Source: Blepharisma stoltei ATCC 30299
Taxonomy: Eukaryota > Protista > Ciliophora
DNA: 64,000 nucleotides
Assembly: GCA_965603825.1 (NCBI GenBank)
Contig: CBFDEM010000012.1
Location: forward strand, 558,001-622,000
Direction of reading: 5' to 3'
Position 1 is the first letter of the stretch. Every line of letters begins with the position of its first letter. The translations under genes were made by a program, and so were the position numbers. The notes under the pieces were generated by a model. The model saw only the letters and a list, made by a program, of their open reading frames with translations. It made no database searches and was not told the DNA's origin. This document shows positions 1-64,000 of this stretch, piece by piece.

Positions 1-984
1 ACTATCAGCTGTTTTTTTCTTTCGACTCTCTTCTAAGTCAGGCAAGTCATCAATACTGCCTTTCTGTAGATAGAGGTTTATAGGCTTAGCCTGGACATAT
101 GGGACCCTCGCTTCATTACTTGCTTTTATCTTTAGCAATGGTTTTATCTTATCAATCACATTGCTTTTGATAGTGCTTGGAATGACAAATTCATGCTGCC
201 CTGCTAATCTTTTTAAGTGTTTGATCTTGTCATTAATATCTTTTGTAATTTTAAACTCGTCAACTGCTTCTTGAGACCTTTATAAATATTACTCTACATA
301 TATCAATATTTCTGGCAGCATTTCCAATTCAGAGCAACCCATAATTGCTTTTTCCCAAGTTGGATATTCGCTTACATCATATATTTTATACAAAAGCCAG
401 GCATTTTTATCTCTTATAAGAGAAAAGCTTAGGTTTCCTTTCTTTACTGTAAGCCCTCTTAGTTTTTTGGTGTCAACTGAGGATGTAATGAACCTCCATA
501 GATTTTGTGGATTTTTAAAGTTCTTCATGTCAAGAAACCTGTACACAGCTATATCCTGTGATGGGTTGGAAAAACTTTTAATGCTAGGATTGCCCTCAAC
601 TTGCTTCTCTGAAATTGATACAAAAGTGCTTGGTAGAATCCCTCTAAGCTCAGCTGCAAGTTTTTGGTAAGCTTCATCTGCTTCAGTCTCCATGAATTGA
701 CTATAGAAGTCTTCTGCACTCATAGAATTTCTGGACATTTTCTGCATAGAAATTACTTTCAGCCGGCTTCCTAGCTCACTTTCGTCGAACTTCGCCTTAG
801 AGATCTTATCAATTATCTGGCTATCAGATAATCTGAATTATTCTTACAGTATTTTTATGATCGACCTTGCAGCACTCTTATAAATGTTAATATTGCCATC
901 AGTTCCACTATCTTCAGCTTTTTTTCCTGTAGGTTTTTGGATCTTTATTTCCTTTTTAGATAGACTTTGGAAGAAATCGCCCAT
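1..984 (-). CDS. Hypothetical protein, 3' end runs off the window; introns 833-847, 742-756 (probable), 278-292
   Basis: ATG at 984 (MGDFFQSLSKK). Frame stays open to position 1 once the 15-nt GT-AG introns are removed. Confidence 0.75.
278..292 (-). other. 15-nt intron GTAATATTTATAAAG
   Basis: Removes an in-frame TAA; frame then open to the window edge. Confidence 0.8.
833..847 (-). other. 15-nt intron GTAAGAATAATTCAG
   Basis: Removes two in-frame TAA. Confidence 0.8.
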
Positions 985-1021
985 TTTTGTCTGATCTACA
1001 ATTAATTATAATATTAATTAA

Positions 1022-4000
1022 CTACCCGGCAAACTCAGGATTGTCCTTTAATACTTCATAAAGTGCTAAAGTGGCAAGTTTATTTTGGACTTTTAGAGCG
1101 TCTCTTGCCCATAGTAAATTTGATACAACTCTTTCTAATTTATTTGTCCCGTGCTCTTTGAGCAGATTTTCTGTAATTTGGAGCACTCTAATAATACTTG
1201 GCTGAAGGCTCTCAAGAAATATGTTTCTCTCCATATAAATGCACCTTTCACAGAAGTTTTTAAGCTGCTCCAGCGCAAAAACTGAGTACTCTAAGTTAAA
1301 TTTTCTGTGATTTTTTAAGCCCAAGCTCGCAATATCAAGCATAGCTGCGCATATTTCAGTCGCTTCCAACATCACAACCAGTGGTGTTTCTTTCATTCTC
1401 AATAATTTTATTGTTTCTTCTTCATCTCTTTCAAAAACCTTTATAAAAAGTGTATACAAATAGCCTCTAAAATACTGTCCTACATCATAGCTATGATTTA
1501 CCCTATCAAAAAACTTATCAATAACTTGGCTTGAAGACACATCAGTCGGCCCCACTTCTAATCACAACTCGAAATCTTCTTGGCTAAAAAATACTTTGAC
1601 AATATCTTCAAGGTTTTGTAAAGGAGTTAGAGTGGTCCGAATACTCCCCATTCCTGTAGCGAAATGCAAGTTAAAATAGACGTGGACTGCAATAAAATGA
1701 GCCTCCACATCTAGGTCTTTGTCGCCTTTATAGGGAATTATATATCTCAGCCATACTGGTGTATTCATTTGGTAAGCTGAAAGCAAAAGACCAAGCGAAT
1801 TTTCACGGTCACTTGGGGATATTAGGTCCTGAAAGGAAGCAAGAGGCTCGTCTGAGTGGGAGGTATAAAATCCACTTACAAAGGCATCGGTGCTGAAATC
1901 AAGCCAAAGTGCGTATCTTATGAGAAGATCTAAAAATGAATGTGTGCCTGCATTAAATGAAGGCCCATTCATATAAAATCCATAGCTGACATGTCAGAGC
2001 GTGGCCTGCTTTCTGAATGCTAATGAATTCATCACGCTTTGCCCACAAATACTGGATACTATTCTCAAGTTATATCCTTCAGGCAATGATTCATTAGCCG
2101 ATAAATGCAAAACTTCATATGGGTATAAAATAAGTTTAAAAAATCCTATTTCATCAGCATTCGACACGAATAAAACCTCTTCAAAGCCAATTATATAAGG
2201 AAGCTGAGAGTTTTTATAATTTTCTCCAGTTGGGTCACTTTGATACATTTGTCCCTGGACAATATTGGGGACTCTGCAATTGTTGTCTAAAATATCATTT
2301 TGGTCAGCATTAAACATATCGTATTTGAATATTTCGCACATTAACTTCATTGCAAAAATTTTCAAGGGGTTTGGCAGTAAAGGGTAGCTCAGCAATATAT
2401 CTCTTGTAGTAAGGATAAGTGTTTCCATAACTCCTGTCTTAGCGATATACTCACATATAACTTGATACTCCATGTTTTTCTTAGTTTTCTGCTTTTTCAC
2501 TTCTTCTTTTAAGTCAAAAACCTGCTCTGTAAGTTTTCCTTCTAATAGCTCACTATGAGAAAGATATTGCTGAACGTTATAAGCTGAAAGGAGTCTTGAT
2601 AATAGTTCATTTACTGCTGGACTTTGTCTTAGAAGCATTTCTGTAGTGTTTTGAGCAAGACTTCGACAGATATATTCAAGCCTGTCTAATATAATCAACG
2701 TATAAGAATGAAAATCTAAAGTCCTTGACTTATTGACTGATATAAAATTTAGCATGTTTTTGGTTAATTCTCTTAATAAAAGCATCTCAGCACTTGAACA
2801 GTCTCCAAAAATATCAAGCATTCCTTCCTTAAACCCTACAAAAAGCCCTTCAGCTAGCTTTTGAAAATGGCTGAAATTGGTGTCATAATATGCATTAATC
2901 AATATTTTCAGTGCAAAATTAAGTTTCTGCATCCTGTATAGTTTTGAGCTGTTATGTGCAAATATTTGTAAAAGCTCTTCGATTAAGGCGGCATTTTTGG
3001 AGCTCTCACTCGTGCACAATACGAGCAAAAATACTTCTCATAGCATTGTGATTATTTTTCCTTTTTTGTAGTATTTTATTATTTGTTCTCTTTTAGATTC
3101 TAAGTATTTTTGAATGTGAGGGGTGTCATATGGATTCTTTTTCTCGGTATAGAACATTTCAGCATAGTTTCGTGCTGAATCTGGATTTGGGAAAACTCCT
3201 TGAAATAGCGAAATCATAGGAATATGAGAAGTGGTTTCATAGACAAGTGGAGAGTCTGGCTTAGAGTAGTGCATTACGTATGATTTTTTGGTCGTAATGT
3301 ATTGAAAATGATCAGATACCGCAGCTTCTGACGAATTCACAAACCTAGTTGGTGTCGATGCCCTAACCATATCTCTGATCCCTACTCTTGCTAAATCTTG
3401 TGTAAAAAGCAGCACCCTTATATAGCTCCTTCTCTTCTGTACAATAGCGCTTTTCAATTCCGATATAAACAGCTGCTTATTTTCTTTTATTTCTTCAAAA
3501 GTCACTTTTTTAACATAATTTGTCTGTGGATCCTGCTCTACATAAAAATCTCTTATAAGATTCAGCGAATTATTTGAACCGAGCCTCATGACGTCCTCAT
3601 ACACAAACTCAGCAAATAGCTCAAAAGACTGCTCAAAATTAGGCCCAGTCACAAAGCACTCTGCCCTAATTTCTAGCTGAGTCGGTGCAATTTCAGGGAC
3701 ATGGATCAAGCTAGATCTAAATAATTCTCCACCTAAAACAGCTATTCTTGACTGTAACTTATATTCCCCGTAGCTTCGTTTTTGTTCTGTGCAGAATTCT
3801 TTTAGGACTTTGATAAGAATTTTGGTCGATTTTGGGTTTATATAGTGCAGAAGATGAGGCAAGCTTCATAGCTCGACTTCATTAGTAACATTTGTGATTC
3901 CAAATTTTTGGGGCAGCTCTAGACGGTTCATTTGGTATTCGCGGACTTTTATTTGCAGTCGTTTCAAGTCATCTTTAGCTGCAAAGTAGGTAAAATGTCG

Positions 4001-4138
4001 GGATAAAGCTCCAAACGGGTTATCAGGAAGTGTGTCAGCTGAAATCAGAGTCCTGATACTATTTTGTACAAGAAATTCGATATTTGAGGATTTTACGTAT
4101 TCCAAAACGATTTTTTGGTGTTTGGTTGAGTTTTCCAT
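1022..4138 (-). CDS. 1038-aa protein with two RIIa/DPY-30-like docking motifs
   Basis: Five track ORFs are in one frame, separated only by TGA (3866, 3038, 1994, 1562); ends TAG at 1022. Motifs LEYVKSSNIEFLVQNSIRTLISADTLPDNPFGALSRHF and CEYIAKTGVMETLILTTRDILLSYPLLPNPLKIFA. Confidence 0.8.
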
Positions 4139-4168
4139 TGTTATGAATTTAATTAAAGTAAGTTATTA

Positions 4169-4873
4169 ATGTCAAAAAGTTATTACCCTTTCTTAAAGCC
4201 TTCAAAACAGACATGAGTGCCTTGGAACAAGCTCACAACGCGCTCATTCAGTCAAGATCTTAACAAAGTTTTAAGGTCTTCCAGAGCAAAAAGCCCATCA
4301 ATGCAAAAAATCGCAGTCCATAATTCTTTACAGATCTCCCCAATTAAACCAAAGCCGCCAAAGCATAGCCAAGACAATTCTCCTACATTTTCAATAGATT
4401 CCTCCTGCAACATTTCTGCTGATTTTTATTTCCGTTTGCCTTCATTTGTGAAAGATTTAGACTCTGACCGAACAAGACCAAAAACTGCAAGGTCCAAAAG
4501 GAATGTCGAGGTTGGAGAAACTCCTGACTCCTTTATAGAAAATTATCACCCCATTAATAGAGGGTATTCAAAAGAGCAAGCTGGGAGTATGCTAAAGAAA
4601 AAACTAGAGCCGAGGCAAATAAAAATTGTTTTTAAGTCATTTCAAACAAAAAGGTCCTTATCTCCAAAGAAAAGGCCGATGGAATATTATTCAGCGAGAA
4701 AATTACAGAATAAAGAAAGTGCAAGAAAAGAAGAACCAGTTGTTGTAGGAAGTAAAGTAAAGAGATATTATATGGAAAAACCAATGACTGAAAGAGAAAG
4801 ACATCGAGATTCGACGAGGACTGATATTTTTATGACAGATGAAATGTTTATGATGCCTAAGTTTTCAGTGTAA
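4169..4873 (+). CDS. Hypothetical basic S/K/R-rich protein
   Basis: ATG at 4169 is in frame with the 4217 ORF through TGA(W) at 4214; TAA stop. Confidence 0.7.
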
Positions 4874-4886
4874 ATTATTTTTATCA

Positions 4887-6668
4887 TTATTTTTTTGGTC
4901 TTCTTTTATGATTGTATGGTCTCACTGCTGGTGGGCCAATCATTAAAGCTAATTGAGGGTTTCCATATGTTTTTTTCTCAGATCCGGTGCTATAATTTCT
5001 TGATCGCTGCGAAGAAAGTGAAGTGGTCGATTCCATGTCTGATGAATTTGTTTTTACTCGATTTTCTGCTTCTGATATAAAATCAAGTACATCTACATAA
5101 TTATTTGCTTTAATTTGTTTAACAAGGTTAATTGGACAAGTTGTATTTGGGGAAAATGTTTTATACGATTTTTTTTCTTTTAACGGAACTCTTGATGTAA
5201 GCGATTGATTCCTTTCGATAGAGTTTGATCTTTTCTTAGTAGGAATATTTAATTTTTGGGGTTTTGATACAGGAGTTTGTGAGCATCGAGCTCTCACAGT
5301 TTCAATATCAGCTTGAATTTTCCCATTTTCAAAATAAAATTTTGGGGTTTCTTTTGTCATATCTCTATAAGGCGACTCGAAATTTTCATTAGCCCTAATT
5401 GTATTTGATAAAGGACTTTCGTTAATATCACTATTTTTTGTAGTAGGGAGAGGAAGTTTTAACAAGTTTTGCTTCATTCTTATTGTAATTGGAGGCCTTT
5501 TGTCTGGAGTCATTGTGAAAGCGAACGATTTTAGGTTGGAAAATTCTGAAAAGGAAATAAAATCTTCTGGATTTATTACTGTAAGCCTTGGTAGCAGAAT
5601 TTTGATCTCTTCGTAGATTTTCTCTCTTGCTTCAATAGGATTACCTTTAACAGAGAGCGTGGTGAGTTTTTGCATTATCGATAAAGTTGCAATACTTTCA
5701 AGAGTCTCTATTGAATTTTTAGATATATCTAGTAGTGCAAGCTTATCAATTTGGCATAAACTGTTTACATTTTTTAACGAATTGCAGCTCAGGTATAGCT
5801 CTGTGAGATTCTTCACCTTTCAAAGTCCTTTAAGAGTGTGGATTTTGTTATTTCCTAAGTTTAAGAGTTTGAGATTTTGATGAGACTTAGACAACTCAAA
5901 TTCTTCAATTTCATTTGTGCTTAAATTCAGAATAATCAATGATTTAGGTAGCTCAAAGCCTTTCAAAGATATTGAGTTTCCTGATAGATTTAAATAAAGA
6001 AGATCATCATTTATCAATGAATTTGGAAACGTCAATTTCTCTAGTTGAAAGGAAAGATTTATTGAGTTTTGCTTTGTCGGCTCATCATGCTTTGACTTTT
6101 TATTCAAAGTGCTCAGTCCGCTTAATAGAATTTCATCAGTTGAGAATGTTTTATTCTTTTCAATTTGTGGCGGTCGAAAATCTCTTAAAGAGAAAATATC
6201 CTCAGCTTGTAGTGTTTCTTTTGTATTGGTACAATTTATTATGCTGCTTAATTGCTCAATTGTGTCTGTTGTATCTGAAGCTTTATCAAAGCCATTGATA
6301 TCTCGTATGCACGAAATCAATTGAAGAGGTCTGTTTTCTTCGAAATTGTTTTTTCGTTTAAAAGAGCTTATTTTGATTAAAGTGTCAAGAATTTGGTCTC
6401 ATGAAAGCATGTCTTGTTTTAAGGTTTCAAATTCTGACAAAATATCATTTAAGGATAGAAATTTTGATTTTGAAAATAAAATATATGATTGCTCGTCTTG
6501 TAAATTAAAACTTGTTGAGCTTTTTTTTATTTCATCAATAAATTTCTGTTTACTGATTTTTTCAAGTGGATTTTCCCTATTTGTGCAAAATTTCTCAAAA
6601 ACCCGCTCTGCTGCTTTGAATCACTCCATTCGGCTCATTACGCCGATTGCATTTGAATTTGATTTCAT
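4887..6668 (-). CDS. Leucine-rich repeat protein (SDS22-like LRRs, low-complexity tail)
   Basis: LxxLxLxxN repeats (LLYLNLSGNSI, LIILNLSTNEI, LKLLNLGNNKI, LTELYLSCNSL). ORFs joined by TGA; ATG 6668. Confidence 0.8.
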
Positions 6669-6889
6669 TTTTGTAATAAATAAAAGGGAAATAAAGCGAT
6701 TTTATTTATAATAATTAGTTTTTAAATTATTAGTAAATTTATTTGTAAGAATTCTGCATCAGTATTATGTATAGAATGAATAGCAAGAATCCTTACTATA
6801 TAAAAATTTATTATATATGTTAACGCCAAGGAGATTTAAAAAATCAATAAAATCCTATAGAATCTGTTTAAGATAAGAATTATCCTTAT

Positions 6890-8932
6890 TTAATCGAATG
6901 AAACCTGAGGATCATTTTCAAACATGAAGCTTCTCAAGACTGTAGGTCCGCTGAAAAGTCCATTCCCAGCACGATAGGTGTCTATAAAATAATCTTCTTC
7001 ATCTAAAGCAAGCTCTGAAAAATCATCCTCAGTATGCCAAGTCACCATAGGAGAATCCTCATTTTCAGCTATGGAGTTATTCAAATTCGTGCCTGTTGTA
7101 TAGCTTGCTGCTGTATTTTCATCAGATGCTATAGAGCACCTCAATTCAGTCTTTACTCTTTTTTTAGAAAGAAAACTGTTATTGGCAAATATCTGATTTT
7201 CCTGAACTAGAGGCTTAGATGGCTTATCATTTATTTCAATAGCAAATTTCCTTGGCTTTTTTTTAGATTTTTTGGTTTTATTATTCTTTTCTAGTTTCAC
7301 CTGTTGTGGCTCAGAACAAATTTCTTGGGAAATTTCCTGCTCAATCTGTTTTTCTGCTTCTTGTTTTTGGAGGAAATATGGAGGCTCATAGGTTTGTGGG
7401 ATCCAAATAAAACTCTCTTTTATTTCAAATTTCGAAGATACCATCGTAAATTTAAAAGAATTTTTGGTTTTGCATACATTCCGACCCAAAGTGAGTGAAA
7501 GAGCCAATGTAATTGAAAAAATAAATAATATAACTATTTCAATCCCTCTTAATGTATATAGTTTAAAGTTGGCATATGCAGATTTTTCAATAATATGGAC
7601 TGGAAAATTCAAATTGATGCCAATTTCTATAATTTCAATATCTGTATAGATTTCCATATGATAATTAGCTGAAAATTCATGAAAATCTGGCGCATATAGC
7701 AAGCTGATCTTATAAGAAAACCCAGGATCAATTTTTATGCTTTCACCGCAAGGATAAAGAATAAATCCATGCATCTCACAGCTAGCCCCATCTAAATAAA
7801 TACCTTTAATTGATGCTTGAACCTGCCCTGAGTTTAAAAGTGTAAAGTCCTTTCTAAAAACTAGCTCATTATCTAGCCTGTCACTTTCTGATATATGAAA
7901 ATTTAGTAGCCCAGATTTAGAGTCAAGAATACTCAGACTATAAGAAATTCCTTCAGCAACAATTTTTATGTGCTGCACCAATTTAGAACCGTTTCTAATA
8001 AAAAGTGAAGCTGAATATTTTTTGGCATGATTTGGCTGGAAAACTAATGCCCCAATATTACCTATACTATGAGGAGGTATTATGAAAATTTTACGCTTTT
8101 CCAAATAGAATGGAAAATCCATTGATTTGTTTTCATATGAATTTGATGAAAATAGAATTTCATCAAAATCGTTGTTTCCTAAGCCAAGTCCACTTAAAAG
8201 TTTCCCATATAAATTAACACTTTCTAGAGTCCGTTTAAGTTTTGGCGATTTTCTATTAGTAAGTGTTTTGATTATTTCAATTTCAGTGTCTTTTTCGCAT
8301 TCAGAAGATTTGGGCAAATGCTCAAACTCATCTTCTTCATTGTAATAAAACTCATTTTTGCAGTGCTTATAATTCAGATGAATATTTGCAGGGGCTATAA
8401 ATAATTCAACAAATACAGGCTCATTTGATGTATTTTCGAATTCTATTGTTTTTTCATTTTTATGCTCAATACTGACTTTTCCTAGATCAATTTCTGAATA
8501 TATAAGATTTTCATTAATTTCAGTGATTTCCTTATATGTGATAGATCTTGGCTTTTTCCTCAGGTCATTATTAAAGCTAGTAATCTTCTTATTTCCATTG
8601 ATGAAGATATCAGAAAAAGGATTTGAAGAATTTTCAAACATACTTAATCATTGGGTTTTCAATCATCCAGGCATAGCTTCTAAAATTTCAGGACCCAAAA
8701 ATTCATTCATTTCAGTCATTGAAATATTGCGCATATGCATGTCTTCGCATTTAATTGAATGGAATAATGAAGATGGGTCATTAGGATTGAAAAAAGGTAA
8801 TGGATATTTGGAGCTTTGAAAATTGGTGGCTTTATTTGGAGAGGGATCTGAAGTTCAGTATAGCTGCGAGCAGGATATTAAGGCTGAAACAGTACTGAAT
8901 AGGCAAACTAAAGTAAATAAAAAAGTCATCAT
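6890..8932 (-). CDS. TMEM131-like membrane protein (signal peptide, Ig/ASH-like domains, one TM)
   Basis: ATG 8932 with signal peptide MMTFLFTLVCLFSTVSA, in frame via three TGA. FTLLNSGQVQASIKGIYLDGASCEMHGF...LLYAPDF resembles TMEM131; TM IVILFIFSITLALSLTL. Confidence 0.7.
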
Positions 8933-9298
8933 GTATATTTTTATTATCATGAATAATAAGAAACAAAATAATGACTAGGTATTATGAAGAGCTTTATTGT
9001 AGTTTCTGTGAAAATATTAAATTTTATTGACTTTTAAGACGGTTACGCACATTTCATTGGGATTTAAAATGAATTATTTGTTTATTAAGATGATAAATTA
9101 ATATTCATAAAAGGAGTTTATTTTATATGTTATTTAATATTATCAATTATCAGCAATACTAAACCTAAGTTTTTTAAAATTTAAATGAGTAGATTTTTTT
9201 TGAAATCTTGACAGTTTTTTATCAGTTTAAATAACTTATTAATAAATTACAAGTAAGTTTGAGAGATGATTAATTGTTTTTATTAAATATTAATAAAG

Positions 9299-11086
9299 CT
9301 AATTTTTCGAAGCTCGGATCAAAAAAATATAAATTGAATCAATTGGTATAAAAGTAAAATCCGCGTTTATCCATTTCATTTCATTCCCAATAAATAGTCC
9401 TATTTTTTGTCTTTTCAAAGCATTAGAGGCATTACTTTTTATTATTTCAACAATTTTGCTCAACAACTCATGCGAATTTTCAAATATTTCATTTATTATA
9501 GTGCCTACAATCCTTTCCTGCTTAAGGTTGAATAACTCTGCAGCGTGGGCATTTGCTTTTAAAATAAGCCCTTCAAAGTTGACATGCAAAATTGCTTCTT
9601 TGGTGGCTTGAAAGCAAACTTCATTTAAATCTGAAGCTTGCAAAATCCCTTCCAAATTGCTTGAAGCTGTCATTAAATTTTCATAAATAGACAAAAAATT
9701 TATTAAAATCCTTTGGCTGTTTTCCTTGAATTTATTAGTGCCAGCTTTATTAAGACATAAAATAGCGCCTTTCTGATTTATTGGATAGCATAAGGCTTCT
9801 TTGAATTTGAAATTGCTATCAAACTTAAGATCTGGATGATTTTCTGCATCAGTTATAATGATTGGATTTTGGGATATTAAAGCTTCATTTGCGATTATAT
9901 CACTAGCGGAATTAGGCTCTACACCTAGCAATACTGTGCTGGATATTTCTTTATTATTTTCATTATAAGTATAAACAGCAACCCCATCACAATTCAGCTG
10001 ATATTTCAAGCAGCTTGTCAAAGAATTCAATACTGGATTAACTAAGGAATCTTTAGACCTCTCAATATATCTATCTGAGTTTATTTTAAATTTAGACAAT
10101 TCTTTCAATAAATAGGTAGCCATTCCTATTGAAAGTTGCTTTACAATTTGCTCAAAAATAGGTAAATCTTCAGATGAAAATTTTGTCCTCTTATTTATGC
10201 ACTCTAAAATTCCAATTAGCTGGTCTCCCACTTTTAAAGGATAGCATAGCACATTATTGACGCTTGTTCTACATATTTTCTCATATTTTCAATCAAACCG
10301 AAAATCATCTGCAGCTTCATTCATATAAAACGGTTTTTCACATGAATATGAAAAATGGCCAAAATCCTTATTTACAACAATTTGTTCAGATATTTCAGTA
10401 TTAATTGCTTTGCAGTAAAACTGATTTGACTCTTCATCATATAGGAAAACAGTTACCCTTTCAATTTCTAAAATATCCGAAATCATTTCAAGAACCCTTG
10501 GAAGAAAAACGTTTTCATAGTTCTGAAAAGCCACATTTCTTAGTGATAAAAAGAAACTTAAAGATTCAAATAAAATTCATCTTAGTTTTGAGTAGTTTTC
10601 CTGTTTTAAGTATTTTGTCAGTGGCTTCATGTCTTTTCTGCTAAATTGGGCATCTAAAATCATTTTTAAAAACCAAGAGCCTGCAAAAGACTTATATAAA
10701 CCAATTTCATCATCAAAAATTGATGATTTTGTGCTTGAAGAAGGCAAAGGTTGAGATGATAATTTTCTCAGAGTTTCAGCATCATAACTCTGATTAAGCC
10801 CTCTAGGCTTGTGCTTTCTTGCAGACTTGTGTGAGGTTTTCGGCTTTTGGTTTATATATGGCATCATTCTTACATGAATTTCTTCATCTTCGCTTGGAAG
10901 GGCAGGCAATGAAGGCAAGTTTTCATGCAATTCATCAGTTATATACTTTATCAACAAATCAACAGTTTGCTTTAAATTAATATTATTTTCTTCAAGAACT
11001 CTAATTTGCTTTTCATACAGTTTGATAGTTTTTTGCTGAGATCTAATCAATGAAACTTTTTCTGAGAAATTGCTTTGAAGATCCAT
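9299..11086 (-). CDS. Coiled-coil + GAF-GAF-PAS sensor protein (595 aa)
   Basis: Three ORFs joined at TGA 10577 and 10289. GAF motifs ERVTVFLYDEE, DDFRFDW and LCYPL...IGILECINK; PAS motif EAILHVNFEGLILKANAHAAELF. Confidence 0.8.
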
Positions 11087-11497
11087 CTTGATAAGATTAT
11101 TTAAGAAATAAAGTGAAGATGGATTAAATTAAAAAATTTATTTTATAGTTAAAGACGAATTTCATTTCAAATGAAGCGCTCGAAAATTATTAAATTAATT
11201 ATGAAAAATAATCAAAAGCTATTAGAAATAATTGAAGCTTTTATTAGTAATTAATTGTTGAGCAGCAAACTTTGATACTCACTGCTTTGATACAGCTGAA
11301 TTCATTAATTAAATTGTAATTTACTTTTTATTTCATATCCTGGACAATTTCATATTTTTAATAAAATTTGCCTATTCAAATATTTCTGGAAACTTTATTC
11401 AACAACTAAGATATTACGAGTAATTATTAAATTTTCTTTGATTAATTATACTAGTTAACTTTTTTCGCTAAATAGACACTATTAGACAAAGATATGA

Positions 11498-11992
11498 TTA
11501 AACCTGTAATGGATGATCGTATAAAATATCGCTTGGCAACTGTACTGAACTTGAAGGACCAGAAATTGGTGGAAGGAAAATTTCTTCCTCCTTCAATTTA
11601 AGGTCAGGAATAAGGCTTTTTTGCTCTAATAATGAAGGAAACAAGCTAAGACAATGTGAAAGCTTCAAATAATATCTTCCACTAACATTTTCTTCTATTC
11701 TCGACGCGTAACTCTTAATAGCAACGTGTATCCTTTTATGAGCTGAAAGTTGGCTACCTTGCCTAAATTTCATCCCACATCCTGGCTCTCTGCATACATA
11801 AGGTTTTTCCCCAGAGTGTGTGAATAAATGCTCATTCAAGTTTTGTTTGGACGATAAAATCTTCAAGCAATGTGGGCATTGATATTTTTTATCTTGCATG
11901 TGTAAAGCCTCCACATGTCGATCCAAATTAAATTTATTTTTGTAAGATCTATTGCAACCTTCAATAGGGCAATTAAAGACCATGTCTTTCAT
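11498..11992 (-). CDS. C2H2 zinc-finger transcription factor (3 fingers)
   Basis: CPIEGC..H, CPHC..HLFTH, SGEKPY linker, CREPGC..HKRIH. Confidence 0.9.
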   Translation of the reverse strand: MKDMVFNCPIEGCNRSYKNKFNLDRHVEALHMQDKKYQCPHCLKILSSKQNLNEHLFTHSGEKPYVCREPGCGMKFRQGSQLSAHKRIHVAIKSYASRIEENVSGRYYLKLSHCLSLFPSLLEQKSLIPDLKLKEEEIFLPPISGPSSSVQLPSDILYDHPLQV

Positions 11993-12706
11993 AATATTCA
12001 ATTTATAAACGAAACCGGCTTGACTGGCTGAAATTATTGTCAAATATGGAGAGAAGAATCTACTTTTACTTAGAAATTTTCTCCGGATGAGAAAATCTGG
12101 CAGATAATTAAAGTATTTTAATTAAAGAAAGGTTTTTTATGGAAGCGATAATCCTTGCAATAGTTCCTAGAGCCAAAAAAAATTAATTAATTATTAAAGC
12201 TTTTGCACCACAAGGACGATTCTAAACGGCAGAAGCCCAGGAATACTTCGATATTGCTCGTAAATTAAACTCAAGGCAAAAATAAGTTTGAAAAAGCCAG
12301 AATAATTAGGAGAGGTTTTATTAATTTTACATTTTACATAAAATGGATTTATAACTATTGATAATTATTAAACTGAATTTATTATTAGATAGACAATTTC
12401 TTATTAAATATAAAACTAAATAATTATAATATTTATTAATTCTTATATTTTTTATGATTGATTATCATTAAAATTAAATGATTTAAAATTTTTTCTAGCA
12501 GGACTTAATGATCCAAAAATTCAGGTTATGATTCATCTACCTAAAAGGGTGGAAAATAAATCAATAGGCCACCAATTATAATTTATCAATTTTTTCAATT
12601 TTTTGAAACCGCTGCTTCAAATATTAAGCAAGTCATTCTATTATCATTAAGCCATGCACAGTATTATAGATTAACCCATATCTTTTAATCTATTGAAAAT
12701 TTAAAA

Positions 12707-13753
12707 ATGGCTTATGTCTTCATTTTCATGATTTGGTTTGCCTCATCTTCAGCAATCTCGCAAAATTATTGCTGATCATACAAATGCAAAGATAGTGAAA
12801 TGGGTTGAGATACTCTTACCTGCGTCTATTCTTCAATTTTTCAATCCACTTATTTTTTAAACCCCTGCTCTTATCCTTTTTATTGCCCTTTAACTCAAGC
12901 TAGCCAACAAAATATAACCTGCATAGAAAAGCAGGCTGATCAGTACGAATCATACCCAGGAGAACCTTGCAACCAAGCAACTGATTGTGCTTATGGGAAT
13001 TGTGTAACGAATAAATGTGTGGGATCCTTAAGATCTGAGTCTTGCTCATCTCATGCAGATTGTGATGTAAGTCTTCGATGCTATAAAAATAGATGCACAT
13101 CTTTAATTAAAGCTGGGGAAACGGGATGCACAAGTGATTATGACTGCTACCCAAATTCTGGATGCAATATTATAGGTTTTACAGGGACCTGCATTGAATA
13201 TTTTTCTTTGCCGTCTGGATCTTATATATCAAGCTGCTCAAGAAGTAAGCAGGCAGGTTTTAATTATTTATGCAGCTCAGGTGTCTGCTTAATGGGGTCA
13301 TTTTTTACAAGTATAGGAACTTGTATAGATGCTCCGGTTTCAAAGCAGATAAACCCTCAGATTTGTAGTGCTGATAGTGATTGTGCTGGAAGTACATCCT
13401 CTTACCAGTTTACTTCGACATGCACATGTGGAATGAATCCTTACGGGACTTCTTATTGCCAACCCTTTTATGGAGACACTCCATATCTTAGTTACTTTGC
13501 TTTATTAAAAGACTTTATGAATTCTTCAGCACTCGAGAACTGCAATACATTAAGAAGATTTAATGAAAATTGCTGAAAATTAGCTAATGAGTCGGAGTCT
13601 TTAATTTCAGCTAAATTTTTGGCTGAAAATTACCCACTGCTGCAAAACAATGATGATTGCACAGAAATAATTTATTTTAAGGACTACTATGGAATTGAAG
13701 AAAATGCTGTAAAACTCCCATTGAGCATAATTGTCTTTGTAATAATAATTTAA
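12707..13753 (+). CDS. Cysteine-rich secreted, probably GPI-anchored surface protein (348 aa)
   Basis: Signal peptide MAYVFIFMIWFASSSA, repeated CxxxxDC motifs, three in-frame TGA, hydrophobic C-terminus LPLSIIVFVIII, TAA 13751-13753. Confidence 0.8.
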
Positions 13754-13754
13754 G

Positions 13755-14559
13755 ATGGCTGCTCGAATATTTAAGCAGGCTCCTTTTTTGAATATTCGCG
13801 ATAAAGAATCTATTGGAGCAAGTCCACTAGACACAAGCTATTATCCTTTCAACGAAACAGTATGAGTAAATTTTATCTAAGTACACAATGGGAAAACAAT
13901 TTGGAAATGGCTCATCTGTCACCGAAGTTTTGACTTCAGATACAGTGGCTAAAAAAATTGCAAAACAAAAAGGCATGCTAATAAACCACAAAGAAATTGC
14001 TATCGTAGGAAGGTCAAATTGTGGAAAGTCCAGTTTAATTAATGCCCTTGTAAATGAAAAAGTTGCGATTGCATCAAAAACTCCAGGAAGAACTCAGCAA
14101 TTAATTTATCATACACTTGGATTTAAATCGCCTTTTATCGTAAGTTTAGTTGATGCTCCTGGCTATGGATTTGCAAGCGCTCCTGATGCAGAATTGGAGA
14201 AATGGAAAAAATTGACATCAATTTATTTTAGCTCATCTGCAAATTTATTCAGAACAATTATTTTATTAGATTCGAGAAGAGGCATGATGGGGACTGATAA
14301 AATGCTTATGGATTGACTGGACACTTTAGATAGACAATACACTATTTGCTTGACAAAAGCTGACTTGATAAGCGATACAAAAATAAAAGACTCACTGAAT
14401 AGTATAGGTGATTATATTAGAGATCGCCCAAAATGCTCTGATTTGATTCTTGTTACCAGTTCAAAGTAATATATAATTAGATATAATTATGGAATAAGAG
14501 AAATGACAGCTTATTTGTCGTATACAATGGTAACGAATGAAATGACTCAGATTAAGTAG
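13755..14559 (+). CDS. EngB/YihA-family ribosome-biogenesis GTPase, probably mitochondrial; introns 13866-13881 and 14466-14480
   Basis: G1 GRSNCGKSS, G2 PGRT, G3 DAPGYG, G4 TKAD after TGA(W) at 14314; stop TAG 14557-14559. Confidence 0.85.
13866..13881 (+). other. 16-nt intron GTAAATTTTATCTAAG
   Basis: Restores frame between ATG 13755 and the GTPase ORF. Confidence 0.7.
14466..14480 (+). other. 15-nt intron GTAATATATAATTAG
   Basis: Restores the EngB C-terminus TSSKYNYGIREM. Confidence 0.85.
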
Positions 14560-14661
14560 TTATAAACTTTAAAAATATCAATCTAAAACTTTTTAATGAA
14601 AGGAAATATTATTGAAAAGAAATTCATAGCTCTGAACCATAAATTAATCTAAAATTCTTAG

Positions 14662-15087
14662 TTATGCTGAAAGAATGGTAGTGCCTCCTGCCTTTTTTAT
14701 TCTTTCTTCAGCCTTTGCTGAGAAAAGTCTCGCTTTTACATTTATTGGTCTTGTAAGGACACCTCTGCCAAGAACTTTGAAGAACCCGTGGGCTCCTGCA
14801 TCAACCAGAGGAATTTCACTTGAAGCCTTTTGTTCTTCAGTCAACAATGTGTTGAGAGTGTCTAGATTCACACATGGGCAGAATTCTGTATTTTTCTTTA
14901 AGTGGAATCGCCTCATTCCAACTTTTCCAAAGTAGCCTGGGTGGAATTTGTCGAATAAAATTCTGAGATGGTGGAGTCCACCTGCATTACCACGACCACA
15001 AGGATGCTTTCTGTGTTTGCCAATACGACCATGTCCCATGCTAACATGTCCTCTGAGCTTCCTGGTATGCTTGAGTCTAGCCACCAT
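14662..15087 (-). CDS. RPL27A: 60S ribosomal protein L27a (uL15)
   Basis: [35 protein letters not shown]...[18 protein letters not shown]. Confidence 0.97.
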
Positions 15088-16727
15088 ATTAATTTCCAAT
15101 TTAAAGGGAGTCAGGCTCTGTTTATATCGTCTTGAAGAAAATTAATATAAAACTTTATTTCAAAATATTAGCATTTAAAAGAAAAAAATTATATGATAGT
15201 GCACATTACGGTCGTAGAGAATTGAATTTTATTTTTTAAAAAATCATCAAAAAGGAGAAATCAATATTATGAGATAAAACTTGAAAAAAATTCAGCTAAA
15301 TCATGCATAGCCCATAGTTTTAATTATTATCCAAACCAAATTTATTATTAAAATTATGGACATTTATCTGAAATACCGTGAAGATGAAAAAACTATTTAT
15401 AAGTAGTTTAGAGAGCTTATTTTGTTAATATTGAATGATTAAACATTAAAACAAAATCTATAAAATTTTTTAAAGCTTTTCGTGCAAGTGAGTATATTGC
15501 TTATAATAAAAAATTGTTTGTATGAGAAGATAACTAGCTCTGCAGAGTTTTTCTTTTAAGCTCTACTAATCTTTCGGTCGACAGCAAATACATTCCATTC
15601 TATGATTTGAGGTTTATTTTGCATGAGAGTTCAATCCCGGATTAGACTCGTAAGAAATATAGAGAGAGATATCCTATTTGTGGTCAGACCTTAAGAACTT
15701 TGAATTGCCTATGGTTTCACACTTAAATCCGGCAGCAGTGAGAAAGCTTTGCCAAATCTTGAATCATTGAAATCGGTAATATCATTTCCATGCATGCCCT
15801 GGAAGTCGCAAGTCCAACCCAGCGGGTCTGTGAGTCCAGCATGGCTGGGGCTTAAAATATGTTAAAAATTGTGGAAGTACTCTGGGATCTGGTAGTTCCT
15901 AAGAAAATAAAAAGCTATAAATCTTAAAATTAACTATAAACACTAAATCTATAAGCAGAAGCTCAACACAATTTGGACTGCAATAAAACTTAACGCATAA
16001 TGTTAATTAGTGGTATAAACTGAGTCATTTTTCATGTGGAATGATAGGCGAAGATTTACTAGAGATAGGTTAGTTAATAGCTAAATAAAGATATTTGCCT
16101 TATATCCTTTATTGCATTAGCGCTTTAGTTAAGGACAATACATATGAGAGTTATTTATGTAATGCTAATTATTTCTTCTAGTTCAAACAGGAATATATTT
16201 ATTTAAATATCTTTCTTTATAAGCATCTGAATGTCTATTTAAATTTATCACAAGGAAGAAAAATTGATTAATTTATTTATATTTCTTTTTCAATCAAGAA
16301 ATAAGCTAAAGACCTGGCCGCTTATTTAGCAAAGAAACTATGAATAATGAATCATAAATGGTTTAAATTTTATTATTTAAAAACTTTTTTTTGGAATCAA
16401 TGCTCCTCAACGCAGACAAATCTGATCAGCACTTTTGTCTCAATATTCATCGAAACGAATTCTAATAGCATGGAATCTAATTAAAGTCCATTAATGTTAG
16501 CATGAGTTGAGTTGATTTGTTTTATTCTGTTTTTGAATTTTGAAAAACCATCAGAATATTGCAAATTGCTATCAATCTTAAACAGCATCGCTTTAAAAAT
16601 ATTTAGTTGTATAAAATTGCTGTCTCTAGATTTGAACGGTCTGAATTAAATTCTGGCTTCTGAGTTCTTCAAATAGTCTAATATCCAAAAATCTCGATAA
16701 ACTTTCCATATATTGTAAAATAATTCA

Positions 16728-17159
16728 ATGAAAAATAGAATCACTCGCTTCAATTCCCGTGCCGAGACATGTGGCATATGCTTAAATGCAGTCGAGTTTC
16801 AAGGAAAATTAGATTGTTGCAAACACTCTTTTTGTTTTGAATGCATTGAAAGATGGTCTCAGGTATTTACTAATTAGACAGAAAATACATGTCCACTATG
16901 TAAGCTGAGATTTACTTCAATTACAAGAATTTCACGCAGAGTGAATTATTGCGTAAAGAAAAAACCAAAAATTCTATATGTAAAACATAAAAGTCAGAGG
17001 GAGATTGATGACCAATTTAGACTTGTTTTCAGACGTACAGAGAACGAGCTAGATATGAATCTAGGCAGACTCGTTTTTCAAGAATTTCAAAGAGGAAGAG
17101 GCAATGAAGCTGTTTTAAGAGCGTTGATCTCATATTTCTACCTTAATTTAGAAAATTAA
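16728..17159 (+). CDS. C3HC4 RING finger protein; intron 16863-16877
   Basis: Spliced: CGICLNAVEFQGKLDCCKHSFCFECIERWSQTENTCPLCK. Confidence 0.85.
16863..16877 (+). other. 15-nt intron GTATTTACTAATTAG
   Basis: Restores the RING domain. Confidence 0.9.
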
Positions 17160-17232
17160 TAATATACAATAAACAAACTTTTAAACACAAAAATTAGGTT
17201 AATATTTTAATTAAATTTTTCGGGATTTCATT

Positions 17233-18177
17233 TTAAATTCCGAAATAGTTGGAACCCCCAATAATGTCATAGTCCTCAGGATAATTATTCTGGCCAGATC
17301 TTGCTGCTGGTATGCTGTTAAATTGGGCTTGAGATGTGAAATATTGAGAAATTTTGTCAAAAAACTGAGATTGGGCTTTGAATAGATACTCATAAAATTC
17401 TTTTTGAGTTTTTATTTGGATTTCACTAGTATACCGAAGACAGCTGCCTTTCTCTTCATTATATCTAGCAGCTTTACCATAAAAGTGCATAAATTCAATA
17501 CTATAGCAAGATGCTCCTTTTTGAGAAATGATTGCTGTATATTCCTTAAAATTATAAGGAATAGGCTTGTTGAAAATATCTTGAAAATTATATTCATTTA
17601 CAATGGCCGCTTTTGGTATTTTTTTATTTATATTTATTGATGTCGATTGAGAGTTATTCCTTTCTTCTTCATAGGTTTCTCTTGATTGGATATTTCTCCT
17701 TACTTCATCTGCTCTCTGCTTTCTCATTCTTTCCTCATTTTCTTCTTGAATTCTTCTTTGCTGAATTTGATATTTTCTATATTGATCTTTTGCTCAATTA
17801 GCAAAGTGTATAAATTCATTGACGGCTTCTCAAATTTTGAAAAATATTTGTTCTGGACTAAATTCTCTTGGGTCAAGTAAATTATGATTTCAGCTGAACT
17901 TTAAAGTATTATTTCCTTCGAGAAAAAATTTTACTTCAGGTTTTTGGCATATGTTTCTAAGAAAATCACTTGGGATTTCATGATCGTTGAAAAAAGTTGA
18001 CTCTTTAATTAAAATTTCAGGCAAACTTGTGCCTCGAAATGATAACTTGACGGTTATTGAATAATTTTCACATTGTTCTTCAAAAATCTCAATATATCTC
18101 TGATTTTCATGAGAGCTTATTTTTACTGGAATGTCATTTCGGTCAGCAAAAGCCTTAAACTCTTTGAATTTCCCCAT
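17233..18177 (-). CDS. Hypothetical protein
   Basis: Two ORFs in one frame bridged by three TGA codons; TAA stop. Confidence 0.6.
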
Positions 18178-19022
18178 TTTGAAATATTTAGATTAAAACT
18201 CATAAAATTTGCAATTAATCAACCAAATGAGCATACGAATAATAACACCTCTCAGTTAAAAAAATATAATGTATACAAAACCGCAACAGTAATAGACATT
18301 TTATATCTTACTAAATTCACCATTGAAAATGGATCAATATCGAATGCCATTAATATCCTTTCAAAATTATTTAATCCATGTGAAAAGGTGAGAAATTTAA
18401 GCGGAAGTGAAATCAATTATTTTTTCTTAATAAACCTCTATATAAAAAATACTATTAGAATAATAAAATATAAAGTGAATTCTTCAATTTGTGCTCTAAA
18501 AATCCTATAAAATGATTTATTTTTTACTTTCAAAATTTCATCATTTAATATATTACGATTACTCATCACGCAACCCTATGAACTTTTTCTAATTCTTTTT
18601 CAGTTCCTTCAAGCATGCACATGTCAAGTTACCTGACATCATTTTCAGCTCCATTGCAAAAATAAAAAATTTCTATTTTTCTTTAAAAAAATATATATCA
18701 TTCTATTAAGGGGAATTAAAATTTTTAATTTCGAACACCGACCGAATAAAGATTTATGAGCATTTCACTCTAGAAAAAATGATCTTAAGAGTTAATAAGA
18801 GCATTTTGAAACTAAAAGATAAGCTAAATTATTTTTAAATCTATTATATAAGACAGACTAATAACAGATGGTAAACTATAATTATTAATGCTGAGTTAAT
18901 CGTAAAAATATTACAGATGTTAAATAATTTATCTAGAAAAATATTTTGGATTAATGAAATTCTTTATCTGATTTATATTGCAAACAAAATTTTCAAGGCA
19001 TTATAATGTAAGAAAAAATAAT

Positions 19023-20492
19023 ATGGGCTGCTCAATTAATACTAGACTCAAAAGAGTGCAAACATCGGAAGGCACAAAACTTGATGGCCAAAGCAATAAA
19101 GAAATTAAACTTGCTGCTAGCTCTCTATGCCATGAAAATTTGAAAAGCTTTGCAGATGTTTTTAGACTAGGCCCTATGATTTCTCATGGGCCATATTCCG
19201 AAATTCATACTTGTACAAATAGAGAAACAAATATAAAGCGCTGTGTGAAAATTTACCGTAAAGATTTGCTTCCAAACGAAACTGTTAGAACTTCAATTGT
19301 CGGTCAAATTGAAATCCAAAAATCACTTGACCATCCAAATGTGGTTAAAATATTTGAATTCTTTGAAGACATCAAGCGAATTCATGTAATTTACGAGCTT
19401 TGCTCTGGAGGTGATCTTTCTAGCGAAATTCCAGAAGGAAAGTGCCTTCCAGAAGCTAAAGCAGCAAAAGTAACAGAGCAACTTCTGCTTGCGGTTTCCT
19501 TCATGCATGAGCATAACATAATGCATAGGACACTAAGACCTGAGTGCATCTTACTAGAAGAGCCTCACAACCTAAACACAATTAAAGTTTTCGACTTTGA
19601 GCATGCTTCAAGAATTGACATAATTCAGCCTTTAGTAATGAGAAATGGCTTAATAAATTATGTCTCTCCCGAAGCACTCGATTGTATATATAACGAAATG
19701 TCAGATCTCTGGAGCATCGGAGTTATACTCTATTTACTATTATCTGGGTCGCTGCCTTTTAATGGAAAATCAGACGAAGAAATAGCTTTAAACATAAAAA
19801 AAGGAAAAATCAACCTTGCAGATAGTCCTTGGGATAAAATCTCAGATGAAGCTAAAAGATTAATTTTAAAGCTGATTTGTCCAATGAAAAAGAGACTAAC
19901 TGCTTCACAGGCACTTACCCATGCTTGATTTTCTAAGGCACCTATTGAATCCTCAAATGATGAATCAGTTGAATGTGCTTTGTCAAGTCTAAAAAATTTT
20001 GTGTCAAGCAATAAGCTTAGGGACGCAGTTCATATGTTCATAGCATCTCATTGTACAACTGCCAATGAAATAAAATCAATGAGGGAAGCCTTCCAAGCTC
20101 TTGATAAAAATGGGGATGGAAAATTAAGTAGAGAGGAACTGCTTGAAAACTATAGACTTATTGGAAACCCTGAAAACGCAGAAGAAGAGGTAAATCGTAT
20201 AATTTCACAAGTAGATTCAGATGGCAGCGGCTTTATTGACTATACAGAATTCTTAAAAGCAACAGTCGACAAGAAGAAATTTGGGTCAATTGAAAATCTA
20301 AAGAAATCTTTTGACTTATTTGACCGGGACATGAATGGCACTATTAACATTGCTGAAATAAAAGAAATTCTGGAAGTAAATTCAAGTGCTGATGATGCAA
20401 TTTTCCAAGATATAATAAAAGAATTCGATAAAAACGGTGATGGAGTTATAGATCTTGAAGAATTTTGTTCAGTGATTTTATCTAAAATCTAA
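19023..20492 (+). CDS. CDPK-like pseudokinase with 4 EF-hands
   Basis: MGC N-terminus; kinase fold with HRT for HRD and DFE for DFG. TGA 19926 is the W of the conserved HxW. EF-hands DKNGDGKLSREE, DSDGSGFIDYTE, DRDMNGTINIAE, DKNGDGVIDLEE. Confidence 0.9.
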
Positions 20493-23357
20493 TTATAAAA
20501 TATTATCTACCAGCAATAACTCTTGTCTTAAATCTTCAAGTGCTTCTTCAAAAGATTTCTGTCCAGTGCATTTAATGATTTTGCTGTCACTTCTCATGAG
20601 AAATTCTTCAAAATCTTCTTGCACAAAGTCCTCCATTACAATGACAATTATTTTCACCCCATTTTCTAAAATTTCACTTAAATTGCTTAAATAAGCACAT
20701 CCTATATTTTCAGTTTCGTTTTTTAAAAATACGACCATATATTTTTCTCCTGAATCTAGCTGAAAGGTTCTTAAACCTCTCATCATGGCATCAAAAGGAT
20801 GGTCTGCTTTAATATTTGATTTTGCGACCTTAAACAAAGACTCCAAATCCATGCCAGGAAAATCTCTTTCCACAACTTCTAAGTCAGTTAAAGAATTAGG
20901 GTAAACAGTCACCACTCCGAATTTTTCATTTTGTGACTCAATTTCATCGCTTACAAATTGAGTCAGCAAAATATTTGCTTGGGCTTCTAAATTTATGTCA
21001 TAGCAAAGCACAAATAAAATGGAGCGTTTTGTTGATAATAAATTTTCATACATTTTTTTAAGCTCTGGAGCTTCACCAATTACACCGAATTTAAGCATGA
21101 TATTATAAAGCTCAATTATGCAGAGCTTTCGAATGCGGGGGTCATAGGTATTGCCTTGCTCAATACCCATAGTAAAGGCTAAGCCGGCTTCTTGGAATTT
21201 TTCGTTTTCTTTTAAAATCATTCCTCTTCTATATAGCATCATTTGTCTGAGGATATCTTTTTCGTAAATAATATTCCCAATATGAAAATGCTGCTTTCTT
21301 TGGCCTTTTTCTTTGACGTTTACACCAATTCTTCTTAATCTGGTAATATCGATATCAATATCTACATTTCCTTCATTTTCAAGTTTCCATATTTCATCAC
21401 TTACAATGTCCAATAATTCCATAGCTGAGTGATAATATTGCAAGTTTTGGAAGACATAGGCCATGTCAATTAGCAATTTCAGCAGCCTTATATAATGAGT
21501 TCTAGTAGTTATATAATGCTGCAAAGCCCGAGTTTGAAGTGCCAAAATTTCTTTCCACGCAGATCTTAACTGTTCAACAGGCTCTGAATTTTCGTCTAAA
21601 AATGCTTGCTTCGCCATACACAACTGTTGAATTCTTTCACTTATGTTTTCTCTCAGCATAACTTTTTCCTGTTCCCACCCTTCAATAGCTTTTCCTGTTT
21701 TCTGTCTCAGCAGTGTTTTCTCATTCTCATTCAGCTTTTTTTCCTCTTCCTCCTGTTCGAGAACTTCTTTTTCCAGCTCTTCAATTGAATTTAGAGCTTC
21801 TGAGTACTCATTAATTGCTCCTTTATAATCCCCACTATCGAATAGCAAATTCCCAATCAAATTTTTTACAATAGCTATCCCTCGGTTATTTTCAATAGCA
21901 ATAAACAACGACTCAGCCTCTTTTAAGTTGCTTAACCTAATATTCATTTTTGGATGGTTTAAATAATTTGGCTCTATAAATCTTTCTACAATGACTAACA
22001 GTCTTAAATGGTGAATTATCTGGTTGACTTCTTTATTGTATTTTCTTTCAACTGTATGCAAAGACACACGCCCTCTTAAGTATTTTTCTATAAGTTTAAT
22101 AGGGTGTGTAATTCTATGGGTGATTGAAAGCGCAAGTTTCCAAGCAGCAAGCAGAGTAATCAGTAAGAAAAACAGAAAAATTGACATTTGGATTATAATG
22201 ATATTAATGATATCGTCTATCAAGTCATTTCAGTCCTGGAGAACTGTGTTATCATTCACCATAACGCCTGCTGAATAGATGCTTTCTTGGCTTGAATCAG
22301 TTGTATTGAAAATAATAGGTGTTACCCCTACGTAGTATTTTGAGTTCATTCCTTTAATGGTGATTGTGGTGGTTTCTTTATTCATAATTGGGACTATGAC
22401 TTTTGATTTTACTTCTCCTGATAGAATATAATCTTCAGGGAAAAGTGCATTCCATATTGTTTCTTCTTGGAAAACTGTGGGGCTTTGCTTGTCGAGTGCA
22501 AGTACCCATTCTCCATCAATATGTGTAATAAAATATTCATAATCTTCTACTTCTATCATTAAGTTCGATATTGAAGTATCAAATAAATAACCTGCTACTG
22601 CTCCATCATCCATATTTAAAAACTGATTTACATATGAATATTCTGGATAAGCCATAAACTCCTCAGCTAAATTATCAATTTTCAGCAGATAATAAGTGCC
22701 TGTGCATCTAGAGTCAAAAGCTGATTCAGAAACTTTACAAGTCTCAGAATAATTCTGCACCCCATTTATATAGCTCATGTTTTGTAAAGGATATCGATAA
22801 TCCAACCCATCAGTGATGACCAGCCCTATCTGGCTAAATGTGCTTGTTTTCAGAGGGTATAAAAGTCTCATAAAAGCATCTACAAGTTTGATTGTTTTAT
22901 ACGAATTTGAAGCTGATAAGCTTTCCCCGGTTGGGTTAAATCATACAGAGTAATCTAAATTTGGATAAGCTATATAAGAGTTACATGTTGTCGTGAAAGT
23001 GTCATAAGCATATTTTGCTGCAGGGTCTGTGATCTCTGAAGATGCAATCATTTTTCCTGAAATAGTTGAATTATAGACAGATTTGTAAAGTCTCATGTCA
23101 TAGGCAGCCTAATTTTTGTTTACATTTGTTAAGTATGATTTAATTCTTTCACTTCTTGATATTGCGACACGAATTAAATGCTCTTTTTCTTTGTCGACAA
23201 GGTAATTTTCGGTTTCAGTGATCCAATCGACATGCTCGGAAAATAGTATAACAACTGTAAGAAGGGCGCTTAGCAGAATGCCTACGACCAGCGGCAATAA
23301 TGTCGCTAGCTGAAGCTTTTTGCCAATTGAAGGCTTTTTCGGTTTGTTGTGAGCCAT
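20493..23357 (-). CDS. Two-TM receptor-like protein: extracellular sensor (Cache-like?), HAMP, TPR, C-terminal VWA-like domain; intron 23109-23123
   Basis: TM1 LLPLVVGILLSALLTVVILF, TM2 IIIIQMSIFLFFLLITLLAAW, HAMP-like ITHPIKLI...NKEVNQI, TPR AIVKNLIGNLLFDSGDYKGAINEYSEAL. ORFs joined by the intron and TGA. Confidence 0.75.
23109..23123 (-). other. 15-nt intron GTAAACAAAAATTAG
   Basis: Joins the TM1 exon to the ectodomain. Confidence 0.8.
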
Positions 23358-23674
23358 AATGAAACTAATATTAAGTAAAACATTTGCTTAGTTTGAAAAT
23401 ATTTTATGATTAACTATTTAATTTTTTTATTTGTTTTTCTTTGATCTTACAGTGGCTAATTACATATCCGAATTGCACAATTTAAATTTATTATTCCAAA
23501 CTTATCTATTTAGGAAAAATTTACCTAATTAAGAACTTAAGATACAGCTAATAAATTTATTTACGAATAAATTGAAATAAATCTCTTTTGTGATTTATTT
23601 TCTTTCTGCTTAATTTAAATGTAACTTTTTTATTTCTAAGCACCTTTCTAATATTATGGAGATATCTATTTTTA

Positions 23675-24202
23675 TTAAAAGCACAGAGGAAGCGGTTCAA
23701 ACTCAAACCCACTTTCACTACTGGAGTACATATTACATTCATTATCTTTATTCTTGAGTTCATATGGTGATGGAGAAACTTTAAGTGAATTTGGATATAT
23801 ATCTTTTTCAAGTAATATTTCATGAGCTTCATTTTTAATTTCTTCAGTTTTTTTCACTGTGAAGTCTGTCTCTGCTTCAATTTTTATGTTAGAGACTTCT
23901 AATTTATCAGTAGAAATGATCCCTGATGAGTCTGAGTATAATATAGTTACTGGGCATACTCTAAAAATTGGCTTAATATTTGAGCTCTCTTGGTTGTAAA
24001 CATTACTGTCAACTTGATTAAGTGGTGTTTCTTGCGAATTATTTTCTTTCTTAATGCTTCGCGCCTTTTTTGTGTTTTTTTGTGTCCCAGGAGTTTTGTG
24101 AGCTTCCAAAGAGTTAAGAAGCTTTTCTTTATTTTTTCTTAATGTTCTTCTGATTTGAACAATTCTCTGGAATGATTTTTTAGGTTCTGATTTAAGCTTC
24201 AT
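23675..24202 (-). CDS. Hypothetical protein
   Basis: 175-aa ATG-TAA ORF between AT-rich flanks. Confidence 0.55.
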   Translation of the reverse strand: MKLKSEPKKSFQRIVQIRRTLRKNKEKLLNSLEAHKTPGTQKNTKKARSIKKENNSQETPLNQVDSNVYNQESSNIKPIFRVCPVTILYSDSSGIISTDKLEVSNIKIEAETDFTVKKTEEIKNEAHEILLEKDIYPNSLKVSPSPYELKNKDNECNMYSSSESGFEFEPLPLCF

Positions 24203-24697
24203 TATTATAATTTAAGCTAATGATGTTTAGCAAATGTTAACGATTAGCTTTTAATATTAATGGCAATTAATTTTTTGGAAAATAACCATTCTATTCGAAA
24301 TAACCTATCTAAACAATCCAATTATTTGGCTTAGAGCCTTGAAAGAAATAAATAGCCTTCATACAGTAACTCTAATAAGAAATATCAATTTTGGTGATTA
24401 TTTTTTGTAATATAGCAATAAATAGAATAATTTCTATATCAAAATATAGCTATCATTTTGGTTAAGACTTATACTTCCTTTTTATAATTTCCCTTTAAAA
24501 ATTATTATTAATAGAGATATTAGGTAATTGATAATTAATGTATAATATGAAACGAAGGCTTTAAGATTAAATATTTATTTTTTGATATAAAAAGATATGA
24601 AATTTTGTAATAATTTAATAATTATCACATGAATTAATTATATTAGCCCCGCAAAATAATTTCGTTACACAATGCCATTTCTATTTACACATTATAT

Positions 24698-25669
24698 ATG
24701 AATAGATATAATATTGGAATAAATTGACCAAAACAATCCCAAATGCTTCCTGCTTTAATTTTAATCAGGATAGCTATATCATATCAATTTCGAAATCAGA
24801 TCGCCCAAGCAACAAAACATTTCATAGCTATAGAGAACCTTTGGATATTTAATCTTATTTTAATTGAACTAGAAATTGTGAGCATTATCATGATTTTAGG
24901 ATATTGAAAATCCAGCTCTTATGATATCTTGAAAAGAATCTTTATTGTTCTTACTTTATTCTCTGCTCAAATTTTATTATTTGCTCCCAGCTTTAGAATA
25001 TATGAATCAAGCACTATTACAAATTTATCATTATGACTCCTTTCGATTTCATTTATTTTTATTCTGAATATCTTTCTTTCTATCATTAATCAGGTAGTAG
25101 AATTTCAGAATGAATTATTTCTTATATATATAGGTTTGATATTTATTCAAATTCTTTATATATCTACTGAATATTTTACATCTTATATAGAATGTATTGT
25201 GGACTTGCTATTTTTAGTATTTTATTTAAGCATTTCGCTAGCAAATTTTATCTACTTTGGGGCATTTTATTTTGAAAAATATTTATTAAAGCTCCCTGGG
25301 TATAATCAAACATTAAATTTTTACAGAGAGTTTATTTCTGATTTTTTAAGCCAAAATGAATCGGGATATCTGTATTTATTTATCGGGTGTCTATTATATA
25401 TAGTTGACGTAGTTATAGTTTACGCCGTTCTTGACAATTGGCCTCCATGAATGTGAATTGAGATTTGTATATTTTTTATTTCTGTTACATTTACCTGTCT
25501 ATTGTTTCTTAACGACAATATTACTTCTAGGATCACTGAAAAATCTGTTCGCAACAATTTATTTGCATGCTATTTCCAGCTTCAACTTTATTACAACTTT
25601 TATGAACTCCTTGTTTATTTCTATCCAGATAAATTTGAGACGCTTGAAATTTTAATGAGAAAGTATTAA
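24698..25669 (+). CDS. Multi-pass membrane protein (323 aa), largely missed by the ORF track
   Basis: Frame open from ATG 24698 to TAA 25667 with five TGA(W); many hydrophobic F/I/L segments. Confidence 0.6.
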
Positions 25670-25835
25670 AATTAATTAACTAATTATTTAACTTGATTAT
25701 TGCTTTTTTGTTTTAATTAAAGAATTATAATTTATGCTTTATATATAATCACATCTTAGGAACTCCTATTAACTAATATTATAATTTCAGATACTGCACC
25801 CCTAACATATTGATTCACTATTTATTATTTAGCTT

Positions 25836-26537
25836 ATGGAGTTCAAAAAGCAAAATGCAACAAATAGTCATCCAATGTTTACCCGATTTAAGCAGAATCA
25901 ATTTGAAGAAGAAAATAGCCTAGCTAGTTTGACAAGAACCCCCAATATTCCAGTTTCTATCAATCCAATGTCAGTAGAAACTTCTTACGATCATCTTTAC
26001 CAAAATACAGGGCCAAATGGTGTAAATATCCAAAACTCTCAAGAAGCGCTTCCAAAAATCAAATTCCAAAGGCAAATTTATTCAGCTGCCACTAAAAGAG
26101 CTAATCCTGCATTTCAAAGATGACTTGAACATAAATATGGAAACGATCTTTATTATTCAAGTCCAGCTCCGAATATTCCAGTAAAAAGGAAAAGAACACC
26201 TAACTTTCTTATGAAAAATTTATACGATCTAATGGGACTTAAGCCAAATTGTTCTGAAGCTGATATAAAAAAAGCATATAAAAAGCTTGCAATCAAGCAT
26301 CATCCTGATAAGGGAGGCTGTGCTAAATATTTTCGATGTTTAAAGCAAGCATATGATATTCTTTCTAATGAAGATCTTAAAGAAGTATATGATAATGAAG
26401 GATTAATAGGTGTAAATATGCTTGGACAAATAGAATGTGATGAACTTTTGGAATATTTAAAAAACTCTGATGCTGATCCAATTGCTGATTTACAAATTAA
26501 TGATGCTAATAATGGAAACAAATCTGAATTAAAATAA
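25836..26537 (+). CDS. J-domain (DnaJ) protein with 125-aa N-terminal extension
   Basis: 25836 ORF reads through TGA 26121 into LYDLMGL...IKKAYKKLAIKHHPDKGG...AYDILS. Confidence 0.8.
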
Positions 26538-26670
26538 TATGTTTAATTAAATTTGTGCTATATTGATTTTATTTGAGTTTTAAGCTTCATCTATAATTGT
26601 AAAGATTTCAATTAAATTTTTAATTATATTTAGATTATATATTAAAGCCCGTGTCCTTTAGATATTGCGA

Positions 26671-27186
26671 TTAAAAAATTTTAGGCTGATGAATACTCTC
26701 TTGTGGAAGTTTCTTTTCGGATTTTAAACTGCTCTTCCACAATAAAAATGACTTTTGCACCATAGTATCATACCTATATGATAGCTTTCTTAGAATGCTA
26801 ATATATCTTTTATTCAATCTTCTATTCTTAAGACTATCTCTTTGAGTTTTTGTAAATCGAATTGCGTCAATCATAGCGGTGAGTTGTAGTTTTGCTTGTG
26901 TTGAAGCTCCTGTTAACTGGTCAGATACCGATTTCAATTCTCGGTTTTTAACTTTTAGCTGCTTGTATTTGATTTTATGATCTTTAATTTCATCTTTTAG
27001 TTTTCTGTTGTCATCTGCTAATGAGTTAATTTTTAATATAATAGTTTGAGATATCTTGCTAACTTCGCTAATCTGCTTGCTCTGGAACAGAACTCCAGAT
27101 ATTTCTTTGCAAAGCAGATCTGACTGTGCTCTGATTTGAGTTAAGTCATCGACATTTGGATTCTCTTTACCTTCTGCGCACCCCAT
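26671..27186 (-). CDS. N-acylated (MGC) coiled-coil protein
   Basis: MGCAEGK start, heptad-rich sequence. Confidence 0.65.
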   Translation of the reverse strand: MGCAEGKENPNVDDLTQIRAQSDLLCKEISGVLFQSKQISEVSKISQTIILKINSLADDNRKLKDEIKDHKIKYKQLKVKNRELKSVSDQLTGASTQAKLQLTAMIDAIRFTKTQRDSLKNRRLNKRYISILRKLSYRYDTMVQKSFLLWKSSLKSEKKLPQESIHQPKIF

Positions 27187-27998
27187 TTTAATTTATTTGA
27201 TTTAGCTATTTTGGTGAAAAACGAATAAACACACTTTAGAATTAATGAGTCTTAAATCTTAATTTCATATCTCTTTGTAAATTCAGATTTATTTACTTTT
27301 TACACTATTTTATTTTGGGCAAATAAATAATTAATGCTTTGCTTTGTGGCTACAAATTTTAGATATGAAAAAAATTATCAAAGAGCTCATTAAGTATTTA
27401 AAAGGTATAAGTTTTAAAAAATAGCATGTGATTAAGAAATTTAATAAAATCGCGATGTGGTATATAGTATAATAGCTGCATAAATTTTCGGAGTTCTTGA
27501 TGAATCGAACCGACACTTCAACATGTGGAAAAAATTCTTGGCATATAGAAGATGCCTCCACATCAGAGGACTCTAAAAATAGCCAAATGAGCATAAAATA
27601 TCTTAATACTTTAAAAGTCCAAGGTACAAAAATTTAAAATTAAAATATTTCATAAACATTCGAAGCTTAAAATATCCTATCCAAACATTTCTTTTAAACA
27701 AGTAAGGACTTTAAATAATGCGCTATAATAAGCAAATTGAGCATCTGTTCTAGATCTGAGATGCTAAATTTCAACGTAATAGACTTTACCTATTGCAATA
27801 ACTTTTAATGATTATCTAAATTTTGACATAGCTATTTCAAGTAACCTAAAATTTTATATTTGTGATCTATTTTATGATGTGACATTAAATATTGAAAATT
27901 CATAGATCTACTAATTTAAAGAAAATTCCTAATGATACCCATAAATATTAAAGCGGCAAAAAAATCTTTAATCAATAATTTTTGATAAAAATATAAAT

Positions 27999-28385
27999 TT
28001 ATTCATCTTCTTGTATAAATTCCTGAATATCTCCTTTGGGTTTCTTTTTTTTATCACTTGGTTTTTTTGGAGGCTCAGCTCCCATAAGCATTGGATTTTG
28101 GAGGCATTTTGATCTAATTGCTTCGAACATCTTATCATTTTCAATAACTTGAGCTCTGAATGTCTTTTACAAATGCCATAAAGTAATCTTCGAATCTCCT
28201 TGCTGAACTGCTAGTTTGCTTGACAATGAAGTCAACTGTTGAATAACTTCTTCAGTGATTTTACATATAAGAAAAGGTGTTGTCGCTGATAGTTTTCCTA
28301 TATCTTGATTAGACTGCACGATTTTCTTTATGCGATTCTGCGTAATTTTTACAGGAGGAAAAGTGAGATTGTTTCTATTTTTCAT
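27999..28385 (-). CDS. DRAP1: Histone-fold NC2-alpha (DRAP1/Bur6)-like protein; introns 28338-28352 and 28156-28170
   Basis: Spliced: FPPNRIKKIVQSNQDIGKLSATTPFLI...KITLWHLAQVIENDKMF, matching DRAP1 FPPARIKKIMQ.DEEIGK. Confidence 0.8.
28156..28170 (-). other. 15-nt intron GTAAAAGACATTCAG
   Basis: Restores histone-fold helix 3. Confidence 0.85.
28338..28352 (-). other. 15-nt stop-free intron GTAAAAATTACGCAG
   Basis: Removal converts FPP-VKITQ-NRIKK to FPPNRIKK. Confidence 0.85.
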
Positions 28386-28431
28386 AAGAAATGAATTATG
28401 ATTTACCCTTTTATCTTTGTAATAGGCAAAT

Positions 28432-29781
28432 ATGTCTGGTTCTGATCTGGAGGCTGAAGATGCCACTTACGAATATGACTTCAAGCAGTTTTCAGCTCCA
28501 AAACACATTGAGCTTGAAACCAAATTTGCTTCCAAAGTCAATGAAAACTTCATCGCAACAGAAATTTCAAGCCACCAGGCTGCTTCAATCCGAAACATCC
28601 ACCAAAAAGAAGATGCCAACCGTATGCGCATCAAAGACAAAAGTGACCGAGCAACTGTCGAGCTGGTTCTAGATAACCGAACTCGGCTATTTTTATACAG
28701 CTTTATTAACTCAGGCAAGATTTCAGAAATTTTTGGCTGTGTAAGTGCAGGAAAAGAAGCAAACGTGTATTATGCGACTGACACAAGCATGAATGAATTT
28801 GCAATCAAGATCTACAAGACATCGATTTTGATTTTTAAGGATAGAAACAGATATGTGGAAGGAGAATTCAGGTTTAGAAAAGGATACTCAAAGCATAATC
28901 CAAGGAAAATGGTCAGGATGTGGGCAGAAAAAGAGATGAGAAATTTAAGAAGGCTGAGATTGGCTGGAATACCATGTCCAGAACCAATCGCTGTCAAGCA
29001 AAATGTGCTACTTATGAGCTTTTTGGGGAAAGATGGAGTGCCAGCTCCAAGGCTGAAAGATGTGGTGTTCGAAACAAATACAAATGACTTTTATGTAGAG
29101 ACTGTAAAACTGATGAGGGATATTTATCATAAATGCCATTTGGTGCACTCAGATTTTAGTGAGTATAACTTATTATACTACAATGATCAAATACAAGTTA
29201 TTGATGTTTCACAGTCAGTGGAGCATGATCATCCTCAGGCACTTTATTTTTTGAGAAGGGATTGTGCAAATATCAATGATTTCTTCAAGAAAAATGGCGC
29301 CACATTGCTTACTGTTCAAGGGATGTTCAACTATATAACTGATTTAACTGATATGACTCATGAAGAGAGATGGGAAAAAGCTAAAAATACTGAAGAAATA
29401 TCAGATGAGGTTTTTAAAGAAATTTATATTCCAAGGACACTGCAAGAAATTGATTTTGACCAAAAAAATCCAGAGCTTTTTGAAAAATTAACAGGGGTCA
29501 AGGCAGACTCTGATACTGACGAATCTGATTCTAGTGATGAAGACAGCCAAGAGGAAGGAGAAGAGGAAGAAAATGAAGAGGAGGAAAATGAAGAGGAGCC
29601 TGAAGAGTCAGGACAAAAGAAAAGTACTCCAGGTGACGCAATCTACTCTGGACTTAGCAAAGCTGAGCGCAAACAAAAGGTTAAAGAAGACAAAAGAGAC
29701 CGCAGAAAAACAAAAATTCCTAAAAACGTCAAAAAATCAAAAATTCGAAGCACAGCCAGAAAGCATCGTAATTTGAAGTAA
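28432..29781 (+). CDS. RIOK1: RIO1 kinase
   Basis: DKSDRATVELVLD, GKEANVY, WAEKEMRNL, LVHSDFSEYN, IDVSQSVEHDHP; acidic then basic tail. Confidence 0.95.
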   Translation: MSGSDLEAEDATYEYDFKQFSAPKHIELETKFASKVNENFIATEISSHQAASIRNIHQKEDANRMRIKDKSDRATVELVLDNRTRLFLYSFINSGKISEIFGCVSAGKEANVYYATDTSMNEFAIKIYKTSILIFKDRNRYVEGEFRFRKGYSKHNPRKMVRMWAEKEMRNLRRLRLAGIPCPEPIAVKQNVLLMSFLGKDGVPAPRLKDVVFETNTNDFYVETVKLMRDIYHKCHLVHSDFSEYNLLYYNDQIQVIDVSQSVEHDHPQALYFLRRDCANINDFFKKNGATLLTVQGMFNYITDLTDMTHEERWEKAKNTEEISDEVFKEIYIPRTLQEIDFDQKNPELFEKLTGVKADSDTDESDSSDEDSQEEGEEEENEEEENEEEPEESGQKKSTPGDAIYSGLSKAERKQKVKEDKRDRRKTKIPKNVKKSKIRSTARKHRNLK

Positions 29782-29807
29782 TTTTTCATATTAATCTCAA
29801 ATATAAA

Positions 29808-30146
29808 ATGGAAAGCTCAAGCGACTCTGAAGCAGAACGTGAGGCAGTTAAGCAGGATCTTAAAAATGCTAAAATAAATCACAGTGATCTCACGAAGGAT
29901 ATGGAGGTAAAAGCCATCCGATACGCAGTCGAAGCAATAAGCAAGTCAACTCTTGATAAAGATGCTGGGAGTTACTTAAAGCAAAAACTGGACACTGACC
30001 CAGATTTTCAAGGAGGTGGAGACGGTGCTTGGCAGGTTGTAATAGGCCGATCCTTTGCTGCAAGCTTAACTTATGCGACGCACTACTTGATGTTTTTTGA
30101 ACTCTTGAGTAAGCGCAGAAGTGTCCTTATCTTTAAAACCCAATAA
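29808..30146 (+). CDS. Dynein light chain, LC8-type family
   Basis: GAWQVVIGRSFAASLTY...VLIFKT. Confidence 0.85.
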   Translation: MESSSDSEAEREAVKQDLKNAKINHSDLTKDMEVKAIRYAVEAISKSTLDKDAGSYLKQKLDTDPDFQGGGDGAWQVVIGRSFAASLTYATHYLMFFELLSKRRSVLIFKTQ

Positions 30147-30180
30147 CATAATCTTATTACGCATATATTGTTGGATATAA

Positions 30181-30441
30181 ATGTCGAATTCTTTATATGC
30201 CTACAAGAGACTGCTGAAAAGCACTCCAAAGGTCGAGCACTCTGCTGATTTACAAGGCTCCAGCGTCTTCCAAAGCTACCTTGCCAAAGAAAAATTCTAT
30301 TTTACTGAACTCTTCGTGAATCCTGAGCTCCTAAAAGCTTTAGGACAAGCCAGTGACAGACAAGATAAATATAATCAGCTATATGGACAATATAGAGATA
30401 TTTTAAGACTTTCTCAAGAACTATTTGACCTTAAAGGCTAA
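30181..30441 (+). CDS. Small hypothetical protein (86 aa)
   Basis: ATG-TAA ORF filling the gap between neighbours. Confidence 0.55.
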   Translation: MSNSLYAYKRLLKSTPKVEHSADLQGSSVFQSYLAKEKFYFTELFVNPELLKALGQASDRQDKYNQLYGQYRDILRLSQELFDLKG

Positions 30442-30479
30442 TTTGATGATTAAAAGCTAATTAGGAATTTTTAGTCTAT

Positions 30480-30899
30480 TTAACCCATATGTTTTGTTGT
30501 TACATGAGATTTTATGTCATTTCTTCGGAGCTGCTGCTCGTCTTCACAGGTCTCACATCTGAAAAGTGCTGATGATTTGTCTGTTTTGGGCTGTTGGGAG
30601 ACGAGCCTGAAGAAAAATGTTTTACCTGTAGATTTGTTTTCAATGCTCAGCCGGCTTGGATTGGCTCTGGAATTCTCGTAGAGAGCTAGGTCAGGGTCGA
30701 CTTGTTTACCTTGGGAGGAGTCGTAAGCATTTTTTATTCGGAAGAAAAATTCTGAGGCTTGTTTGGAGTTGAGACCAAGATCGTCGACTATAGAAAAAAG
30801 GTCTTTGGAGATGAAGAAGAGGGAGTCTAAGTCGCAGCCTAGTTCATCGAGCTTTCGTAAACATGCTGTATCTTTGCCGACTATGTAATTAAGATCCAT
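30480..30899 (-). CDS. Hypothetical protein with C-terminal C2H2-like zinc motif
   Basis: CETCEDEQQLRRNDIKSHVTTKH. Confidence 0.6.
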   Translation of the reverse strand: MDLNYIVGKDTACLRKLDELGCDLDSLFFISKDLFSIVDDLGLNSKQASEFFFRIKNAYDSSQGKQVDPDLALYENSRANPSRLSIENKSTGKTFFFRLVSQQPKTDKSSALFRCETCEDEQQLRRNDIKSHVTTKHMG

Positions 30900-30939
30900 T
30901 ATATTTTTATAGGGGGATCATTTACGCTAATCTATTTAC

Positions 30940-33432
30940 TTATAATAACAACTGCCTCTTGCCTCTAGCAAAAAAGTTAGGAACTTGTCTACCAAAAATA
31001 GATGTTAATTGGTTCGGGTAGCGAGATTTAACAACTGATTGCCGCTCAATGTCACTTGAAGATGAGTTTGTAGGGGAGTCTTCTTGGGATTCAGATTGTT
31101 TCATTTCACCTCGTAAAATAAGTCTTTTTGACTTTTTCGATACGCTTACAATACACATAGATTTTTGTTCAAGTTTCTTAAAAAGCGATGAATTTTTAGA
31201 ATCTTCTCTTGACCGAAAAGCTTGGAGACCTCTTGAATATGAAAGTTTTGCGATGTCTCTAATTCGAGACTGGTGCTTTGCTTCTTTATTTATTCGGTGA
31301 ATGTCTTCTAAGCTGTCGTACTGAATAGCACTTTCATTTCTTATGACTGGGGACTGCCTATTTAGCTTTGAAGATGTTTTTGGCGGCCTTGAAAAATACT
31401 TGGAAAGTGCTGATAACGGAGGTTTTTGGGCTTCCTTTTTTCTTCCTCGAGAAGGAGAACCGGCCAATTTTTTGTTGATTAATGGAGACTCAAGTCAGCA
31501 CTCAAATTGTTTAAAAACGTATAAAATATTTTTATTCATTTTTTTTTCAGTTTTGTCTCTTTCAATTTCTGTTTGCTCATCATCACTACTATCAGACGAC
31601 GAAGAGCTATCTTCAACGTTTTCTGGCTCTTCTTTAATTCTGCTAATAAACTCTTTCATGCTTCTTGGCTTATTTTTTGTGACTGGAGAGCTCGCTGAAG
31701 ACTCTACTTCCACCTCCCCCACTTCTTTTCTTTTAAGTCTTTCTTGTTTTCTGACTTCTCTATCTTTAATTTCTTGATCTCTCATATCAATAAACTCAAT
31801 TATTCTTTTTCCTAACTTTTTCCCGACCTTTTGGACAATTTCTTCGTTAAATGTGATTGTTTTTCTTTCTTCATCTATATACCCAAATGCTGAAATTTCC
31901 ATTGTATATGTAAAGGGTAGCCGAAACTCTTTTCATATAACAAGCCTTGCGGCATTTCGCTTATTTCAGTCGTTTTTAAATTTGCAAGAGTAATACCTGA
32001 ATATTTCTGTGGATTCACTCATAAGCTTTGGCAGGACTTTGAGTTTGCAATATTTATCAGAGTGGAGAGGATAGTGAGGAGCATACATAAAAACACCTTT
32101 TTTCTTTGAGTGGGAATGAAAATCAAAATAAAAAATCATTTTTTTGTTTTTCGCTAAAGTCGATACTTGGGATTTTAGATGGAAAATAGTAGGGTGAAGC
32201 TTTTGGTTGGGATTGTTGAATACTCTGTTTAAGTCAGATCCTGCTAATGAGCATCGTGTATTGCCTAAGATTACACCATCTATATTTATCATTGGGAGGA
32301 TTTTAAAAGTAATTCTTTTTCTTAAATCGACAGCTTGCTTATTGTTGCTTGTAATGAATTTTAAAAATCCTTCCATCGCTCATGATCCATGAGTTTCCCC
32401 AGGATGAGCTCTAGCTGTAGCAAAAATAAATTCTTTTTTCTCATCAGACTCAAAATCTGTCACAGTCAAATAAGGCACTTCAACTCCTCCTAAGCTTTTA
32501 CATAAAATTTCTTTCCTAACACATCTAAGTTTTTCCAACTCAGACACAAAATGGCAAAGCCTTGAAAATGAGTATGGGATTGAGTAAGCAAAATACGTGG
32601 CCTCATTTTCTGAAAAATTGTACTCAAAAGATAAAGAATAATAGCATTTTCTTACAAAGAGCTTATTTAATTTGCTTTGTGTGTATTGGATGTTATAGCC
32701 ACCTCTGGTTCATTTTGTTGAATTATTTTTTAAAATGCATGGCTGCATCCCTTGTACATATAAACTGTCTCTTTTAGAAAAATTGACGATATTTAGCTTG
32801 ATCTCTCTTGAGTCAGATCTATTTTTGATTAAAAAATAATATCATTGGTTATGCCCGTACGTATTCGAGTCTGGTCTTATATACAAATCGTATTCATTTT
32901 CTTTGACTTTTATCACTTTATCAAGGTTTCCTCCTTCAAATTTTGAATGAAATTCAAGCTCATTTGGGTCAAGTTCGGATTTCATACCTTCAAATGGCCG
33001 TTTATTTTGTTTGGGTTTTCCTTTATTAATGGCTGCTCATGCTTGCCTAATTGTGGGCTTTATATGGAAATTATAAGAATTTGGGCCAGAGTAAGTATCG
33101 TTGAGCTCTAAGGAATCTTCAGGTCTGAATCCATAAAAAATTGCATCTTTAGTCGGGATTTTATCGAAATTAAAAGAAAGCGGGACTGGACTATTTTGTA
33201 AGAGAGAATTTGGTCGTCACCTGAATAAGATTTACCCAAAAATCATGTCTGGTTCGAGACTGTGGCCAGATTGAGCAAGTGGGAGACATGGGGTTATGCA
33301 TTCTAAAGAGTCGTGATGAGGATGTCTTAGAAATTCTTTGTTTGTGGGTGTTGAATTTGGAATTTCCGATTCAACAATTATGTCATTTTCTGAATCTTGT
33401 TCAAATCCTGAATCTTCGCTTGTTTCATTCAT
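30940..33432 (-). CDS. Cytosolic carboxypeptidase (CCP/AGBL, M14 tubulin deglutamylase family); intron 33221-33235
   Basis: FHSKFEGGNL, ARAHPGETHGSW, PMINIDGVILGNTRCSLAGSDLNR, DFHSHSKK, YTMEISAFGY; fragments joined by TGA. Confidence 0.9.
33221..33235 (-). other. 15-nt intron GTAAATCTTATTCAG
   Basis: Joins the CCP N-terminal exon. Confidence 0.8.
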
Positions 33433-33891
33433 AATTATTATCCGAAACAGCTGTAAAAATTATTTAATCATTTTATTAGAGAAAAGTTGATTAGTTTAAC
33501 TACTATTAAAGAATCGTGAGTATTTTTATATATTTAATTAATTATTTTAAGTGCTATCATTCTTTGACTGAAAATTTAGCGAAATCAAATTATCAGTATT
33601 TTGCGGCCATAATTATGTATAAATAATTCAATATAATTATAGAATTAAATAAATTATGAAAAGCAAAATGACAAAGAACAAAATCCGATTCAATATTTTT
33701 TAAGTAGAGCTGATTAAAATAGTAAAATTTAATTTTGAGCCAGATAGCAGTAAGTCTCTTTTATTATAGATTTTTTAGCTATAAGCAAATAAAAGCCAAT
33801 AATCTTAAAGATATTAATTAAGATTCATTTTAGGTATCTTTAGATTTATAAAGCAAAATATGAATAAATATATATTAATAAATATTCCAAA

Positions 33892-34548
33892 TTAGCTTGC
33901 TCTTACAAAAGCTTGAACTACCATCTCATTTCTGACATAATAACTTGATAACGCTTGATCATCCTTCAGTTCTTTTCCACTAAAAAATAATCTTAGAGTT
34001 TCTGGATCAAGCCCATCTTTTTCTGCATATATTTCTTTAAGGACTCGGGAAAGGTTTTTTGTCTCAATCTGAATTTCTGTGTCATGCTCTTTTCCAGTTC
34101 TTCTAATTTTTAGCGTAATGAGCTCATTTTCTATCAAAGAAGGCTTAGGGACCATCACTTTTTTTTCGTTGGGAAAATAGATGGGATCATTTACAATATA
34201 AGGAGGAATGTCATAGATTGTCCCGTGAGCATCTTCACAATGAGTTATGCTGTCGTTTTTTAGCTTGATCTCATTCATTTCCAATAATAATTTTGCTGTT
34301 GCCGGATCAGATTCGATAGCACTTTTTATTGCAAGTCAGATATGTCTTCGGCCGGTTGATCTGGTTCTCCAAAATTCTATTCTTTTTGCTTCTAGTTGTT
34401 GCCTTGTGATTGTGGCTTTTCATGAAATGGTCTTCAAAACTCCTTCTCCTGTGAATTGATTTGGCAGTTCTTGATATTCTTTTCCTATAGTAAATCTTGG
34501 TCTAATAATATTCTCATCAGAATCACCTTTTGTGCAATTACTTCCCAT
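33892..34548 (-). CDS. Ubiquitin domain-containing protein (UBTD/DC-UbP family)
   Basis: MGSNC start, QLEAKRIEFWRTR...GRRHIWLAIK (TGA=W), YDIPPYIVNDP, C-terminal Ubl LRLFFSGKELKD. Confidence 0.85.
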
Positions 34549-34766
34549 AGAGTATTTTAAGAGCTTATAAAATATGTATAAAGCTGGCGACAAGGCAAAA
34601 GTCTATATATGTTAAGCGTTCTTATATTTTTTGAGCTGTAATTATGACCCTGCAATAGTTTGTAGACTTTAAGCGAGAGACTATTTTAGTCCTGATCCTT
34701 AGACAGCTAATTGCATCTCTTTTTTCCAGATGCGTTCAACCTAGTGGGTAACCATGTGAGGAAGGG

Positions 34767-34931
34767 AATCATACTAATAGCCCAGGAGCAATTATTAATC
34801 GTATTGGGCTGAGTTTTGCCTCGTAACTCCCGAGCTAGTTCGGCAATTTGAGTCGAAGAGCTAATCCAGGGAGATGCCCGGAAAAATCAGCCTAAGACGA
34901 TTAACAATCGCTCCTGGGCTATTCTGTGATT
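34767..34931. ncRNA. Long imperfect inverted repeat / fold-back, candidate structured or small-RNA precursor
   Basis: AATAGCCCAGGAGC (34776-34789) is the exact reverse complement of GCTCCTGGGCTATT (34910-34923); pairing extends inward and outward. Confidence 0.55.
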
Positions 34932-35443
34932 AATTCTGATAGTGAAAGCTGCTGGATTCTTTCTAAAGATCAAGGAAAGATGAGACAATTTCGACCTGTT
35001 CGAGCATGATAGGAGACGTCTTGTTTGGAAATTGAGCCAGTTAACAAAGCCAGTATTTGACTATTGACGTTCGCCGCTTTGACCTAGACTAAGGTGAGTA
35101 TGTCCTACCACCCTACAGAGCATGGAGTCAGTCAGGTTAGGGCTTTAAAGTTGCTATAATTTGAGTCTAATTTAATCTAAAAGATTATAAACAGATATTA
35201 CAATAACTCATATGATGGCAATTATATTTTTAAGCAATTAAGTAATTTTGTAATTTCCAAGCAACCATAGCAGGTCTTTAAGAAAATCCATCTATAAATT
35301 TATTTATAATAAACATTTTCCTAAATCAATACACATTTTCTAATTTTTTGAGAATTTAATTTCATTATTTAAAATATTTAAAGGAACCTGTTGCTAAATA
35401 TTTAAACTGTGGGATTTATAACTTTAAATAAAGCGGCATATAA

Positions 35444-36973
35444 ATGGATGATGATATTTTAAAAGCTTGTGTATATGTTGATGGAAGATATCATATTGCA
35501 TTTCATGATGGCTCAGGGCTTATTCTTCATCAAGGAGGTCAATATTCTACATATTTCTCATCTGAAGGTGAAGTTACTAGACAAATTACCTGATGCGTTC
35601 CTGGAATTTTAAAGCCAAAATTCCTTAAAGCCATTAAACTTTGCAACTCATTTGCATTTAGCCCAACTGCAATACTAAGTGATGATATTTATAAAACAAT
35701 TAAAAAAGACAGCAAAATAAGCATAATCCATTGACTTAATCCAGGATGGATTTCTGTAGTCGCAAAAGGAACTGAGACTGAGTTATTTCATTTTCAAATC
35801 GATCCAGATAGAGAAGATGTATTAATTATTGAAAAAGCTGAGGATGGAAGCTATTTCATGAAAAGTAGTGACAACGAGGCAGAAATGAGTATAAATCCTA
35901 ATGGTTTATTACTTAGATTTACATTTCCTTTATTGCTGCAAAATAAAAAGCCAGAATGGTCTCAAAATAAAAACCAAAGGTTTAAATTGTCCTACGAATA
36001 TGCTATTATCCAACAAATTTTTAGCACAAAAAATTATCCACCTTATCTAAGCGGTCCATTATCAATATTATGAGCAGCTTTTAAATGTGGCGACCAAGAA
36101 GTTATAAGAGAGCCTTCATGGTATCAAACTACAGAACTTTCATGGGATCGCCGAGAATTAGCTACTGCTTTGCCTACTCCTATCCAAGGGGAAATATGGA
36201 ATAATGATACAATTTCTCCTTCAGTGCAATTATTTACATATTATGCAAGCAAAGTTATGACTGTTTGGGAGCCAAAAGCGACTTATTATACAATATCAAA
36301 CAACTCAACAGAAACTTTAATACATGAAGACCAATCCTTTTTAATTTCCAATGGGGAATTTTTCACTTATTTTGCTGACTCAATTAAAAAATTCACCTCA
36401 GAGACTGTGCCTCCTTTAATCCGTAACCGATTTTCTTCATATTCCCCAAATGAAATCGTAAAAATGTGCATGGAAATTCAAAACCTCCCTGTCTATCAAA
36501 AACCTCAAGCTGAAGCTGATAACGGAATTTTTCTTGATGGGATAAAAGTAGAAAATCATATAGAAGGATTAGCTACATTTACAGCCTATAATGATAGGAG
36601 TATTAGGGTTTTGTTTGAAGATAGAACAGTGATTAGAATTCATCCTGATATGAGGGTTACAGCAGTCAACAAGCTAGGAGAAGTATCAAAAATTAGCTTG
36701 GACTCTCCATTTGGATTTGAAGAATACATTCCTGTATGTGTGGAATTTTATACCTGAGCCTTTACAAGCCAAGTAGAAAAATTAAGGATGGAAGAAGAAA
36801 GAGCAGAAAGGGAAGCAATCGTCAATGCAGAACTGCTGAGGACACAAAGGTTTTTGCAGCCAGTCCCAAAAATGTATGAATCCATGAATGAGATTCCTGA
36901 TGATAAAATAAAAGAAGCACTAGAAGCAACTCAGAGACAAATAGCAGAAATCCATGCGCTTTTACATAAATAA
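35444..36973 (+). CDS. C5orf34-like protein (DUF4524/DUF4520-like)
   Basis: One frame from ATG 35444 through several TGA. CVYVDGRYHIAFHDGSGLIL and GLATFTAYNDRSIRVLFEDRT resemble the N- and C-terminal C5orf34 domains (from memory). Confidence 0.65.
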
Positions 36974-37016
36974 TTGAATAAAGTGTATTTAAATATTTGA
37001 AATTAATTTAATTGAA

Positions 37017-38420
37017 TTACGCAAAGGTATGTATGAACTCTGCATAAGTTATTGTGTCTTCTTCTGTTTTCCTAATTTCGCTCATTATAGATTTTGTGTT
37101 AATTTTGATTCCGTATCTATTAAATGTGAGCTCTATATCTTTGGATGATATAAAGCCTTTTTTATTGAAATCAAGTAGATTATAAATAGTCCTTATTTCA
37201 TCTGATTCTAAATGATGTCTAGAATAGAGCGCTGCAGCTAAAAATTCTGAATAGCTTATGGCTCCATTCTGATCAATATCAATAGCTTTGATAAGATCTT
37301 TTATTTCATCTTGATCTAGTTTATGATCGCTTTTCTTCAAAATTTTTGCAAAATATTTCATAGTGATTTTTCCATTCAAATTTTTGTCTAGGCCTAAAAA
37401 TTTCTGCTTAAGCTCTTTCAAATCAGAAAAGCTTAAAATTTTTGCTACGATTTTCCATATTTGTTTTTGGAAAAGAGATGCTTTAGAATAATCCTGAAAA
37501 GATGAAAGGAGGGGCTTATCAATCGAAATTTTGGCTTTTGGGATTGATTTAAACCATGGGTGATTTAATGCCTGAGCGGCTGACAATCTTTTTGAAGGAT
37601 TTATTTCTAAAAGTTTTTGAATTAAATCTTTAGCATCACTTGACGCTTGCTTCCACAACTCATTATCGGTATCAAAGTTTCCAGATTTAATCTTTTTAAA
37701 AGTGTCACAGTCAAATTGCTCGCAAAAGGGTAATCTACGACAAATCATAATGTACATAATAATCCCGACACTCCATAAATCGCATTTATAATTATAAGAA
37801 CCTTTAAGAATTTCAGGAGCCATATAAAATGGAGTGCCCACTACTGTGTGAAAATGCTTGGACTTGCTTTTAAAGACGCGGGAAAGCCCAAAGTCTACGA
37901 GTTTTATGTCCGCGCCTTCTTCAGCTGATTCAAATAAAATATTATCTGGCTTTAAATCCCTGTGTACTATGCCATTTGCATGTAGATGGTTCACAGCCAT
38001 AAGGATTTTTCTCATAATTACTTGAGCCTTGTATTCTTCTATGTGATCAGTATTGATTATTTTGTAAAACAGTTCTCTGCCAGAGCAAAGTTCCATTGCT
38101 ATATACAAGTTCACGTCATCTTCATATGCTCCATAAAATTTAACAATATTTGGATGATCAAGCTTTCTAAGAATCTCAATTTCTCTTAGAAGCGTTTCAA
38201 TTTTGTCTTTAATTATTGATTTCTGAATTATTTTTATTGCGACCTTTTTATTTTCCCTGATATGTACAGCTTCCCTAACCACGCCAAAATTTCCGTGTCC
38301 TAATATTTTGCCAATGTTATATACAGATCTTATAGAAGGAACCCTGAAGGTAAATGGATTCTCTTTGTTAGGCTCGAATTTGGCATACTTAATACTTCTT
38401 TTGCTAACGTTTATTCCCAT
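37017..38420 (-). CDS. Calcium-dependent protein kinase, catalytically intact
   Basis: GHGNFG, VAIK, HRDLKPDN, DFG, APE; C-terminal EF-hands. Confidence 0.93.
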   Translation of the reverse strand: MGINVSKRSIKYAKFEPNKENPFTFRVPSIRSVYNIGKILGHGNFGVVREAVHIRENKKVAIKIIQKSIIKDKIETLLREIEILRKLDHPNIVKFYGAYEDDVNLYIAMELCSGRELFYKIINTDHIEEYKAQVIMRKILMAVNHLHANGIVHRDLKPDNILFESAEEGADIKLVDFGLSRVFKSKSKHFHTVVGTPFYMAPEILKGSYNYKCDLWSVGIIMYIMICRRLPFCEQFDCDTFKKIKSGNFDTDNELWKQASSDAKDLIQKLLEINPSKRLSAAQALNHPWFKSIPKAKISIDKPLLSSFQDYSKASLFQKQIWKIVAKILSFSDLKELKQKFLGLDKNLNGKITMKYFAKILKKSDHKLDQDEIKDLIKAIDIDQNGAISYSEFLAAALYSRHHLESDEIRTIYNLLDFNKKGFISSKDIELTFNRYGIKINTKSIMSEIRKTEEDTITYAEFIHTFA

Positions 38421-39182
38421 TTTGAATTTATATTAAAGATGGAAATCTTTTAAAATTCTCTTTACTCAGAAATCATTTTCAAAAATGGAACAGAAATTTC
38501 TGGAAATAGGCTAAATTATGAAGAGAGATTTGATATAATTAATTATTTATTATAAAAAATCATAACATTTACAGTTTATTTTAAATTTTTTTAAAAATTT
38601 TAAATTCTGATCAGGGTAATTTTCATTTATATACTAGGCCAATTAACTATACATGGAATATTCTTTGCCTTTAAATATTTAGGTGGCTATCCTAAATTTA
38701 GATTTAATTTGCATAACGCAATCTAAATTCTAAATAAAAACGATTAAATCAAGATAGATATATTTTATTTAATGCAATTTATTTATTTATTTTATTATGA
38801 TAACTGATGGAGCAATATTTATTAACTAATTAAATTATCGACTACTCAATTTCCTGTCTCAATGAAATGTTTTCGATAATTGATGTTTATATATTAAAAG
38901 AAAAGATCATCATAAATAATTGACACAATTTTTCTATACTCTGTTGGCAAATAGTTTAAATGCTCACAATTCCACTGTTGATTTTTGGTATTAAAAAATT
39001 AATTAAAAATACGAAAATTGTTTATTGATTTATACCACAAAGATTTAAGACAAATAAAGAAAACTATTAAAAATGACACCTTTCTTTATCACATAGACTA
39101 ATTTTCTGCCTTTATCCTGAGTATATGATTATTGATCTGGTCAGCCATAAATACTTAAAGTATACACAAAATTTTTCATTTA

Positions 39183-39542
39183 TTAATCCTTACACAAACT
39201 CAGTAATTTCATCCGCGTGGCTGATATTTTTTCATTTGACGGAGAAGCGCTATTTTTTGATATTTCTTTTATCAAACTTTTGTTCTCCTTTTTTTTAGCA
39301 ATATTTTGCCTCTTGGGCTCTTCTTTAAGCACTAAAACTCCACATAATTTTTCATAATACTTTTCCTTTTCTTTTGGAATGCCATTATCTCCGATTTCAG
39401 CCCTGATGCTGCTTAAAGAATCATAAGATTCATTACCATTGCATTCAGGCTCCTTTGTTTCAATATTTGGCTGGACTGTGTTTTGTTTTGAATAACCAAA
39501 ACAAAGGCAGGCACATCGGCAAATGGATTTAGCAAAATTCAT
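39183..39542 (-). CDS. Small hypothetical protein with Cys-rich N-terminus
   Basis: MNFAKSICRCACLCFG; ATG-TAA ORF. Confidence 0.55.
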   Translation of the reverse strand: MNFAKSICRCACLCFGYSKQNTVQPNIETKEPECNGNESYDSLSSIRAEIGDNGIPKEKEKYYEKLCGVLVLKEEPKRQNIAKKKENKSLIKEISKNSASPSNEKISATRMKLLSLCKD

Positions 39543-39962
39543 TAATTTGGTATGTTGTAATTTATTAATTATTTATTAAATATCTATGATAAACTCAATT
39601 CATTTTACTTAAACTTTATTGAGACATATTATAATAATTATTTCACTTGATGGTTTTTAAGTAATTTTTCTTTAAATTTGTCGAACTAAATTAAGTTTAG
39701 GCCAGAATCCTTAAGATTATCATGCAAATTTTAATTTCTTCTCATTTTGCATTTCGAAGAAATTTTCAATTAAATTTAGTAATTGTATTTCTTGTTGACT
39801 TAAATTTAGAAGACGACTATTTCTTTGCAAATAATTTCAGCTTTTAAAGTATGCATATTAAATTGCTAGTTTAAAAGGAATCAAGTGCTTTAGTAAGAAC
39901 TCTTATCTTCTTAACTCTGTAGCCCATATCCAAACTTGAAATTTTGATGATTCCCAGAAGTC

Positions 39963-39989
39963 CCATGACATCATCCTATAAATGGAGGA
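39963..39989 (+). promoter_or_regulatory. Conserved upstream element CCATGACATCATCCTATAAATGGAGGA (ACS copy 1)
   Basis: Near-identical copy at 42393-42420 upstream of copy 2 amid otherwise diverged flanks. Confidence 0.55.
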
Positions 39990-40088
39990 TAGCCAAGCAA
40001 TATCTTATGCAAAAATCTTATAGGTATAAATAATCAAGCTTAATTATCGTTGATTTCTGTACATTTTATTTTAACCACAATATTTAAT

Positions 40089-42056
40089 ATGCTATCCATT
40101 TTCAGAAGAAGATTCAGTCTGTATGCAAATACCTTCGCTAAGTCCATAGAAGAGCCAGAAGAGTTCTGGAAAGAGGCCGCACAAGGTATAGCGTGGGACA
40201 AGCCTTTCAGCAAGGTCTTGTGCTCCTCTCGCGCTCCAATTTATAAATGATTCCCAGATGGGAAGCTTAATATGTGCTATAACTGTCTCGATAGGCACGT
40301 GTTGGCAGGGGATGGGAAGAACTGGGGAATCATTTATGATAGTCCTATGACAAACCGTGTCATGCACTATACCTATGAGGAACTGCTTGAAGAAGTCCAA
40401 AAGTTGGCAGGCGCCATGGCATTCAAGCATAATGTCAAAGTAGGTGACCGAGTTGTTATATATATGCCACTTGTACCTGAAGCTATTATCGCAATGCTTG
40501 CATGTGCAAGAATAGGCGCAATCCATTCTGTTGTTTTTGGAGGATTTTCGGCAAAAGAATTAGCAAACAGAATTGTTGACAGTAAAGCGAAATTAATTAT
40601 TACAGCAAATGCAGGATTAGAGCCTAATAAGATTATTCCGTTCGAGCCGATTGTAAATGAAGCCACTGCTTTAGCAGAAGCCAGGCTTCCAGGTGCTGAA
40701 CATATCCAGAGAATTGTATTAAATCGACATTTAAATGTAAAATTCAAACTTCAGCCAAATAGAGATCATGATTTCTATGAAGAATTGATGAACTCAAGAC
40801 CTTTCACTTCTGTAATTAGCGTTTCTTCGAGCCATCCTTTGTATATTTTATATACATCAGGAACAACTGGAGCTCCAAAAGGTGTTGTAAGGGACACCGG
40901 CGGATATGCTGTAGCGTTAGATAATGCTATGAAATGGGTTTATGGAATTGATAAAGGTGATGTATTTTGGGCAGCGAGCGATATTGGATGGGTTGTTGGC
41001 CATACTTGTATTGTATATGGACCTTTGCTAAAAGGTGCTACTTCAGTATTGTACGAAGGGAAGCCAGTTGGAACTCCAGACGCTGGAGCTTGGTGGAGAG
41101 TTATTCAACAGCATGAGGTTAAAAGCTTGTTTGTAGCTCCAACAGGAGTGAGAGCTATCAAAAAAGAAGATCCATTAGGAAAATTGATGAGGAGATATAA
41201 TTTAGACACGCTCAAACACTTTGGAGTAGCTGGTGAAAGATGTGATCCTGATACTGTCAATTGGTTGCAGGAGCATCTACCCAAAAATACATTAATAAAC
41301 GATCATTGGTGGCAAACAGAATCTGGATGGCCGATGATAGGAAATTTCATGGGTCTTGATAGATTCGATACAAAACCAGGAAGTGCTACCAAACCTGCCC
41401 CAGGATGGGACATGCATATAATAAAAGATGACTTAACCGAAGCCGCACCTGACGAGCATGGGAAAATATGTGCAAAATTGCCAACACCTCCAGGCTTTAT
41501 GCTTTCTTTATGGGAAAGCGATGAGGCTTTTGTTAAAAAGTACATGTCAGAAATCCCTGGATATTACTTATCAGGGGATGAAGGATATAAAGATCAAGAC
41601 GGTTATTTCAACATTATGGGAAGAATTGATGACGTTATTAATATTGCAGGGCATAGATTTAGCACTGGAGCCTATGAAGAATGTATTTGTTTCCATCCAA
41701 ATGTGGCAGAATGTGCTGTTATTGGAGTTTATGATGATATTAAAGGAGAAATCCCTGTTGCATTTGTTGTTCCTAAGACTGGGTCTGAGATATCAGAGGC
41801 TGACTTAACTCATCAAATTATAAAGAAAATAAGAGAAGATATCGGAGCTGTAGCAAGCTTGAAAACTTGCATAATAGTAAAAAGACTTCCGAAGACAAGA
41901 AGCGGGAAAATCCCGAGGGTTCTTTTGAGGAAGATAGCGAATGGAGAAACCTATGCAGCGCCAGCAACTCTTGAAAACTTGGATGTTTTGGATGAAATGA
42001 AGGTTGCTTTGGAAGAGCATGGTTATCCAAGAAAAGATTTAAAACCGAAAGTTTAA
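40089..42056 (+). CDS. Short-chain acyl-CoA synthetase (ACSS3/PrpE-like), copy 1
   Basis: MLSIFRRRFSLY presequence, TGA(W) 40248, YTSGTTGAPKG, DHWWQTE, LPKTRSGK. Confidence 0.93.
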
Positions 42057-42392
42057 TGCTAATTAATTAGCTATCCGAAAAAATCCTTTTTCCTTTAATT
42101 ATACTAAATTTTTTGATGCATATTAAAAGACCTTCCCTTGGCTATTTATTTATCGATCATAATTAATATTATATGCTTAATAGTAGCTGAGATAATAATC
42201 AGCGTTTAGCTTAAAATTTAAAGCAAGTTTAAGCACATGAGTAGGCTAAAACTAAATTTATAAATTTATCCAATATAACTAGAAAATGACTTGCTTATTT
42301 ATCTTTTCAACATTAGAATTTTTATTTGCTGAATTATAAAAATGAGCCTCTTCTTTTGCATAGAACTTCAATTTATGATAAATTTGAATGAT

Positions 42393-42420
42393 CCATGACA
42401 TCATCTTATAAATGGAAGGA
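42393..42420 (+). promoter_or_regulatory. Conserved upstream element CCATGACATCATCTTATAAATGGAAGGA (ACS copy 2)
   Basis: Matches 39963-39989. Confidence 0.55.
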
Positions 42421-42502
42421 TATCGAAGATTATTTCATAATAAATCTTTACCTTATTAAGAATCATATTTCTCTACATTTCATTTCAGCCACATAATTTA
42501 GA

Positions 42503-44470
42503 ATGATGTCAATTTTTAGAAGAAGATTTAGTCTGTATGCAAATACTTTTAAAAAATCAATCGAGGAGCCAGAAGAGTTCTGGAAAGAAGCTGCGAAAAG
42601 AGTAGCATGGGACAAGCCTTTCAATAAAGTCTTGGATTCCTCGAGAGCTCCACTTTATAGATGGTTCCCAGATGGGAAGCTTAATATGTGCTATAACTGT
42701 CTCGATAGGCACGTGTTAGCAGGGGATGGGAAGAACTGGGGAATCATTTATGATAGTCCTATGATGAATCGTGTCATGCACTATACCTATGAGGAACTGC
42801 TTGAAGAAGTCCAAAAGTTGGCAGGCGCCATGGCATTCAAGCATAATGTCAAAGTAGGTGACCGAGTTGTTATATATATGCCACTTGTACCTGAAGCTAT
42901 TATCGCTATGCTTGCATGTGCAAGAATAGGCGCAATCCATTCTGTTGTTTTTGGAGGATTTTCGGCAAAAGAATTAGCAAACAGAATTGTTGACAGCAAA
43001 GCGAAATTAATTATTACAGCAAATGCAGGATTAGAGCCTAATAAGATAATCCCGTATGAGCCGATTGTAAATGAAGCCACTACTTTAGCAGAAGCAAGGC
43101 TTCCGGGTGCTGAGCATATCCAGAGGATTGTATTAAATCGACATTTAAATGTAAAATTCAAGCTTCAACCTAATAGAGATCATGATTTCTATGAAGAATT
43201 GATGAATTCTAAGCCATTCACTTCTGTAATTAGTGTTTCTTCTACTCATCCATTGTATATTTTATATACATCAGGGACGACTGGAACTCCTAAAGGTGTA
43301 GTCAGAGATACAGGTGGTCATGCAGTTGCTTTAGACAATGCTATGAAATGGGTATATGGAATTGACAAAGGTGATGTGTTTTGGGGTGCTAGTGATATCG
43401 GTTGGGCTGCTGGCCACACTTGCATTGTTTATGGGCCTTTGATAAAAGGAGCTACATCAATCCTATATGAAGGAAAGCCAGTAGGTACTCCAGATGCTGG
43501 AGCTTGGTGGAGAGTTATTCAGCAGCATGAGGTTAAAAGCTTGTTTGTCGCTCCTACAGGAGTTAGATCTATTAAAAAAGAAGATCCATTAGGGAAGTTG
43601 ATGAGGAGATATAATTTAGACTCTCTTCAGCATTTCGGAGTCGCTGGAGAAAGATGTGATCCTGATACTGTGCATTGGCTTCGAGAGCATTTACCTAAAA
43701 ATGCGTTAATCAATGATCATTGGTGGCAGACTGAAGCAGGATGGCCGATGATTGGAAATTTCTCAGGTCTGGATCGATTTGAAACAAAGCCTGGGAGTGC
43801 GACAAAGCCTGTCCCAGGATGGGACATGCATATAATAAAAGATGACTTAACTGAAGCCGCACCTGATGAGCCTGGGAAAATATGTGCAAAATTGCCGACA
43901 CCTCCTGGTTTCGTTCTTTCATTATGGGAAAGTGATGAGGCTTTTATTAAAAAGTACATGTCTGAAATCCCTGGATATTACTTATCAGGGGATGAAGGCT
44001 ATAAAGATCAAGACGGTTATTTCAACATTATGGGAAGAATTGATGACGTTATTAATATTGCAGGACATAGATTCAGCACTGGAGCCTATGAAGAATGCAT
44101 TTGTTTCCATCCAAATGTGGCAGAATGCGCCGTTATTGGAGTTTATGATGATATTAAAGGAGAAATCCCTGTTGCATTTGTTATTCCAAAGACTGGATCA
44201 CAGCTCTCAGATGCCGATTTAACTCATGAAATTATAACGAAAATAAGGAAAGATATCGGAGCTGTAGCCAGCTTGAAAACTTGCATAATAGTAAAAAGAC
44301 TTCCTAAGACAAGAAGTGGGAAAATTCCAAGAGTCCTTTTAAGGAAAATAGCTAATGGAGAGTCTTATACACCTCCAGCAACTCTTGAAAGCCTAGATGT
44401 TTTAGATGAAATGAAAGTTGCATTAGAAGAGCACGGCTATCCAAGAAAAGATTTAAAATCGGCAGTATAG
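42503..44470 (+). CDS. Short-chain acyl-CoA synthetase (ACSS3/PrpE-like), copy 2
   Basis: Uninterrupted 655-aa ORF with the same motifs. Confidence 0.95.
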   Translation: MMSIFRRRFSLYANTFKKSIEEPEEFWKEAAKRVAWDKPFNKVLDSSRAPLYRWFPDGKLNMCYNCLDRHVLAGDGKNWGIIYDSPMMNRVMHYTYEELLEEVQKLAGAMAFKHNVKVGDRVVIYMPLVPEAIIAMLACARIGAIHSVVFGGFSAKELANRIVDSKAKLIITANAGLEPNKIIPYEPIVNEATTLAEARLPGAEHIQRIVLNRHLNVKFKLQPNRDHDFYEELMNSKPFTSVISVSSTHPLYILYTSGTTGTPKGVVRDTGGHAVALDNAMKWVYGIDKGDVFWGASDIGWAAGHTCIVYGPLIKGATSILYEGKPVGTPDAGAWWRVIQQHEVKSLFVAPTGVRSIKKEDPLGKLMRRYNLDSLQHFGVAGERCDPDTVHWLREHLPKNALINDHWWQTEAGWPMIGNFSGLDRFETKPGSATKPVPGWDMHIIKDDLTEAAPDEPGKICAKLPTPPGFVLSLWESDEAFIKKYMSEIPGYYLSGDEGYKDQDGYFNIMGRIDDVINIAGHRFSTGAYEECICFHPNVAECAVIGVYDDIKGEIPVAFVIPKTGSQLSDADLTHEIITKIRKDIGAVASLKTCIIVKRLPKTRSGKIPRVLLRKIANGESYTPPATLESLDVLDEMKVALEEHGYPRKDLKSAV

Positions 44471-44691
44471 TTAAATAAGTTAATTAGAAATCTTATAATA
44501 GTCATTATATTTGTATTTTAATCAAAAATTGTCATACATATCTAAATAAGTCTAAATAATAACGATTAATAAAATGGAAGATAGAAAAACGGCAAATACT
44601 CTATTTTATCTATTTTCTAATAATTTTTAACAAATCAATAGTCGTTTTAGATTTTTTTGAATATTCGCCAATATAAAGCCACAAATAAAAT

Positions 44692-46659
44692 ATGTTGTCT
44701 GTGCTCAAGCGAAGGTTTGCTCTCTACAACACGGTTTTCTCTAAATCAATCCAGGACCCAGAGGGTTTTTGGAAGGAAGCTTCTAAAGGAATTTCCTGGG
44801 ATAAGCCTTTTACCAAAGTTCTTGACTCCTCCCACTCTCCTTTATATCGGTGGTTTCCAGATGGGAAGCTTAATATGTGCTATAATTGCTTAGATCGCCA
44901 CGTGTTATCAGGTCAAGGCCACAACTGGGGAATAATTTATGACAGTCCATTGACAAATTGTATTGTCCACTATACATATGAAGAGCTACTAGAAGAAACC
45001 CAAAAACTAGCTGGTGCAATGATGTATAAGCATGGCATTAAAAAAGGGGACAGGGTCGTGATTTTCATGCCCATGATACCTGAAGCTGTTATCTCTATGC
45101 TGGCATGTGCAAGAATTGGCGCTATACACTCTGTGGTTTTTGCTGGATTTTCAGCTAAAGAGCTCGCAAATAGGATTAGTGAAAGCAAGGCAAAATTATT
45201 AATAACTGCTAATGCTGGAGTAGAGCCAGGAAAAGTGACACCATTTGAACCTATTGTGAATGAAGCTGTACTTATGGCTGAGTCAAACATGACATGTGCA
45301 GAAAATATACCCAGGATTGTAGTTAATAGACATTTAGGAGTGAAATTTAATTTGCGGCCTCATAGAGATCATGATTTTCATGAAGAACTGATGAATTCAA
45401 AGCCTTTTGAGTCTGTTGTCAGTGTAAACTCTTATGATCCACTATATATTTTACATACAACTGGGTCTACTGGGAAACCAAAAGGGATTATCAGAGATAC
45501 TGGAGGATATGCAGTAGCTTTAGATAATGCTATGAAATGGGTCTATGGGATCAATAGAGGAGATGTGTTTTGGTCAGCTGGAGATCTAGCTTGGGTTGCT
45601 GGGCATACTTGCTCTGTTTATGGACCGTTATTGAGAGGAGCAACATCTGTTTTATATGAAGGAAAACCTGTTAGAACTCCTGATGCAGGAGCATGGTGGA
45701 GAGTTATACAGCAGCATGAAGTAAAAAGTGTTCTTGTAGCTCCAACTGGAATTAGAGCTATTAAAAAAGAAGATCCATCAGGCAAACTTATGAAAAAATA
45801 CAATTTAGATAGCATTGAACACTTTGGGGTTGTTGGAGAAAGATGTGACTCAGACACATTAAGCTGACTTCAACATAGATTGCCTAAAAAAGCTTTAATA
45901 AACGATCAATGGTGGCAAACAGAATCAGGATGGCCTATGATAAGCAATCAAATCGGCCTTGAAAAATTCGCCACAATGCCTGGTAGTGCAACAAAGCCAG
46001 TGCCTGGTTGGAATATTCAAATAATCAAAGACAACTTGCAAGAAGCCGATTCCAATGTAACTGGAAAAATCTGTGTAAAACTTCCTACGCCTCCTGGCTT
46101 CATGCTTTCTCTATGGGAAAACGATGAAGAATTTAAAAAGAAATATATGACTGAAGTACCTGGATATTACTTGTCAGGTGACGAAGGTTTCAAAGATGAT
46201 AAAGGCTATTTCCATATAGTAGGCAGAACAAATGACGTTATAAATATTTCTGGGCATAGGTTTAGAGCTGCAGCTTATGAAGAGTCTATTAATTTCCACC
46301 CAAATGTAGCAGAGTGCGCTGTTATTGGAGTCATTGATGAAATTCGTGGAGAAATCCCAATCGCGCTTATTGTAATTAAAGAAGGGTCTGATAAGACAGA
46401 TGATGATATCACTCATGAATTGATTAGTAAAGTCAGGCAAGATATAGGAGCAGTTGCAAGCCTTAAAACTTGCATCATTGTCAACAAACTACCTAAGACG
46501 AAAGATGGCAAAGTCCCAAGACTTTTGCTGAAAAAGATGGCGAACGGAGATTATTACCCAGCAAACACTGTATTGGAAAATCCTGAAGCACTGGAAGAGA
46601 TTAAAGAAGCTTTTGAGAAGCATGGGTATCCAAAAGTTGACTATAATTTAAAGGAATAA
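44692..46659 (+). CDS. Short-chain acyl-CoA synthetase, divergent copy 3
   Basis: TGA 45865 aligns with TGG in the paralogs; same 1968-nt length. Confidence 0.92.
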
Positions 46660-46767
46660 ATTCTTTGAACTAATCTTTTCTGCTAAAATATTATTAATAT
46701 AGGAGAATTATATGAGGTTTTTTATAATTTTTCAGAAAATTTCTAATTTTAATAGCTTATATACTTC

Positions 46768-47412
46768 TTAGAAAGGAACAGCTTGACTTCTCTTTCCATA
46801 TTTTTCATAATTGCTAACAATATTATCCCAGTTTACCAGTTTCCACCAGTTTTCAATGAACTCAGGCCTTCTATGCTGGTACTTCAAATAATAAGCGTGC
46901 TCCCACACATCACAAGTCATAATAGGGACTCCATGAACAGTTCCAATGCCATCCATAAGTGGATTTTCATGTCCAGGAGTATTATGAATTTCTAGTGTCC
47001 CATCTTGTTTAACAGTCAGCCACGCCCATCCAGATGCAAACCTATTGATGGCAGCATTGGTAAATTGAAGTTTAAACGCATCAAAAGATCCAAATTTCTC
47101 ATCTATTTTGGCTGCAAGTTCTCCATATGGTGCTGGATTGGTTGTTCCTATAGGAGCTAAATTTTGCCAAAAGAGTGTGTGGTTATAGTGACCACCTGCG
47201 TTATTGATAACTGCAGGAGATGAGCCAGCTACTGTATGCTGTAATGCGGCGAGGTCAAGGTTTGCTCGGTCTGGAAACTCTGCTAAGGCTAGATTTAGCT
47301 TGGTTACATAAGTTTGATGGTGGCCGAGATAGTGGATTTCAACTGTAAGTGCGTCCATGCTTGGTTCTAGTGCTGTAAAGCTATAAGGAAGAGGGTGCAA
47401 GGTATGAACCAT
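46768..47412 (-). CDS. Fe/Mn superoxide dismutase
   Basis: HYLGHHQTYV, NAGGHYNHTLFW, SGWAWL, DVWEHAYY. Confidence 0.95.
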   Translation of the reverse strand: MVHTLHPLPYSFTALEPSMDALTVEIHYLGHHQTYVTKLNLALAEFPDRANLDLAALQHTVAGSSPAVINNAGGHYNHTLFWQNLAPIGTTNPAPYGELAAKIDEKFGSFDAFKLQFTNAAINRFASGWAWLTVKQDGTLEIHNTPGHENPLMDGIGTVHGVPIMTCDVWEHAYYLKYQHRRPEFIENWWKLVNWDNIVSNYEKYGKRSQAVPF

Positions 47413-47807
47413 TTTGTCCAATAAATATTAATGGCTGCATTTTTGGTCAGAAATCGAGAATAAATATGGCTTTAAATCAACAAATAAAATTGATAACTAC
47501 TAATAAAGCAGCATTTTAAAGCAAAAATGTTAATAATCTTCATTAGATTAGGAGCTTTTCTATTTAAAGGATTTTATTATCAAGATTATTTTTCTTTTTT
47601 GATAGGAATATTAGCTATTATTCTTTTTGACAGAGTTTTTAGCTATTTCAATTATGAAAACATAATAAATCTAAATTAAAAAGCATTAGGTATTGCTTCA
47701 ATAAAAATAATTGATCAAAGTTTATAAAAAATAAATAAATTGATTAAATTTTTAATAATTTTAACAAATAAATTTTTCATTTTATTTATTATGATTCTAT
47801 ATATAAA

Positions 47808-48584
47808 ATGGAGCTAGATTTAGATAGCTTAAGGGAAGAGACCGAAAAGAACCTCACCAAAAACAAGTTTCGTTTGCTTGTCCTCTTTTCCGTTGGAATC
47901 CTCGGAATCTTTATATTTATCGCCCTGGCTCCAGACATGACAGATGAAGAGAAAAGCAAAGTTTACAGACTTCCATTAACTCCACAAGAAATTTATGAGC
48001 TTAGTCAAGTCTTTTCCTCTTATACAGAAAATTCTTACTTATATGTTTTGTCGCTTTTTTGCTTCCTTTACTTGCTCATGCAAAGCTTTGCAATTCCAGG
48101 ACCAATTGTCTTAAGCTTAATTTCTGGTACTTTATTTGGAAGATGGGTAGGTCTCTTGATAGTAACAATTTGTGCTACGACTGGGTCGACAATTTGTTAC
48201 TTTCTTTCAGATATCCTTGGTAAAGGTATTATTGTAAGAGCTTTTCCTGACAAGATTCAAAAGGTCCATGGTGCAATTCAGCAACAAAAGGAAAATGTCT
48301 TGTTTTATTTGCTATTTTTAAGGGTCGTACCAATTGTACCGAATTGGCTTATTAATTTGACGAGTCCGATTATAGGGATCCCAATAAAGACTTTTTTCTT
48401 AGCAACGCTATTTGGTCTGATCCCGCCTAATTGCATTCATATAAATACTGGGATGGCATTGTCAAGCTTAGGGAGCACAGAGATGAGTTATGAGTCAATT
48501 GCCTTGCTGGTAGTTTTGGGGGTGCTAATTATGCTTCCTCCGATTTATATGAAATATAATAAAAGTAAAAAAGTTAAAATTTAA
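47808..48584 (+). CDS. TMEM41-like VTT/DedA (SNARE-associated) membrane protein
   Basis: QSFAIPG...GTLFG, LFLRVVPIVPNWLINL. Confidence 0.88.
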   Translation: MELDLDSLREETEKNLTKNKFRLLVLFSVGILGIFIFIALAPDMTDEEKSKVYRLPLTPQEIYELSQVFSSYTENSYLYVLSLFCFLYLLMQSFAIPGPIVLSLISGTLFGRWVGLLIVTICATTGSTICYFLSDILGKGIIVRAFPDKIQKVHGAIQQQKENVLFYLLFLRVVPIVPNWLINLTSPIIGIPIKTFFLATLFGLIPPNCIHINTGMALSSLGSTEMSYESIALLVVLGVLIMLPPIYMKYNKSKKVKI

Positions 48585-48592
48585 GTAAAAAA

Positions 48593-48665
48593 TACAAGCG
48601 GCGGGGATTGAACCCACGACCTTCTGCGTGTAAAGCAGATGTGATAACCACTACACTACGCTTGC
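48593..48665 (-). tRNA. tRNA-Val (anticodon UAC)
   Basis: Acceptor GCAAGCG/CGCTTGT, anticodon arm TCTGC-TTTACAC-GCAGA, T arm GTGGG-TTCAATC-CCCGC, followed by an oligo-T run. Confidence 0.97.
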
Positions 48666-48828
48666 TTAAACACCCATCAGAATCTTTCATTTTATAGAAG
48701 AGGCTGAGCATTGAAATGTTTCTTATAAATTAATATGCATAATTTATAAAGTAAGATTATAGAATCAAGCAATTTTTAATCAATAAAAAAGAAAACTGCA
48801 AAAAATGGGCCAAAAAATGCCTTAAATA

Positions 48829-49926
48829 ATGGATAAAGTCCCAGCAGCACTTCTTGAGTCAGTTCTGGTAAAATCAGTAGATATCAGTGACAAGCAAGAA
48901 GTTAAAGGCTACGATTTCAACCAAGGCCTTGACTACTCAGCTATACTCCAATCCTACAACTGTATTGGATTTCAAGCAACTCATATGGCCCAAGCCATAA
49001 CTGAGCTAAACCGGATGCTAAATTGGCGCTTATCTGATGAGCCAATTCTCCCAGATGACTCCATTCCTGATATAGAAGACCGTAAGAAAGTTAAAGCGGT
49101 CAAGTTTCTGGCATATACATCAAACATAATTTCCAGCGGCTTAAGAGAAGTTATAAGATACCTAGTTCAGCACAAACTAGTTGATGTAGTTGTTACAAGT
49201 GGTGGCGGAATTGAAGAAGACTTCATAAAATGCTTAGCCAAATTTTACATTGGAGATTTTCATCTCAATGGAAAATCTTTAAGACAGCAAGGACTGAACA
49301 GAATTGGAAATTTGCTGGTCCCTAACGAAAATTATTGCAAGTTTGAAAGCTGAATCATGCCGATCTTTGATAAAATGCTCGAAGAACAAAAAGAAGGGAT
49401 GCTCTGGACGCCTTCAAAGCTGATAGAAAGGCTTGGAAGAGAAATTAACAATGAAGAAAGTGTTTATTACTGGGCAGCCAAGAACAATATCCCTGTGTTT
49501 TGTCCTGGAATCACTGATGGCTCTATCGGTGACATGCTCTACATGCACAGCTATGCAAATCCTGGGCTTATTTTAGACGTCATTGGCGACGTCAAAAGAA
49601 TCAACAACATGGCATTCGACGCCAAGCACTCAGGAATGTTCATCATCGGTGGAGGAGTCCCCAAACACCACACAAATAACGCAAATCTAATGAGAAATGG
49701 CGCTGATTTTTCAGTCAACGTTAACACAGGCCTCGAACACGAAGGATCAGACTCAGGAGCTCCTCCAGATGAAGCAGTCTCCTGGGGCAAAATAAAGTCA
49801 GGATCCACCCCAATTAAATTATTTGCGGAAGCGACACTTGTCGTCCCATTAATTGTAGCTGAAAGCTTTTATAAATACCATGAACAGCATAAAGATGAAT
49901 GTCCTACATGCTCTAATAGTAGTTAA
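48829..49926 (+). CDS. DHPS: Deoxyhypusine synthase
   Basis: [33 protein letters not shown](TGA 49351), [22 protein letters not shown]. Confidence 0.96.
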
Positions 49927-49935
49927 TTTATAAAC

Positions 49936-50571
49936 TTATGGGCTCATTGCATATTTTGATATAGCACCCACTGTGGTTGGGATTTCATAACTTCCTGGCC
50001 CTGGGAGGACTATTTGCTCTCGCTTTAATCATCTTTCACTTCTAAAGGTTCAGCTTGGGGTTGAAGTTTTTACCTTGGAATCGTACATTCCGGGACCTGG
50101 GAGGTCTTTTTCGATTTTTATGTAGGAAGATTTGCCGGCTGAACCTAAAGAGTAGGAAGGGGCTGTGTCAGGCTTTTTGGGGTTGTATTGGCCTGGGCCT
50201 GGGACTGCGTCTTTTTGAAACAGCCGAGTTTTTCCTCGCATTGTAAATCTTGGTCCATGGTAACTTCCGTTGACTTCGTAAGCTCCAGGGCCTGGCGTCA
50301 GCTGTTTGGGGCTTAGAGGGCTACGTTTTCCAGTACCAAGTAGCAGGCCTGTGCTTGAAAAAGTAGGTTTGGGGTCATAAGCTCCTGGCCCTGGAGATTT
50401 GGATAGGTAACTACTTCTAGTTATACGAGAAGCTGTTCCAATTCTATATTTTGGCGAGGATTTAGGAGAATACATCTCATAAGCTCCAGGTCCTGGAGAT
50501 TCACGATTTTGTCTCAACTTGTACCTTCCTTGGAAGCTCCAGGCTGGGGAATACTTCAAATTTAGCGTCAT
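49936..50571 (-). CDS. SHIPPO/ODF3 (STPG) PGP-repeat ciliary protein
   Basis: Repeated PGPGAY motifs; reads through two TGA to TAA at 49936. Confidence 0.88.
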
Positions 50572-50597
50572 TTTCAAATAATATAATAAAGAATTTA

Positions 50598-51857
50598 ATG
50601 CTCCAAGTAAACTCAGAGAAGATATTTATTGAGCACTGGTAAAAGATATATAGCATCTATTGTGATAAACACAAATGATGTACAAACCATGATGAAAATA
50701 AATACAAGCAATATTACAATGAAGCAAAATATACCTTGGAAAGTGAATTCCCAAACTTTATAGTTGTTGAAAACCAAATACCTGTAGGACTAGAAAAGAA
50801 ATTCAATGCAGATCCTTTAATCTATAAGATGGGAACAGCACATTTTCCAAGAATTGGATCTTTTGAGATTTATTATAGAAAGTTTATAGTATTTTCAAAG
50901 CTTGGGACCAAAAAGTGGCCAAGAATTGAACAATTGGCAGCCAAAATCAGAGAAATCCAAGACTACACAAGTAATCCTCCAAAAATACAGAGGCCTCAGA
51001 CTGCAAGACCAAGTACTAAACCTATGCTGATTAAAAAGAGAAAAGTGAGATCTCGGCCTACAACAGCAAAAACAAGATCAAAGGCTCCGAAGCCTATAGA
51101 CAATGAAAATCATTTAATTGAAGTTGTCTCAACAAATGCTTTGGAAACTTGGAAATCAGAAGACAACAGAAAAGAAATTATGCATCAGAGATCGCTACCA
51201 GAGCTAGAAATTGCTTCACAAAGGAGTATTGAAAATGAACAGCCTAGCATTCGAAAGCAAGAAGAGGTAAAAACGCCTTTTAAAGTAGATATAAAAAGCC
51301 CTGATAAAACAGAAGTTAAAAGACTTGCAAAAATAGAGCTTAAAAAAGAAGACAGCAGCCCAAAAATAGTTCCTAAAGAAAATGATCTGAAAAGTCCAAA
51401 AATAACTCCTAAAGAAAATGAGCCTAGAAGTCCAAAAATGATTACTAAAGAATATGAGCCTAAAAGTCCCCAAGGATATGAAGAAAAAAGCCCTGTGAAA
51501 ATAGTGACAATTGATGAACTTGTAAAATCTGCGTCTCTTCGGACTAACAAAGAATTGCACCCGAAAAGAGAAGTGACAAAATCTTATGATGTTTCTATTG
51601 AAATAACTGAAACAGTTAATAAAAAAATTACTTATCAAAACCAAACAGACTGTGATTCCAAATTTTTCATTGTTTCTTCTCATCCTGACTTAATGGAAGT
51701 TAAAGATGAAACCTTAGAAATCATTAAAGGGCAAAGAGGAAAAATACAGCTGATCTTTAAGCCAATTTATGAAAATACTAAGAACAGCTATTATTTATAT
51801 ATCGATAAGGATGGAGAGCCTTGGGAATGTATTCAGATTAATGCACAATATGAGTAA
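50598..51857 (+). CDS. Rdx-family (SelW/SelT-like) CxxC domain protein with basic linker and beta-rich C-terminus; intron 50639-50653
   Basis: Spliced N-terminus IFIEHCIYCDKHKW; PRIGSFEIYY...FSKLGTKKWP. Confidence 0.7.
50639..50653 (+). other. 15-nt intron GTAAAAGATATATAG
   Basis: Splicing creates the first Cys of CxxC (TG|C). Confidence 0.85.
51357..51470 (+). repeat. Coding 36-nt (12-aa) tandem repeat, about 3 copies
   Basis: SPKIVPKENDLK SPKITPKENEPR SPKMITKEYEPK SP. Confidence 0.7.
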
Positions 51858-52047
51858 TACAATATATATTGGTTAATATAATTCAACGCGATAAATTATC
51901 ATAAAATACTTAAAATTGAGCGTTAAGACATATAAAGTTCAAACAATCATATAAAAACTCACAAAATTAAGGAAAATAAATTTCTCCATATGTCTTCTCA
52001 TAAATGACGTCTCTTCCTGCATTTTAATACGTCTCATAATAATTAAC

Positions 52048-52965
52048 ATGGCCGAAGAACTGAGATTTGACAACAAAGTAGTTGTAGTCACCGGTGCAGG
52101 TCAAGGACTTGGCAAAGCTTACGCCCTGGAGTTCGCCAGAAGAGGTGCAAAAGTCGTAGTAAACGATCATGGTGTCACTACAAGTGGAGAAGGCACATCT
52201 CACGAACTCGCCGACCAAGTTGTCCAAGAAATCACTAATGCTGGAGGAATTGCAGTTGCTAATTATAATAACGTCATCAACGAAGGCGACAAAATCATTC
52301 AAACAGCCATTGCAAGTTTCGGAAGAATTGACGTAGTAGTCAACAACGCTGGAATCCTCAGAGATCTCAGCATGATTAAAATGACTAAGGCTGACTGGGA
52401 TGCCGTCTTAGCAGCTCATTGCAGAGGCGCTTTTTCAGTTGTCAGGGCTGCATGGACTTATATGAGAAAACAAAAGTATGGAAGAATCATCAACACTTCT
52501 AGTGGCACTGGACTTTATGGGAACTTCGGCCAAGCAAACTATGGGACTGCTAAACTTGGACTTCATGGCTTTACGAAAACATTGGCAATTGAAGGGGATA
52601 AATACAATATCAAAGTAAATACAATTGTCCCTGTTGGGGCGTCGAGAATGACCAAAGGAATTTTGCCTGATGAAATTTTAGTGTTGTTTTCTTCAGAAAA
52701 GGTCGCACAGTTAGTTGTATATTTGGCTCATGAAAGCTGCACTACAACTGGGAATATTTATGATGTCCTGGGAGGATGGGTTGCTGGACTCAGGCTGCAG
52801 AGGACTAATGGAGCATTTTTCGCAGGAAATTTCACAGCTGAAGATGTGAAAAGCAAGGAAAGAGAAATCCATAGCTTTGAAGGGGCAACTGATTATCCAA
52901 CTGTGAATACTGATACTCTTGGGAAAGTTGTGACTCTTGCTGAAGCTGCTAGACCTAAATTATAA
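52048..52965 (+). CDS. Peroxisomal 3-hydroxyacyl-CoA dehydrogenase (stand-alone MFE-2/HSD17B4 SDR domain)
   Basis: TGAGQGLG, NNAGILRD, GNFGQANYGTAK; C-terminal PKL (PTS1-like). Confidence 0.92.
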   Translation: MAEELRFDNKVVVVTGAGQGLGKAYALEFARRGAKVVVNDHGVTTSGEGTSHELADQVVQEITNAGGIAVANYNNVINEGDKIIQTAIASFGRIDVVVNNAGILRDLSMIKMTKADWDAVLAAHCRGAFSVVRAAWTYMRKQKYGRIINTSSGTGLYGNFGQANYGTAKLGLHGFTKTLAIEGDKYNIKVNTIVPVGASRMTKGILPDEILVLFSSEKVAQLVVYLAHESCTTTGNIYDVLGGWVAGLRLQRTNGAFFAGNFTAEDVKSKEREIHSFEGATDYPTVNTDTLGKVVTLAEAARPKL

Positions 52966-53059
52966 GGTAAGAACTAGTTAATAGAAATTAATTATGCTAT
53001 CTTAAGCAATATTTAAGAACTGTAAGCAAGAGATTATTCTGATTATCAATATTATTTAG

Positions 53060-53998
53060 TTATAATTCTCCCATCCAAATAACTATTTCTCTGCATAGTG
53101 TTGTCAATAAATCGTCCAGTATTATCAGATTAAATTCCTTAAGCAGTTCGTTTTTTTCTCAATCGAATGAGCTAACAAGAGCTTTATATGTTTGTTCCCC
53201 AAAGCTCTCAATTTGTGAATTTGGGTCTACTTTTTTCCAGGTTAGGTAATAAAAGATTTCTTCCCACAAATTTCTATAATTGCCATATAGATACTCTTTA
53301 GGTGCCATGATTGCCAGAAATTCATTAATTTCATTTAAGTGTTTCATTTTATGTCAATTTCTTATCATATTATTGAAAAGCTTATTTGCTTCTATTAATG
53401 CATTCTTTTTATTATATCCATTGTCAGCAAATACAATATCTTTACATAAGGAGCCAATCGTTGAATCCATATCAACTTGTACTACATGCTTAACAATCAA
53501 ACTAGTATTGTTATCTGATAGCAGCAAAACGCTGAAAAATTCATAAATCGGCAAGCCAATATTTAAGTCAATATCTGGTTCTATCAGGTAAGCAGCATAA
53601 TCTACCTTCACATTTTTACGCCTCGGTTGAGCGCATAAGCTGGCAGATCTTTGGGAAATAAAATTGTCCCTTAAAAATAAAGAGAAACTATAATTTTGTG
53701 CTCCATTGCGGTGTGCGATTATAAACTCGTCGAAGCTTAAATGCAGATGTATTTTGTGTTTATCTACCAGAGTAAAATTTGATGCATTGTAATACACGGT
53801 TAGTAAGACTATTTGTTGTGACGACGCCCCTGATCCTTTGTAATGTTGAGTTGCAAATACAATAGCATTCACAGGTAAGCTGCTCCCAATAATATTCGGC
53901 CTCGCTCTTATTATTTCTAAAATGCTGTGTGTATCATTGTCCAAGAGCTTTGGCAACTCTTCTTTCCTTCTGCATAGCCTTTCTACAATTTCCATCAT
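53060..53998 (-). CDS. Hypothetical protein
   Basis: ORFs joined at TGA 53354 and 53159; TAA at 53060. Confidence 0.65.
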
Positions 53999-54058
53999 TT
54001 TTGCTTATTAAATGCTATTAATTGTTATAAAATCAGCTTGGTTTATAAGTATTTCATG

Positions 54059-55510
54059 TTAATACCTCCACCTCTTAATCTTTTTTACTTTCATTTTCTT
54101 TGGCTCACTTTTTTGATTTGGCCCTTCAGTCATCATGGCTTCTCTCAGCGTACATACATGGTAAGGCTCTTCTTTCATCCTTAAAGATACAGCTGTGCTT
54201 ACCATTGAATTCGCAGTAAAAGGTCTTGAGCTTTTTCCAGTCATAGGGCGAGAAGAAGCACCTCTGCTAGTCCCTTTATAAGTTGTTGTAGTTGCTGCTG
54301 AAAAAGGCCGAACTTGGACATCGGAGTTATTTTTTGTCAAATTTATAGAGGAGTCAGGCCTTTCAGTTTCTCTGAAGCTTACTATATATCTGTGATGAGG
54401 CTCATTGGCTTTGTTAAGCTCGTCAAAAGGCAGCTGAAAATCAGTCAGGGTTCTTTTGTTTTTGATATTTTTTTCTGAGCTCGTCCTAACTCCAGCGGTG
54501 TGAGGTCTTGAACTGTTCAAAATTCCACAGGTAGCCCTCATTCTTTGATAGGAAAATTTTTCATTTGTTTTAGATTTATTTACAATCCCTGTTGATTGGA
54601 ATAATGTTTGCTTTATTTGGTCATAAAGGCTAGGGTCTCGGAGAAGTGTCCTAAACTCGTTCATTTGGGCATTTTGAGTAGTTCTTCGGGATTTTCTAGA
54701 GAACTTGCGAAGCTTTATCGGTGGAGGCTCATCAATAGCTTCTTCAGGCTCAAAAAATACATTTGAAGCATTTATATGGCTGTTCATTATTTTTTCCAAC
54801 CTTTTATCAAGATCAGGATTAGCTGCTGCTGTTTCCGACAAATGAAACGTCTTTGTGTTCGAATCTTTTGTAATGATTAATGTTGGCTGTGAAAATAGCC
54901 TTTCTTCTATAAGTTTAGTTCTATCATAAGTATTCACAGCTAAAAATAAATATTCATGAGGTGCTAATATCCCAACACGCTTGAAATAAGGAGTATTATG
55001 TTCCAGTCACAATGATATCAATTTCAAAGGTAAAAATCTGTTAACTAATATAAAGGACCGTTGCAGCAAAACTGGGTCTTGCTTTGCTCCATTTCTCATT
55101 GATTCGAAATCTAAAAGTACATACGCGTTATAATATATCTTCATTAGTGGAACTCTATATATTCTTTACGTTATTTTGTTTCTGCTGTACAAGTAAAGAG
55201 CAGCTTTAATGAGCTTGATGTTCAGCTCAGTTTCGAAGCCATTTGCGAGCTAAGTCTTTGTTACCTGTCGAACGTTGTGTCAGAATTCTGGATTATCGAG
55301 AGCTTTAAAGATAGATTGAATATCGGCGAATTTTTTACCTTCGACTATAGGTTTGAGGAATTGTCGAAGATTAGGTAGGTAGCAAGCAAGCTGAATAAAA
55401 ATTACGCTGGCTCCTTCGCTTACGACGTGCTCGATTGAGTCAACGTTTACGTTGACATCCATTTGAATTGGGTGGAAAACTCCGATAAGTGTAATTATCT
55501 CTTCAGCCAT
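54059..55510 (-). CDS. Hypothetical protein with RPxTA-rich tail; introns 55250-55264 and 55155-55169
   Basis: Continuous frame from ATG 55510 to TAA 54059 after two 15-nt introns and two TGA. Confidence 0.75.
55155..55169 (-). other. 15-nt intron GTAAAGAATATATAG
   Basis: Removes an in-frame TAA. Confidence 0.8.
55250..55264 (-). other. 15-nt intron GTAACAAAGACTTAG
   Basis: Removes an in-frame TAG. Confidence 0.8.
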
Positions 55511-55758
55511 TTATATAGAAGTTTATTTTTGTATAATATCAAGGATTCAAATTTTTTTGAGAGAAAATTGATTAGAGAAGAAAAGAAATATTTAAAAATT
55601 CATGCAAAATTATTGATTTTTATTACAACTTTTCGCTCCTAATGAGAAAATTGCAACGCTTCTGTTAAGTTTGGTTAGGAAATTTATAAAATCAATAAAG
55701 ATATTAAACTTTTTAAATTAGATACAACTATATTGAATATTCAGATTGATATCGATAA

Positions 55759-56640
55759 ATGGAAGAAACCAAAATTCAGGCTTTGACACCTTCAAGCCCT
55801 AGTTTCAAAAACATTTTCTCAAAAAAGCCTCCACGGCCTTCAAATCTAATCACACATTGCCACATCTGCCATCTTCAATTCTCAGCAATCCATAAAGGCT
55901 ATGAATGCTCCGTCTGTAAAAAAGGCATCTGTAAAGAACACATCCTCGTCAGAACTGCTATGACATTACTTCCTGTATGTGACGACTGCGAAAGAGGCAG
56001 AATTAAAAAAGAAATCGCCAGAGAGCTTGCCCCACAATACAAGTCATTAAAAGGTGACATGAATTGGATGCTAAAAGAAAAGGAAAAAATCAAAGCAGAA
56101 ATCACAGGGAAAACCGAAATTATTTCTCGGCTAGAAATTCAGACAAAAAATAATGAAAAAACTTATGCACAAAGACTGGAAAATATTGAAAAAAAGATTG
56201 AAGAAGAAAACCAGAGAGAAAAAACTGTACAAAATGTGGTGGAAAGCTTGAAAAATGCTTTAAATGAGTCTAAAAGTTCAGAAGAACAGATGAAGAAGAA
56301 AAAGGAGGATAAAGAAGAGGAAATTAAAGCAGAGGTAGAAGAAATTAAGGAACTGAAGAGGAGTGAGGAAGATGTGTTGTATAAAATTGATGAAATTAAT
56401 AAGGAAATGAGAAAGATGATACCTGCTGGGAAATTAAAATCTATTAGTTGTAGGAAATGCTATGGAGTTTTGAAGGTAAATTTCAAGGAAAGGCTGAGGG
56501 AAGCGCTTAGGAATGAAGGAAGGGAAAGCTTATTCGCAAGTTTGATGTCAAGAGCAAGCGTTAAATCTACAAATGATTTGGTGAAGCCAACAATGGAGCC
56601 AATGACAAGGCAATATTGCCAACAATGTATGCTTTTGTAA
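55759..56640 (+). CDS. FYVE-like zinc finger + coiled-coil protein
   Basis: CHIC...CSVCKKGICKEH...VCDDC, then a long E/K coiled coil; ends CMLL (CaaX-like). Confidence 0.7.
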   Translation: MEETKIQALTPSSPSFKNIFSKKPPRPSNLITHCHICHLQFSAIHKGYECSVCKKGICKEHILVRTAMTLLPVCDDCERGRIKKEIARELAPQYKSLKGDMNWMLKEKEKIKAEITGKTEIISRLEIQTKNNEKTYAQRLENIEKKIEEENQREKTVQNVVESLKNALNESKSSEEQMKKKKEDKEEEIKAEVEEIKELKRSEEDVLYKIDEINKEMRKMIPAGKLKSISCRKCYGVLKVNFKERLREALRNEGRESLFASLMSRASVKSTNDLVKPTMEPMTRQYCQQCMLL

Positions 56641-56801
56641 TACATATCAAGAACATAAACAAATCTTTCTAATTTTTCCTTTTTTTTCTAATCTTATAGA
56701 TTTCAAAGTAAGCCTTCCTAATTCTATCAATAATAGTTAAAAATCCTTTAACCTTATATAAATTTTAATAAGCCCACAAAATTTAAAAATAATTTTCTTA
56801 T

Positions 56802-58538
56802 TTAAAATTTTTTCCTTATAATAGGTCTATTTTTCAAACTTTTTATATAGTTCTTCCAGCTATCAATATTCTTTTCTTCTTGAGTTTTTACATTCCAAGT
56901 GTTCGCATAATCACCAGGAAAGAACTTTTGCGCTACCTCTTGAAACATCACCCCATCATCTCCTATGTCCGCTTCTTCTTTTTTCATATTTTCTGTAACC
57001 AAATTATACAGCATTGAGAATTGTTTTTTACTAGCAGCGCTTGCATGCTTTAATTCTTCGTCATTTAAAGCTTTATTTAACCCAGCATGATTTTTAGCGA
57101 CAGTTGGAGTTGTAAGTGACACTATTGGAGGTTTATAAACATTTCTGAGTGGAGAATCTCTTTTGGAGAAAGAAGAAAGCTGGGAATAGCTTTGAGAGGA
57201 CATAGGCCGAGAGCTGGGTTTTTTAATATGGACTGGGGCTTCTGGTTTTTTAGATCTAATCACTCTGATTGTGTTGTAAACTTCATAGCATCTATCACAA
57301 ATTTTTACAGTATCATAAATTCTGCTAGGGTGAGATAAAGGGTTTGGAATTAAATTAGTGTTGGTTTGCATATATTCTAGCCCTTTACTGGGCGATGGTA
57401 CTCTTAATATATCAGCTATATCGATATCAAGAATTTCCTTATTTTTTGCATTTTCATTCATATTGGCCAGTACACTTTGTCCTATCAAAATATATTTATA
57501 AGGGACTTCATTTACAACGTTTTTGCCTTTAAGCCTTTCTCTTTCTTGCTCAATATAATCGCTTCCCATTTCTAGTTTAAATTTAGCGCTATTGCTGCTA
57601 GAATCTCCTTGAAATGACAAGGTAATTTTTGATATTAAATGCTCATAGTCAATTTTAGCTTTCACCAAGTTTGGATCTTTACTTTTCATTATAAAATTGC
57701 AAAAACTTCCTGCACAAGGTTTGACATTTGTTTTGAATTTAGCCAGATCTTTGTTTCTTCTTGTTAAACTTTGAGATCTTGCAAGGGGATATGGAGAAAC
57801 GCTTGTTTGAACATTTCTTGATACATTTGATAAAGGCTCTGTAATATTTGAACTCGTGTTCAAATGAGTTGGCTTCCTTTCAAGTGGTTTTACATTAAAA
57901 ATTACACAGTCATTGCTCCCCATAAGCCAGAATTTCCTTGTTGTATCTTGCACAAAAATCAGGCTGATTGAAGCGAGCCTGAATCTTGTATTTTTTTCTA
58001 TAGAATTTATGACCAGCTGCCCAATGTTTTTAAAAGCCTCAATCATATTTTGCCCAGCAAGCTGAACTTTTATTTCCTGCCCATCTAATTCATAGATTTT
58101 TCAATATTTAATTAAAGGTCTTCCATCATCTAATTTAAATTCTGCAATATACCTTGCACTTTCCTCTAATAAAGGCTTAGCTATTTGTATCGCTTCATCA
58201 TCTTTGATATCTTGGTGATGCAAAATATCTAGAAAATCTTTTCTGCTCAATTTTCGAAAATCATTCCCAACAATTAAGTAAGCAAAAAGCTGAGCTGTGT
58301 TTGAGTCTCTAAGAGGGACTGCAGTAAACTTGGCTGTGATTACGTCAATTGTGGAATTTTGTGATGTTTTCTTTTTGACGATGCCGTTCTTATCAGTGAA
58401 GAGCCATTTGTAAGGTGACCCGACTGATTTTTCGATAAAAATAGTATCAAGCAGAGGGACTTGGCAAAACTCGATTGAGTTTGGTCTCCAAAGCTGCTGC
58501 AGAACCCAAGCGCAGGATTTTGATTCTTTAAATGACAT
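56802..58538 (-). CDS. Hypothetical protein (578 aa)
   Basis: Two ORFs joined in frame via TGA 58101; CAGSFC and CDRC pairs. Confidence 0.7.
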
Positions 58539-60119
58539 AGTTTTGGTTTGTACATTTTAAATCAGCACTAATTATCTACTAAACGAACTTTTAAGTTAGA
58601 AAAAATAGTTTCATTCCGGCAAAAATTTCTTCCTCCAAAACTCTTATTTTAAATAAACCCAAAATTCTCAATTCCAAATGAGATTTAATTTATTTTCCAG
58701 TTAATTCTTATTGTTAGCTCTAATTTATTCAACTCAATTACTTTTAGCTCACTCCATACTCGTTTGGCTCTGATGCCTTAAAGTCATCGAGAAACAAAGC
58801 AAGATAGAGTGAATTTAAGCGGAAAAAGTCTTGGAGCTAGCTAGTATCAAGTTGTTGAAGCTTGGTAAAGGTAAACTTCGGGGATCTGGTGCTACAGTTC
58901 ACTTCCCGAGGAAAAAGCAGGGCCTCTTGGAATCTTCACTTTCTGTAGTGGACGCTGACCAATAGCCGCTGTTGGCCCTTTGATTTGATTTTTTGTTCAT
59001 TTGTGGGATCTTTTAAGTGTTCAGTAAAAAATTATAAGACTTGAAAAGCCATTAAATTCATATGTTTGTTCAATTTGGTTTTTAACATACTGCTCAGAAT
59101 CAAAGAGAAATTTAAGGAAGAACTGTTAAAGTTATAATTGGATTATTTGAGGGTAAATTAGGAGGATTGAAATAAAATAATTCAAATTTGGGAGGATAGG
59201 GGTTACATATGAGAGAGTGAGTGGGGAATTCATGATGGGCAGATGGAATGAAAAAGACAAGATTTTAGGGAAATTGTGTTAAGCTTGATTGCTTCTTTTT
59301 TATGATTAGAGTTTTGCAATCATTTTTATAAGAAGCTGGGCTTTAAATTCAGCTCGTTTGAAATTTCCATTTATTTGAATACTTTATAGTTAGAAGAAAT
59401 GATTAATGAAATATCGTATTGAATCACATAAGTTATTGATATAGAAACGAGGAGCGTTTATATCAGAGAAACAAAGTATATTAAGGCCAATTTTTTATCC
59501 TTTATTTTTTTTCAGTTTAATTTTATCTATTATTGTTTATTAATGTTTATTTTAATTTAAAAATATAATTAATGAAGGTGGAATGCTTACTCTCTCATAT
59601 TTTAGGAAATTTAGCGCGTCTATGAGCAGTAAAAAAATATTATAATACTTTGATATTCAAATATCATTTAATAAATAATTTAAATTCGATTTTAAATGGT
59701 TCAATTATTTATACCGATAATGCTTTTCGGACTTATCAGGACAGCCACTATCTCAGCATCTTTAAAATAGCCCACAAAATTACTTCTTAATTAAAAAAGA
59801 TATGAAGTTCGCTAGTGATATACCACTAATCTTATCTAAATCCTTTTGATGTGCTATAGCAATTATTTTACCTTTCAAATCATCGATATCCAAATTTTTT
59901 ACAATAAATTATCATTTTTATGACTTTTCATTTATATCCTTAAAATTCCAAACCACCTAATTTTATAGCCTCACTCCTCTCTTCATCCCAATCCCTAATC
60001 CTTTATCAATATTTCACCTATAAATAATTCACATTTTATTTTTGGTGAATTCTTAATGTACTTTTTCTAAAGAATTGAGCCATACTGATTAAAGATAACT
60101 CTACTGTATAAATAAGAAA

Positions 60120-61199
60120 ATGATTGATATAAGAGTAGGTGGAAAATACCGACTAGGCAAAAAAATTGGTGGTGGCTCATTTGGAGAAATATATCTGGGC
60201 ACAAACATTCAAACAAATGAAGAAGTTGCTATAAAACTAGAAAGCCTTAGCAGCAAACATCCTCAGTTAATTTGGGAAAGTAAAACGCTAAAAATGATTC
60301 AAGGATCACCAGGCATACCATTGATATTTTGGTCAGGGGTTGAAGGGACTTATAACGTGATGGTGATGGAGCTGTTAGGCCCAAGTCTCGAAGATATGTT
60401 TAACTTATACAAAAAGAAATTCACACTAAAAACTGTTCTTATGATAGCTGAACAGATGCTATTTCGAATTGAGTATTTGCATTCGAAAAATTTTATTCAT
60501 CGAGATGTTAAGCCTGATAACTTTTTGATTGGGCTGGGAAGCCGTAGCAATATAATATTTTTAATTGATTTTGGGCTTTCAAAAAAGTACAGAGACCAAA
60601 AAACATCAAGACATATCCCGTATAATGAAAATCGAAGCCTAACTGGCACAGCCAGATATGCTTCAGTAAATTCACATATGGGGATAGAACAAAGTCGAAG
60701 AGATGATCTAGAGAGCATTGGATATGTAATAATATACCTACTAAAAGGCTCTCTTCCATGGCAAGGAGTGGCAGCACAAGCTAAGCAAGACAAATACAAG
60801 AAAATAATGGAACGAAAAATGAACACCCCAATCGAGTCTCTTTGTAGAGGGTGTCCTCCAGAGCTTGCTATGTACATTCAATACTGTAAAGGGCTTAAGT
60901 TCGAAGACAGGCCTGACTACACCTATTTAAGACGAATTCTAAAAGAAGCATTTGCCAGAGAAGGATTCCAAAATGATTTAATTTTCGATTGAAATATGAG
61001 CAGTTTTCGAAGGGGAAGCCACCATCGATCAGTTAAAGAGGAAGAAGATGTCAAGCTTCCTCCTTTAGACAGAGCAGCGAACCGTGAAGGCACCGCTATA
61101 AGTAGAAACCATTATGCTGTGAAAAAGTCGTCAAGTCAAAAAATCACTGAAAAATCAAGGGATTTAAAAAGACAGAAGACAAGGTGCGAAATATTTTAA
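60120..61199 (+). CDS. Casein kinase 1 with C-terminal CaaX-like CEIF
   Basis: [44 protein letters not shown]; TGA 60990 is the W of the conserved FDW. Confidence 0.95.
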
Positions 61200-61297
61200 T
61201 GGGGAGCTTCTGGAGTGCTAAGTGGCTTATACATAGAGTTAAACGCTTATTGTAAATAAAATTGTTATTTCATATTGGAGTTTGAATTTAAATTAAA

Positions 61298-63667
61298 ATG
61301 AACCAAACCATATCACCTTTTGAGGTTTATATCAGAATTCGGCCACTTTCAGAAACAGAGCAGAGCTTCCCAAGGGTAAAATCATCAAAAATTGTGACAA
61401 CAAACCAAGGCAGTATATCAAATGATCTTTGGCTACAAGATCCAAGTTTTACAACTAAAAGGTATGCTTTTGATGGAGTTTTTAATGAAGATTGCAACAA
61501 TAAAGAAGTTTATGATTTCGCTATTGAAAAACTCATTGAAAGCTTGTCAAATGGCTATAATGCCACTTGCTTTGCATATGGAAACACAGGTGCTGGCAAA
61601 ACACATACAATGTTCGGCCATATCACATCTTTAAAAAACAATGAGCGCGGGATTGTTTTCCTTGCACTAGAAGGCTGCTTCAAAAGATTTTCAAGCATGT
61701 CAAAAGTTTGTCTCAAGGCTAGCTATTTAGAAATTTATAATGAAAATGTGAAAGACCTGCTCAACCCTCAAGATTCCAAAGGATTAATGATAATTGAAGA
61801 TCCCTCCAAAGGCATTTTAGTCCCTGAACTAAGAGAATTCGAGGTAGAAAACTTAGAGCAGCTTTATGATATTGTGCTAGAAGGAAATAAAAACCGAACT
61901 TTTGCCTCAACCAGCGCAAATGAGCTATCAACGAGATCTCATGCCATTTTACAGTTAAATATAGAACAGTCCCATAAAAATGAAATTATTTCTTCTAGAC
62001 TATGCATGATTGATTTAGCTGGAAGCGAAAGAGGAGCTTCAACTGATAACAAAGGACAAAGAATGGTAGAAGGCGCCATGATAAATAAGTCTTTATTAGC
62101 ACTCGGGAACTGTATTAATATTTTGAGCGACGATAAGAAAAAAGGAAGATATGTCCCTTATAGAGATTCTAAACTAACAAGGCTACTTAAAGACTCTTTA
62201 GGCGGAAATACCAGGACAACCATGATTGCTTGTATAATCCCTGCCGCATTTGCATATGAAGACACCTATCATACTTTGAAATACGCCCAAAGAGTCAAGC
62301 TTATAAGCACAAAGGTAAGTAAAACCATAAAAGAAGTTCAGTATGACTATAAAGATATTATTAATAGCTTAAGATCAGAAATAGAAACTTTGAAAATCCA
62401 GCTTAAAAGGCAAGAAGACCAAAACAGCTATCAAGATTTAAGTATTGAAGACGAAAAAGATGAAGAAAAATATAAAAATTTATCAAGATTACTGAGGACG
62501 AATTTTGAAGAGCATTGGGAGCTAAAACAAAGCATAAAAGAAATTGAAGCCCTTAATGAGCAGAATAGGACAAGGTTAAAGTATTTGGTAGAAAGAATTG
62601 AAGCAGAAAATAATGATAAAGAAATATGTATTTTTGAAGATTTAAAAAATGAGCTACAATTAGTACAAGAAAATATAAGAGAAAACGAGGAAAACAGAAA
62701 TGAGCTATTGCAGGCGATGTATGCAAATATGAAACAGAAACAGACGCTTCAAAAAGAAATGGGAAATGTTAAAGACAGCAAAAAACGAGATCTTTTAGAA
62801 TTACAAATTGCTGTTAGAACTTTAAAACTAGAAAAATTAGATTTACATATGCAGAATCTAGAGCTGCAAAAAAAAGCTGAAGAGTCTGAAAAAATCAGTG
62901 AAGAAAAAGACAAAATTATTCAAGAAATGAAAAAAGAAATAGATAATATGAAACGGCGAATAAAATCGCGACAAAATTCATTGCTACCTCTACAAGAACT
63001 AGAAATGAATGAAGAAAACTTAAAACCTGATAATCTTTATGACAGCTTAGGAGACACAATAAGAGTAATTCCTACAAAATTGTCAAATCCTTCACCTAAG
63101 GTTACAAAATGGAATGAAATCAAAATTTCCCATCTTTCTGAAGCAAGGAATTTAAGAAAATCAGGAAGCAAAAATTTAGAGACAACGTCAAAGGCCACTG
63201 CATTTTTAGAGGAATATAAAACAGTAAAAGATCATGAAGTATATGAAGAAATCAATGATTTGACTAAGGTAAGATCAAGCTCTGTGTTGCCGAAAAATAA
63301 AATTAATTATCAAAATAGTGAAGAGGAGAAAACACCGAGGTATAATGCATTTGGAAAAAATAAAATTTCTACTAAAAAAGGAGCTTTTAGCCTATTGTAT
63401 CCATCAATCCCTCGGTCTATATCTCTTGCAAGATCTAATAGCACAAAAACAAGGAAGCAGCCATATAGCTCACAAAGAGGATATAAGCCTTCTTTAGAAA
63501 GAGCAGTCAGCAGAGAATACTCACCATCACCAAATAAAAATGATGAAAATAATCCTGCAAAGCTGCAGCAAAATATAAGAGATGCGACAAGACAGCTGAT
63601 TCCAAACAAAACGACAAATTTAATCAGAAAACTGGTAAGCTCAAAATTGATCCCAAGAGCGAAATAA
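61298..63667 (+). CDS. Kinesin, probably kinesin-8 (KIF18/19-like)
   Basis: GNTGAGKT, RSHA, DLAGSER, INKSLLALGNCIN, VPYRDSKLTRLLKDSLGGN. Confidence 0.92.
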   Translation: MNQTISPFEVYIRIRPLSETEQSFPRVKSSKIVTTNQGSISNDLWLQDPSFTTKRYAFDGVFNEDCNNKEVYDFAIEKLIESLSNGYNATCFAYGNTGAGKTHTMFGHITSLKNNERGIVFLALEGCFKRFSSMSKVCLKASYLEIYNENVKDLLNPQDSKGLMIIEDPSKGILVPELREFEVENLEQLYDIVLEGNKNRTFASTSANELSTRSHAILQLNIEQSHKNEIISSRLCMIDLAGSERGASTDNKGQRMVEGAMINKSLLALGNCINILSDDKKKGRYVPYRDSKLTRLLKDSLGGNTRTTMIACIIPAAFAYEDTYHTLKYAQRVKLISTKVSKTIKEVQYDYKDIINSLRSEIETLKIQLKRQEDQNSYQDLSIEDEKDEEKYKNLSRLLRTNFEEHWELKQSIKEIEALNEQNRTRLKYLVERIEAENNDKEICIFEDLKNELQLVQENIRENEENRNELLQAMYANMKQKQTLQKEMGNVKDSKKRDLLELQIAVRTLKLEKLDLHMQNLELQKKAEESEKISEEKDKIIQEMKKEIDNMKRRIKSRQNSLLPLQELEMNEENLKPDNLYDSLGDTIRVIPTKLSNPSPKVTKWNEIKISHLSEARNLRKSGSKNLETTSKATAFLEEYKTVKDHEVYEEINDLTKVRSSSVLPKNKINYQNSEEEKTPRYNAFGKNKISTKKGAFSLLYPSIPRSISLARSNSTKTRKQPYSSQRGYKPSLERAVSREYSPSPNKNDENNPAKLQQNIRDATRQLIPNKTTNLIRKLVSSKLIPRAK

Positions 63668-64000
63668 TTTTTCTAAATAATTGGTGTAGAATATCCAAAT
63701 TCACTTTATACTATATTTATTAAATAATTAAAGACTAAACCTTACGTTTCTACTAAACTCTTGACCTGATAAACAGTAATTTCTATTAAATATAATTAAA
63801 AATAAATCCTTTATTTAATTTCCTGCTAAGTCTATGCATACTAAGGAAGATTATTTTCTTTTCATTAGCCACCAAAAATTCCTAAAATTATTTTAACTTA
63901 TTCCTCCATCCAAAATTTTCTTATAAATGGAGGATCAGAGTATTTCTCTCGTCCAAAAGCAGCTCTCCTCAGCTATCGAACTGCTTCAGTCTTTCCAAAG

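Follow-up and report, generated by a model that had tools for sequence, protein, structure and literature searches.

A 165-nt fold-back beside a UBTD-like gene of Blepharisma stoltei is probably a somatically retained copy of a palindromic mobile-element family

Is a long, nearly perfect hairpin in a non-coding stretch of a ciliate somatic genome a small-RNA gene, or is it what is left of a mobile element? The question is raised by a 165-nt fold-back between two genes of Blepharisma stoltei, which the initial annotation put forward as a candidate miRNA-like or hairpin-siRNA precursor, naming a MITE or a retained, IES-like sequence with terminal inverted repeats as the alternative. The evidence considered here favours that alternative: a retained mobile-element relic is a more likely identity for the fold-back than a dedicated microRNA-type gene, and we put at roughly 0.6 the probability that it is one copy of a low-copy, non-coding palindromic family of the MITE/fold-back type, retained in the soma. 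The window is the whole 64-kb stretch of DNA that was analyzed; the genome searched is the somatic assembly (41.46 Mb in 64 contigs), and the germline comparison uses the MAC+IES assembly (NCBI record GCA_914767885.1). Coordinates are collected in Table 1.

Table 1. The fold-back, its surroundings and related copies elsewhere in the somatic genome. Positions refer to the window unless a contig is named; C12 is the contig that holds the window, and R1, R2 and R3 are the covariance models described in the text.
Feature	Position	Strand	Basis
Whole fold-back copy, 165 nt	34767-34931 (C12:592767-592931)	.	Minimum free energy (MFE) on both strands; top R1 and R3 match, both strands
Left arm, holding palindromic unit copy 1	34776-34817	.	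Inverted repeat; unit-model R2 match 34774-34815 (+), 46.7 bits
Right arm, holding palindromic unit copy 2	34882-34923	.	Inverted repeat; R2 match 34884-34925 (-), 46.4 bits
Inner palindrome, more decayed, with apical helices and 7-nt loop (34845-34851)	34818-34881	.	Fold
GC-richer non-coding island, ~600 nt, with RNA-type contig coverage	34595-35193	.	GC profile; ORF, Pfam and Rfam searches; folds
UBTD-like gene, 218 aa, UBD and ubiquitin-like domain, N-terminus MGSNCTK	33892-34548	-	PF16455, PF00240
C5orf34_C-like gene, 509 aa, single copy in the genome	35444-36973	+	RNA-type contigs begin at 35422-35459
Insertion site of a TA-bounded germline IES of ~380 bp	35010-35011	.	MAC+IES loci L005 and L280 against the window
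Family copy, 56 nt, collapsed	C24:330841-330896		R1
Family copy, 215 nt, long	C43:548013-548229		R1, E 0.6
Family copy, 49 nt, collapsed	C2:173090-173138		R1, E 2.4
Family copy, collapsed	C54:592099-592140		R2, 43.9 bits; outside the training set
Family copy, 235 nt, long	C53:364223-364457		R3, 38.5 bits, E 1e-4
Family copy, long	C64:356170-356384		R3, E 0.03

The hairpin and the island around it

The 165-nt hairpin is confirmed. Its arms, 42 nt each, are 88% complementary without a gap, and within them the 37-nt cores match at 33 of 37 positions, as first described, the four differences being three A/G transitions and one A/C. The pairing that had been traced outward (AATCA/TGATT) and inward to the 7-nt loop is all present in the minimum-energy structure; when the two strands are aligned, symmetry is much lower in the inner palindrome than in the arms. 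The MFE is -80.3 kcal/mol on the + strand (z -10.8) and -76.8 kcal/mol on the - strand (z -9.2), and on neither strand is any of 200 dinucleotide shuffles as stable. Elsewhere in the window, the arms of inverted repeats do not exceed 27 nt, and among local inverted repeats in 292 kb of the genome the fold-back has 37 matched pairs, against 21 for the runner-up, which is AT-rich. It thus combines terminal inverted repeats with a lack of coding capacity, as a MITE or fold-back element does. Its G-U pairs favour neither strand, whether read from the folds or from the alignment of the arms.

The surroundings are also as first reported, a GC-richer island between divergent genes: GC content is 0.41-0.455 over 34700-35100 and 0.21-0.30 in the neighboring spacers, with the UBTD-like gene to the left and the C5orf34_C-like gene to the right. 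The UBTD-like gene is complete, with stop codons just upstream of its start. The 895 nt between the genes consist of ~70 nt of AT-rich sequence, the 600-nt island and 250 nt that are very AT-rich; ~430 nt of the island lie outside the fold-back element and are not accounted for by it.

Several identities for the island were considered and rejected. It is not a coding or pseudogene relic: with TGA read as Trp no reading frame in it is ATG-led, the single long frame that stays open is Trp-rich, and its stop-free pieces have no Pfam match. (The somatic genome of B. stoltei uses UGA for tryptophan and has tiny UTRs and tiny introns (bioRxiv 10.1101/2021.12.14.471607).) Nor is it a structured long RNA, because the parts flanking the hairpin fold no better than shuffles on both strands (z -0.1 to +0.9), or a larger inverted-repeat element spanning the whole island, inverted and direct repeats at its borders not being above shuffles. 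No known RNA family is indicated by the Rfam search that the initial annotation had proposed, which over 33500-36000 at E<=10 returns only a chance snoRNA match inside the UBTD coding sequence. Telomerase RNA, which published work did not find in heterotrichs (bioRxiv 10.1101/2021.12.14.471607), was rejected as well: the island matches the CCCTAACA repeat over no more than 7 nt (~35131-35137, - strand), as would be expected by chance. The sole Rfam match at gathering level in the window is a tRNA gene (48593-48665, - strand).

The island and the hairpin are very probably transcribed and contiguous with the UBTD-like gene. Each of three runs of one study gives one contig, starting at 33919 or 33980 and ending at 35165, 35171 or 35193, that takes in the UBTD coding sequence together with the hairpin and island; no RNA-type coverage follows until the next contig, which begins after 35421 at the start of the right-hand gene. 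A DNA run fills the gap before 35421, and a DNA contig also spans the fold-back. The three runs are labelled only as probable RNA, and their RNA nature is read from this coverage pattern, which is as expected of RNA; the contigs reveal neither strand, ends nor single-transcript status. On the same reading of the coverage, a stable stem-loop lies within a transcript, as a miRNA or hairpin-siRNA precursor requires, and with the hairpin very probably included in a long RNA, a substrate for Dicer could form.

A dispersed family of palindromic copies

BLASTN against the whole somatic genome, the kind of search that the initial annotation had suggested, returns only the C12 locus itself. The single locus stands for that method; structure-aware models reveal diverged relatives. 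The models are R1, a covariance model built from the two strands of the C12 hairpin; R2, a model of the repeated unit; and R3, built from the C12 and C43 copies. Together they find six further somatic loci, comprising three fold-backs of ~205-235 nt and three collapsed hairpins of 36-56 nt, so that the family has at least seven loci, on seven contigs. The C54 copy is identical to the C24 copy at 31 of the 34 nt of C54 that were compared. When R2 was calibrated on metagenome hairpins forced to share the 9+9-nt stem, the highest control score was 29.4 bits, so that the 39-50 bits of the family members point to genuine similarity in loop and mid-arm. A two-arm pattern of the full hairpin has no match in the metagenome and prokaryote collections. 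A pattern of the short unit has more than 120 matches per collection; the 79 metagenome loci among them that were re-scored do not rise above the baseline. Within the window, R2 also gives a weak, AT-rich match of 18.2 bits at 61958-62006 (- strand), which is probably due to chance.

The repeated unit is ~36 nt long and is itself an imperfect palindrome, of which the window has two in inverted orientation. Eight arms or units align over 42 columns without gaps; TAGCC, AG and GCT are invariant, TTAATCG is present in most, and three arms begin with TATAGCC. Conservation peaks at the terminus, which forms the base of the stem and contains TA. Every arm has TA at its two ends; as the repeat itself may include these dinucleotides, they do not demonstrate a target-site duplication, and no empty site was found. 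In the four copies that were read (C12, C24, C43 and C2), the flanks are mutually unrelated, AT-rich and intergenic-looking. Dispersal with unrelated flanks, a mark of MITEs, is thus seen in a family of seven loci, of low copy number, from the four flanks compared. The three collapsed copies have wholly lost the mid-stem and consist of termini only.

At C12 and at C43 the element is GC-richer than its surroundings. The C43 copy is the weaker fold-back, its two strands folding to -68 kcal/mol (z -4.4) and -46.8 kcal/mol (z -2.3). Between C12 and C43, 16 of 53 pairs are changed on both sides while 90% of cells are still paired (slid controls, 2-7), a comparison that is no more than indicative, being drawn from two loci in an alignment fitted to the model. 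Transitions between the C43 arms split 6:4, and the two strands score equally in every model search, leaving no mark of a sense strand.

The family is small. A two-arm search of the genome with the family termini and a 10-40-nt gap finds two short loci only. Solo sites of the terminal 10-mer are chance occurrences: Markov models of orders 1-3, trained on 292 kb, predict 18-23 per strand, and most solo sites diverge directly after the 10-mer. An apparent enrichment of the 10-mer (51 matches against 1 for the reversed control) was dropped as an artefact of the control; the reversed word, for which the Markov models predict ~5 matches per strand, contains CG and is a poor control here.

Germline context and the paralogous locus

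The fold-back is colinear between the somatic and MAC+IES assemblies and is therefore neither an annotated IES nor excised; an IES is present in the germline and removed from the soma, whereas the fold-back is present in the somatic assembly. It contains no IES, and the ~380-bp IES that is absent from the somatic sequence is inserted 79 nt to its right. Over window positions 23155-52714 (loci L280, L281 and L005 of the MAC+IES assembly) there are 25 germline-limited inserts of 58-4188 bp, 12.6 kb in total, in which neither the fold-back family nor the island has a match; the link to excised IESs is thus by analogy only.

That analogy is with the palindromic repeats already described in the same organism. 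In the B. stoltei germline, 376 IESs are reported to be palindromic throughout; they fall into several unrelated families, many measure ~228 bp, and IES ends begin with TATAG in the ~153- and ~174-bp classes (Seah et al. 2023, PMC9942856 supplement); the palindromic families may be MITEs, termed "MITIES" (PMC9942856). The fold-back family resembles them in its full-length palindromy, in a size of ~150-230 bp and in its TA-containing ends, three arms sharing the TATAG start. In contrast to the published elements, the fold-back copy is somatic and stays in place, and the likeness to the published families, rnd-1_family-87 and -160 among them, is drawn at the level of their description. As an addition to this known kind, the palindromic MITE/IES-like elements of Blepharisma, the fold-back family fits better than as a miRNA gene.

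A paralogous region on contig C35 retains a kinase gene (74% nucleotide identity) and a UBTD paralogue (81% nucleotide and 88% protein identity) with 397 AT-rich nt between them. Compared with window positions 33867-38491, it (C35:263500-270500, locus L010) lacks the island, the hairpin and the C5orf34 gene; as the entire island is missing, the locus provides no precise empty site. The difference suggests a segmental or whole-genome duplication followed by differential loss or by an insertion. There is likewise no comparable hairpin within 1.5 kb upstream of three more distant UBTD paralogues, or within 1.5 kb upstream of a 72%-identical gene of another species (Logan contig L004); since these loci have not kept synteny, the absence is weak evidence. 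In all, the genome contains at least eight paralogues of the UBTD-like gene (on C35, C37, C46, C28, C25 and C47 and at a second site on C12), with 28-100% identity to the C35 copy.

Mobile-element relic or RNA gene

Dispersed copies with unrelated flanks, conserved termini, collapsed forms, equal strand scores and absence from the paralogous locus all fit a mobile or formerly mobile element, as does the lack of structure outside the element. Each arm is a copy of the 36-nt imperfectly palindromic unit, with a conserved TA-containing terminus as expected of mobile-element ends. If the fold-back is such an element, the collapsed copies would be internally deleted elements, and the potential to form a hairpin would be a by-product of palindromy at the DNA level and not of selection on RNA. 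The UBTD-like gene probably has its promoter in the AT-rich spacer on the far side of the island, and since the element copy sits between gene and spacer, it would be transcribed passively, in a long 5' leader or in an overlapping upstream transcript. Mobility, passive transcription and the lack of a dedicated RNA function are the parts of this reading that we infer. Against it stand a low copy number (seven loci), E values that are in part marginal (C43, C2 and C64), the lack of a known autonomous partner element, and the symmetry of the arm changes, which is equally expected of a selected hairpin RNA family.

Selection on RNA structure, which the nested pairing had been taken to suggest, is not favoured by a family of at least seven dispersed loci, three of them without the mid-stem, in which G-U pairs are strand-neutral and the paralogue lacks the hairpin. 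A miRNA-type gene should conserve its mid-stem, and the family pattern does not fit: the mid-stem is not conserved above the stem base or the loop, and the invariant positions are those of the terminal TAGCC, the AG and the GCT of the unit. Of the precursor first proposed, the part that holds is the long RNA that very probably covers the hairpin; dispersal, the conserved stem base and the lost mid-stem speak against the rest. A transcribed stem of more than 40 bp is nevertheless a plausible Dicer substrate, which leaves readings built on small RNAs some probability. One is that the transcribed fold-back, possibly exapted, is diced to 22-24-nt RNAs, or that its hairpin of more than 30 bp recruits an RdRP complex, as at TASL loci, to make small RNAs from the island. 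We regard this as unlikely. RNA-type contigs do span the hairpin and island, the stem is long and nearly perfect, and a non-coding island is unusual in a genome with tiny UTRs (bioRxiv 10.1101/2021.12.14.471607); B. stoltei has abundant 22-nt and 24-nt small RNAs, some from outside coding sequences and IESs (PMC9942856), and hairpins have been turned to such ends in other organisms. The family evidence weighs the other way, as do the 6:4 split of the C43 arm transitions, the lack of the hairpin in the paralogue and in one other species, and a search at E<=10 in which no somatic sequence beyond the family copies is a complementary target.

Two known systems offer parallels. Human mir-548 derives from Made1 (PMC1784062) and plant miRNA genes have likewise derived from MITEs (PMC3086885), in each case from a short, near-perfect palindrome that gives a pre-miRNA-like hairpin on read-through; unlike these, the fold-back is a candidate only, with no target found. 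In Tetrahymena, TASL loci are lncRNAs in which a terminal hairpin of more than 30 bp drives, and is needed for, the production of 23-24-nt small RNAs (PMC5340916). The likeness is that of a ciliate macronuclear non-coding transcript with a long hairpin, the transcript here being deduced from contigs; the difference is that the C12 hairpin, a candidate source of small RNAs, belongs to a repeat family. That a palindromic mobile-element copy has been co-opted as the hairpin of a small-RNA-generating locus (hairpin-siRNA or TASL-like) beside the UBTD-like gene is a distinctly improbable outcome, and, if true, would be the first description of a locus of this kind from a heterotrich. Processing of the hairpin to small RNAs would give access for the first time to endogenous small RNAs made from hairpins in an early-branching ciliate.

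Two further readings give the hairpin a role as RNA. In the very doubtful case that the UBTD-like mRNA has a long 5' leader in which the hairpin acts in cis to lower or tune translation, the leader on the - strand would be ~645 nt long, with five upstream ATGs and a -77 kcal/mol hairpin, and the RNA-type contigs do extend continuously from ~35193 across the hairpin and into the coding sequence of the UBTD-like gene. They show, however, neither a single transcript nor a strand; a second start site, closer to the gene, could lie in the AT-rich sequence at 34549-34620; the paralogue has an ordinary upstream spacer; and the hairpin occurs in other contexts as a member of its repeat family. It is highly improbable that the family consists of dispersed structured ncRNA genes and not of mobile DNA, each hairpin RNA having its own function. 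Such genes would be dispersed, would keep pairing despite two-sided changes and could be GC-richer than their surroundings, as the element is at C12 and C43; yet there is no Rfam match, the unrelated flanks leave no room for a conserved promoter or a conserved terminator, the copies measure between 36 and 235 nt, the middle having been lost, and the equal scores of the strands leave the sense strand unmarked.

If the fold-back is a mobile-element relic, it is a small addition to the Blepharisma catalogue, in which long and collapsed copies alike escape genome editing into the soma. A palindromic family retained in the soma bears on what the excision machinery recognizes. In practice, a strong hairpin in B. 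stoltei should first be tested for membership of a repeat family with structure-aware models, since BLASTN called this one single-copy.

Other germline-limited inserts of the interval 23155-52714 have features of their own. At least eight of the 25 (254-544 bp) end in inverted repeats of the CTCCCC...GGGGAG type. Two inserts of 562 and 461 bp at ~32340-32360 and 33519-33533 (L280:13930-14491 and 15687-16147), in or beside a peptidase M14 gene, are GC-rich (0.47-0.48, against 0.10-0.40 in the others), have junction overlaps of 14-21 nt and match nothing else in the window. Three tandem genes at 40272-45867 (L281:7364-15083), each annotated as a 655-aa acetyl-CoA-synthetase-like protein (ACAS_N, AMP-binding), are each interrupted by IESs in the germline.
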